Position numbers and translations under genes: made by a program
From: Negaprion brevirostris
Taxonomy: Eukaryota
Direction of reading: 5' to 3'
DNA length: 64,000 bases
Assembly: GCA_030324005.1 (NCBI GenBank)
Contig: JARDVH010000110.1
Location: 2,379,642 to 2,443,641 of the forward strand
Notes under the pieces: generated by a model
The model's database searches: none
The model's input: only the letters and a program-made list of their open reading frames with translations
Told to the model about the DNA's origin: nothing
Shown: in pieces, positions 1-64,000 of the stretch
Numbering within the stretch: position 1 is the stretch's first letter
Layout: every line of letters begins with the position of its first letter

Positions 1-42
1 AGGGCTAGATGGCCTACTCCTGCTCCTATTTCTTGTGTTCTG
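1..42 (+). mobile_element. 3' terminus of a young CR1 LINE
   Basis: gggctagatggcctactcctgctcctatttcttg; the same tail occurs at 4555-4670, 34324-34400, 37528-37880 and 45909-45978. Confidence 0.7.
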
Positions 43-384
43 GACTCCAAACGTATGCGGGTTAGATTGACTGGCCAGGGTAAATTGCAGCTTCGTGTTG
101 GAAGGCCGAACAAGCTATATGCGGTTACCGGGGTAGTCTGGATGGAATTGTTGTTGGTGTAGGATCAATGCCTCCTTCTGCACTAGGCCTGCTGTATGGT
201 TCTGTTCCGTGTTGTTTTGGGTTACCTGCACATTCAAGAATGGAGCAATTTTTTGTACATTCTCTTTGAGCAGTTTCACTGCTGGATTGTAGTAAAGCGC
301 CACAGACAGCACCTTTGAAGCACACAACCACTAACATCTAAAAGGACCAGGGAAATTTAAAACGACCAGGGAAGCAGAGTCTTA

Positions 385-625
385 GAAACACCTCGATCTG
401 GAAGTTTCCCCTCAAGTGACTCAACATTCTAACTTGGGAATATACCACCGCTCCTTCACTGTCGTTTTGTTGAAATCGCTGAACTCGTCCCGAACAGCAC
501 TTTGGGACTGCCTACATCACATGGACCAGTCCTAAATGCCAGCTCACAAGCAACTTCAAGGAGCAGCTATGGATCAGGAAGAAACGATGGCCCAATCTGC
601 TGTACCGAAATCCGGTTAAATAAAC
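385..625 (+). mobile_element. Old LINE 3' end (L2/CR1-group tail of the type shared with SacSINE1-like SINEs); duplicated at ~6510-6760
   Basis: Motif ...aacttggaaatatatcgccgttccttcactgtc...cctacatcacatggac..., recognised as a common shark LINE 3' region. Confidence 0.6.
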
Positions 626-790
626 TTTTTAAAAAATCATGTGGGTGACCCTTTTCAATGTGCATGTCTTTAAACATTTATGCGTTAATGCTTTCGATCG
701 TGCTCTGTCAATTTTTCTATTCTGCGTATGTCGCCCCGGTGTCAACAACGCTACTCGTTAACATATACCGAGTGAGAAACTACTGTATCA

Positions 791-1046
791 GTTGCAAACA
801 CAACATTGTTTCACCATACATGTGACTGTGGTTGAGTTGTAAAGGTTAGAAATATCTAATTGATTCAAGATCATGGTGGAACCACCAGGCGCAGTTGAAA
901 GACACAGCGACCATCCCATAACAAATTGGCACATTACACACCATTTCATGGATGTGAGCCCATACTCGAGCCTAACGGTCAACTGCAGTAAGCAATGCTG
1001 ATGTTTTCGATCTATCATCTTCTGCACCGACATATGCAATGACTGG
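791..1046 (+). pseudogene. Degenerate fibronectin type III-like exon (second copy ~6921-7173)
   Basis: After a tcag acceptor, copy 2 reads ...HHFMDVSPYSSLTVNAVNNAEVFDQSSSAPTYAMTG, resembling the FN3 C-terminal L-x-P-Y...V-x-A-V-N pattern; stops/frameshifts present. Confidence 0.35.
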
Positions 1047-1716
1047 CAAAGTATCACAACCAAAACAATGTTTGGACGTCCCCAGGATCGTTGAATAAAA
1101 AATGAAGTTTTATTTTAAGCTGATGCTAACGGTGCAATTGAGAGAAAAAAAGCAAGAAATCTACATATGGCAAGATACTGAAACATGGAATATGGCCATG
1201 CCTCCCGCATCTTTTTCAGGAAGGCCGTTCTGAGAATGATTTTTGAACAGGTTTGGGGATGATGCTCCCCTATTTCATGAGACAACTAGTGTCCAGTTCA
1301 GGGTGCAGACAGGAGCAGACTGTGCAGAAAGTCAAATATCAAATCCAAAATCTGACACTTGTGACAGAACAGCACTCCGTCAGAGCAACAGTAGAGTGCA
1401 AGCCAAGATTTCTGTGCACAAGTGTGATCACGGTAAATCGGGGCCTGACTGACTGAGTTCTCCTGACTGAGGCTGCTGCAAAGAACACATTACAACATTG
1501 ACAAGAGTAGCAGAGGGTCGCTCGGAGGTGTCCTGGAGTATTTTCTGCCTCTCAACCAACAAACGCGGAGTATCAACTCTCCATAAGAACAATGAAAAAG
1601 AACACTCACTATTTTGTTCACGGGAAAATGAGTTTCAAGAATCACTGACGTTGAGACAAAGTTTCTTGCTGTTGACTTCATCCATAAATATAATCAGAAC
1701 TAATGTATTCACCAAC

Positions 1717-1842
1717 CTTATTGATTTGCATCTTACGAAGTCTGCACAGCATCATACACCCGAGAATGGAAACAATGACTGAGATTGCGAGCTCTAGAAG
1801 CGCTAGGATCCAGAGAATGACAAGGAAAGTCCGGCAATATTC
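1717..1842 (-). CDS. MS4A: MS4A-family paralog (partial), TM4 exon
   Basis: 126 nt, tgatacag acceptor and gttggt donor; EYCRTFLVILWILALLELAISVIVSILGCMMLCRLRKMQINK fits the MS4A TM4 pattern LLE..IS..S..GC..C; homologous to 48928-49052. Confidence 0.85.
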
Positions 1843-3116
1843 CTGTATCAGTGGCAAGAACATGTTGAAGAGCATTGGAATCAAACAAAATGATTTGTGG
1901 CAAAAATAATTCTCACATTCCCTCTGGCAGCGTAATTGAGTGAGAAACGCATCCCAAAATATTGGATAAAGAATATTGTCAAACTGGGGCAAATTTAATA
2001 GGTTAGATTGGGATTGACCTCCCTTAGTTGTGATACCGCACTAGTGAATGCTTGTCTAACGCATAAATGGTTTGCTATCAAACTGAGTTCAAGGGAAAAT
2101 TAAATATATTGGTATTCCATTTACCCACTTCGTTTCGTTGTCTCAGATGGGGGATGATAGAGATCTGACTGGCGAGTCCCGGTCAGGGAAGCAACAAAGA
2201 AAACATCTGGCAGATCATTCGATCATTCCATCCAGGAGTCGGCTGACTTTATCGTTTNNNNNNNNNNCCCACGGCACCTGGCCTTGCCCCACAGCTCTGC
2301 ATTTGGCCCATATCGAGATCTATATATACGATTTGTTTCTTGAAGTCGGTAGGGCGAGGAGGAGTAGGGTGGGACAGGGGGGGTGGCGGGGGGGGGTGAT
2401 TTATTAACACCAGACAATTCAGCCAGATTTGAAGACTTTGGAGAGCATGCTTGATAAGGCAACAAACTGATTAGACTGGGAACATTTTTCTGCCAAGCAA
2501 AATCCTGCACCCTGAGTGACAGTGATATTAAGAAATGTGTTCAGATCACTGCAAGTAGACTCTTTTCTGTGTGACTCCAAAATTAGAAATATCCGCTTGT
2601 CAGTGATCAAAAAAGAAAATTCAAGCATTCGGGTATTTGGAGTGGGGAGGTAGGATTTCGGTTTTGGGACTATTCGCATGACGAACATGTTTTCTTGCGC
2701 CTTTCAGTGGAAACTGCAGGGATGGTTGGGGAAAATCTCCTCAATGTCTTGTGCCTCTGGTTTCACCTATTCAAATCAGCATCTGGCTGATCAACCAGAT
2801 TGCATGATTTGTAAGTTTGAAATCGATCAATGCATCCTTGTGAGTGTGAAGTGTGCAGTTATGGTACTCTCCCTGTATCGGCAACTCAAAGACTCGTGGT
2901 AATGCTCTTTAAACATCTTAGTATTTTAAAGTTAGTTTTATGTTCCGTTGCTGGGTTAAGCGTGTTTTTGTGGAAGCATGTTGGTGTGGAACAGTGACAC
3001 GGGTTCAAGTTACTTCAGTACTCAGTATTGCCAGTATGTCTATGCCAAATGACGCGAAAGGCTGACTGCTGATTTACACATTATTACGGTAGTTTTAGAT
3101 TGTATTACATACTTAC

Positions 3117-3257
3117 AGGAAAGTAGCAGAAGGCATCCACCTGTTTTAAAGGACAGAAGTATCTTGAGATGCAAAAGCGGGTGTCAACATGAAACAGAAA
3201 TAAATCCAGAACCACTACAATGCCACTGGCCCAGTTCATCATTAGGCAGGTCGTCAC
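3117..3257 (-). CDS. MS4A: MS4A-family paralog (partial), TM3 + extracellular loop exon
   Basis: 141 nt, phase 0-0, tttccag acceptor and gtaagt donor; VTTCLMMNWASGIVVVLDLFLFHVDTRFCISRYFCPLKQVDAFCYFP; same length as, and shares DLFLFHV with, 45273-45413. Confidence 0.88.
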
Positions 3258-3882
3258 CTGGAAACATTAAGGAGCAATTTATTCAGGAAACTGTTCATCA
3301 TGATATCTCACAAAAGCATTGGTTATTTGGATATTAAAAATTGCTTTCGGTGCATTGACAAATGAGGTGGAAATTTATTTCTTTCGGCATCGCAAAATAA
3401 TTTGAACTTATAATCGTGGGCATTGCATTCTACAGAATGCGGCACTTTATACACATGCAAATCACCACATTTGAAGAATTAGTTCCCCTCTAGTCGTGGA
3501 ATCAAGTGTTTCAAATGCTCCAGAGCCTCTGTATATTTTGAGGAAACCGATGCACATGTAACCCAAAGTTCGTTTCACTAAGTGTCCAATTAAACTTAAA
3601 CTGTCATCGTTAATGTTCATTTTGTTCCTTTATCAATATACAAATGTGCAAGTGTGAGCTCGCTACGTCAATTCCCTAGCATTTATCTTACACTCTAACT
3701 GAATCCCCCGTTATTTTAGCAACTTACTGTCTCACCCGTTATTTTACCAACCACTTCACCGAACAATCCATCACGAAGAGTCTTTATCGAATCACCGCGT
3801 TATAGGTAACAGAATGAACATTAAAGCAGTACTGCCCACAGCGAAGTTTTGTTTCAGAGTAATGCAATATGGATATACTTAC

Positions 3883-3939
3883 AACGCATTTGTTTCTGCC
3901 AGTTCCAAGATTAAACCACTGAATTCCACAAATGATTAC
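3883..3939 (-). CDS. MS4A: MS4A-family paralog (partial), 57-nt exon
   Basis: 57 nt, phase 0-0, catcccag acceptor and gtaagt donor; VIICGIQWFNLGTGRNKCV, homologous to IIICGILWRIVGEQSGRPL at 44670-44726. Confidence 0.88.
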
Positions 3940-3994
3940 CTGGGATGAAAAGTACAAATGTTCATTCACTGGATACGACACGTTGACCAAAAAG

Positions 3995-4454
3995 AAAAAT
4001 TGCCTGATACGCTGCAGGGAAAGATGTCTCGAAGCATGGTATATCGGCGAGATCATAACGCTACAAGAAATGAACGGACTCTGCTCCACAATCACCGCAC
4101 AAGAGTGTTCTGTTCCTGTCGGGAAAAACTTAATCACTCAAGAGCACTCAACCGCCGACCTTCGGGTAAACGTTCTCCAAGGCGGCCTTCAAGACATAGG
4201 GCAACGCAGAATCGCCGAACAAAAACTGAGTTTTAGGTTCCCTACACATGAGGATGACCTCAACCGGGATCTTGGGTTCATGTCACACTACTTATAATTT
4301 CCAACATTTGGTGTGGGCTAGCAAAATCCAACGAACTGTCCTGGCTTGAGACAGTTCACAAACCTTTAACCTGTCATTATCCCTCTCTCCACTCGCATTG
4401 TCTGTTGCTGTAAAGGCTTGATTACCTTTAACGACTTGCATTCCAACCATTATC
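3995..4454 (+). mobile_element. Penelope-like element, GIY-YIG endonuclease C-terminus and 3' region
   Basis: LIRCRERCLEAWYIGE...LQGGLQD...RRIAEQKL...LNRDLGFMSHY is the typical vertebrate Penelope GIY-YIG end. Confidence 0.85.
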
Positions 4455-4554
4455 NNNNNNNNNNNNNNNNNNNNNNNNNNNNNNNNNNNNNNNNNNNNNN
4501 NNNNNNNNNNNNNNNNNNNNNNNNNNNNNNNNNNNNNNNNNNNNNNNNNNNNNN

Positions 4555-4670
4555 CATAAGAAATAGGAGCAGGAGTAGGCCATCTAGCCCTTCGAGCCTG
4601 CCCCGCCATTCAATAAGATCATGGCTGAACTAAAGTGGATCAGTTCCACTTTCCCGCCTGCTCCCCACAA
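4555..4670 (-). mobile_element. Young CR1 LINE 3' end
   Basis: cataagaaataggagcaggagtaggccatctagcccttcgagcctgccccgccattcaataagatcatggctg next to a gap. Confidence 0.8.
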
Positions 4671-4671
4671 C

Positions 4672-6157
4672 GTAAGATAATTCTGACAGGTGAAATTAGC
4701 CAGTGGATTGATGGATTCCATCACCCAATTTTATTTACTCTGTTTAACTTCCTTCTGAATTCATCAAGCAACAAGCACACACGGTTTAACGCAATCACCA
4801 CCACAACTAAGTCCCCTCCTGGTGACTTTGCTTTTCTTCCCATGAAACCATTCTACAGCGGTGCCGGCGGAGCCATGTTGCTGCAGGTCGGACCCTGAAG
4901 TGTCCCCGTTTGAGTGTTGGTGTCCTCAGCAGTGCGTTCATCATTTTGCTGCGAAATGATGTCAACATATTGAATACAGTTAAAATTAAAGTAACTGGCA
5001 TTGAATATAACGATCCATTTTCAATGTGAATGAATTTTTTCAATAAGTAATAGTTCCATGAAAACATTATTTTTTTGACATTATTATCTTTCAAAGAATT
5101 AGACACTATATTTCAAAATTATCAGAATCACTCTCGGTTGTTGGCACCGTCTTGTCACTGGGTCAAAAAATCAGACTCAGCAAATTTGTGAACATTATGC
5201 AATGTAAGATGCCCAGACGAGAATGCAAAGTTTACTATTTGAACCGGAATGGAAGTTAACTAATTGTTCCAACTACTGAAAACAGCATTACCGGAGTCAG
5301 TACGGTGACAATATCAATTATATAACTTTTATGGGAGCTGATTGGCTCCGGACTTGAAGAAGGAATGCTTCTGATCTGTGTAGCCACAGACCTCAAAACA
5401 TTTTTGGCCACAAGATCACCACTTATACCCTTGTGCCGTGACTCTACTTCCATTCAGTTTGGTCTTGTCCCTGAAGAAATTTAATTGCCAATTCTTGTTA
5501 TTTGAAAGTTTCTGCTTCTGTCACCCAAAGCTTATTTACCTATAGTGCATGCATTCTCACCTTCAAGGCGGAGTCACTCCCATCGTAGATATCCAACCTG
5601 CATCTTTCTCCAGAACCTTGATAAGTTTTCATTCCCAGGTTCCTCTCCGAGCCCTGATGTAGAATATTTGTGTGAGCAGAATACTTAATAGATTTTTTTT
5701 TTATTTTCAATCAGAACTTTCAAAATCCAGGCGCTTCTCTGAGAAATAAATTAGCTGAATGTTTCGCATAGTTGTTACCAATGGTTTTTAAGTTCTGCAG
5801 GGTTGTTACCGACCAATACATTAGAGGGACTTGCTGTTCTCCAGCGTGACCCTCAATGCCTTTCAGCATCTTAAATCCGTTACTTAATTCATCTCCAAAG
5901 CATCTTTCTTCCTATCAGACTTTGGAACATTTTTAACAATCTTTTCGACTTCAGATTCCCTGTCCCCCTCAATATCCACAATGCTAGTTTTAGGGGCATC
6001 CCATATTTGAAAAACGCTGTCTGAAGAATTGTCCACAGATGTTCTAGTTGAAGAATAGCAACTTAAAGACTTTTAGTCGACATATTTGATTTAACATTGT
6101 TCAACTTCATTCAGAAATTCTGGCAACAAACGTCAATGTGGACAGCAAGGCTTCTCC
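4672..6157. repeat. Segmental duplication unit A, copy 1 (direct copy at ~13530-14825)
   Basis: Colinear similarity, e.g. ggattgatggattccatcacccaattt and cggagccatgttgctgcaggtcggaccctgaagtg; copy 2 lacks ~180 bp corresponding to ~5147-5325. Confidence 0.9.
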
Positions 6158-7500
6158 ACTCCAAACGTGTGCGGGTTAGATTTGACTGGCCAGAGTAAAT
6201 TACTTCTTGTCAGGCGGCTGAGCAAGCTAAATACATGCGGTTACTGGCATGGGCCTGGGTGGGATTGTTGTTGGTGCAGGTTCAATGGGCTGAATTGTCT
6301 CGTTCTGCACTATAGCGACTCTATGGTTCTGTTCCATGTTTTTATTTGAGTTATCTGCACATTCCAAAATGGAGCAATTAGTTGTACATTCTCTTTGAGC
6401 AGTTTCAGTGCAGAAACGCAGCAAAGCGCCTGAGACAGCACCTATTAAACACACAGCTACGACCATCGATAAGGACTATGGAAATCTCTAAGGACCAGAG
6501 AAGCAGAGTCATAGAAACACCTCGATCTGGAAGTTTCCCGTCAAGTGACTCAACTTTCTAACTTGGAAATATATCGCCGTTCCTTCACTGTCGTTTTGTC
6601 GAAGTCCCTGAACTCCTCCCCAACGGCACTTTGGGTGTGCCTACATCACATGGACCAATCCTAAATGCCAGCTCACAAACAACTTTTAAAGGGACAATTA
6701 TGAATCAGGAAGAAACGATGGCCGAACCTACTATACAGAAACCCGGTTAAATAAACTTAAAATTTATCATGTTGTGTAACCCTTCTCAATGCGCATGTCT
6801 TTAGACATTTATGATTAATGCTTTGAGTCGTGTTCTGTCATTTTTTCTATTCTGTATATGCCGCCCGGAGTCAACAACGCTATTTTGTTAAGATATATGG
6901 AGTGAGCAACTATCGTGTCAGTTGCAAACACAACATTGTTTCACCATACATGCGACTGTGGTTCATTTGGAGAAGCTAGAAAATCGTAATTGATTCAAGA
7001 TCTCTGTGGAGCCGCCAGGCGCAGCTGAAAGGCACAGCGACCATCCGATAACAAATTCACACATTACACACCATTTCATGGATGTGAGCCCGTACTCGAG
7101 CCTAACAGTCAACGCAGTAAACAATGCTGAGGTTTTCGATCAATCATCTTCTGCACCCACATACGCAATGACTGGCAAATTTTCGCATCCAAAACAATGT
7201 TCGGACGTCTCAAGGGTCGTTATAAAAAATGAAGTCTTATTTTTAACGGTGCAATTGAAAAACAAACGCGTAAGTAAATCTACATATTGCAAGATACTAA
7301 AGCATGGAATCGGACCATGCCTCGCACATCTTTTTCGGGTAGGATGTTCTGATGATGATTTTTGAACGGGGACGGGGACGATGCTCCTTTCCTGTCCTAT
7401 TATTTCACGAGGCAATTCGTGTCCAATTTAGGGTGCAGGCAGGGGTAGACTACCAGAATTACGGAAAGTCAGATATCTAGTCCAAAAGCTGACAGAGCAG
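6158..7500. repeat. Segmental duplication unit B, copy 2
   Basis: Colinear with 44-1380; ends at a gap. Confidence 0.9.
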
Positions 7501-7942
7501 NNNNNNNNNNNNNNNNNNNNNNNNNNNNNNNNNNNNNNNNNNNNNNNNNNNNNNNNNNNNNNNNNNNNNNNNNNNNNNNNNNNNNNNNNNNNNNNNNNNN
7601 AGGTCCTATCCCTTCTCTTCTCATCCTTTTACCTTTCACATATTTATAGAAGGCCTTGGGATTCTCCTTAATCTTACACTTGAAAGCAAATCAGAATATT
7701 GCAATGCTTTCGTCTATCAGTCTCACCACGATTGGCATGAATTCGTTGCGGGTTCTGCGTTAGCATTATTCATCATGTAAAACATTTGAAACCCCATAGC
7801 ATGCAAGTTTGAGCACCAAGTGGGTCAAAATTGGATTAGAATACATCCACGTTCGCATTACCGGAACAGGCACGAAGTGACCAGTGGCTTAATTGTCCCA
7901 TGAAACAGCGTGATTCGATTGAGATTGGAGGTTTAAAAGTAT

Positions 7943-8011
7943 CACTGGAACAGGGACTTGAACCTGGGCCCCTCAAATTAAAAGCCTAATGCTCGACTGA
8001 GCGATCTGGAC
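7943..8011 (-). pseudogene. tRNA-Lys(TTT) pseudogene
   Basis: gaacagggacttgaacctgggcccctcaaattaaaagcctaatgctcgactgagc is a degenerate reverse complement of tRNA-Lys with a D-loop deletion. Confidence 0.8.
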
Positions 8012-9320
8012 ATTGGGGGGAGAAGGCTGGACCATTATTCCCTGTGAGAGTCGCGGTGAGATGGTGATGTTGCATGGCCTGGAGTGGGGGAAGGGTGTTG
8101 GCGTATGGGAGTGGGAATGGGGTGTGGTGTTCACCTGAGTAAGAACAATATGTTGCAAATATTTGTCTGTAGAAATCCTTATTTATGCAGTTGTCTCCAT
8201 AACAGCACTCTAACCCAATGAAAGGCCATCAATTATTCCCAAAATGTAGATAACTGTCCCATTGAAAGCAAACCAATGATATTTTGAGATAACTGCACCT
8301 AATCAACACACATCAGTGGAGAATATGCAACGACATTGGAGGCTTTGCAAACCCTTCTATATGTACGCAGCTAGAAATGAGGGTGGAAATGAATGACGTT
8401 CACAATCTGGATTCAGCTTGTTTGCCGATGTTGCGAGGAACGAGTACTGCAATCAAGAATTAATTTCGGGCATCAGTTCTGGAATCACAACTTCCTGATG
8501 ATTTAGTTCCCTACACGTGGGGGAGGCAGCAATGACACCAAGTCCATAGTCAAACCAGCTATCCATAGTAATCTCCTTCAGAAGACATTTTCTAACATCG
8601 CAGCAGAGCATGTGTTGTCGCTGCTCCTACAGTATTTTTGAGAATGAAGTTCACGCACTTGAAGTCAACTGCAGTGAGGGGATGGGTGATGTCGTTCAAA
8701 GTGAAGATAGAGAAAGCATCTTCGTTTTGAAGCTTTAGGCAGTGATACAGGATACAATTCCCTTTGAAAACACAAATTTGTCCATGACAATAGCTGTCAA
8801 TCTATTCTTGAAAGCAAAGTTTTTACAAAGCATGGTCTGCTTTCAAGTTCCAACATGAATTGTGCTATTACCCCTGAATGAAATGTATTTGAATTTTAAG
8901 CACCATGGAACCAATTGCATCATCTTAAAGAGTTTTGTCTGGACAGAATAAAGACCATCTGAAAATAGACACCGCCAATGTGCCGGGATGAAATTCGACA
9001 TCTCGTGATGACATTCAATATAAATTCAAACAAGTAAAACGGAGAAGTACGTTACATTTGAAAACTAATCAAAACATAGCAAAGCTTTGGTTCATGAATC
9101 GTAAAACAATCATTATGAGTTCCTTGTTGGTTCTGGAATAGCATTACTTATGATGAAGAGTACTTGAAACACCATAACAGACAAGGCTGAGAACCATCTG
9201 GTGCAAAATTGGATTGAAATGCATCCGCGTTTCAATGTCCGGAGGAAACGTAAAGTGACTAGTGCCTTACTTGACATATGAAAGAATGTGACTCGATTGA
9301 GAATGGAAATTTAAAAGCAT

Positions 9321-9393
9321 CGCCCGAACAGGGACTTGAACCCTGGACCCTCAGATTAAAAGCCTGATGCTCTACTGACTAAGCTACCCGGGC
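9321..9393 (-). tRNA. tRNA-Lys(TTT), full length, possibly impaired
   Basis: Reverse complement GCCCGGGTAGCTTAGTCAGTAGAGCATCAGGCTTTTAATCTGAGGGTCCAGGGTTCAAGTCCCTGTTCGGGCG (73 nt); 4 differences from the vertebrate consensus as I recall it, including D-loop G18>A; T4 terminator just downstream. Confidence 0.85.
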
Positions 9394-10925
9394 TCTGCGA
9401 CTACTTGCGCGCAGCGCCCTATACTGGCCGGTCTGAACATTGCTTGACACAAGTTTTGCATTTCTTCCAGCTATCATCCAATATCTTCAGATTATTTCTG
9501 TCACACAAGTATTCCCCTGTGGGTTTGAGACAGTCACTGCCTTCCTCTCAATTATCCAGCTCTCTCGCTCAAACATCATTGCCTCGCCAAAACTTGCTTG
9601 ACGAATTATCGCCACGAAACCCAAATCTTTCCAAAGAAAACCAACTCTCAGCATTCACTTTTAATCGTTGTTTCATCTTGGCCATTATTCCTGTGAGGTT
9701 CGCGGTGAGATCGTGATGCTGCAGGAACGTGGAGTGAAGGGCGGGGATGCGGGTGAGGGATATGTGAATAGAACGACTTAGAGAGATACGTATCAAACAG
9801 TGACACATAGAAGTTCTTATTTGTGCGGTTGTCCTGGAAACACCACTCTAACCTAATAAATGGACCCTAATTTATTCCAAAATTTGAGACAGCTACCTGA
9901 TTGACAGCAAACCAATGATGCATTCAATAACTGCATTTAATTAATACAAATCAGCGGAGAATAAGCTAGGACTGTGGCTCCTTTCAAACCCTTCTAAATG
10001 CAGAAAGTGGGAAATGAGCATCTCCGTTCATCATGTCTGTCCATACTGCAGGGAACGAGAATTGCAACGAAGGAAAGATTACCAGAAGAAAAGAAAACTG
10101 GACCACAACTTCCTAATGATTTAGTTACCAAGTCTTTGGGAGTCAGCAACGAATCTGAGTCCGTGGGCAAAACAGCAAACTATAAAAATCTCATTTCGAA
10201 AACATGTTTTCCATCACTGCAGTTCATGTGGTGTATCTACTCTTATAGCACTTTTGGGAAAGATATTCCCACAATTGAAACCAACATCAGTGAAGGAATG
10301 TTTGAAATCGTTGAAAGTAAAGGTGCAGTTTGTCGTTTTGAGTTGGAACTTCGGGCAGTGATGGAGGATTCATTGCCCTGGACAATAACATTTGTCAATT
10401 AAAAAGCTCTCAATCAATTCTTAAAAGCAACGTTTTTACAAAGCATTGCAAAGCCTGCAAAGTTTCAACCTGTAAATATCGCTGAAAGAAATGGATTTTA
10501 CATACCATGCAATCAATTGCGTGATATTAAAGAGTTTTGTTAGGTCAGCATAAAAACAATCTTAAAATAGCCATCCTCAATAGGTGTGGATGAAATTCAA
10601 AATCTCAGAATCACATTCAATAATTCTTCAACCACCGGGAACGAAATATAAAGTTACAGTTGGAAGGAAATCAGAATACTGCAAAACTTTCCTTTATCAA
10701 TCTTACGACGACCAGCATGAATTGCCTGAGGGTTCTGGATTAGAATTATTCACGATGAAGAACACTTGCAACGTCATGGCATACAAGGCTGAGAGCCAAA
10801 CGGTACAAAATTGCATTGGATTTCATCCGCGTTCGAATTTCCAGAACAGACATTAAATGACCAGCGGACTCACTCGGCACTGTGAAACAATGTGACTCGA
10901 TTGAGAATGGAGATTTGAAACCAAA

Positions 10926-10990
10926 GCTCCCACAACGACTGGAACACTGGAGCCTCAGGTTAAAAATCTGATCGACTGAGGTATAGGGCT
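10926..10990 (-). pseudogene. Highly degenerate tRNA-Lys(TTT) pseudogene
   Basis: ggaacactggagcctcaggttaaaaatctgatcgactgaggtatagggc at the homologous position of the third array unit. Confidence 0.6.
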
Positions 10991-11440
10991 CTGGGAGTGA
11001 TGGTGCACTGAGACCTTTTCCGGCTGGTTCGAAAATTACACGGCTAAATTTTTGCATTTCCTCCAGCAGTCATGCAATTCCTTCACGTTATTTCTCTCAC
11101 ACAGGCATTCCTTTGTTTGTTTTGGATTTTCAACCTCATTTTCTATGTAGTATTTCGCGAAGATATATAGTAGATTGGCTTCCAGATTGCTGGAACTATA
11201 GTTTCACCGACCATTGTGGTAGTTATGCTGTTGCGAAAACTCTCATAACTTACTTGAAAATTAGCTATTAACAATACTGTTTCCCTGTGTATCCATCTGT
11301 AAACTGTACAGATGGATACTGTATAGAAACTGTAAACTGCAAACTGTATAGATTCATTATCCCAGCAGTTCATTAGGAAATATGATACAGTTCCAACAAA
11401 CGGTATTACAGCACATGGTTGCCTTTTTTTCCTGTTTGCA

Positions 11441-11640
11441 GTGGTAACATGCTCCTGCGCCTTAATCTCCATCTGGAGATGACGAATACTTGCTTAGTGA
11501 TCTCCAATTTTACTCTCATAGATGGCAGCGACCAATCATATCTGCTGACATGTTACACCAGCACAGATTATGAAGCTAATTCAGGAACTTCAGCTTAGGG
11601 AAAAGATGAGGTGGAGCCTCACTAAACATTGGAGCTGCCG
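11441..11640 (+). pseudogene. Degenerate sushi/CCP-like exon
   Basis: Strong acceptor (ttttcctgtttgcag) and donor (g|gtaagg); with frameshifts reads VTC...YLLTCYTSTDYEANSGTSA*GKD..WSLTKHWSCR (C..C..x..W-S..C spacing). Confidence 0.35.
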
Positions 11641-13039
11641 GTAAGGCCACTGGACGCGACATTTGCCCGATGCGAAACAGAGAACCACCCACAATTATAT
11701 TAACCACGGACAGTCAGCAGTACCGATTGAAGAGGAGAATTCAGGTTTTATGTACGTTTAAATGTTTGAATATTGTCGCCTTTACTGTAGTGAATGCAGA
11801 AGCAGGAACACTGTTCTGATCGAATTGTTTATGGTGATAAAATGGTTTATTGCGTAAACACGATTTCACCTTGCCCTGCGAGACAGATGGATCTGGGCCA
11901 ATCAATCGCCAGTTTTTACAGCAAGGGTTGCTGGAGATCTCCAACACGTTTGTCAAAATCGAGTGAAGCTACTGAAACTTGCCGGAGATGTGAAAAGGAG
12001 GCATTTTTTGGCCTGTCTTAAACTCAACCTTTGTTCGGGGAGCTGGAGAATGCAGACTTTCATAGTTTCATGGGCAAGTGACTAAACGAAGATAATATTA
12101 ACTGCTAACAATGAGCTGAACCCACAGTTTAACGATCAGAAACAGAGCTACCCGAGGTTCCACTGTTTGTCTTTACCCGGCGTTCTGCAGCATCTCAGAA
12201 CAGATCCTCCACTCATCCATTCCTTCTCAATCCTCCCTCTATAGATCATTTCCATTACTGGCAGACCTACTGCCTCCCTTTGATTATATCTTCATAAATC
12301 ATGTTGCACCCAACCAACTACTCGTTCCATCTGCGTAAATGGCGATGTGCCAATTGCTGCTTCTGTCGTGTTTCTGACCAGTAGTCTATTGAAGGTAATA
12401 TTAATTAGGGAGAGACATGGCTTCTTTCGGGTGAACAATCCAAAGAATTTTTCCTTGGCTGTGCAAACGTTTGTTATACCTTTCTAAAAGGAAGAAAGCT
12501 AAAGTCCATGTAAGTGTGCTAAAAGTAATGTTGGATAATAAACAGACTTGACAGCTCAATTTGTTCATTGACATGTTCCACATTTCACCTTCCCACGTTT
12601 GGATTTAGTCATATTCATTATTTATTTCTTTCGTGTCGGAGCTGGGTTTCGGAGTACAATGTCATTCCTTGGACCCCCAGGCAGCACTTGACCACGTGGG
12701 CTGAAAGGTAACTTAATGTGATTTTCTGCTTGTTGGATTTCGTTAACATTGATTCCGAAACGGAAACGTCAGCATCACACTGCCTAATGTGAAAGCAATA
12801 CCGTTAAAATTTGAAGCTGTCCTCAGGGCATGGGGTAAAACGCATGGCTGAGGTTCCATCTCAAGCACTCGGGGATAAACCATAACCACGTTTAAACAAT
12901 AAACGTACAACACATTTCATTAAAAAATTGCGAAGAGGCGTTTTCCAGGAAGGATGGAAGGAAACACATATGGAATTAAAACTAGTTTATTTCAAATATG
13001 TAAGCAATTGCCGTGTTTTGTTGGCGACGAGACAATGTA

Positions 13040-13260
13040 ATATTTTACTGAATAGAAAACCACACAATATTTTACCACATATTTTACGACATAATACTTC
13101 ATCGCATCTGTTTTCTGCGGACTGTTTTACCGCAGAATACCTTACCGCATGCTTTGCGGCATAATACTTCAACACATATTTTACGACATAATACCTTAGC
13201 ACATATTTTGTGGAGAATATCTTACCACGTACTTTACTACAGAATACTGTACCGAGAATA
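13040..13260. repeat. Degenerate minisatellite of 10/15-bp subunits (acataatacttc / catattttac / cagaatac)
   Basis: Tandem periodicity visible directly; related array in reverse orientation at 53450-53670. Confidence 0.75.
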
Positions 13261-13529
13261 AGAAAGAAGTTCAGTTATTATGTTCCGTGGCGACACTAAC
13301 AAGGACGGGGAGGGGGGGTGATCGATAAAGTAACCGTACTGAGAATTTATTTTTATAGATTGCGTCCTCAACCTCATGACGTGCGCAAACACTTTAAAAT
13401 TAATGAAAGTTTTTAAACATGGACACGTCGTGAAATTAAGAGCAAAATATTATAGGAAATGGCTGGGAATCGATGAAGGAGAGATGTTGGAGCGGGGTTT
13501 CAGCCATACCTTGAGTACAGTAGAATCAA

Positions 13530-14825
13530 AGATAGTTCTGACAGGTGGAATTAGACAATGGATTGATGGATTCCATCACCCAATTTCATTTACCCTTTAA
13601 CTTCCTTCTGAATTCATCAAGCACCAAGCACTCATCGACTAACGCAATCACCACGACAACTAAGTCCCTTCCTGGTGACTCTGCTGTTCTACCAATGAAG
13701 CCATTCTAGAGCGTTGCCGGCGGAGCCATGTTGCTGCAGGTCGGACCCTGAAGTGCCCGCGTTCGAGTGGTGATGTCCTCAGCAGTGGGTGCATTATTAT
13801 GCTGCGAAATGATGTCAAAACATTGAATACACTTAAAATTCAAGTAACTGACATGACATGAAACCAATCCTTTTCAATGTGAATGAAATTTCTCAATAAC
13901 TAATAATTCTGTGAAAACTTTGTTGTTTATTTTTGGCATTTCTGTCTTTCAAAGAATTAGACACTATATTTCAACATTATCAGAATCACTGAAGGTTGTT
14001 GGCACTTTTATGGGAGCTGATTGGCTCCGGATTTGAAGAAGGAATGCTTCTAATCTGTATAGCCACAGACCTCAAAACATTTTTGACCACGAGATCACTA
14101 CTTATACCCATGTGCCGTGACTCTACTTCCATTCAGTTTGGTCTTGTCCCTGAAGAAATTAATTGCCAATTCCTGATATTTGTCAGCTTCTGCTTCTGAC
14201 ACCACAGCTTATTTACCTATTGTGCATATATTGTCACTTCTAAGGCGGAGTCATTCCCTATCGTATGTATCCATCCCAGACCTTTTTCCAGAACCTTGAT
14301 AAGTTTTCATTCCCAGGTTCCTCTCCGAGCCCTGATGAAGAATAATTGTGTGAGCAGAATGCTGAATTGATTTTTATTTTCAAGCAGAACTTCCAAAATC
14401 CAGGCACTTCTCTGAGAAATAAATTAGCTGTTTTTTTTTGCATAGTCTTTACCAATGGTTTTAAAGCTCTGCCGGTTTGTCACCAAACAATACGCTTGCT
14501 GTTTTCCAGTGTGACCCTCAATGCCTCCCAGAATCTTAAATCCATCACTTAATACATCACCAAAGCATCTTTCTTCCAATCAGACCTTGGAACATCTTTT
14601 AACAATCTTTTCAATTTCATATTCACTGCCCCCTCAATATCCCCAATGCTAGTTTTAGGGACATTCATATTTGAAGAATGCTATCTGAAGAATTGTCCAC
14701 GGATGTTCCAGTTGAAGAATAAATAAAAACTGAAAGACTTTTAGCCGATATATTTGATTTAACATTGTCCAACTTCATTCAGAAATTCTGGCAACACAGG
14801 TCAATGTGGACAGCAAGGCTTCTCT
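13530..14825. repeat. Segmental duplication unit A, copy 2
   Basis: Colinear with 4672-6157, ending at gtcaatgtggacagcaaggcttctc. Confidence 0.9.
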
Positions 14826-14958
14826 GTCACTAGAGAGGTAGTGCTTGATAGACTAACGGGACTGATGGTGGACAAGTCCCTGGGACTGGATGGAATGCAT
14901 CCCAGGGTTCTGAAAGAAATGGCAGAGGTGATAGCAGATGCCTTAGTAATTATTTATC
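14826..14958 (+). mobile_element. CR1 ORF2 fragment
   Basis: VLDRLTGLMVDKSLGLDGMHPRVLKEMAEVIADAL, i.e. the CR1 KSPGPDGxHPRVLKE motif. Confidence 0.85.
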
Positions 14959-15304
14959 NNNNNNNNNNNNNNNNNNNNNNNNNNNNNNNNNNNNNNNNNN
15001 NNNNNNNNNNNNNNNNNNNNNNNNNNNNNNNNNNNNNNNNNNNNNNNNNNNNNNNNNNACATAATGCAATTGGCACCATGTTTTGCTTGAACTCCCAGAA
15101 TCCTTCACCCTGTGAATAGCGTTCACAGAGTTAACACATGTGAGAGGAGCCGGACGCGGTGTTGAAGAGACCCCAATTCAGGCCGGGGGGGAGTTGGCAG
15201 GAGAGGCGGGGACGGCAGCGATCGTCAGCATGAGATAACTCGAATTCTGAATCAAGACGTCCTCAGTTCAGACACAGAAGGAAAAACGGAAGTGTTCGTC
15301 AGCA

Positions 15305-15568
15305 ATGGAGACGGAAAGAGTATTGTCCACATGTTTTGACCAGGACTGTGGCGTTGTAAGTTCAGTGAGGAATAATGGTGACAAGATTGGAAAGTGTACA
15401 TGATTTGCATCCCCATTCAGGGTTTCAGGCATTCATGGAGTGTGCTCAGTTTGAACCACAAACCTGGTTCAATTTGGAGTGTCCAGGGAGTCCAGTTTGC
15501 ATTCGCGGATGACACCTGTTTTGCCAGGTCAAATTACTTACATGTCGAAAGAAATTGCGAGGATGACC

Positions 15569-15608
<40 letters not shown>

Positions 15609-17864
15609 CAATAATTCATCATATTATAGTTAGGAAACATTATTGTTTTGCTGATATTGTGGTACTGCTCTGGGTCTGGAAAATCGTCCCTCTAACCTTC
15701 CTTACATAGTCCAAAAATGTGCGGGCGGGGTTGATTAGCCTTTCTAAATTGCCCCTTAATGTCCCAGGAAGCATAGGTTAGTGGGATTAGTGGGGAAATA
15801 TGTGGGGACATGGAGATAGGGCCTGGGTGGGATTGCGGTTGGTGCACACTCGATGGGCCATATGACCTCTCTCTGCACTGCCGGATTTTATGATTCTTTG
15901 CACTGAACCAATTATACGTCATACTGGTGTATATTCTGATGGATGTGATTACCGAGCGGCCGGAGGGCATTTATCGTGAAACAATAGAAGGAATGACTTC
16001 TCAGTCTTTGGATTCACCAAAGATTTTCTTAGCACATGAATTACACTCATGTAGTTTTGAAAGACATTCTCTGCAATTGCACAACTTGTGAACAAACCAA
16101 CTCAGGGGACTGGACGCTTTAGCAATGTTTCTGCTCCCTTTCAGATTCTTATCAGCCTGTGGCCCGACCAAAGCTTGGAGATTCAGACCTTGATGTTGTT
16201 AATCTCCTCCCTCAATATGGTCAAAACTGAAAACTATAAACACAGGTGGAAAATTCTGGAAAAATTCCGAGGGTCTGACAGCATCTTTGGAGGGAAAAGA
16301 AAGGTAATGTTTCTCTTCGAGTCCCGATGTCTGTTGCCCAGAACTAAATGAAAATCTGTCAGGGAAACAATCAATGATTTGACAATCTGGCCCACCACGA
16401 TTTGTAAGTTTCTTTAAACAAGAAGAATTTAGATGATGTTTTGCATGATGACGATATATATGAGAACACAGGTTTCTCAAGCAATTATTTCATCTTCCTC
16501 AATAGTTCCAGTTCCAAGCTAAAAGGGTCAGATTTACCGCCTCATTGATTGATTACTCTCATATCAATGATTTGTTTTGCAAATATCAAAGCTTGGGTGG
16601 TCTGGCTATGTATGCACAGGGCTTACATCTCCTTTCAATCTATAGGTCTCCTCTCTCTGTCTGAAGCCTGATTGGAACAAGTTCTGTCTTAAAATCCTGG
16701 GAATAATGCTTTTCAGTAGAATCCCTAGAAGGCACGGTTTTACGCGTTCCCTCTAAGTTGAGAAAAGTTGCATTCTGAGTGAGGCGTCTTCATTAACTTT
16801 GAAAAGCACTGTTCAGATTTAGGGCAACTTAATTATGTCTTCCATTCCCATTATTTATCTACCTTCTAACTGCTTTTCATAAATATTTTTCAGTTGCCAA
16901 TCTGCTCTTCTCCCGTTTTTCTTACCCTTTTTTTTCCATTTTGTTTCTCACTTTATTGAAATTTGACCTCTCCCTTTGTCTTTTTTTCACCACAGTTCCT
17001 CCGATCTTTCGAGCGCTCCCTTTCTGTTCTCTTTTCTCTTTAGCTTTAGATTTGATCTCGCACTCTCTTTGCTCTATGTCTCATTATCTGTCACTACTCT
17101 GCTTCCAGTTCATTCTTAATTTCCCACCTTCACTACAGTAGTGTCTGCGTCCAACTCTGGCCCGAGCTTTCTCTCTTTCTGCCCATCAGAGTTTGATCAA
17201 GTAGTGCCGTTGTATGCTTTATTATTAATTGATGGGACCTAGGTGTTGCTGGCTGGCCAGTATTTATTGTCTATCTCTAGTTACCCGAGGCAGTTGAGAG
17301 TCAAACATATTGACATGTGACAATAGAGCCACAGCAGTCAGAGCACGCAAGGACGGTGGATTTCCTTTCTTAAAGAAAATGAGTGAGCCGGCAATGGTTT
17401 CATGGTCATCAATAGATTCTTAATTCCACATTTATTTATTGAATTCAAATTCCAATTGCTGCCGTGACGGGATTCGAACCAGGTCCACAGATCGTTAGCT
17501 GACTTTCTGGATTAACTGTATATCCCGATAATACCATTAGGCTACGGTACCCTGGTAATCAAAAGTTATTGATCACATTATCCTTGCATCAGGGAAATGG
17601 ACTTTCGAAAAGTGACAGGCGCCATTGTTCACAGAAATGAAGCCTCTGCATTGTACAATGTAATTGCTGGATTTGGCCTCTTCCAGGTTTTTACGAGGCT
17701 GCACACTCGGACAGTCACAAGTGATGACCGTGCATAGAAGTTTTCTGCATAAACAGAGTCATAAACTGTACAAACAACCAAAATGCCCGAACGCCTACAC
17801 TGACGTTTATCCAGTATGTAAGGATGCAGAATATCGGGAACATTTTATCCAACTTGCAGAGCAG
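15305..17864 (+). CDS. Putative unidentified spliced gene 5' part (exons 15305-15355, 15421-15527, 17687-17864)
   Basis: Three GT-AG-bounded, phase-compatible (0, 2, 0) stop-free segments give a 112-aa ORF; ATG in good context (gcaATGg) after a GC-rich stretch; second donor (gtcaaa) is weak. Confidence 0.4.
15571..15606. repeat. (TG)n microsatellite
   Basis: Perfect TG run. Confidence 0.95.
15700..15895 (+). mobile_element. 5'-truncated HE1-like SINE
   Basis: agtccaaaaatgtgcgggcggggttgattagcc...aaattgcccc...gggcctgggtgggatt...tgattc matches the 3' half of the SINE at 48458. Confidence 0.8.
17230..17545 (-). mobile_element. SacSINE1-like (DeuSINE) element
   Basis: The reverse strand has a tRNA-like head (ggttcgaatccc), ggaatttgaattcaataaa, gaccatgaaacc, ccgtcctt and an aataaa..ctggccagccagcaac tail. 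Confidence 0.7.
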
Positions 17865-17949
17865 GTTGAGGGATTGGTGCATTCATGGAGAGGTCGTACC
17901 AGTACCATCTACAAAGAAGTGGGAAGTGGACGATCTGGCATCAAGGAGC

Positions 17950-20030
17950 GGAAAACCCCAACCATTGCATTAGTCTTTCCCTCCTGTCTCCTCCTGAGGC
18001 CAAAAAAGGCCACCGTGAGAAGGTAAACGTGAAGGTAACAGTTTTATAATTTTTCACAAATAATTTAATTGGTTCTGGAAATGTTAGTCAGTGGGGTATT
18101 AATGTGGCAATTGTGAGGTGTGGGGGATCCGTGACGTTGGGACAACTATGTCTGCCGGAAGTGCAGCCAATTGCAATTCCTTCCAGACCGCATGGATAGT
18201 CCATTGGAGCAACGGTTGGATGCGGTTCGGAGCATGAAGGTGGCGGATAACGTCATAGGAAGGAACTTTAGGGGCGTGGCCACACCAAGGGTTCAGGCAG
18301 ATAGATGGGCGACAGCTCGAATAGGCAGGCAGTCAGTATAGGGATCCCTTGTGGTCATCCCCGTTTCTAACAAATACACCGGTTTGGAAACTGTTGGGCC
18401 TATCAGTGGATCACAGCAGCAGCAGCCAGAGCAGTGGCACCGCGGCTGGCTCTGTTGTTGAGCAGGGAGGGACAAAGAGCAGTAGAGCAATAGTTAGAGG
18501 GGACTCTATAGTTAGAGGTACAGATTGGCATTTTTGTGGACCTGAAAGAGACTCCAGGATGGTCTGTTGCCTCCCTGGTGCCAGGGTCCAGGATATCTCT
18601 GAACGGGCGGAAAATGCTGTGAAGGGAGTCACTGAGCATCCAGAGGCCCTGGTATATATTGGTACTAACGACATCGGCACGAAGAGTGACGTGGTCCTGC
18701 AGCAGCAGTTTAGGGAGTTAGGGAATAAGTTAAAAAGCAGGACTGTAAACTCAGGATTACTGCCTGCGCCACGTGCTAGTGAGGGTAGAAATAGGAGGAT
18801 ATTGCAGCTCATCACGTGGATAAATAGCTGGTGTAGGAAGGAGGGTTTCAGATATCTGGGCCATTGGAGTCTTTTCCGGGCAATTGGGACCTATACAAGA
18901 AGAACAGATTGCTCCGAAACTGGACAGGCATAGATATTCTGGCCGTGGGGTTTTCTAGTGGCACACAGGAGGATTTAAACTAATTTGGCAGGGGGTGGGA
19001 ACTAAAGCAAAGAGGAAATTGCTTTAGAGGAACCAGAGGGTAGGGCCAACAAGACTCAGAGAAAGAAGAGGCAGGATGTAGCTGCTAATCAATGACGGTC
19101 TAGTGGACGGTAGTGCATTTGTTTCAATGCGAGAAATGTAACAGGTAAGGCAGGTGAACTTAGAGCTAAGGAGCTGTGATGTTGCTGCCATTATTGAAAC
19201 TTGATGGGAAGGACAGGTTTGGCAGCTTAACATTCCAGGAGACATTCCCGTTGTTTCAGGCGGGATAGATGGGATGTAAACGGGGTGGGGAAGTTGCACT
19301 ACAGTTTCAGGAGAATATCACAGCTGAACTGTGGATGGACACCTCGGAGGACACATAGAGTGAGGCAATATGGGTAGAGATCAAGAATAGAAAAGGAGTA
19401 GTCCCAATGTTGGGGTTTTACTATAGCCACCCAACTGCCAGCGGGAGATCGAGCAACAGATATCTGGCAGATTTTGGAAAGCTGTAATAGTAACAGGGTT
19501 GTTGTGGTGGGAGATTTTCATTCCCCTTATATTGACTGGGACTCAGACAGTGCTATTGGCGTGGATGGGGCAGAGTTTTTAAGGAGCATCCAGGAGGCCA
19601 TCTTGAAACAATATGTAGATAGTTCAACCATAAGAGGGATATACTGGATCTGGGGAATAAGGCCAGCCAGGTGGTCGATGTTTCAGTAGGGGAGCAGTTC
19701 AGAACCAGAAGCCACAATTCATAAGCTTTAAGNNNNNNNNNNNNNNNNNNNNNNNNNNNNNNNNNNNNNNNNNNNNNNNNNNNNNNNNNNNNNNNNNNNN
19801 NNNNNNNNNNNNNNNNNNNNNNNNNNNNNNNNGTGAGCCCAGTCAAAGAGAAAAAAAAAACATTTTTCAAAGCCAAGAGGCTGGGGATTCACAGAGCAAG
19901 TGTGGAATAAAGGGAAAGTCGAAAGAAACTTAATCAATGAGTAAGGACATGTAAAAGGGGTCATGAAAAAGCATTGGCCAGCAGGATTAAGGGGAATCCC
20001 AAAGCTTTTTATACATATATAAAGAGCGAG
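17950..20030 (+). mobile_element. CR1 LINE 5' half: ORF1 (zinc finger + SGNH esterase) and ORF2 AP endonuclease, degenerate
   Basis: AIVRGDSIVRGTD...CCLPGARVQD...IGTNDI esterase motifs; downstream VVVGDFHSPYIDW endonuclease motif. Confidence 0.9.
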
Positions 20031-21417
20031 AAACTCTATCCATATATCTGGAATTGGTAGCAATTAAGCATTTCTCCAATATCTATTTTAAAGAGTATTT
20101 CTTTACAGCTGTATTTATTGCTGATTCTGATTTTCGGCTTCCTAGAGCGTCTGGTTTTAAAGCTCACAGGTAAAAAAAAAAATCTTCCAGTTTCCCCTGC
20201 TGAATCCAGCCACCTCGTGCTCCATGTGGGCATTGGTGTTCCTCTGAACAAATGCAGTTGGGACTGAGCTGCAGCATACATTCAAGCAGAACAGAGGATT
20301 AGGCAACCTAAATCTGCACGGGGTGTGGGACTGTAGTCAAAGTGCACCTGGCTGTATAACACGGCGAGAAATTGGGCAGAGGCTGAAGTGAGAAATTATG
20401 TAAAGATGGGGGAGAAAGGGGTATTGTGCCCTCCCAGCCCGATATTTCATACGAGACAACCAGCGTACCTAATACAGAGGGTATAAAATCCTTCCTTCAA
20501 TGCCGAGATGGTAATAAACGTGACCACTCCCTTCAACAAGAAGTGAATCCTGACAACAGGATGGCGGCGATGTTGTGCATGCTCATTCAGGTCTGGAATT
20601 GAGGAGCTGATCTTCGTCATGGTGGCCAAGAAATGATCTTCAATTTTGATTCAAGAGGAAAACTCCTTTTGGTGCGGGAATGTAATTTGTGGAACAAAAT
20701 CTGCCATCGTTACGCGGGCTGGCCTCCAAGTGACGACTGTTTGATGCACAGTGGGTATAAGTACTGGTTTCATTCGTGTATTGTTGGCTCATATCCGGCT
20801 AAACGTTTCCTATCCATGGACCCGGTAAAATGCTTTTTAAATGCTGTTCTCACGTTTCTGAATCGGCCTATGTAGGTGTGTTAATATTTAAGATAGAACC
20901 ATTAAAAAAAGGGAGTTGGGGAAGCCCTTCAACCCTTCGTGCCGACTCTGTCATTCTGTGGTAATAAATTCCACCAGCTTTAACTGTTGAACTTTTGTTT
21001 GTTTTGTATTCCACATTTGGTAAAAAAAAAGTGATGTTTAACATTTAGTTTGTTTTTTTAAAAGCAAAAGGAAACCTGTGATTTTTGTTAAGGGTAAATA
21101 CATTTGTTGTGAATTAAATAATTATCCTCTGTAGAATTCAATGGAGAAATTGGAAAAAAAAGGAGAACTTACACCACAATATGCCCCCATCGTTCACCTT
21201 CCTGTCACCTGTAAATCCTGCCTATCAACCTGATTCCTTCACCTTTCCTGAGTTGTCCAGTTATTCAGCCAGCTCCTCTGAAAGTATTGATTTCCCCCTC
21301 CTCTCCTGACTTTATTACTTAATCGATGCCCTCTCTAATTCCAATTATGCCTCCATCAGGTAAGATAATCTCCAGGCTGATGCTTAATTTCATTTATTTT
21401 ATTTCCCTTCCTTACAG

Positions 21418-22331
21418 TGAATGTAATCACAATTGTGGTTCTGAAGTGTAGAGATTGTGGTCTGTCCAAATGTATCACTTGTTACCTGGTGGCCATGTCA
21501 ACGGGCGATCTACTGGTCATTATCCTCGATCTGATATTGAGACACATTCCCATTTTCTTTGATAAATATTTTGTTTTCCTGCTTCCCATTCAAATGTGCA
21601 ATATCCATCCCTCCCTGCTTTATGCCGCCACTGACTGCTCTATCTGGTTCACCATCTCTTTCACCTTTGATCGTTTTGTGGCCATTTGCTGCCCGAAGCT
21701 GAAAATTAAATATTGCAGCGAGAAAACAGCGACTGTGGTTCTCGGAACGATAGCTTTACTGAGCTGTTTAAAGAACAGTTTCTGGTATTTTATGTTCACA
21801 GGTCAATATTGGCTGAAAAATATTCCCTGGTTTTGTGATGTCAGAGGGAATGTTGAGGAATCTCAATTCTGAGTAATAATCGAGTTCATCCACAACATTT
21901 TAAACCCGTGTACCCCATTTGTCCTGATTCTGCTTCTGAATATTTTCATCATTAGGCACATTGTAGTGGGCAGCAAGTCACACAAGAGACTCTGGGCTCA
22001 CAGCAATGTGGAAAGAACTAAAGATTCAGAGATGGAGAGTCAGAGGAAATCTGTCATTTTACTCCTTCTTATCTCAGCCAATTTCATCCTCTTATCTTCG
22101 CTGTCGATGCTTTATTCTATATGGAGCCGGATGGTTAATTTGGGTTATCGGTCCATACAGTTAAGTTGGGTTGTTCTGGAACGGGGTTACATGCTGCAGC
22201 TCCTAAGCTGCTGCACAAACACTGCAATTTATGTGGTGACACAAACTCAGTTTAGAAAACAATTGAAGAATATGCTGAAGCATTCCTTTACTCGAAATTT
22301 CAACTCACACTCTAATTTTACATGTACGTAA
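21418..22331 (+). pseudogene. GPR139-like class A GPCR, main coding exon with one in-frame stop
   Basis: Acceptor tttcccttccttacag; CGLSKCITCYLVAMSTGDLLV, TDCSIWFTISFTFDRFVAICC, PFVLILLLN, MLQLLSCCTNTAIY motifs; ORFs 21417-21872 and 21966-22331 share a frame and are separated only by TGA at 21870-21872. Confidence 0.88.
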
Positions 22332-22769
22332 CATTTCCAAATATTCATCAACAAATTCTAACATACTGTTTGCGCACCCAGAGAACAGAGCCACCAATTC
22401 TATTTCTATGGCTGCTCTGCCATAATCAATTTTTTGTCCATCACTTTGATTGGAGAGAAATATCCAACTCCAGGCCGTGGACCCCTGCTGTTCACCAGTC
22501 TGAAATTCCTTCATCTCATCTCTTAACATCAGTAAGAATTGCAGAATCATTGGCCAATCTTCCTGCCCATCATTCAGATGTTTGATACTGATTTTGAAGC
22601 ATTCAGTCATGTGATACATGCATCACGAGCCAGGCCACAATTCATCCATATCTTCCCTTGAAATGATGGTGAATGGCCTTCTTTTTGAACTGCAGCAACC
22701 CATTGAGTGCAGGTCATGTCTCAATGCTATTTTGGNNNNNNNNNNNNNNNNNNNNNNNNNNNNNNNNNT

Positions 22770-23635
22770 GAACATTGTCGTTTGTAGTATATATTAATGG
22801 TCTGGAGGAAAATGTGGCTGGTCTCATTATTAAGTTTGCAAATGACACAAAGATTGGTGGAGTTGGTGATAATGCTTGGGATTGTGAGGATGTAGATAGA
22901 TGGGAGGCTTTGGCCCAAAACTGGCAGTTCGAGTTGGAGGATCAAATTTACTAGTGAATTATATTACAAATGGCAGAATAGTTAGGACAGTTAACGTCCA
23001 GAGTGATCTGGGCGTGTGTGTCTACAGTTCCCTGAAGTGGAAACGCAGATGGCAAAGTTGATTAAAGAGGCATATACAACTTTTACCTTCATTGGCCGAG
23101 GTATTGAATGTAAGAGTTGGTAAGTCATGTTGCAGCTATATAAAACCCTGGTTAGTCCGCGTTTGGAGTATTCCATGCAGTGCGCGTCCTGTCAGAAGGA
23201 CGTGGAAGCTTTGGAGAAAGTGTAAAGAATGTTCGCCAGGATGTTGCCTGACGCTGAGGGGAGGCTGAAGGAAAGACGAACGATGAGGTAAGACCTGATA
23301 CACTTCTACAAAATTACCGGAGGCAGAGAAAGCGTGGATAGTCAGAGGCCCTTTTTTTTCCGAGGGCGGACGTGTTAATTACAAGGGGGCACAGGTCTAA
23401 GGAGAGAGGGGGATAATTTAAGTGAGATGTGCGGAGAGAGATTTTTCACTCAGAGCATGGTGGGTGCGTGCGTGGAACGCGTTGCCACAGAAGGTTTAAT
23501 AGGCTTTTGTATGGCTACATAAATAGGGATGAAACAAAAGGATATTAACAGTTTAAGAGTGGAATTTTTTTCGAGTTGTTAGGGCGTTGTGATCAGCACA
23601 AGCTTGGAGGGCCGAAGGGCCCGTTGCTATGCTTT
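22770..23635 (+). mobile_element. CR1 LINE RT 3' part and tail, degenerate
   Basis: KFANDTKIGGV, LYKTLVSPRLEY motifs; tail ggagggccgaagggcccgttgct. Confidence 0.9.
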
Positions 23636-23663
23636 GCTTTTCTTTTTCCTCCTTTCTCTTTTT

Positions 23664-23719
23664 GGTAGCGCATCAGATTTTAGTCTGAGGGTCTAGGATT
23701 CAAATCCCTGTTGGGGGCT
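23664..23719 (+). pseudogene. tRNA-Lys(TTT) pseudogene (5'-truncated) with array-type 3' flank
   Basis: ggtagcgcatcagattttagtctgagggtctaggattcaaatccctgttggggg followed by tttaaatctccattctc...cgagtca, the inverted equivalent of the 7.9-10.9 kb flanks. Confidence 0.8.
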
Positions 23720-24311
23720 TTTTTAAATCTCCATTCTCGTTTCGAGTCAGTGTTTCATAGCACTGAGTGAATCCTTTGGTCACATCGTGTCAGTCCCGGC
23801 TATTCAAACCAGTGTGTATTCAAATCCAGTATTCAAAGATTTGTCTCTCGGCCCTGTGTGCTATGACATTTCAAGTGTTCTTCTTAATGAATAATGACAT
23901 TCCAGAACACGCCAGGAATTCATGCTTGTGACTTCTAATTCTTATCCGAAAGGATTGCAATATTTCGATTTCCTTTGAAATAAATCGTCTTTTTCATCTC
24001 GTATTGTTCGTAGCTCTATGGAATTAAGTTCTGAAGTTTTGAATTTCATCCAGAATCAGTGAGCGATGCTATGTTAAAAGGATTTCCATGATGTCGAAAC
24101 GTAACATTTTAAGAGAATGCAATTGGTTCTACGGCACTTAAAATTGAAATACATTTAATTCAGTGATGCTTGTAGAAATCATGCTGAAATTTTGCAAGCA
24201 TAAAAAAAGGGCTTAGAAATTCCTTCCAAATGGACGCACAGGAAACTGTGTTCAATGAACGAAATACAATCCCAAATTGAATTTGTATAACCAACAACGG
24301 GTGTCAAGGAG

Positions 24312-24380
24312 GGTTCCATCGTGTAAAAACGAATAATTTTTAAATGCAGAACGTGTTGGATTCGAGTCCCAGTGGCACCA
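24312..24380 (+). pseudogene. tRNA-Val(TAC)-derived pseudogene
   Basis: ggttccatcgtgta...gcagaacgtgttggattcgagtcccagtggcacca resembles GGTTCCATAGTGTA...GCAGAAGGTCCTGGGTTCGAGCCCCAGTGGAACCA. Confidence 0.6.
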
Positions 24381-24999
24381 TTGCGGTTTTTGGACAATTG
24401 ACAAATGCAATTCTACTCAGAAAATACAGCCATCCTTCGTTTCGCAATCTTTACATGGCCTTAACATGCAAGATTAAAACACTTCTTAGGTGAGCCTTTT
24501 AATTATATTCATGAATTTACAATTAACAATTTAGGTAAGACTTATTTAATTACATTCATTCGTAAACATAGCATTCCTCTGTAAGTAATGTTGTAGAATG
24601 TTTAGCCGCAACTCAGTGGTCTCAGTCTATTAGACTTTACTGCCTTGAATGCAAGGTGCCAAAAATAAACGTCCTCTCACTTATTACCACTTTCCAAGTC
24701 ATTAGCCCCAGCTCCTGATAGCGTTTTTCGCCTCCCCCAGGCTCGCAATTCCCAGAATACCATTCACCCCTCGACCAATCCTCAAACTCACCCACAAAAT
24801 CTGCCCCATCCCATTCAGTGTCTCTGAGGCAGCTGATGGATCACCACACCGCAAGAATGCCCAGCTTAAAACTCCCCCAATCAGACCTTATTTATCATAG
24901 TGGTTGTACCGCTCAACAATGCGAAAGGAACACTCAAGTGTGAAGGTGGAGACGCTGACTCCTCACCTATTATTTCACCATCGGTCTTACTGACCCTGA

Positions 25000-25440
25000 T
25001 ATGGAAACAAGAAAAAAATAGCGACCGGAAGCAATGCAGCCTTTGACCCTGCTCTGTCATTCGATATAATCGTGGTTGATCTCACCTCGACCTCAACTGC
25101 ACTCACCCGCCCATTCGCCATAGGCATTCAAAAACTTACTAATTAAAACCTCTTCATTTCTCCCTTATATTCTCCAACGTCATAGTACCCACCGCGCTCT
25201 GCCACAGCCAATTCCGCAAGCCTAAGGGGAAAAACGAATTTCGCATTATTTCTGCCTTAAAATTACCACCCCTTATCCGAAAGCTATGACCTCTCGTTCG
25301 CGAATTTCCTACCAGAGGAAAAAGTCTCTCTACATCCACTTTGTCGAATCCCTTTATCATCTTGTCCACCTCAATAATTGTCCTCTCAGCCTTCTAAACT
25401 CCAGGGCGCGTAGGCCTAACCTGCCCAACGCCCCCTTGAC
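25000..25440 (-). mobile_element. CR1 LINE 3' end
   Basis: KMIKGFDKVDVERLFPLVGNSRTRGHSFRIRG...RNSFF, the CR1 ORF2 C-terminus. Confidence 0.85.
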
Positions 25441-25789
25441 TCTTTTCAATGCTGTGAGGTAGTCTGGGAATCAGTCCCTTCGTTCAACAGGTTTGGGAAC
25501 TTGACTCTAACTGTCAGATAAAACGTTTTTTATTAGCGTTTGGTGTTGTTGGTGATTCTTATTGGAAGGTAGGAAGCTTTAATTGCCAGTACCTCTATTG
25601 GTTGGTGGGTAGAAGAGTTTTGGATTAGTAGCACTTACTGATAAACGTTTTCTTATTCTAATAGGCTAAGACCACTTAGTTGCGGCTAACCATTCTACAA
25701 CATTACTTACAGAGGAATGATCTGTTGTACGAATGAATATAATTAAATAAGTCTAATAATTCTTATCTAAATTGTTAATTGTAAATTTA

Positions 25790-26340
25790 TGAGATACTAG
25801 GGCAGGCCACCCTCTCAACATACGTAGCTTGTCATATGTGGTCTCTCCTTGATGCCCTTACTACACCAGATGATCACATATGCAGGAATTGCTCCCACCT
25901 GCAGCGGTTGGAGGTCCGTGTTTCAGAGCTTGTGCAGCAGCTGGAGACATTGTGGCCCATCTGCGAAGCTGAACGTTACGTGGATAACACGTTTACTGAA
26001 ATGGCCACAGCACAGTTCAATGATCCAGACGAAAGAAGCGAACTACGACCAGCAGACAGTCCAGAAAGAACAGGCAGGTAGTAGAGGAATCCCCTGAGGT
26101 CCCAATCACCAACTGAGGAGGGCGCTCTTGGGGGTGCGTGCAGACAGAACCACATTTCTGGCAGCACAATTGGTGTGACTGTACAAGGGGCAGGAAGAAG
26201 AAAGGAGGAGCCACAGTGATGAGAGTTTTGTTTTTAGCTCGGGGAACAGACTGGCGGTTTCGCGACTGAACACATGACATCAGTTTGCTGTATTGTCACT
26301 CTGGTCTCAGGTTCAGAGATGTCACAGAACGGCTGTCTCT
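25790..26340 (+). mobile_element. CR1 ORF1 fragment
   Basis: CHMWSLLDALTTPDDHICRNCSHLQRLEVRVSELVQQL zinc finger / leucine zipper. Confidence 0.8.
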
Positions 26341-26439
26341 TGAGAGGGGATAACATTGTAAGACGTCATTCTTTTTCTAGCGATGTAGCAGAGTGTCTAT
26401 AAGAAGTTAGGCAGGGCGTTATAAAATAGGACATCGAGG

Positions 26440-27690
26440 CTAGTAGTTAGATCTGGTTATTTTTCAAACTGGAGGCCTGTGACCAGCGGTGTGCAAAAAG
26501 GATCATTGTTGGGTCCACTGCTGTTTGTCATTTTCACAAACGATTTGCATGGACATACAGGAGGCATGGTTCGTAAGTTTGCGGATGATAGCAAAATTGG
26601 TGGTGTCGTGGAGAATGCTGCAGGTTATCTTAGAACACAGAAGTATTTTTATCAATTGGACCAGTGGGCCGATGAATGGAAGATTTGAAGACAGAGTTTG
26701 ATTCAGAAAATGCAATGTGTAAGATTTTGCAAAGACACATCAGGGCAAGTTAACAATCGGCCCTGGGTAGTTTTGACGAACAGAGAGACCTTGGGATGCA
26801 GGTGCATAGTCCCCTGAACGTCGTGTCACAGGTAGACAGGGTGGTGAAGAAGAATTTGACACAGTTGTTTTCATCGGTCAGAGCATTGAGTAGAAGAGTT
26901 GGGATGTTCTGTTACAACTGTACCAGACATTGGTGAGGCCACATTTGGAGTATTGCATACAATTCTGATTGTCTCGTTACATGAAGGAAGATATTAAATG
27001 GCACAAGTTGCAAAAAGATTTACAAGGGTGATACCCGGAATGAAAGGGTTGAATTATATAGAGAGACTGGATAGCCTAGGACTTGTTCCCTGCAGTGTAG
27101 AAGGGAGTGATCTTATAGAAACATACAAAAACTTGANNNNNNNNNNNNNNNNNNNNNNNNNNNNNNNNNNNNNNNNNNNNNNNNNNNNNNNNNNNNNNNN
27201 NNNNNNNNNNNNNNNNNNNNNNNNNNNNNNNNNNNNNNNNNNNNNNNNNNNNNNNNNNNNNNNNNNNNNNNNNNNNNNNNNNNNNNNNNNNNNNNNNNNN
27301 NNNNNNNNNNNNNNNNNNNNNNNNNNNNNNNNNNNNNNNNNNNNNNNNNNNNNNNNNNNNNNNNNNNNNNNNNNNNNNNNNNNNNNNNNNNNNNNNNNNN
27401 NNNNNNNNNNNNNNNNNNNNNNNNNNNNNNNNNNNNNNNNNNNNNNNNNNNNNNNNNNNNNNNNNNNNNNNNNNNNNNNNNNNNNNNNNNNNNNNNNNNN
27501 NNNNNNNNNNNNNNNNNNNNNNNNNNNNNNNNNNNNNNNNNNNNNNNNNNNNNNNNNNNNNNNNNNNNNNNNNNNNNNNNNNNNNNNNNNNNNNGCCAAA
27601 CATCGGCAAAAGGATCTCGTTCAGTTTAGGAAACTGATCGGCATGGGCGCATTGTTGTGAAGAACCTGTTTCCGTGCTGTAATATCTATG
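26440..27690 (+). mobile_element. CR1 RT and 3' end (spanning a gap)
   Basis: VTSGVQKGSLLGPLLFVIF...KFADDSKIGGVV; LVRPHLEYC. Confidence 0.9.
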
Positions 27691-28029
27691 CGTGCATGGA
27701 TCTACTTACATAACCCAGACATAACCATTTGTAAATTTATTTCGTTTTCTTATTTAATTTTTATCCCTCCCTTATTGCTCTGAAATTTCGGGGTTTGCTG
27801 AGTTATTTCAGACGACATTTAAGTGTCGGTTGCCTTGCTGCAGAACTGGAGCAATATGTCAGACAGAGTACATTATCTACTGTAAGCTTTTGCTACTCTA
27901 TGTACACTTCAAATTGCATTTTAATAAAGCTACAATGAATATATATGTAACAGTTTGATGATGACCATGCTACCATGGAATGAGAATTTGTAAACATACA
28001 GAAAACACAGAGCAGAAATAAATGGAGCG

Positions 28030-28570
28030 TTTTCAGAATGGCACGCTGTTATTGTGGGACTACATAAAGACCAATTCGGGCAACACAAATATTGTTTTTG
28101 ATAAAGATGCAAAGGAGGCTTCAAGGAGATTTGCACAGGTCAAATGAATGATTAAGCAGGCGGCAGGTAGACCACAGTGTGAATACACATTGGTATAACA
28201 CAGGGAAAGTGTTTCGTAAACAGTGAGATAAACACAAGTATTGATGTCCAGGAAGACCTGGGAACACCCGAGCCACTAATCGCCAGCATGCAGGTGCACT
28301 GAGCAAGTAGGAAGACAACTAGCCTTCATTGCAATGGCATTTAGTGCAGAAGTAAAGATGCTCGTTGGAATTGTACAGAGCCTTTGCAAACCACACCTGG
28401 CATTTTGTGTACAAGCTTGCACCAATTGTCTAAAGAAGATACTTGCGCATAGAGTGAGTGCAACGGATGTTTGCCAGGTAGCTTCTTGGGGTGGCGGGCC
28501 TATATTCTATTGTGAGTTTTAGCTATTTCGGCTCGTATTCTCTAAGATTTCAAATAGTGGGAAGTTATTT
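28030..28570 (+). mobile_element. Old CR1 RT fragment
   Basis: Degenerate ...KPHLAFCVQ and coding-like CR1 3' sequence. Confidence 0.6.
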
Positions 28571-29344
28571 GTTGATGAACTATAAGCTTGTCAAGCAAAT
28601 GGAGCTTTTGAAATAACTTCACATGACGTGGGCATCATTGTTTGTACAGAAATCTGTCACTTACACCTTGACAAGGTAGTGATGTGCTGCGTTCCTGAGG
28701 CACTGCAGCCCATGTCGTGCAGATACACCCAAATGCCTCTTAGGAAGGGAGTTCCTGGACTTCGATTCAAAGAAAGTGGAGAAACATCAATATAGTTGCA
28801 GGTCAGGACGGTCTGTTGTTATGGTAGTGCAGATGATATTTCTCCCATGCACCCGTCCTTGCCTGGTCTGTTCAGCATGTAGGTAGTCGAATTTGCGTTT
28901 AGAAGTTGCAAAGAAGCCTTGCTGAGTTGCTGCGTTATATTTTGTAGAGATGGTCCACCAGAAGTTACATTGGCAACGAAATAACAAAAATGAGGACACC
29001 ATGTAAGGAACATCCATTTTTAAACGAACACGGCAAAACACCAGGCAGCGTGCAAAGCTCCAAAATATATTCAGAAAATGTTACCAAGTAAACCATTTTC
29101 GAAAATTAAGTGTTATTATAGGAATAAAAAGATATTCAAGAGATGTATTTGGACAGCGTGAAAAATTGCTTTTACATAATCGTATCACTTGGGGCTGGAT
29201 GAAAATAATGCCTACCAATTTCGAAAGTACAATTCAACATATCTTAAAATATTGACACCAGAGTATAGAATCAGCGTTTCACAATCCAGTGCGAATGGGC
29301 TTATCGATTCTCATGTTCATCCGCCCAGAATTCATAAAAACTAT

Positions 29345-29410
29345 CGACTGGACACGGACTTGAACCCGACACACTCAGATTAAAAGTCTGATCTTTACTG
29401 GATCATGGGT
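29345..29410 (-). pseudogene. tRNA-Lys(TTT) pseudogene
   Basis: ggacttgaacccgacacactcagattaaaagtctgat matches the reverse complement of the T-arm and anticodon arm. Confidence 0.65.
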
Positions 29411-29780
29411 GCAGAGTGAACACAGCGACCCTTAGTGGATAACAGCGAACATTGCAGCGTAGGATTTATTTTCTGCCTGGAGCCGTCCAAATCTGAAACT
29501 CAATCCCTGCAACGGGTATGGACTTTCTTCACGGCTGATCTCCTCAGATCCGAGTCCTTCCACTTCTCGTCATCTACAACAAACGATCTTTCAGCTTTTT
29601 TTTGTCCTAAAGAAAAATAGATTACACTAAGCTAACTGCTGTTTTAAAGTAAATGTGGATACTTGCGCAACAGGACAGGAAGGAGATGGGTTGCTGACCC
29701 ATCCAAACGTATGCACTGAAAACTTGGTTTAACAGATGCAATGAACACTCGGATCACTGACTCGAGTCCATCTAGCGTCT

Positions 29781-29853
29781 GGTTCCATGGTACAGGAATT
29801 AACACTCTGGCTTCATGTGCAGGAGGTCTTGGTTTTGAGCCCGAGTGGAGCCG
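29781..29853 (+). pseudogene. tRNA-Val(TAC)-derived pseudogene
   Basis: ggttccatggtacaggaattaacactctggcttcatgtgcaggaggtcttggttttgagcccgagtggagccg, colinear with tRNA-Val(TAC) and followed by T6. Confidence 0.65.
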
Positions 29854-30169
29854 GTGTCCTTTTTTGGCCAAAATAAAGTCAGCACGGATTGTTGCCAAGA
29901 ATAGCGAGCCCTAGTTGGCTGAACACTCCAAAAATATGTCCCTAAGAGACGACGTAACACGAGGGAAACTCAGGCCTCCGTCTACTTCGTCAGAATTGGA
30001 GAGAGGTTGAATTTTGCTGAAGACTGAAATGTAGCCAGGAGAGATTTCGAGCAGATGTTGCAACTTTAAGAACAAGAGAAATATAGGGGTGGGGTGGGAA
30101 TTGAGACGGTAAATGTTTCGACATCAATAAAATGTTTTAACATGGAGGAGAACAATCCCAATATGAACT

Positions 30170-30405
30170 CAATAGATTTACAGTGCAAAATTATGCTCTT
30201 CAACCCAGCCCCAGCGATTCGACACCAATGCAATCCAACCCTTTTCCTAACACGTGTTCCGAGGCCTTGCACGCTATGGCGTTTCAGGTGCTTGTCCGAA
30301 AGCTTCTGATATGTTGTGAGTGTTCGCGCATCTGCCACCATTTCAGGCAGTGAGTTCCTACCACCCGTTGGATGACAAATATTTTCCTCAAATCCACTCA
30401 AAGTA
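30170..30405 (-). mobile_element. Old CR1 3' end
   Basis: GGRNSLPEMVADARTLTTYQKLSDKH is a degenerate WNSLP..VV.A..L..FK..LD motif. Confidence 0.6.
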
Positions 30406-30414
30406 TCCTGCCTC

Positions 30415-30760
30415 TTACAAAGTTGTTGGACTCAACGCTGAATTGCTAGCGTTGGAATGAGCCCAACCAGAAGATGAGGCACTACTCCATTCAGTGGGGC
30501 ATTGCAGCGTGCTAAAGAAGGGCATGTGAGCAGGAGAGAATGCTGCTGTTGTAAAATGCTTCCGGACCGGATGTATGTGCTCCGCAAAACAATCACCCAA
30601 GCCATATTGGCAGGAGCGAATATTATAAACCTAATCGGAAGTGCAAGTAAAACATCACTTAACTTAAAAGGACTGCATGGGGCCTTGAATGATTTGGAGG
30701 GAGAAGTTAAAGAGGCAGCTACTTGAAGTACAAGGGAAGGTGCCATGGGAAGTGAGTGAA
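30415..30760 (-). mobile_element. Penelope-like GIY-YIG fragment
   Basis: Frame-shifted ...FTCTS..VY.IR....GDCFAEH, matching the Penelope FTCTS..VYCIRC..LGDRFAEH motif. Confidence 0.7.
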
Positions 30761-31909
30761 AAGTTAGTATGATGGAGGAGTTTTAAACAAAATACTATTG
30801 TTATAAAGTAAATATTTCCTCGTGGTTCAACTGCCTAGATTCTGCTTGGCCCAAAGTACCTCTGAAAAACCCATTAACTTTTCATGATTGTCAAACAGTT
30901 TCTAGTCACCCCACCATATTCACTGTTTCCCAAGTCCTTCTAAGCGCGTTTCTCCCCCCATTGCGCCACTCACATCTTCCTACTCGTCCCTTTAACCAAC
31001 CCTCTGACTGTTCGTCTCCTGTCATCTTCCCCTCTTCCATTCTATCCCTCCCAGCCCTCCATCCTTCTTCCGAGATCTCAGGAAGGTAGCAAGGCGCTGC
31101 CAAAGAAGAAACGAGGGTCATGAAGCTGGAAAGAGGAAGCCAGAGAGTCAGAAAAGAATCAAACTGAGGGTTGGGGAGATGCTGCGATCAAAACAATGGT
31201 TGTTTCCTTTAAAAAAAGAAGGCCACGAGGTGCTATAAACACATTATTGCAGAAATGGAGGGAACTTCTCAACTTCATAACCAGCTCAAAGGTGGCTCTT
31301 TGTTCTTGTTGGAGGGTTATCACCTCAGTCCTAGACTTTCATTGCAAGTGTTCCTCAGCATAGTGTCTGAGGAACGAACATCTTCAGCTGCTTCATCAAA
31401 GGACTTCCTTCCCTCATAGAGCAGAACAGACAATATTGCAAAATTAAACTCACCTAAAGGCAGCCTTGGAATTCAAAGTCAGGGTTTCTTGTTCACTAGG
31501 TTGGCGCTATTCATCCAAATAAGCAAAGATTCTGACTAAAATGAGCCTTGATGCAGAAATTGATGGATCATCCCCTGACTTATTCCCAATTCCCTGGAAC
31601 TGCTCCCCTGTCATTAACTCCATTCAGGTTGAGATTAAATGGCCGTATTAAATGACTGCTTTCTTTTCAAGTGAATTGGAGGTGAAATTTTTCATGAACA
31701 GAATCGCGCTTGCAATGATGAGTTCCCAGACTGGCGCCGGCCGATTTCACGACTATTTTTTTCCCCCTGTCATTTGGCTCTTTGGTGGCACTAGGTCTTG
31801 ACCTGAACTGTTCTTTACTTATTGCCACTAGGCTTTGTAAGACTGCTCATTTGCCTGAAATGGTATTTCTAAATGATGCTAGATTTTGAATTGATAAGAG
31901 ATTTTGAAT

Positions 31910-32170
31910 ATGTTTAAGATACGAGGGGGAACGTTCAAGGGAGATGTATGAGGCAAGTTTTTCACAGAGAGGGCGATGGGTGCCTGGAACTCGCTGCCGG
32001 GGAAGCTGGTGGAAGCAGATGCGATAGTGAGTTCTGGACAAATACATGAAGATAATGGGAATAGCGGGATATGAATCCCGGAAGGGTTTTAGATCAGTCG
32101 GGCAGCATAGTCGGTGCAGGCGTGGATGCCCGAAGGGCCTGTTGCTGTGCTCTAATTTTCTTTGTTCTTT
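31910..32170 (+). mobile_element. CR1 3' end
   Basis: ggagatgtatgaggcaagtttttcacagagagg...cctggaactcgctgccgg...cgaagggcctgttgctgtgct. Confidence 0.85.
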
Positions 32171-32239
32171 GACTTGGGCAGTATCATAGCGAAGCTCAGT
32201 CATTGATGTTCTGATTAGTATTTAAATTGTCTTTGTTAG

Positions 32240-32495
32240 GGTCACAAGTAAGTTTACATTAACACTGCATTGAAGTTACTGTGAACATTGTCATACTCCA
32301 ACGCCTGGAGGGATGAAGTGAGGGAGAATTTAGCATGGCCAACGCTCATAAACAGCGTGTCTTTGGGATTGTTGGTCAACGGGAATAAGCCCACGCAATC
32401 ACGGGCTGAACGTGCAGAATCCACACAGACGGTGAATCGAACCCAAGCCCCTCCCACTGTGAGGCAGCGTTGTGAGCCACTGTGCCATCATGCCA
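32240..32495 (-). mobile_element. HE1-like tRNA-derived SINE
   Basis: Reverse complement ggcatgatggcacagtggctcac...ttgggttcgattcaccgtctgtgtggattctgcacgtt. Confidence 0.8.
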
Positions 32496-34323
32496 TTTCA
32501 ACAGTATCAATACATAAAACACCGCACGGTAATTGGAACACTTCATATTATAGATTTCCTGTCTATGAGCTAACATTAAATTAATCACAGTTCACCGTGA
32601 CGAATGTATCCAAACTAGATCTAGTTTTGGGAAATATACTTCGTGAGACATTAGAGAGACTCTGAGACTCGTGTTCATATCTTGATAAATACAGAACTGC
32701 GAGCAGTGCGGTAGACTCCCTCTGTATTCGCATCCAATGGAATATATAACTTTAATTCAGGAAACGATTCAATTCTCAGGAAAGCACATGGATTTCGTGG
32801 AGAGCTAGTCGCCCAATTTTGGCACAGCAGATGTGGTTTTTAACTGTACAATATTCTGTATATTTTGACAAGGTTGCCCTTAGCCTTCTCCCAAAGCACT
32901 AAAACGTAGTTCCGTTAAGATTCCCATTTACATTTGGAATATTCTTTTGCTCTTTTCTGTATGCCCTTCAATACACACACATCCTTTTTGAACCATTAAC
33001 TTTCTTAAGCACTATTCAAAGTGTTCTCTGAACAGTGAAGTAGGAACATGTGGTATAAGCTCTAATCTGCTATTACACCTCAGCTTTCTTTCACATTTTT
33101 AATAACTGTCTTAACAAGGCTACCTTTTACTCCCAGGTCCCTCAGAAAATCAAATCATCCTGTGCTGATTCTATTGCATTTGTTAACAATATGGGTCTGG
33201 ATTTTTTACCCCAAAGTTGAATAGCTTGAGTCAGGAAATCTCCCAGCTCACAGTTCACCTTGGGAGAAACATTCCCAATTGGTGGGATCTTTGATCCCTG
33301 GAGATGGGGTGACAAAGGGAGAGAGGGCATGGGCCACAGGATGCAAATGCCAAGGTGGGCTGTAATAGGGCCCTAAGACTTTGACCCAATAATTTCGTCA
33401 ATTTTAAGCTCTAGCCCTCAGCCACTCCCCCATGGCCCTTCATTCCCTCCATGCCAAATTAATGCCAACACATGGCAACCCAGTTACCCACCCACCATCT
33501 TTTGCCATTATACCTTCCATACCAATTCACCCAATGTCCTCCATGGGTAGACCTCAGGAACCATGCTGAGATTAAATAACGTTGTAATGATCTATTAAAG
33601 CCTTTCCTATAGTAACAATAACACATTCAAAACATTTAAACCCCTTAAAATACTTAATCCCTTATAAAAATGAACAGTTGTGTTTATAACTGCACATCAA
33701 AAGCAGGTAATCCTTTAATAACATTTGAGCTATGAAACCGTGAACTTACAAGCCCATACTGAGATGATAGGTTGTGGAAAGCACCTAAACATTAAAAATG
33801 GCGCAGCGATAGCCCATGGGATAATGTTGACAAACAGTTATTGCAACTGTTAGTCCAGATATTTTCCAACTCACTGGCACTATTTTTTTGTAAATTAAAA
33901 GGCTAATCATTAGAATAATTTTACAGCTCAAGTTTTTTTTTCAAACTCTCACAAGAAAGCTTTATTTTTTATTGAAGGGTTTGGAATTTTAATAACCTGA
34001 CAGCTCTTCAGATCTCGTCCCGAAACTCAACCGCTACTCAAAGTTCAGAACTCCCAAACTGTGGGTTAAGGTCCCTGTTGCAGTGGTGGGGTTGTGGTCA
34101 GTGCAGACTTGATGGGCCAAAGGGCCTCTTTCTGCACTGTAGGGTTCTATGATTCTATGATTCTTTTTCTCCTGGGCCTCTGGATTATTAGTTCAGTGAC
34201 ATTACCACTATGCCACCAACTCGACATCTTTTCTTGTCCCCAATATCAACTCCAGTTACCTGACTGTTTGATGTTTTATTTTCTGAGTGAACATTAGCTG
34301 AATTTAGTTGTTGGCACCAGCTC

Positions 34324-34400
34324 ACATAAGAACATAGAACATAAGAAATAGGAGCAGGAGTAGGCCATCCAGCCCTTCGAGCCTGCCCCGCCATTCAATA
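34324..34400 (-). mobile_element. Young CR1 3' end
   Basis: acataagaacatagaacataagaaataggagcaggagtaggcc tail next to a gap. Confidence 0.8.
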
Positions 34401-37400
34401 NNNNNNNNNNNNNNNNNNNNNNNNNNNNNNNNNNNNNNNNNNNNNNNNNNNNNNNNNNNNNNNNNNNNNNNNNNNNNNNNNNNNNNNNNNNNNNNNNNNN
34501 ATGACCTCCATTTGATTGTGATACTAGCTAATGTGGCCCAGCGAAGTGGGTCAAATTTATACATGCTCTTTGGACACCGGGATTGTCCGAAATTAGCCGA
34601 TTATCGGCTCAAACCTAGCAAATATGACTTACTAAGCACTAAAATAAATTAACCAACCGCAAAAAACATCGATTGCATTTTTCATTGACGTTATATTTCG
34701 AAGAGTCACGACAGAAAGGGACGGGTATGTACCCTCTTTTATTCCATCGCCGCCTAACACCTCTCCTTTTCATACTCTGAGTGATTCTCTCTCGCACGAA
34801 AATTCGAGTTGTATCTCTCCCTGAATTGAGGTCGCTTCGATGCTGTGTTCACTACTATCGCATGGTGCATATCGGCGGGTGTATCTCTCAAGTTTCCTGA
34901 GAATTTAAGAAAATAACATGGCAGATCCTACATGATGTAATATTGGGCAGAATCAATCGCCAGAGGGCTGGTCCAGCTTCGACAGTAACTCCCCAATTGT
35001 GGCCTTACCAACTCTCCAGTTTTAATTACCCCGCCTTGTCCAGCCTGGATAGGCAAATTTCTACCAATTCAATTCAAATATCAATAAACATTAACAAACC
35101 CTTTTTATCATCCTGACAATCCTTTTTCTGGCCTGACATTTTAATTCTATTGCATATTCAATTTTCTCTGCATCACATCGTGTTGTCCCGGCCGCATTGT
35201 AACATCATTTTTTTAAGTGATGTACAGGCGTTTCCTTAATGAAGTATTTTCCACTGGCAGATGCCAAACTGGCCGGCCTTTAATTCCCTGCAGTCAGTCT
35301 CCCTCCTATCGCGAATAGAGGTATTACACGTACGCCTTTTGAATTCCCTAAGACATTTTCAAATCTAGATAATTTTGGAACACCTACAAACGAGACAATT
35401 TCCGGCCATTCAGTTCCTCTAAAGTCGGAAAATACAGCGCTTTGGTTTTGTGCCTTCAGACCCATCAATTTCCATAGTATTTCATTGCCACTAATGTTAT
35501 TGACTTTTAACATTTTCACTCGCACCTGTCCCTTGGTGTGCCAATATTATTGATATTATATTTGTCTCTTCCACATTGAATAGAGGCAAAATATACTTAT
35601 TGGCTATCATTTTATATTGTGAATTACCAGTCTAACTCACTGTGGGACCAACGTTCACCATCGCTGCTCTTCGCTGTGTTCTTGTGATATGTCTCACTGA
35701 TTTATGTTTGTTATTATTATTCTATNNNNNNNNNNNNNNNNNNNNNNNNNNNNNNNNNNNNNNNNNNNNNNNNNNNNNNNNNNNNNNNNNNNNNNNNNNN
35801 NNNNNNNNNNNNNNNNNNNNNNNNNTTGTTATTATTATTCTATCACAATACAATTTCTAACCCTATTTGTGTTACTCATACTTTGCTGGGTTTTAATATT
35901 TTTGCAATAGCTCAGGCTACCGCTAATCTTAGCAGCATCACATTTTTTTTCACTCAACTGGATGCATAATTTCCTGAATTCGTCATGGATACTAAATCCT
36001 TCTCATAGTGTATTCTGTCCTGAATGCAATATATCTTGTTGAGGGTTATGAAATTTCTCCTCTAATGATCGCCATTTCTTTGTTATTTTTATACGTTTCA
36101 ACCCATTTCTCCCGTCCACTTTAGCCAACGCTCTTCTGTGTACTTCAATCAATTTGAGACCCGAGTGCCAGAGCTTTGAATGGAATCACAGTGGAATGAA
36201 AAGAAAAATTCAACTTGCAAGGCATAGCAGCCGGCTATAGATAGATAACTACAGAGTTTGCTGAATTGAAAATGCTCAACACTGATGCCGAGAACAGACT
36301 GTGGTTTTAGTTTAGCAGTTCGTGATCATAAAATGTTTCTATCTAACCTTGAAAGGTAATGTTGAANNNNNNNNNNNNNNNNNNNNNNNNNNNNNNNNNN
36401 NNNNNNNNNNNNNNNNNNNNNNNNNNNNNNNNNNNNNNNNNNNNNNNNNNNNNNNNNNNNNNNNNNTGTTGAATATAGGCACATGTCAAATATATCGGGT
36501 AAATAAAAGCTCAGAAACCAATAATTGTGCGGCCGGGAAAAAAACAATATTCAGAGATGGCTTAAAGTTTTCACATTCTCTCTGTGCTTAACACGAGGTC
36601 GTATTCCACCTCGGTTCAGATAATGATCTACAAACTGCCTCACTCACCGTTAAACAACAGGTGCTCTTTAAGATCTTAGAATAGAGAGTTTTAATTGTCG
36701 GCTGCAAAATCTTCCTGTGATAGATTTCACACTACATAAATATCAACAGAGCAGCCGTCAGTACTTTCAGCGGCACACACTCTATTCACAATATGATGAT
36801 GAAAATTAGTTTAGTCACGAATCTGGTTTGTTAACAAATGCGTCGATTGCTAAATTCACGATTCCGAGTTCGTCACATTCATTTGAGCACAATAATTTAA
36901 CCCTGAAAGGGCGCATCACCAAACGCGGCCTTTTATTTAAATGAATCTGTACAGGTGGTCATGGCATATTTTATTGCAAACTTGAAGGACAAAACAAACG
37001 TGTCATACCACATAATAAATAGGAACAAGAGTAGATTGTTTGGTCGCTGCCTCCTATTCCGTCGTCCAAGGATCATGCCTGCCCTTTACCCATTACCTTG
37101 CTTCACTTGGATCAAGAATCTATCTGTCTGAGCCTCAAATATGCTTCAGGGCTCTTGGCCCATCGAACTTTGGAATTCTTTTCCACAGAGAACTGTGGGT
37201 CGAGTGGCTTCCTTTTACACTGTCAGGATTCTATTATTCTGTGAAAGATTGTTGGATGTGTCGGATGTTGATCGCTCGAAGTCTGCCATTAGTTACAAGC
37301 TAATCTATACACCCTGAGATTAATTGCCGATTTAGATGTTACAAATAGTGGGGCAATTAATACTATTCCGTTGATATCGCGCCTGTTACACTACAGCTTG

Positions 37401-37527
37401 CACAGCGTTTCACTGTTCCTTCCGCTGACGGAAACTGCAACATGTTTGTGAAGAATAGGTTTTGAACTTGACTTTACATCATTCATCACCGTGGCAAAAA
37501 TTGCTACTCACTTTGCTGTTTAATAGA

Positions 37528-37880
37528 TAAGAACATAAGAAACCGAAGCAGGAGTAGGCCATCTAGCCCTTCGAGCCTGCCCCGCCATTCGATAAGATCA
37601 TGGCTGATCTGAAGTGGATNNNNNNNNNNNNNNNNNNNNNNNNNNNNNNNNNNNNNNNNNNNNNNNNNNNNNNNNNNNNNNNNNNNNNNNNNNNNNNNNN
37701 NNNNNNNNNNNNNNNNNNNTGATCTGAAGTGGATCAGTTCCACTTTCCCACTTTCTCCCCATAACCCTTAATTCCCCTGTCTATCAAAAACCTATCAACC
37801 CCGACTTAAATATATTCAACGAGGTAGCCTCCACCACTTCAACGGGCAGAGACTTCCAGAAATTCATCACCCTTTGAGTG
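37528..37880 (-). mobile_element. Young CR1 3' end spanning a gap
   Basis: Same tail; tgatctgaagtggat is repeated on both sides of the gap. Confidence 0.8.
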
Positions 37881-38879
37881 AAGAAGTGGTGGAATAACCA
37901 GTGTAATAATTCAGGAAAAATGTGTTTTGGCAAGCTAATAAGTAAGTTAATCAATAACGTGATGCCTCCATTCAGAAACCTTTGGATGGAAATTGAAATC
38001 CAAACACCGCTGTTTGGAAATTTGAATTATCTTTTTGAAAAAATGCACACTTTATTTAAAAGAGGACTTTGGCCTCACTGGAAAGTCATTCCTAATTGTT
38101 AAATCTCCAAATTGTGACTTGTGGAACGGGTCAGTTTTCGCAGCAATCATTGATTGTTGTACCCTCACCATTAGAGAAACCCATTTTTCGCTTCACTATT
38201 TCTGCCAATGAATGTAATTCAAATGTCAACAGCCACGGTAGAATTGGGACCTGTAATCCTAAAGTCTGTAGTTAGTTAGTCTAGTAAGTTCATCACCAGT
38301 CCACGAAATCACCACAAGAACATTTCACACGATTAAGTAGAAAAACAAGTTTATTCATATCAGATTTATCCAAATGTCACGGCAGTCTTTAACTTGTCCA
38401 GACGATATACACCTCCCGTCACAAGCCAGCGCAGTTGCTTTTAGTCTTCCTTTGCATTGTTTTGCCGCTCCTTTCACTTAACGGCTTCAGTCTGCCCTCA
38501 CAGGAGAAGACACCAATGAAATTTACAATAATGCTTAAATAGCCGTGTTTTAGTAAGGAAGAGGAATTGAAGAAAGTTAGTGTTAGTTAGACAAACAATT
38601 CTGGAGAAGATAATGGAATTCAGAACAAGGGCCTGATAGTCTACACCACAGGGCAATAAAGAAATTGACTATTTAAATAGATGAAGAGTTGTCTCCTTCT
38701 AAAGTTTTGTCGATTTTGGAACAGTCCTAGCATATTGGGACCCGTTAAAAAATCGAGTCATAAGATATCACAAAATTACAGCCTGACACCAGGGATATGC
38801 AAAATGCCCATGTTTATTGTAAAGGATTTGTTTAAAAGACACTTGAAAATTATCAACGTGATTTGACAAATTTAATCTA

Positions 38880-39800
38880 TAATTATGAAAGGGAATAATG
38901 TTTGAAAAATCTTCTGGAATCTTTTGAAGAAAAAACAACAAAACAGGCATGGAAGAACCAATCTTCCATCATTTGGATTTTTAAAAATATTTTGATAAAG
39001 TCCCACACAGATGACTAGTCTGAAAAATTAAAGCACATACGATCGCGGCTCATGTATTGGCATGGATTGAGAATTGGTCAATAGACAAGGAGCATAGAAC
39101 GGGAATAAACAAGTATTTTGCAAAGTAAAATAAAGTGAGTAGTTGGTTCCCACAGAGATTAGATCTTGGGTTCGAGCTATTCAAAATATACATCAATGGT
39201 TTGGATGTGGGAAGCAAATGTAATACTTCCAGTTTTGCTGACCACACAAAACCTGTTGGTGTTGCGGAGTGAGTAAAGAGGCTCTAATGTGATGAAGGCA
39301 ATTTTCACTGATTGGGAAAGTATATGACAAATGATGCATACATTGGATATGTGTAATGTTATCCACTTGGGTAGGAAATAGATAATCATAAAATATTTCT
39401 TAAATGGTGACATATTGGGAAATGTAGATGTAAAAAAGGACCTTGTTGCAACAATCACCGAAATTCCGCATGCAGGTGCAAAAGCCAGTTAGGATGGAAT
39501 GGTATGTTGATCCTCATTGCAGCAGGGTCTGAGTACAGTATCACGGATGCCCTGCTGAAGAAACACAAAGCGTTGTTGAGACTACTCCTGAACATTGTCG
39601 GCCAATTTGGACTTTTTATCTAAGAAATAATGAACTTGCTAGAAGGGAGTGCAGTGAAGATTCGCCAGACAGCTTCATGGGATGGCAAGTTCGTTCTTGA
39701 AGGGAAATTCGGTCGATGTGGCCTGTGTTCATTGGTGCTCAGAAGAATAAGTGAAGTTGTGTTGAAGTTTTCAGTTATGGCAGGGTTGAGCTGACCGGAT
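38880..39800 (+). mobile_element. Old CR1 RT, degenerate
   Basis: ttggattt...tttgataaagtcccacac (LDF.K.FDKVPH); FADHTK. Confidence 0.75.
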
Positions 39801-41094
39801 TTTGTGCCTAGTTAATGTGGAGAAGGGATACCGAGTTCGTCTGCATTCCATAACAAGATTACGGGGGTAAAATCTAATGGCCTAGTGTGGAACAAGGCAC
39901 AACATCTGTATGATTGCTCTATATTGCCGGTTATAGTTTGACGTCTTTCTACTGTACTTTCAAGCGTCTTTTCTAAGCACAAAGTTTCAAACTGGGGATA
40001 ACGGGTCAATTTCCTTTTTGAGCCTTTGTGTAGTGGTTGGCGTGGTTTTCGTTGCACATTCAACATCATGCTCAACCTTACCTTCGATCTGTCGCATGCC
40101 TGCCACAAATCACCCCTGTATGGTACTATTCAAACTTAGCACGTGAGTTAGTTTCTAAGTGGTACTAGTGAATCATTGCAGTACCAGCAATGGTTGTTGG
40201 AAATATTGAGGCTGAAATCACCAACACAGTTTATATCATAACAAGTTGTCAACTCCAAGCAACCGGATGTGGAGTGCATTTGCTGACATTCTAACATTGA
40301 TATTGCAAACACTTTGTTTTCAGTTCTTGGCCACCGACAAACTGCAAGGAATACTCTTTCACAAAATAAATTAAATCCTTATGAAATGCACTTTTCTTTG
40401 AATTACAGTTTGATCGGTGCATGCGAGAGGACTGCTTGATCCATTTTAGTATGACTCACCTTGCATCAGTCTATTGCTAAGCAGCCTATTTGCGAATATT
40501 TCTCTACTGAAAGCACACGCTGTGGTTCAATTAGAGGGTATACACATTGTGTCAGAAAAGGTTTTCAAAAAGCCCAGAAAGGTGCATTATCCTTTTAATT
40601 TAATATAATTTTCATTGGAGGCCAAGGGCGTTACATTTCTTCTTGAGTGGACCAATTCATTATTTTTATCCTCAGTTTTGTGTTTGTCTTCCTCCATCTG
40701 ATAGTTCGTCAGAGTTGCTTCTCAGGGCAAAGGTGATTTATCTACATGTTTTACGTCTCATTATATCGAAGATGCGTGGAAGTGTTCGCACTACAATTTG
40801 TGCCTGTTTTGCAAAGTGTGGAACACATCAAGATTTTCTTCAAAGAATAGATTACTCAACTTGTGTTTGATACAATATAAAACTAAAATAACATAGTCAC
40901 TTGTAAGCGTGCAAATGGGAGAATTAACCAATTTTAGATTGATGCAAATTGCTTTCTTTACTCAGTGGCCAGGGAAATAGCATCCCTCACTAATGTTGAT
41001 GGCTAGCGAACTATTTTCTTCTTCGAGTCACAGCAAATTAAATTTAAGAGGAGAGACAACCTTTTGGCTTTAGCTTTAAAGGTAAGCCATTTCT

Positions 41095-41300
41095 TATTCG
41101 TTGAAGGGATATGGACGTCACTGGCTGGGTCAGCATTTCTTGTCCATTCACAATTGCCTCTGGAAGAGAATTGCTTGCCCGTTCATTTGAGGGACCAGTG
41201 GGAAAGAACCACATAGCTGTTGTTCTGGAGGTGCATATAAACCAGACCAGGTAAGGACGGCAAATTTCCTTCCCTAAACAAGATTGCTAAACCAGGCCCA
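41095..41300 (-). mobile_element. SacSINE1-like 3' fragment
   Basis: ccagaccaggtaaggacggcaaatttccttccctaaa and gacgtcactggctgggtcagcattt. Confidence 0.7.
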
Positions 41301-41518
41301 GATAGGTCATTTTTTCTCCCGCAAGCTGCACTGAAACATGCCTCAACAAGAAGAGTGCTTTCAGTTGGAGGATCAAAGTCAGAATGTGAACGAGCATAAA
41401 CGCAACAATTATATACTTGATTGATGGACACAAACACTGACGCCTCAACGTATCTGCATCGTGGAAGAATGTGTTCTTACATGATTGCTTTTTTTTCACT
41501 CTAACAATCTGAAATGTT

Positions 41519-41710
41519 GGGCGGCACGGTAGCACAGTGGTTAGCATTGCTGCTTTACAGCTCCAGGGACCTGGGTTCAATTCCTGGCTCGGGTCACTGT
41601 CTGCGTGGAGTTTGCACATTCTCCTCGTGTCTGCGTGGGTTTGCTCCGGTTGCCTCCCACAGTCCAAAAATGTGTGGGTTAGGTTGATTGGCCGTGTAAA
41701 AATTGCCAAA
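41519..41710 (+). mobile_element. HE1-like SINE, 3'-truncated
   Basis: gggcggcacggtagcacagtggttagc (A box) ... gggttcaattcc (B box) ... ctgtctgcgtggagtttgcacattctcc. Confidence 0.9.
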
Positions 41711-42346
41711 GTTATCTATTTTGCAATAAGAATGGAGGGCTCGTTTTCAATTAAAGACAAAACGCAATCTGTTGAAGAATGTCCAATGAATTCCTGCAGT
41801 GTATTTATTTTGCAAAACATGCAACTTCCAATGGAACACCTTCAGTGGACTGTGTTGCATTGGCAAAATGAACACAATTTCCCTGTTAACTTCGCATTTT
41901 TTGAAAATTTCAAGGAAATCGGAGTTTGAGGAAGTTCACGTTTGGGATTTCATGACAAATGCCAAGCCGGTTAGAAAATACAGGCTTCCAAATAAACGAT
42001 TAATAACCTATGTATGGTTCCCAAATGAATTTGTCAGACTGACGAAGGAAGGGTCTATTAGCTGTTATTGGATTGAAATGTTATAACCTGCAACACATGT
42101 TGTACGAGAGAACGAAAACAATTTCTGACTTGCATGGCTTAAATAAAATGTCAGATTCACAACACTGGAGACTCATTAAGATGTATCTCTGCATTTGCTC
42201 CACGTCGTTTATAATCTATTATAATTCTGTTAACACCCAATGGCATTATATAGAATATTGTTCAGTTTCTATTTATGTTCACATCCTAAACCCTCTGCAA
42301 CTCTTCACTTTGACTTAGGGTGCATTGGTTAGTCCTGATTTCAAAC

Positions 42347-42511
42347 ATGCCTGATACAGTGAGGTCTGAACCGGAACCCGCCATGCAACAAATAAACCTA
42401 CAATCTGGTACCATGGAAGACACGGCAAGTTACGGAGACGCACAATTTGGTTCACTTACTGGAGAAGTAACCACTCGAGGAATATATCTCGGAAAACCGA
42501 AAATTCTGGGC
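42347..42511 (+). CDS. MS4A: MS4A-family gene, coding exon 1
   Basis: 55 codons MPDTVRSEPEP...TRGIYLGKPKILG|gtaag, matching the MS4A F.KGEPKVLG motif; upstream acceptor at 42317-42318 implies a 5' UTR exon. Confidence 0.88.
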
Positions 42512-43454
42512 GTAAGATTAAATCATTGTTTCATTTCGATTTCAAATCTATTCATTCGCTCAAAACTGTAATTCTGAAACACACACAATGAATATATGAT
42601 GAACAGAATGATCACTCGGTTATTTGCAGCAAGACAATTGTTGTCCAGGTAATGATAATTAGATTCTGTTATTAGTCCTACGTGAGGAATAACATATCAG
42701 GTGCATAATTTCGGCCGGAAAACTTTACAAAATACAGGAGTATATTTTGAAGATTTTACTTTTTTCGTCAGTCTTAGTATTTTGTTGTCGCTGGCATTGG
42801 CTGCATTAACCTTTTGAGGTAGAACCTTGTCTTGACACAGTTCAGACTCGATGGCTGTGGTGCTCTCAGAATTTTACTATGGGAGGAATGGAGAATTTCC
42901 GACCAGCAAGGCTGAAAGAAAGATGAGATATTTTCAAATTCGGCTCAAATAGTTTTTTTGGAGGTTGTTACACTCCCGCACACAGGCTCCCATAGTCCTT
43001 CTAGACTGTCGAAGTTGCCAACTTTGAGGCTGGGGCCCTCGAAATTGTGAATTTCCGGGATTGGTAGCTGCTGTCTACAATATGTCGATATTTTCCTCGA
43101 GTGTATGCTTCAGAATACATTCAATGTATTCCGCCGCGTACCAGAGCTACAGGAAGTGATTATTTGAATAATGTTATGTAGTAATTAATTAATCCGGGAT
43201 TTTTTTTATTTGTATTTTTCACAGGTCACCTTTTATTCTTTACATTAATCTTGCTCCCAGTTTGTCGCTTTCTGTTTCAGTCTCCCCTCTTCTTTCTCTC
43301 TGCTCCTTCTTTCTCTCTTTCCCTTCCCTTTCCTCAATTTCTCCCCCCCCCTTCCGCGCCCCCCGCCGCCGCATACACACATACATGCAGTTACTTTTTT
43401 GCTGATTTGATATATCTAACCTTTTTTCACACTATGTAATTTATTATCATTCAG

Positions 43455-43580
43455 GTCACTCAGATTGTCTTGGGGATAACATTTATTGTCTGTCGCATTA
43501 TTCTGGAATCGACAATGTCGTCTAAAGTCCCGTTGCTCATTTCCCAGACTTCCAGATCCGACTGGTTGAGCGGTTTGTCG
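43455..43580 (+). CDS. MS4A: MS4A-family gene, coding exon 2 (TM1, start of TM2)
   Basis: 126 nt, phase 0-0, ttcag/gtaagt; VTQIVLGITFIVCRIILESTMSSKVPLLISQTSRSDWLSGLS (QI.lG and W..G motifs). Confidence 0.88.
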
Positions 43581-43814
43581 GTAAGTTTCAGTTTCAGGAT
43601 CGGAGCAACGCATGTTAGATGGAATGGGATGGTTTGGAGTGAAATCGATTAGACGGTTGGATATTGGTTGTGTTTTGATGTCCCGCAGCATAACGCAACG
43701 ATTTATTTTCAATGCCATTGGTCCAGGTGTTACTTCTGGACTATCTCTTGTACTCGGGTCATTTGGTTTATCTCCTTAACCCTTTTAAGCATCATGTATC
43801 GGTATATCCCACTG

Positions 43815-44065
43815 TCAAACAACGGGAGTGTGATCTCGTTAGACAGCCTTGGGTGACTGTCTGTGTGGAGTTTGCATGTTCTCTCCATCTTCCCACAGTC
43901 CAAAACGTGGATTTTTCAAGCTAAGTTAATGTCCCAAGCTGTGTACGTTCAGGGGATTAGCAGGGTAAAAACGTGAGGTTCCTGGGATAGAGCCTGTGTG
44001 GTAAATTGTGAGAAGGTGCAGATTCAGTGGATCGAATGAGCTCCTTCCGTATTGCGTGGATTCCA
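43815..44065 (+). mobile_element. Old HE1-like SINE
   Basis: ccttgggtgactgtctgtgtggagtttgcatgttctc...cccacagtccaaaac. Confidence 0.75.
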
Positions 44066-44669
44066 TAAAAACCACGTTGAATTTAAATGGTCAAATGCAT
44101 TTCTACTTTTTTTGTTGAGTTTTTTTTAGCATTAACTATAATCCCTAACTTTTAATTTGAAATTCGTCTTCTGGCGTACACGTAATGTTAACAGTTATCC
44201 TTCGTAATGCTTTTCAGTGTTTTTTTCAACGTGGCCTCCTAAATCGCTCTGCTCCTCTTTTGTCACTGACTTTGCGCTAAATGCTCTGCTTAATTCCTTT
44301 AGACCACCAAATGCATGTCCACTCACCTCAGGAACATCGATCCTCATATGTCAGAGATTCAAAAAAAAACTTTGTTGATTTGTGAGATGTTAGTTTCTCA
44401 AAAACGCATGGAAGTTCAAGGTATTTCTTGTTATTTGCAAGTTTGCTCTCTCACGCATTGCTATGTTGGCATAATCTTACATCGTTTGAAAAGTCCCTGA
44501 TAAATGTGCGGAAGAACTGACCATCCGAGACAAAATTTTGGGAGATAATAATAGTAAATCTTTGTTTACTTTAAATAACCAAACAGAAAAAGAGAAACAA
44601 GATTAGTAGTTCACAATAGTTCGAATAGTTATAAGCATGAGAAATGGACATTTACAATATTCTTTCCAG

Positions 44670-44726
44670 ATCATCATTTGTGGGATCCTGTGGCGCATTG
44701 TTGGAGAGCAATCAGGCAGACCCCTT
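44670..44726 (+). CDS. MS4A: MS4A-family gene, coding exon 3
   Basis: 57 nt, phase 0-0, tttccag/gtaagt; IIICGILWRIVGEQSGRPL corresponds to the MS4A FIISGSLS exon. Confidence 0.88.
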
Positions 44727-45272
44727 GTAAGTCTATCCATATTTTATTGATTTGACACAATACTTTTCAAAACGAAGAGTAGTATTTCAAAGTCACATGT
44801 TTGTATATGCCAATTAACCGCGATTTCACCGACGCTCCTACATAATGGAAAGTGGTAGCGACAACAATAATATGGTAGTGGATCTTCATCTCCCATTACA
44901 GCTTAAAATTACAGCAAACGGCCGGACCCGTTTTACACACCTTTAGTGTTGTCTTACTCAATCAACAGAGTCAAAAGCAGAGATGCCACGTTTAATTTAT
45001 ATGCATTCTTGGTCAAACTATAGTTGGATAACCTGTGAAGGTATCAGTTCAGAAATGTTTGAAGCATTCGGGAAAGTCTAACACTTGGCTTTGTATCAAG
45101 GCCCTGAGGGGAATTAATGCTTTAACTCAAAATTTTAATTTTGCGAACTATATGAATCGACCAAATTTCGTCAAATCGGATATCTACGAATAAAATAACT
45201 ATATATATGTGTGTGTGTACTGTTTTCCGTGATGAATAGTTATCTGAATAAATGACTGCTTACTCTTCCAAG

Positions 45273-45413
45273 GTGATTGCATGCCTCACGACAAATTTGG
45301 TCAGTGTCTTTCTGTTGTTTATGGACTTATTCCTGTTTCACGTCAGCATATTTAAATGGGCCCCATCAGAAATACATGCTCCTGGAATTATCCATGATTA
45401 TTTTTGCTCGGCT
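45273..45413 (+). CDS. MS4A: MS4A-family gene, coding exon 4 (TM3 + extracellular loop)
   Basis: 141 nt, phase 0-0, cttccaag/gtaagt; VIACLTTNLVSVFLLFMDLFLFHVSIFKWAPSEIHAPGIIHDYFCSA. Confidence 0.88.
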
Positions 45414-45622
45414 GTAAGTACATAATATTTTCAAAATGCGCGCGCAGGTTATGCAAATAAGCAAAGTTGACTGCGCAGGTGTTCGCTTTTTTTGACATAG
45501 CCGAACTGAAAATAGACAGCACTGAAGCAACTCGCTCACATGCTCGTGACCCACAACAACAACTCCCACAGAACAACTTTAACCTCGTTAATTTGCAGCT
45601 ATTAGGCTGATGGCAGTGTTAG

Positions 45623-45808
45623 ATTGTTCGGCCTTTTGGCTAAGATCAAGTGTAGTATCTATTATGCTGCACTTGGTTGAAGTCATGAGGTTACATTTCA
45701 GCTTCATTTGAAACAATTTTTTAAAGCAGCTTCTTGGCCTTTTGGCTAAGATGCAAATTAGATCAAGCCTTGGAGGAGGAGCTACACCTACTCCAATCAG
45801 CTTGGATC
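45623..45808 (+). mobile_element. U2 snRNA-headed retroposon, copy 1 (cut by a gap)
   Basis: 45628-45660 equals U2 nt 9-41; second U2 head (nt 4-27) at 45729-45752; colinear with 47114-47300. Confidence 0.8.
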
Positions 45809-45908
45809 NNNNNNNNNNNNNNNNNNNNNNNNNNNNNNNNNNNNNNNNNNNNNNNNNNNNNNNNNNNNNNNNNNNNNNNNNNNNNNNNNNNNNNNNNNNN
45901 NNNNNNNN

Positions 45909-45978
45909 ATTGAATGGCGGGGCAGGCTCGAAGGGCTGGATGGCCTACTCCTGCTCCTATTTCTTATGTTCTTATGTT
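45909..45978 (+). mobile_element. Young CR1 3' end
   Basis: attgaatggcggggcaggctcgaagggctggatggcctactcctgctcctatttcttatgttcttatgtt. Confidence 0.8.
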
Positions 45979-46819
45979 CACAATTATGCTTTACTCTGTC
46001 CTTGAGATAAACACTCTTCTCCCGAAACACTCCAAAATGGATCCAAATTCCCAAGGACTTGTTTCCCTTACTTTCCTTTCTCAGCCAGGTAACTCCAAAC
46101 CCCAGAACTGACTTTTATGGAGAGGGACAAATTAGAGATTCTTCTCTCTAGTCAAAGGTAGGTGAATCATCCAACCTCACTTAAACCCTCATGAAATCAG
46201 CATCTTCATTCTGAGCACAAACTCCCATCCACATTCTGTGTGGTGAACTTTGCTGCCTCTATCTCTTGGCTGTCTCTCACTTGAATTCTTCCAGATTGAC
46301 TCTGTGAGTTTCAATTATAATTTTGGGAAAACCTACCACAGAATCTTCTCAAAGTCCACCTCCATGGCAGTATGAATCACAGATCCAGATAGAAATGTTA
46401 CTTAGTTATCCTCTAAGCACGACAACTCCGTCCTATCTTGGAATTAAATAGGCAGACTAAAGTATAAGTGTTTGAAAGCTTAAGATTCCTAACACCTCCT
46501 TGGAACTTGGAGACTAACGGACTGTCTACCATCAGCACAGCCTCTCTGGTCATTGTTTAAACCTGTGAATGTCTTTCCTGTAAAACGACCTAGATCTCCC
46601 CATAACTCCCAAGCCAGCCAAGCTTGTTGTCAGCAGAATTCCAAATGGATAACATTCCCCCATTTTACCCCAAACTAAAACGCAATTCCAAAATAAAAAA
46701 AAACTTATAAAAGCATGCATTTAAAAAGATAAGAACATCAGAGACAGGAGCAGGCATAAATCATTTGGCCCTCGAACCTGCTCTGCCAGTCAATACGATC
46801 TGATGTGGCCGTATCTCTG

Positions 46820-47112
46820 GAAATACCCAATATTACAGATATCAGTCTTCAACCAAGTTGATTCACTGCGCGTGATAGCAAGCAATGGCTGAAGGCTTTG
46901 GATACTGCAAAGTAAGTGCTGCTTGATTCCTTCCAACACTTTACTGATGACCAAAAGTAGACTGATGGTGCAGTGTATTGTGTTTGTCGTGTTTTTTGTG
47001 TACAGGACACTTTAATGTATGAGCCCAGATGGCAAGATTAGTGCTCCGGAACTTGCTGCAGCCTTAGCCAAGCTGTTCCAGTACAACTACAACACCAGCA
47101 TCTATCCACTAA
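46820..47112 (+). mobile_element. Rearranged fragments of an old LINE ORF2
   Basis: SAPELAAALAKLFQYNYNTSIYP resembles the pre-RT CAPELA.PL..LFQ.S..TG..P motif. Confidence 0.65.
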
Positions 47113-47113
47113 A

Positions 47114-47438
47114 GCTTCTTGGCCTTTTGGCTAAGATCAAGTGTAGTATCGGCATGCTGTGTTTGATTGAAGTCATTAAGTTACATTTTAGCTTCATTTG
47201 AAGCAATCTTTTCAAATGGCATCTCAGCCTTTTGGCTAAGATGCAAATGAGATCAAGCCTTGCAGGAGGAGCTACACCTACTCCAATCAGCTTGGATTAT
47301 GTAGATCAAGCCCAAGACAGGAGGTGAGAGCCCTGTCTTGTCAGCTTGGATCGGGAATGTCCCAACTTGTTGGGTCTCTGAATTGGCTTTAATTTGTCTT
47401 GATTGGATTGGAAAAAAGTAACCAAACAAAAAAAAAAA
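47114..47438 (+). mobile_element. U2 snRNA-headed retroposon, copy 2 (complete, with poly(A))
   Basis: 47114-47150 equals U2 nt 4-40 (one C>T); second head at 47219-47242; hairpin-rich body; A-rich tail ending at 47438. Confidence 0.85.
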
Positions 47439-48065
47439 CACAATTTGTGTTTGTATCACAAGGTTAACGTGGTGAAATATCCAGAATTGCTTCACAAGAA
47501 TGTCCTCAGGCAAATTTTACAGTAGAACGCCAAATACAATATCTGCTGAGCTTGTCAAAATTTTGTTGAAATAGTAAAACTCCAAGGTTCACCTTTGGGA
47601 GCATAACTTTATTCATCTTGGATGAAAATTGTGATTTGGCAGATGAATCCGAAACTCAATGGGATAATCGAGACTTGGGGTACATAACAATACTGGCGAT
47701 ATTCCCATCGGGCTATTTAGTTTCCACTTCATTACTCTGACAAGCAATTTTCACCATGCGAACAACCCCAAACATGAAATCTGCTGGCAGCCGTTCCACC
47801 CACGCTCCACAGAACTATTTAATTATTTTCTGTTGCAAATTGATAGCTTTGGCTTTGGAGCCACATAAAATTGGCTATAAACGGATGAAACCTATACATA
47901 TTTGCAGTTATATCTGTCATATTCACTCTCAGATAATTGCTGGTTGGAAAAAGGATCCCTGCCTACTTCTGTTGACGCATTATTATAATTCGCCTTCAAA
48001 ATTTCCATAAATGCCCGGGTTGAGTTGGACATCAATTATTTGCTGACTTTATGAAGAAATTTGAA

Positions 48066-48077
48066 TACATACACACA

Positions 48078-48117
<40 letters not shown>

Positions 48118-48130
48118 TACACACACACAA
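48066..48130. repeat. (CA)n microsatellite
   Basis: Interrupted CA run. Confidence 0.95.
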
Positions 48131-48457
48131 CTCTGGGGCAAGAACAAAAGCACTAGGCACTATAACAGTCAACCAACAGTTAGGAACAATGCCTTATTTC
48201 TGTGTTGCATACTTTTTTTAAATTCGGCATTCCTGTCCAGGAATTGTTAAACTTGTTTCAGAATATCTCGTATCCGAGATCGTGAAACAATAAAGTAGCC
48301 ACGGTACGTGCCATTCCCCATTAACCTCAATTAGATGACAAATCGCGAGAGAATAAGACTATCACGAGAACGGCGGACCATAACTGAGGATGACCAAGCC
48401 TACACACCATCGATTTGATTTGCCCCAATTTGATTATATTTTCTGTCCAATATTTTC

Positions 48458-48803
48458 GGGGGCGGCACAGTAGCACAGTGGTTAGCACTGCTGCTTCGCA
48501 GCTCCAGGGTCCTGGGTTCAATTCCCGGCTTGGGTCACTGTCTGTGTGGAGCTTGCACGTTCTCCTCGTGTCTGCGTGGGTTCCCTCCGGGTACTCCGGT
48601 TTCTTCCTACAGTCCAAAGATGCGCGGGTTAGGTTGATTGGCCATGCTGAGAAATTGCCCCATAGTGCCCAGGGATGCATAGGTTAGAGGGATTAGTGGG
48701 TATAATATGTAGGGATATGGGGGTAGGGCATGGGTGGGATTGTGTTCGGTGCAGTCTCGATGGGCAGAAGGGTCTCTTCCTGCACTGTCGGGTTCTATGA
48801 TTC
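48458..48803 (+). mobile_element. Full-length HE1-like tRNA-derived SINE
   Basis: A/B boxes, central domain, CR1-type tail ending ttctatgattcta; imperfect TSD aatatttt/aatacttt; absent from the paralogous intron at ~1950. Confidence 0.92.
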
Positions 48804-48927
48804 TAATACTTTGTGTAAATCGCCTTCATCAATGATGATATCCCAGTGGGTCCGAGAATTCATGTTGTCAGAAGTCATTTTGTTTATTTCCGATTGTCTT
48901 GAACATGTTCTTGTCACTGATACACAG

Positions 48928-49038
48928 GTAAATTGTTGGCTGCTCGGTTCCGTTGTCGGCGTGGTAGTGGTACCGGAGCTAATAATATCAATCGTTGTTT
49001 CCATTATCGGATGTATGGTGATATGTAGGCTCTCATGA
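48928..49038 (+). CDS. MS4A: MS4A-family gene, coding exon 5 (TM4), ends in TGA; exon extends to donor after 49052
   Basis: tgatacacag acceptor; VNCWLLGSVVGVVVVPELIISIVVSIIGCMVICRLS*; homologous to 1717-1842. Confidence 0.85.
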   Translation, partial: VNCWLLGSVVGVVVVPELIISIVVSIIGCMVICRLS

Positions 49039-51758
49039 CACGAAATACTAAGGTTGGTGATTACACGGGACATGTTAACAATTATGGATGAACTGAACTG
49101 AAACACGCAATTTGAATTTATGTGATGGTGGAATTATTTTTGCACTGGACATCGCCTTGAGATGCAAATAGCGTGATTACGTTCAGCTGATAGGCTATGT
49201 GTTGGTTGAGATTTGGGAATTTCTTCAGCACATTTGTTAGAGGTCCTACTCTCCACTTGCGGATGTTATCCAGCAATCGTTGATAGGGAGAACGGCGTCA
49301 AAGTGAAATGTTTAAACTTGTGCAGACAACTTGGTGTAAACTCCAGGGCAATAGTTTGGGAGCCCTGTCTTGCCACATGAGCCGATTTTCGGAAGATGGG
49401 TTCGACTGGGTCTTTGCCCGTAATCCAAAATGGAAAATTGGATCTCGTGGAAAGAAAGGAGGATTAAAAGAGTTCTACTAATCCTCTGTACAATAACTAT
49501 CCAATCAACAACTTTCTTGAACAAAATATTGGCTAGGCATCATATTATTCCGAGTGTTCGGAATGTCCGTGGCCTACGTTATCTGCCGCTTTTCCTGAAT
49601 GACACCAGCCATAAAAATTAAAGAAAAAAAAATAATTTGTTATAATGAGCCGCGAGTCCTCCAGACTTCGTTTTGGATATTGCATAATGCCAGTCTTTCC
49701 ATACGTTTTGACGGAAAAGATGGTACACCATACCGTCTCAGCGTTCGTCTAATNNNNNNNNNNNNNNNNNNNNNNNNNNNNNNNNNNNNNNNNNNNNNNN
49801 NNNNNNNNNNNNNNNNNNNNNNNNNNNNNNNNNNNNNNNNNNNNNNNNNNNNNGTATGAGGAAGTAGCTGAATGCTTTTTTAAAAAAAAAATCCCTTTTG
49901 TACATTATTTATTAAGCACTGGCTGGAGGCTGTAACTGCACGAAACAGAATTCAAAGGCTACACCGACCCACTGCCATTTACATACAGCAGGGATGGCTC
50001 AAAGTGGTAGAACAGTCAATGCCCAAGAGTAATCTAAAGGGAGTGAATTTTGGGGTGTGTCACACTGTCCCACTTCCATTAAGTACCTGCCTGAAAACCA
50101 CCTGAAAACCAACATTTTTCTCAAGAAGAATGAATATTAATCTGTAAGGTGGAAATCCTGCCCACCAGGCTGTCAATCATAGGTGGCTCCAGTCCAATAA
50201 AGGAATACCTGTTTCTCAGATGTGGGTGTCCCATATTGTTAGCAGGAAATTTGTGAACTCACTCCCGCAGATCCTGAACAAAGACAACATACTTCCATAA
50301 TTTAATTAAATCACAATTCTATTTATGGTCTAAAATGCTTGCCAATGAACGTAAAAATTCTCATAAACATGGCAGTTAGAGTTTAGTACGGAGAATTATA
50401 ACGTCTTCAAAAGGCTAGTGGGGCAGGACCTTTTTTGTTAATGCAAAATGCGGCATGTCAGCAATCCTGGCACCAGTAATTGCAAACCCCCATTTTAGAA
50501 GACGTGCCTGGTTGAACGACTGCAGCCCATATGGTGCAGATACAGCCACGGTGTTGTTGAGGGTGCGATTTCAGGATTTTGATATTGCAGCATTGAGGTA
50601 ATTGAGATATGTATCCGAGTCAGTTTGGCGAGTAATTACAGCGGAAATTTCCGGTAGCAGTGCACCTGCCATGTACCTGCTGCTCTTTCTTTCCCTCTAG
50701 ATTTCAGAGGTCGTACCTTTGGAAGGTGCTGTCTCAGGAGTCTTGGAGCGTTCCTGAGTCAATCAGCTTGAGAAAGATCATAATAACTAGTAACATTCTG
50801 CATAGTGCAGATGAGACGCGTGTGCTTTCGATTCACATGGACCAATCATGTTGGTTGCCAGAATTGATCAACTAAGTAGACAATGTAAAACTAAATTAAT
50901 CTGCCGAAACTTGAAAGTAGCAACTTAAGTTACAGTTGAGCATTTGTGCATAAGTGTTCACAAAATAGCTTCAAATATGAAATCGCTGTTAAATCAGTCC
51001 ACCATGAAATGTCCGGGTTTGAGAAAAAGCGAGTAACCTTAATTTTAAGTGGACATTAGAACGTAAACTTCAGGAGATTAATAATTGGAAGAAATAAAAT
51101 TTGGTGGCTTCAAATTAAGGGTCTAAAATTCAGGGAGGACATTATGGAACAGGAGGAAATGTAACTCGCTCGAGAGAATGGACCAATAGCAAAGGTCAGT
51201 TTTAAGTACATTCAGCGTATCTGGAGACAATAAATAATAATTTATTTTACAGAGCATGGTCTGGAACTGTAACATTTTGATTTAAAAAAAGCCAATGCTG
51301 GAATCTGCTTACTGAAGTTAACTTAAACAGCAGACGAAGCAGTAACTGTGAATTGAATTTTTGGAGCGTTATGGAGGAAGGGATTGAATGGCAATGCGAA
51401 ATTTGCGATGACTGAGTCAGTCAAGGAGTCCGTGCGTGGAGGAAGGCAGACATTCCATGGATCTAAGAAATAAACATCACATACAATCGTTAAAGTTAAA
51501 TAGGATATTTTCAGAAATAAGGTTAGACGAAATGTAATTAAGGTCAGTCCACATGTGTATAATTAGGGATCTATTTGTCAGTGGTATATTGAGGCTTGTC
51601 GCTCTCCAGGTTACATACATTTCCCCTGAAATACAAGGTCTGGAACAGACAGACTATGTAATCGCTTACCATTGTCGTACTGCCACTCTTAATGTTGTTC
51701 TTAACAACAATAAGTTTACTTGAATAATGTTCTAAACTAATCTTTGCATCACCTTCCA

Positions 51759-51925
51759 GGATCTCGATATTGCATTTTCTTCACAAGATGACACATCCTG
51801 ATCTGTGGACACAGATGCGAAATGACTGCCGACAACCTACACCGATTCTAATAACTGAAAATTTGTATTAAACAATCCAACAAACGGAAATGGAGAAATG
51901 AATGAAATAAACACAGAATTATTCA
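51759..51925 (+). other. Probable terminal exon of the + strand MS4A gene
   Basis: Acceptor catcaccttccag; phase-0 reading DLDIAFSSQDDTS*; AATAAA at ~51906. Confidence 0.45.
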
Positions 51926-52984
51926 GTAGTTGGAAACTTCATTCTCACGCAACATATATCATTGCAATTTCTGTAAAATTCCTGATTTCATATGTATTTC
52001 TTGACATCGATTTGCATCAAAGGACGTAACACAATTCTGAGGGCGTCACCTCACAAAATCGATACTCCAGGTCCAGGCCTTTAGCGGTATGGCGCCTCCA
52101 ACACCTGCCAAGCATGGTTTTCCTTGGCAACAGGTTCCCTTCCTGCTGAATTTCTTGTTTTGCCATGTTCACAAAGAGAAGTCCATGGTTGATGTCTCCC
52201 CCAATACCAAAATGTGCACATTGCTTAATGAATGAATGGATATGTAGCAAAATCAGAGAAAGGTAAATTTAATAACTGACAAAATGAACAAGTGCACTAG
52301 AGGAGACCATTCTCACCATCGATTCTTCTCTGCTAGGTCTTTGACAGATCTGTGTAATTAATCGATTCCCCATGCCGTTTACGCACAGTCCTGTAAAATG
52401 GTCCTTTCCAAGCATGGAATCAATTCACATTTTAAAGTTAAAATTCAAAATTGTTCCAGAACCATTTTAAACTCATATGTGAACGTTTTTTTCTTCTCTT
52501 TCTTTCACACTCTTTTCCCAAGTGTCTACATCTCCACTCTCAATCAATCTCCCTCCTTTCATTCTTTTCTTCTTCCCGCGACACTGTTTCTAATCACTCA
52601 AGTATTTCCAACCAATATCTCTTAGATTATTTTTCCCACCCTTCATTGGCATGTATTTTTATACGCTGTCCAATATCTACCTTCAGCTTTGCACCGGACT
52701 GTCCGCACAGCTCCTCACTGGCACCCAACCTCGTTGTTCCTGTTCATACAAACTTCCTGAATGCGTTACAATTTCAAGACAATGATTGTTGATGAAATAC
52801 ATTTGATCTCTGGTGAAGGTCACTGAACAAAATCCTTGTAAAGACAATGAAGCCCAGAATCCATCAATGGAACTGACACCACATGCTCAGCCCTCCCCAT
52901 CACTGATTCCTACCCCTTCCCGGTCTATCACCATTTAGTTTCACCGTATTCCATTTCCTTAACAAATGTTTTATCATCTCTAAA

Positions 52985-53270
52985 ATCATAGAATCACAAA
53001 ATTCCTAAAACACAGAAGGAAGCCAATCTGCCCATGAATCTGCACTGATCACGATCCCACCCAGGCCATATTACGGTAACCTGACATATTTACCCAACTG
53101 ATCTCCCTGACACTTGAGTCAATTTGACATGGCCAATCACCGACACCGGAGAACCCAACCCACACAGACACGGGGACAATGCGCAACCTTCGCACAAACA
53201 GTGACCCCAAACCAGAACTAAACCAAGTCCCTGGCGCTTTGAGGCAGCATTGCCAACCATCATATCGCCC
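52985..53270 (-). mobile_element. HE1-like SINE, degenerate
   Basis: cacacagacacggggacaatgcgcaacctt...cagtgaccccaa; tail catagaatc. Confidence 0.8.
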
Positions 53271-53449
53271 AACATCTTCAGACGGCTTGAGTTTGAGGAT
53301 GTGTTGTTTGTAATAAGCTTCTATTTCTTTCTATAATTTTCCCCCTTTAACGTGATGGCGTCTGCATTGGACATGGCAGCTTTACTTATTTTCTTTCGAT
53401 GTAGTGAATATATCATAAATATATCATAAAGTGCATCGTAAAATATTAG

Positions 53450-53670
53450 CTAGTAGAATGTAACGTCTTAAAGTATGTAGGTAGTTAATTTGTGGTGAAG
53501 TATTATGTGGCAAAATGTACAGTAGGCTATTCTGTGGTAAAGTATTCTGCAGCAAATTGTTCTTTAATGAATTATGTGGAGTATTATGTTGCAGCACCAT
53601 TCGGAAAAAAAAATGCCGTGGTTTACAATGCAGTAGAGTATTACGGAATAAAGTACTGGGTCATTTCTTT
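53450..53670. repeat. Degenerate minisatellite, inverted relative of 13040-13260
   Basis: gaagtattatgt and tattctgtggtaaagtattctg are reverse complements of the acataatacttc and cagaatac.ttacc units. Confidence 0.65.
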
Positions 53671-53764
53671 TAACTAAAAAACGAGTCAAATGCTTTCAAG
53701 GTTGAAATTAATTAACATTAATTGTGTAATCAACTATCTGCAATGAAGAAAAACGTTGTATAAT

Positions 53765-54339
53765 TTAAAAACGGTAGTTAAGAAAGCTCACTAACACCTC
53801 TACTCTCTCAGAAGACTAAGGAAAATTGGCATGCCAGCTACGACTCGCACCAACTTTTACAGATGCACCATCGAAAGCATTCTATCTGGTTGCATCATTC
53901 GGTATGGCTCCTGCTCTGCCCAAGACCGCAAGGAGCTACAGAATGTCGTGAGTGTAGCCCAATCCATCACTCAAACTCGCCTCCCATCCATTGACTCTGT
54001 CTACACTTGCTGCGGCATCGGCAAAGCAGTCAGCATAATTAAGCACACCACGCACCTTGGGCATTCTCAGTTCCACCTTCGGGAAAAAATGATGGTCAGG
54101 TCACATACCGACCGACTCGAGGGCATTTTTTCCCCTCCTGCCTTCATACTTTTGAATGGAGCCACTTGGCATTAAGTTGATCTTTCTCTACACCCTGGCT
54201 ATGACTGTAACACTATATTCTGCACTCCCACGTTTCGTTTTGTATGAACGGTAAGCTTTGCCTGTACAGCGTACAAGAAAAGAATTACTATGCAGTAAAA
54301 AAAATTCTGTGACAATAATAAATCAAATCAAATCAAATC
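53765..54339 (+). mobile_element. Rex1/Babar LINE 3' end
   Basis: NFYRCTIESILSGCI..YGSCSAQDRKELQNVV; tail aataaatcaaatcaaatcaaatc. Confidence 0.88.
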
Positions 54340-56149
54340 TAGAGCAATCCAGAACAGGTCCGGAGGAGTAGTGAAGATATACAACAACATGTCCACAAAA
54401 ATATTCAATTGATGAAAAGATCCATCCTAATCTCATTGGTTGTTTAGAGCAGGAAAATAAAGGTATTCAGATATGAGGCGTATTTGAACATAACAAAGCT
54501 TGTCACCTTCCGGATGGAACTCTATTGCTGGTTCTTCGAGGGAAGTATAATTCTGGATGCAACCCTTAGTAATGTTTGTAAGAGTAACATAAATAGGAGC
54601 AGGTATATAATCTAGTGACAATATCGCCTTCTCCAATGTTTATCAAGTTTCCATTTTGTCTTCAAACTGAGTTGCACCTTTCCGAGTTCTCCTCCTGTCC
54701 TTTTAATAATCACGCTCCCTCAATCCTTTAATAGATTGAGGGGGCATCCATAAATTTACCAAACCAGAGTCTGAGAGCAAGGCTTTGGGTAAACCTATCG
54801 TTTTAATTGCCAATCGTGCTCTTAAAATCGAATGCAAACTGGAATTAGCAATATATAAACAGTACATGATCAGTAGACAACTTAATTCTTCTATATTAAA
54901 CAGTTAGACAGGGTGTCTCGGTTATGGCAGTTCAATGGTTAATTTGTTAACTGTTTTTAACGGTTTTTGTAGACCCTGTAGTCTAAATTTATTTCTCTAA
55001 AAGAAAACTCAGGTCTCCAGTACAGCGAAAGTGAAAAAGGTTTCAACAAGACTTGGAGGGAACGATTGAAGTCAAGTCGAACCTTTGTTGAAGCGGAGGG
55101 TTGGAGGCCTTTGTTTCACTTTGCTTATTTTTATATCATTCTCGCCCTTTAGAACTGGTTGTTGCTCTGCAATGGGAAATGCGCTAGCCGTTTAGTGTGA
55201 ATCTGGTGAGTTTGTAAGCTTCACTATTTCAGTACGGATGAAAACAATGCAAACCTCAGTGGTAATTTCATATAATATGTTAAAAAAACACAATTTATAT
55301 TTAATTAAATAATTATTTTAGACATATTTAGTGTGGCAGGGCATCTGATGTGTTGAAACTGCAGCATTAGGGAACTCCATGATGATATTATGATCCAGGG
55401 CAAAGAAAAAATCTGCAGTAAATATTTCAGGCCTGATGTGCACTGGCTGTGTTATGGAGCTGTATCCTGAGCTGCAAACACTTCAGCACATCAATGGGGG
55501 AAACATTCCCCTGGATGCTTTTTTCAGTTTGTGGTCACACAGGTTAATATAGGGTTTCAGCTGTGCTCATGGTCAGGGTGTGTGACTGCAGCTAAGGACA
55601 TCATCAAGTTCCTTCCCTCACAGCCCTGTGAGTACAAAAACAGTTACTGATGCACCATGCTGGCTGCCCTACACAGAAGTGATTTGAAAATGCGTCAAAG
55701 CAATAGTTCTACGGGATTGCCATGTATGGAGAATAGATCGACGGTTCTGCCACCAAGAACAAAGCTCCAGGGTCGAATGTTGACTCTCTGGTTCTAGAAT
55801 CAAGGGTGTCTCAGGTGGGCTACAGGAATTTCTGGACGGGGTCGATGAATAGCCAATGGTCGTGGAACGCATTGGCAAAAGGCATTTTCTTTTAAATGAA
55901 TGAAGTCCCGGTAGTAGGATGTAGAGAGTCAGGCCACAAATGTGTACACAGTAAATATAGTAATCTCAGGATTACTAACAACGCCATGCGCAAGTCACAA
56001 TAGAATAGCAGGAAATATCAGATGAACATGTGCACAATGTGATGGTATGAAGGGGAAGTTTTTAGATTCCTGGGACATTTACAAAGGAAAGACCAGAAGG
56101 TAAATTTGGTTCAATTGCATGCATGGTTAAAGACAAAATCAACATAACA

Positions 56150-56720
56150 GGTAAAATGAAGATTAAGACATGACACAAAGCTGGATGGGGTATTTTCTCT
56201 GAGGATGCAGTGATCTATCAGTGTGAATTGGACAGATTCAGTGAATTAGCAACTGCATGACACATGGACGTGACACATAACGTGGACAAATGTGAGGTTA
56301 TCCATTCTTGTTGCAAAAAAAAAAATAGGAGGACGTTATTAGCTGAATAGCTACAGGCTGAGGGAGGGGAATGTGCAACGAGAACTGGGTGTCCATGTAC
56401 AATATTCGATTAAAGCAATCTTGCAGGCAAATCAGTCTGTGAAGAAGACGTGTGGCCTTCAAAGCAATAAGGTTCCAATAAAGAAGCAGGAATTCTTCTT
56501 ACATTTCTACAGCACCTTGGTAAGCCCGTAGTTGAAATATTGTGAGCATTTTGATCTGCTTTCTCTGGGGGAATGCCGGTAGGGTTTCCGAAACTGAGTC
56601 GTTTGATAGTGGCGCTGACGTATGAGGACAGGTTAATTCGGTTAGCACTATGTTCGCTGGGGTTCAGAAAAATGTGGAGACTCGCATGGAAACATATAAC
56701 GTTGCAAGTGACTCGGCAGT
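56150..56720 (+). mobile_element. Old CR1 RT fragment
   Basis: aacgtggacaaatgtgaggttatccatt (NVDKCEVIH); caccttggtaagcccgtagttgaaatattg. Confidence 0.7.
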
Positions 56721-56799
56721 GTAAATTCAGACAAAGAACAAAGAACATAAACAGCCCGGGAAACAGGCCCTTCGGCCCAACGAGCCATTTTAACATTAC

Positions 56800-56960
56800 C
56801 TGTCCCCCTTCCACCCATGACCCTTTTCTACGCTTATGGCATTCCACATTGAGGGGAAACTAATTTAGGGACAATTTATTACCTTCAATCAGCCTAATAG
56901 CACATCTTTGGGGTGTGGGAGGAAACCGGAGCACCCGGAGAAAACCCACGCAAGCACGGG
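56800..56960 (-). mobile_element. SINE fragment
   Basis: cacatctttggggtgtgggaggaaaccggagcacccggagaaaacccacgcaagcacggg. Confidence 0.8.
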
Positions 56961-57060
56961 NNNNNNNNNNNNNNNNNNNNNNNNNNNNNNNNNNNNNNNN
57001 NNNNNNNNNNNNNNNNNNNNNNNNNNNNNNNNNNNNNNNNNNNNNNNNNNNNNNNNNNNN

Positions 57061-57340
57061 CCTGTGTCCAAAGAAGAGACAAAGATTTGTGTCAGAGGCC
57101 CAGCAATTTCATCTCTTGCCTCCCTAAGCAGCCTAGGATAAATGCCATCAGGCAGCGGAGATTTATCAGTTTTAATTCTACCTAAAAGCCCTAACACTTC
57201 CTCGCTCGTAATGGATAGTTCCTTCAATTGGTCGACAGCTCCCTCGAAGACTGTACCAGACATCAAGCCCCTCTCCATCGTGAATACCGATACAATGTAT
57301 TCATTCAGGATCTCCTCCATTCTCTCGGACTCGAAGCACA
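57061..57340 (-). mobile_element. CR1 ORF2 fragment
   Basis: EILNEYIVSVFT...KTDKSPLPDGIYPRLLREARDEIAGPL. Confidence 0.9.
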
Positions 57341-57645
57341 GATACTGTAAGATGGGGAAATCCAGAACCAGGGTTCATATTCTAAAATATGGGGTTAAAG
57401 ATTTAGAACTGAAATGAGGAGAATTTTTCTTCACCCCAAGAGTCATGACAATGTGAAATTTTCCACTGCAGAAAGAACTCTCGGAGAAAATATTGGGAGA
57501 TTTCAAAATGGAGTAAGGTGCAACTTTTGGGCCTGAAGGGTTTGAAGTACATTGATGGTAAGCTGGAGCAGCTTAAATAGTTGGATAATCAGTCATCATC
57601 ATAATTAATTGCAGAGCAGGATCAAAGGGCCAAAAGGCATTTATT
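57341..57645 (+). mobile_element. CR1 3' end, old
   Basis: GKSRTRVHILK...gaaatgaggagaattttttcttcaccc; tail gagcaggatcaaagggccaaaaggc. Confidence 0.75.
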
Positions 57646-58727
57646 TGTGTGGGGTTAGTCTGAGACACTGAGAGGAAATAATTGCCCAAACAGTGGTCAG
57701 CCTCCAATTCCATTTGATTGAAATCTACCCACTATTGAGTTAACGTTCCAGCTACCAACAACACTGCACACACAACACTTCTTAATTAATCATTAAGGAC
57801 GATTTCAGGAACTCTAAGATGCACTATGAAGGTTATCTCAACCACAACTTTTTTTTTGGTTTTTAGCCTTAGCGTGAGAATAACGTTTTGAACTCCAGGT
57901 GATTCATAAACTCCTGATTCCATTGCCCCACTAGGAAGCTTTTGTCAAAACAATCCTTATTTACCAATATTGCTTAACTATAAGGAAAAGAGTCAGCCTA
58001 ACTTCTAAAATTTAAATATTTAAACACGGCAAGATTGAGCTCTTAACTGTCTATTTGTTCCAATTTAAGCAATATTCCTCATAGGGTTAAACGTTTATTC
58101 AAAATCAGTTAGTAAACAACAGGCTTAATTTCTGGTATGTGGGTCGCTAGTCCTCAAACCTCCAGACTACCGCTGGACAGAGATACTTATTTTCTTGAAA
58201 GTCCCAGAATTCAGAGTGGGAAGGAGAAGAGCTGCTGCTCCCTTCGAATCCAAGCAGAAACTGCCAATTTCATTTTCTTTCTGTAAGCTTGCCTCTGCCA
58301 TGAGCACATGACTCACTCTCGTCAATCAACACTACGTGGAAACCACAGGTGACAACTCAAAAATAGTCATTAAGTCAGCTATAAAAAGCATCCCAACAAC
58401 TACAACCGATTGCTTTTCTGCATTGTCAGCAGGAGAGCTCCTGGAGGAGACAAAGCAGCACATTTCAGCAGAGTTGAATCTTATCGTATACTTCTCAAGC
58501 AAGACAACAGTAAATACATTGCAGAAGGCACAGTATCATTGCATAATATGTCCCGTATTCCGAATCCTATTTCCAAAATCGACTATCTAAAAAACATTTC
58601 CAACATACGCATGCATATTCCACCATTCTGCCCACCTGTGACTTCTCTTCACACACCATACTGCTACCACAAAATGTCTGTTTGTGTCCTCGGATCAGTG
58701 AACCTCAGTAAAAGGTGATACGCTTTA

Positions 58728-59525
58728 ACAAAGATCAAAGAACAATACAGCACAGGAACAGGCCCTTCGGCCCTCAAGCCTGCACCGATCATATGTACCT
58801 AACTAGACCATCCGTTTGCGTGCCATCATTCCCAGCCTGCTCATGTGACTATCTAGATAAGTCTTAAATTATCCTAGCGTGCGTGCACCAACCACCTTGC
58901 TTTGTAGTGCATTCCAGGCCCCCACAACCCTCTGCGTAAAATACCTCTTCCGCATATCTGTATTGAAACTTGCCCCCTTATCTTGAACTTGTGACCCCTT
59001 ATATTTGTCATTTCCGACCTGGGAAAAATCTTCCAACGGTTCACCCTATCTATGCCCGTTATAATTTTATCAAATTCTATGAGGTCGCCCCTCAACCTCC
59101 GTCTTTCCAGGGAGAACAACCCTAGTTTAAGCAATCTCACCACATAGCTAAGACCCTCCATACCAGGCAACATCGTCGTAAACTTTTGTGCACTCTCCCC
59201 AAAGCCTCCACGTCCTTCTGGTAGTGTGGCGACCGGAACTGATGCAGTGTTCCAAATGTGGCCTCACCAACGTGCTATACAACTGCAACATCATATGCCA
59301 ACTTTTATAATCTATGCCCCGTCCAATAAAGGCAAGCATGCCATATGCCTTCTTCACCACATTTTCCATCTGTGTTGCCATCTTTAAGGGTCTGTGGACT
59401 TGCACATCCAGATCCTTCTGTGTGTCTATACTCCTGATGGTTCTGTCCTTAATTGAATAGCTCCCTCCTGCATTAGATCTACCAACATGTATCACTTCAC
59501 ATTTATCTGGATTAAATTATCTGGC
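58728..59525 (-). mobile_element. CR1 RT 3' part and tail
   Basis: KKAYGMLAFIGRGI...LVRPHLEHC; LGLFSLERRRLRGDLIE. Confidence 0.92.
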
Positions 59526-59621
59526 CTTGGAGGGAGTGCAGAGAAGGTTTACTAGGCTGATACCGGGGTTGAGGGGGTTGAGCTATGAGGAGAGGCTGAA
59601 TAAACTAGGCTTGTACTCGTT
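59526..59621 (+). mobile_element. CR1 ORF2 fragment (young), runs into a gap
   Basis: LEGVQRRFTRLIPGLRGLSYEERLNKLGLYS. Confidence 0.9.
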
Positions 59622-60057
59622 NNNNNNNNNNNNNNNNNNNNNNNNNNNNNNNNNNNNNNNNNNNNNNNNNNNNNNNNNNNNNNNNNNNNNNNNNNNNNNN
59701 NNNNNNNNNNNNNNNNNNNNNNNNNNNNNNNNNNNNNNNNNNNNNNNNNNNNNNNNNNNNNNNNNNNNNNNNNNNNNNNNNNNNNNNNNNNNNNNNNNNN
59801 NNNNNNNNNNNNNNNNNNNNNNNNNNNNNNNNNNNNNNNNNNNNNNNNNNNNNNNNNNNNNNNNNNNNNNNNNNNNNNNNNNNNNNNNNNNNNNNNNNNN
59901 NNNNNNNNNNNNNNNNNNNNNNNNNNNNNNNNNNNNNNNNNNNNNNNNNNNNNNNNNNNNNNNNNNNNNNNNNNNNNNNNNNNNNNNNNNNNNNNNNNNN
60001 NNNNNNNNNNNNNNNNNNNNNNNNNNNNNNNNNNNNNNNNNNNNNNNNNNNNNNNNN

Positions 60058-60645
60058 GTATACCCCTAACAAAGTGACTGCACTCTCCTTGTTTCTGAGT
60101 TCTCCCCACAGTGACTCGTTACATGAACCTTCCAAATTGTCCACCCCTGTACCGCTGCAATATGCTCCCTAACTAGTATTGCTACTTCCCCACCTCTTCT
60201 AGCCTCTCCTCTACCTCGCCTTAAGCACTGATACCCCGAAATATTCAGCTGCCAGTCCTGCCCTTGTTGTAACCATATCTCTGTCACTGCAACCACATCC
60301 AAGTTCCGCACATGCATTAAGGCTGTGAGTTCATCTCTCTTACCCATTGCACTCCTTGTCTTTAAGCAGATGCACTCCAGATCTCCAGGCCCACTAAGTT
60401 CATCCTCCCCGAGATTGCTCTTCCTCTTAAGTAGCCTTGTCTTGGCTCCATGCGTGTCCCCAGTCTCTCCGTTTGCTGACCTATTGTTCTGATTCCTACC
60501 CCTCTGCCACATTAGTTTAAACCCACACGAACCATACTAGCAAACCTCCCAGCCAGGGTATTGGAGCCCCTCCAGTTCAGATGTAACCCGCCTGCCTTGT
60601 ACAGGTCGCATCCTTTCTGGAAGATTTTCCAGTGATCCACGAAAG
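60058..60645 (-). mobile_element. CR1 ORF1 end / ORF2 AP endonuclease start
   Basis: LECICLKTRS...LDVVAVTEIWL...WQLNISGY...RGGEVAILVRE. Confidence 0.9.
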
Positions 60646-61649
60646 CTAATGCTACATAGACTTAGTTGCCTGTGTAGCTAGACAGTAAAATTTACTTTTT
60701 TTAATTGACACTTTAGGCCACGTAATTATGCCACATCCTTTCCAAATATTTTTTGGAACAGATATTAGGGTCACATTAAAAATGCCAAAGGCGGGATGAC
60801 GATCTGTACTCAATTTCGTTGGTTATTTGACCAAAGACAAGTTTTCCTACAGTGTGCCTCGAACTCACGACCTGGTCTGTGTGGAGCCAAGGTGGAACTA
60901 AGGAAACATTTGAATTTGCTGGACTGTATTGAGAATTGATGCGTGGTTGGGGGCGGGGGGGTGGTGGCGGTGGTGGGGGTGCGCATATGCTGAAGAGACG
61001 TGACTCTTGCTCAAGTCAATGCAGAATTTAAATGCTGCAGTATTCATGGTCACTACTAATGGATTCTACATCGGGGAACGCAGCCATCAGCCCCTGCGAG
61101 GTCTGTTGCAAAACATTCAACTTTGTTTCGATCTGTGTGTACTTCGAACTTGAAATCCCTTCAGGAGGCAATTACCCATAATGCACGCTCGAGACATAAT
61201 TCTCTCGACATCAAGAGGTGAGTGGAGAGTTGGGTTTCACACTGTGGCAATGGCGCTGATGTAGATCAGCAGCCATGAAATGCTTGAAGGTAGAAGCAGT
61301 ATTGATGGACTCAAAGCCCAAAGTGCTGTTACTGCGTCCCTGTGCATTTAAAGACTGGGATGACAATACGACGACAGCCGAACATGAAGGATAATAGGTC
61401 AGGAGCTGTATTGTCACTTTAGTAGTAATCCACAGTACGAAGGTTAGACCTGAGGACTCGAGGTTGTACTTTTCCATGATAAACTGTCTAATCATTATTG
61501 CTAAACATTTGCACATTAATGAAAGAATCACCCTGTTCAAAAACGTTTTTTTTTTGAAGTAAATACACAATGTTAACCTGGCCAAGACTACATGTGACTC
61601 CAAATCCACAGCAATGCGTTTCATTCTTAAATCTCTCTGAAGTAACTCC

Positions 61650-62530
61650 TCAGGGGATTGGAAAACTGCCAATGTGAAACATCTATTTATGAAAGAAAGG
61701 AGTAAATCAACGGGGACTAAGGGCCAATGACCGTGATATCTATTGGAAAAGTGAATTACCAATGAAGGAATAGAACATTTGGAAAACAATGCTCTAATCA
61801 AACTGAGTGAGTAGGGTTTCATGAACGGGAAATAGTGTCTGCAGAATTGGTTGAGATTTTGGAGGAAAGCTGTCATGGTATGCATGGAGCGGAATGAGTA
61901 TTTGTTTTGTACCTGGACTTCCAGAAGCCTTTCAACAAGGTACTTCCAAAATTTTTAAGTCATAACATTGTGTTGGAGATACTATGTTGACGGGTTTAGG
62001 GAATCGGTTAATGGGCACGGAAGAGTGATTGTGGATGAGTGTTTTTTTCACGTTATTTTCCTCAAACCAGTGGGGATTCACAGAACTCTGTGTTGGGACT
62101 GGGGCTCTTTAAAATGCATATTAATAACTTGGACGATTTAAGTCAATGTACCAGAGGCAACTTGGCAGATGGCACAAAACAGGTGGAAAGGCAAGTTACG
62201 AGAGGGATGCAAACAGTTCACGAAGAGATATTAATAGGGTAAGTATGTGGGCAAAAAAATGGCAAATGGATTATAGTGTTGGAAAACGTAAAGTTGCTCC
62301 GTTTGGAAGCGTGAACAAAAGAAGATAGTATTTTCAAAATGGAGAGAAGACTGCAGAAATCTGTAGGCACTGGGGATACTTGTGCACTAAACACAGAACA
62401 TTGGCAGACGCAGAAGCTAACCACATTGGCTAAAAGAATGTTATTTCAAGGGGATTAGAGTATCAGAATAGAGAGGCCTTGCTGTAACAGCGCAAGATAC
62501 TGATGAGATTACATCTGGAATATTGTGAAG
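61650..62530 (+). mobile_element. Old CR1 RT, degenerate
   Basis: gattggaaaactgccaatgtg (DWKTANV); tacctggacttccagaagcctttcaacaaggta (YLDFQK.F.KV). Confidence 0.8.
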
Positions 62531-62699
62531 ATTTCATTGAATCACAAAGAACCAATACAGTGCGTCCGAGGTCTTTCAGCAATTCTCCAAAAGAGCATCG
62601 ATACCCAGGCACAACACCCTTACCCCGTAACCCCGTGCATTTATCTTGGTCTCCCAACCTAACCTTTGAATTCTTGGAGAAATCCAGAGCATCTGGAGC

Positions 62700-64000
62700 A
62701 AAGTCACAGGAGGAATCGGGATATTCTCCAATGGGACTGCTTAGGGTTCATAGACAGGTCAGTATTTAAAAACTCTGCAACCAGCCTGAATGACTACGTC
62801 AGGACAATAACTGACTTCATTAGTAGTTACGCAGAAATCTGTGCGCCAAGAAATCAAATCCGTGTGTTTCCCGGAAACAATGGCTGATCCGGAGTATCAA
62901 CTGTGAAGTCCAGGTCTGAGGCGTTCACGTTCGGCGCCCCTGACCTGCACATGAAATCCAGTTATGATCTAAGGAAATCCAACAACGATGCCAAAATACA
63001 GTACAGGGGCAAGCTAGGGCCTTAGGCTAGCCACAAGGACCCCCGCCGAATTGCAAGTTCTGCAAATCATGATACACGACAAGATGAAAACATGCAAAAT
63101 GACCAGAAACTTTGCAGCGCTTCCTGATGAGCTCAAGGCATTCCATGCCCGTTTTGATCAAGAGGTAGGTGAGCGCACGCACACCAAACGAGAAATCCTT
63201 GGACGAACCTATATCCGAGGTCATAATTTCAGTGTGAGAGCAGCCTTCTCGAAGATCAACCACAGAAAGTGACTGCCCTAATAGGCACCCAGATGATCAC
63301 TTCGATCCTGTGCAGACAGGCAGCCTGAGCGTTCGCAGACAGGGAAAACCTCTCTTTACAAAAAATGTGTTCCCTATTTGCTTCAAGAAAATGACAGGCT
63401 TCAAGAAAATGACAGACATCTCAGTACCGAAGACAAATCAAGCAGCGTGCCTTAATGAATATCGGCCGACGGCTCTAATGTCAATCATTATGAAGTGCTT
63501 CGAAAGGGTCGTCATGGCACGAATCACTTCCGACCTCCCAGATTGCCTAGATTCACCACAACAGGTCCACAGCAGAAGCTATTACCCTGGTCGTGTACTC
63601 AAACCTGGAACACCTAGATAAAGAAGGCACCGATGTCAGACTCCTAATTATCGACTGCAGCTCAGTCTTCAAGACTATTTTCTCTACGAAACTCATCTCC
63701 GAACTCTGTGGCCCTGGCCTCGGCTCTTCCCTCTAGGACTGAATCCTGAGCTTCCTAATCTACAGACCGCAATCATTAAGGAGAAAATGGCAAGATCTCC
63801 TCCACGATTACCCTCAGCACCGGTGCCTCTCAAGGCTGTGTCTTCAACCCCTACTATATTTCTGATACACCACTGTCTCTGTGGCCGAATTCCCCTCAAA
63901 CTCGTTTTTGATATTTGTGATGACACCACCATAATGGTCGGATCTCAAACGATGAGACGCAGTGCAGGAGCGAGATCAAAAAGCTGGAGAACCGGTGTGA
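62700..64000 (+). mobile_element. Rex1/Babar LINE ORF2 (RT), degenerate, runs off the window
   Basis: VPKTNQAACLNEYRPTALMSIIMKCFERVVM; STGASQGCVFNPYY; ICDDTTI. Confidence 0.88.

Follow-up and report, generated by a model that had tools for sequence, protein, structure and literature searches.

A dispersed snRNA-headed retroposon family in the shark Negaprion brevirostris and its probable Tx1-type LINE partner

The genome of Negaprion brevirostris contains a dispersed, non-coding element of about 310 nt that is, with hardly any room for doubt, a retroposon family. The fuller account that we favour, with reasonable but clearly lesser confidence, is that the element consists of two U2 snRNA 5′ ends placed around a segment likely taken from U4 snRNA and followed by a likely U2-derived hairpin body, that it is likely mobilised in trans by a Tx1-type (Keno-like) LINE, and that its transcription likely depends on a captured snRNA promoter. 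The evidence is laid out below, beginning with two copies lying 1.5 kb apart in the stretch of DNA that was analysed (the window: 64,000 nt of contig JARDVH010000110.1, assembly GCA_030324005.1, positions 2,379,642 to 2,443,641, forward strand).

The window copies and the genome-wide family

The window has exactly four matches to a 16-nt U2 word, at 45631, 45737, 47122 and 47227, against a chance expectation of 0.02, and four matches were reached in none of 100 shuffles; these positions confirm the head-to-head spacing of 106 and 105 nt reported in an earlier, sequence-only reading of the same DNA. Rfam called U2 at both loci (56.5 and 45.9 bits), with good alignment limited to the 5′ ~40 nt. 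Only U2 nt 1–40 and 7–27 are matched in the element, which falls short of the full ~190-nt sequence of a U2 gene with its branch-site region, Sm site and 3′ stem-loops, and real U2 genes were located elsewhere in the genome, so the two copies are indeed not U2 genes. About 185 nt can be aligned between copies A and B and their 5′ flanks do not align, which upholds the claim of a shared architecture in unrelated surroundings as far as copy A can be followed: it begins at U2 nt ~9 (45628), corresponds over 45628–45808 to positions 9–188 of the family majority sequence at 95.6% identity, and then runs into a 100-N assembly gap (45809–45908) that hides its 3′ body and poly(A). Copy B is a nearly complete element whose fold beats 100 of 100 shuffles (z −3.1) and which ends A-rich; the structured, polyadenylated body proposed for both copies is thus visible in this one, its poly(A) signal mutated, while the end of copy A is out of sight. 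No target-site duplication was found in the flanks of copy B, and the element body at the window loci has no match to a ribozyme, a snoRNA or any other Rfam family at E ≤ 1. The features are as follows.

45628..45659, + strand: copy A outer head, U2 snRNA nt 9–40 (Rfam, U2 word, majority mapping at 95.6%)
45660..45728, + strand: copy A spacer, likely an eroded U4 5′ segment (z 2.2 against U4 for copy A itself; homology via family B and an old family-A copy)
45729..45752, + strand: copy A inner U2 head, U2 nt 4–27, stem-loop I (U2 word, majority mapping)
45761..45808, + strand: copy A first 48-nt hairpin module, then cut by the 100-N gap at 45809–45908 (majority mapping)
47114..47150, + strand: copy B outer head, U2 snRNA nt 4–40, ending 2 nt beyond the Keno/Utopia insertion site (Rfam, alignment; site from PMC4640811)
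47151..47218, + strand: copy B spacer, likely an eroded U4 5′ segment (homology via family B and an old family-A copy)
47219..47242, + strand: copy B inner U2 head, U2 nt 7–27, with stem I predicted to be 3 pairs longer (alignment, fold)
47251..47298, + strand: copy B hairpin module 1, with a fixed outer and a variable inner stem (alignment, fold)
47304..47352, + strand: copy B hairpin module 2, a tandem paralogue of module 1 (alignment, fold)
47336..47380, + strand: copy B likely eroded U2 nt ~44–87 (region of stems IIa and IIb), which partly coincides with module 2 (the match reaches significance in sister family B only)
47381..47438, + strand: copy B tail, with ~40 nt weakly like a Tx1 3′ UTR, a mutated poly(A) signal and an A-rich end (alignment)

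In the predicted fold of the family-A majority, the first half of the spacer pairs with the U2 branch-site region. Around the copies, we take 45909–45980, after the gap that follows copy A, to be a likely CR1/HE1-type tail and 47020–47113, upstream of copy B, to be a likely CR1-type reverse-transcriptase remnant. The window also holds a tRNA gene with a UUU anticodon (Lys) at 9321–9393 on the minus strand (Rfam, 63.5 bits) and, at 21381–22331 on the plus strand, a single-exon GPCR-like reading frame, of class A appearance by its motifs, with one in-frame stop near 21870.

When copy B was used as the query against the whole genome (2.69 Gb), 3,194 candidates of what we call family A were returned; all 40 loci that were scored cover nearly the whole query, 39 of them outside the window at 89–93%. 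A 31-nt word from the tail has 402 exact matches (reversed control, 0), and three copies or fragments were met in 60 stretches of 10 kb taken at even intervals (600 kb, of which 23% is N; reversed control, 0), which corresponds to about 13,000 copies (95% CI 2,800–39,000). The element is 309 nt long. In all 30 copies that were aligned the internal junctions are the same, and these copies start at or just after U2 nt 1 and finish with a poly(A) signal and an A tail; no single repeat common to their junctions was found. Target-site duplications scoring at least 9 are present in 5/30, compared with 0.3% of 870 mismatched flank pairs. A copy number in the thousands, constant junctions, poly(A) and the duplications seen in some copies together show that these are products of target-primed reverse transcription from one or few masters. 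The amplified master element that had been proposed from two copies is confirmed, as a dispersed family resembling the crocodilian SINEU elements. It could still be argued that the window copies, being so close together, are two chance U2 pseudogenes or a local duplication, since several other loci also hold neighbouring family-A copies; local duplication had been named beforehand as one of the outcomes that would overturn the sequence-only reading. We give this explanation practically no credence, as it is refuted by thousands of dispersed copies with identical junctions in unrelated flanks.

The 30 best copies differ on average by 3.1% from the column majority, a figure biased to good copies. 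When copies were instead anchored on the tail, 21 of 30 were interrupted by an assembly gap inside the element, and the assembled parts of these gap-broken copies carry 15 mismatches in 868 nt, compared with 93 in 1,942 nt for the other nine. From this lower divergence we infer that young, near-identical copies were collapsed in the assembly, the alternative cause of the gaps being hairpin-related sequencing dropout. As a lead on distribution, which is silent on expression, part of copy B is contained in 20 of 24 public sequencing-run rows. The share of its words found in a row stays below half throughout, at 0.21–0.34 in 15 rows (9 studies) and less in the other 5, with no RNA run among the rows listed.

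A sister family and the snRNA mosaic

A diverged match led to a second family, family B (1,445 candidates; loci L141–L165 were inspected, for example G000:C42:75,911,279-75,911,619), which is about 370 nt long and 11% diverged, and in which 8 of 25 copies have a target-site duplication score of at least 8, compared with 3.5% of mismatched pairs. Its composition became legible by direct alignment to the genome's own U1, U2 and U4 genes, taken as references from Rfam searches. Rfam applied to whole loci is too weak to see the mosaic: on whole family-B loci it gave U1 only faintly (E 0.68 and 0.78 in 2/9 loci) and did not find U4. The head of family B is U1 nt 13–96 (80%, z 21.6), part of which is deleted and to which a second stretch resembling U1 37–60 is added; its middle is U4 nt 23–47 (92%, z 6.9), its inner head is U2 nt 7–34 (96%), and its body consists of two 48-nt hairpin modules followed by U2 nt ~44–100 (z 5.4). 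Families A and B have their 3′ ~230 nt in common at 76% identity.

The outer head of family A is U2 1–40 at 100% identity to the genome's U2. The rest of family A is less transparent, and the young majority sequence alone has no match to U4 (z −0.8) or to downstream U2 (z 1.3). The spacer is nevertheless related to the U4 segment of family B (z 6.4), and in old family-A copies the relationship to U4 can be seen directly, at nt 3–82 in one (z 5.2) and at nt 21–50 in others (z 3.7 and 3.6). Because the U4 and body-U2 origins are linked through family B and these old copies, family A is likely to read U2(1–40) + eroded U4 + U2(7–31) + modules + eroded U2(44–87) + tail, an arrangement deduced from alignments. 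The ~70-nt "non-U2 spacer" of the earlier description is more than plain non-snRNA sequence, being homologous to the U4-derived segment of family B, although the spacers of the window copies themselves have no direct match to U4 (z 2.2 and −0.5). The 3′ body likely derives from U2 nt ~44–87, by way of the family B match, and the U2 3′ half beyond nt ~105 is absent, as had been stated. The middle likely taken from U4, the body likely derived from U2 and the sister family headed by U1 had all been missed.

A tree of the shared body (62 rows; copies that do not span the body or that hold N were excluded; midpoint root; bootstrap not settled) separates family B (25 rows) from family A (37 rows) at 100/100 and contains a young family-A group at 100/99; family B is the older of the two. 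Within the hairpin modules the outer stem is kept and the inner stem differs, with an inner hairpin of at least 6 pairs predicted in 88 of 90 distinct modules, and it is our guess that the modules are recognised by the LINE protein. The ends of the heads vary, falling at U2 40 and 31–34, at U4 ~47–72 and at U1 96.

Insertion sites and the probable LINE partner

For Utopia and Keno, PMC4640811 gives an insertion site after which U2 continues from nt 39. A genome-wide search for poly(A) followed by U2 nt 39 onward gave five matches (control, 0): two 3′ ends of a Tx1-type LINE (L081 and L084, in a ~490-nt U2 array), one full family-A copy, one A-run only, and one remnant at a gap that is not identifiable. 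The link to U2-targeting elements that had been guessed at from the heads has direct support, in that the LINE and family-A copies are both found at U2 nt 38/39. Insertions of the LINE in U2 occur at nt 38/39 and also at 36 and 43. It has matches to PF23058 (a ZCCHC3-like ORF1 domain), RVT_1 and zf-RVT, a fragment without a Pfam match is presumably its endonuclease judging by motifs, and its two named relatives are shark proteins at 61–65%. The assignment to the Tx1 type reflects the L1/Tx1 layout and sequence motifs, and should be taken as putative.

There are 1,798 candidates for this LINE genome-wide, mostly dispersed. Among 27 Tx1 ends, the sequence that comes next is U2 in three, U4 in one and a family-A copy in two; the other 21 are not followed by U2 39+, U4 or SINE, one of them lying inside a U2-array unit. 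The partner is therefore not strictly U2-specific, with three ends before U2 and one before U4. The U4 case lies in a U4 cluster, where a Tx1 3′ end splits a U4 gene copy into nt 1–55 and 39–141 with a ~15–17-nt duplication (G000:C163:95,863,773-95,864,368, L190); this insertion, at nt ~39–41, is nearly as far from +1 as the U2 site, and the two sites have the distance from the snRNA start in common and not the motif. An old family-A copy sits ~300 nt from this U4-inserted LINE on the opposite strand. In a tree of the 27 ends, four snRNA-gene-associated ends at different sites group at 100/98, and a fifth, from a U2 site, falls outside that group.

Several observations connect the LINE with family A. 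For two of 27 Tx1 ends to be followed directly by a family-A copy, the probability by chance, calculated with 19 ends and 20,000 copies, is of order 1e-6. Contig C9130 reads, in order, a family-A tail (98%), poly(A), a LINE fragment, poly(A), U2 43–186, array spacer and upstream region, U2 1–39, family-A nt 1–54 and the contig end; the contig, 2.2 kb long, breaks off after the first 54 nt of the element, and the U2 unit on it is decayed. The suggestion that the double head could record re-insertion into a U2 gene finds one actual case here, and an extra head with the same junction is present on one dispersed copy. Four family-A copies have a poly(A) signal before their own head, only one of these being the element's own tail joined at nt 39, and head-to-head junctions at nt 39/40 gave two matches. 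The tail itself is a weaker connection: in the recommended comparison of the 3′ end with LINE 3′ UTRs, ~40 nt are weakly similar to that of Tx1, the z of 3.7 with one Tx1 copy falling to 1.4 without the poly(A) signal and ranging from 0.1 to 3.8 over 27 copies. Most dispersed family-A copies have no U2-like target; among 63 family-A 3′ flanks a full U2 39–46 match is seen in one, a copy selected for it, and the only general bias is T at +2 (34/63 vs 30%). The dominant flank preference is "TT" for the SINE and "TC" for Tx1, and at the 8 U1 loci that were looked at, no U1 gene was found interrupted by an insertion. Taken as a whole, we regard a Tx1-type partner as probable.

At 10 of 18 U2 loci inspected (among L039–L050) the U2 gene has the same ~35-nt 3′ extension, several of these loci being duplication-flanked; they are likely retrocopies of unprocessed pre-U2 primed at one spot. 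A U2 variant forms a homogenised 492-nt tandem array (G000:C157:37,354,999-37,356,174, L036–L038) that is 84% identical to the other U2 gene type, and decayed array units elsewhere carry repeated LINE and SINE insertions. Three further U2 genes (L032, L033 and L034) carry a single additional A behind nt 30 and have diverged in their 3′ halves; two are on small contigs and one is beside a gap, and they possibly come from other organisms in the sample.

Transcription, rival explanations and the crocodilian parallel

Each of families A and B contains three runs of at least four T, and in neither was a Pol III box A found at up to one mismatch, the only look-alikes being of box B with two mismatches. 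As has been argued for SINEU (PMC4494074), T runs together with the lack of a box A make transcription by Pol III unlikely. U2 nt 1–4 is reached by 34 of 56 family-A 5′ ends (a sample biased to full length, 30 having been so chosen, with an extension rule that allowed one mismatch) and U1 nt 1–6 by 11 of 25 family-B ends, and no shared non-snRNA upstream sequence was found among the 22 family-A and 11 family-B ends that reach +1. Extra U2 heads are present on 3 of 22 full family-A 5′ ends, and a fourth bears an 8-nt U2 piece. A master placed behind an snRNA promoter would be expected to yield such copies, with sharp starts at snRNA +1 and no 5′ extension, and that placement is seen once, on C9130. 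The recommended look for a master locus turned up one partial, master-like locus: C9130 places a family-A head behind a U2-array upstream region, and no complete master, with intact promoter, head and full body, was found among the 9 and 5 matches to two U2 upstream regions.

The following cycle would account for these observations. A Tx1-type LINE cutting at U2 nt 38/39 and at U4 nt ~39–41 would supply its enzyme to family A in trans. A copy landing ~40 nt inside an snRNA gene would be transcribed by RNA polymerase II from the upstream promoter of that gene, starting at +1 and ending at its own poly(A) signal, and the 5′ piece of the host gene would become the new head of the element. Repeated landings would then convert U2 into U4+U2 and this into U2+U4+U2 (family A) or U1+U4+U2 (family B). 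Dispersed copies would lose the external promoter and be mostly dead on arrival. We lean slightly towards the view that promoters were captured at snRNA genes, as against an origin of the heads by template switching alone. A bolder form of the same idea, which we offer only tentatively, is that sharks carry a still-young U1/U2/U4 retroposon superfamily hopping between snRNA genes, in which a Keno-like LINE would cut ~38–39 nt past the snRNA start whatever the sequence, each landing would donate promoter and head, and the heads would record the order of landing; this reading, with its hopping and distance-based targeting, draws on one U4 insertion and one partial master-like locus.

Two other histories have to be weighed against promoter capture. 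The same family could have the same kind of partner and owe its heads to template switches in which the LINE reverse transcriptase jumped to abundant U1, U2 and U4 RNAs, with masters read from unrelated flanking promoters. Such switching is the model favoured for crocodilian SINEU, for SINEU-2 of which repeated independent 5′ additions are documented (PMC4494074), and the shark genome provides much that would fit it: snRNA retrocopies are common, the shared 3′ extension among U2 loci being one instance, 3′-truncated U1 and U4 copies are present, head ends vary, and the extra U2 piece of one copy ends near nt 25–28, away from the Keno site, at a join with 3-nt homology. Masters read from flanking promoters should however give shared 5′ extensions, as in SINEU-2A/B (PMC4494074), and none is seen among the family-A and family-B ends that reach +1; moreover, the element has been found inserted at exactly the Keno site, and its outer head extends only 2 nt beyond it. 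We consider this origin of the heads possible but doubtful. Alternatively, a U2-headed Tx1 LINE could have lost its interior and left the element as a non-autonomous derivative, whose front would be the LINE's own 5′ UTR. Contig C115 is what such a history might leave: there the other U2 upstream region, U2 1–40 and 8 nt from the start of the spacer run directly into 415 nt of Tx1 endonuclease region. A crocodilian LINE, Tx1-11_Crp, does have a U2 head (PMC4494074). The C115 fragment is without a LINE 3′ end, however, snRNA pieces account for the body, and the element body was not met at the 5′ end of any of the 19 Tx1 copies followed for up to ~9 kb upstream, none of which reaches a complete 5′ end; this explanation strikes us as quite improbable.

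The closest known system is SINEU. SINEU-1, -2 and -3 are U1- or U2-headed SINEs described only from crocodilians, none having been found outside them according to the sections of PMC4494074 (Kojima 2015) used here; there they are linked to Keno-related Tx1-Mar LINEs, and their transcription is left open, snRNA promoters being external. With SINEU, as far as those sections describe it, the shark families have in common a non-coding length below 500 nt, U1 or U2 heads, amplification from masters, recurrent 5′ addition of snRNA heads, poly(A), internal T runs without Pol III boxes, occasional duplications and a probable link to a Keno-related LINE of Tx1 type; family B resembles SINEU-2 (U1 then U2), and the inner body resembles SINEU-3 (U2 with an internal change). 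As for targets shared with the LINE, the U2 site is held in common with Tx1 and direct fusions are seen, a general target match being absent. The differences, on the same partial view of PMC4494074, are that the host belongs to another vertebrate class, that there are a U4-derived segment (not reported in those sections) and duplicated hairpin modules, that insertions here are in snRNA genes themselves whereas those of SINEU are in Mariner-N4, so that neither the crocodilian host nor the Mariner-N4_AMi preference applies, and that family A looks much younger than SINEU-1 and -3. We conclude that the element works like SINEU and is not placed in SINEU-1, -2 or -3; it is probably a parallel of independent origin.

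The LINE resembles Keno, as known from portions of PMC4494074 and PMC4640811, in inserting so that U2 resumes at nt 39; it differs in being mostly dispersed, with one insertion in a U4 copy, and family A, unlike Keno, encodes nothing. Utopia uses the same U2 site, and crocodilian Utopia families with weakened specificity are described in the part of PMC4640811 consulted, but Utopia has a C-terminal restriction-like endonuclease whereas the LINE here has the L1/Tx1 layout. Chimeric snRNA/LINE retrocopies and tailless snRNA retropseudogenes (as covered in the same sections of PMC4494074) likewise join an snRNA 5′ piece to a retrotransposed tail, and one-off copies of this kind also exist in the shark genome; the junctions of family A, in contrast, are fixed across thousands of copies, which is why a master must have been amplified. 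No report of snRNA-headed shark SINEs, of a U4-derived SINE segment or of Tx1 in U4 was found in the literature searched, most subscription journals and Repbase Reports lying outside its scope, and the portions of PMC5381603, PMC5499810 and bioRxiv 10.1101/2025.02.02.635956 that were available report no snRNA-headed shark SINEs; families A and B may be catalogued in Repbase or Dfam. The sequence-only reading as a whole is supported, with the U2 promoter as a conjectural driver of the master.

A practical warning is that heads of these elements swamp the annotation of U2 and U1 in shark genomes. With this finding snRNA-headed SINEs would reach into a second vertebrate class, and U4 would join their building blocks. 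Three things that were missing in crocodilians are available here, namely a young and abundant family, a LINE that sits within U2 and U4 genes, and a copy directly behind the upstream region of a U2 array, and this combination makes the promoter-capture model testable. If hopping between snRNA genes is true, it answers how SINEU elements are transcribed and suggests promoter-tethered targeting by LINEs.
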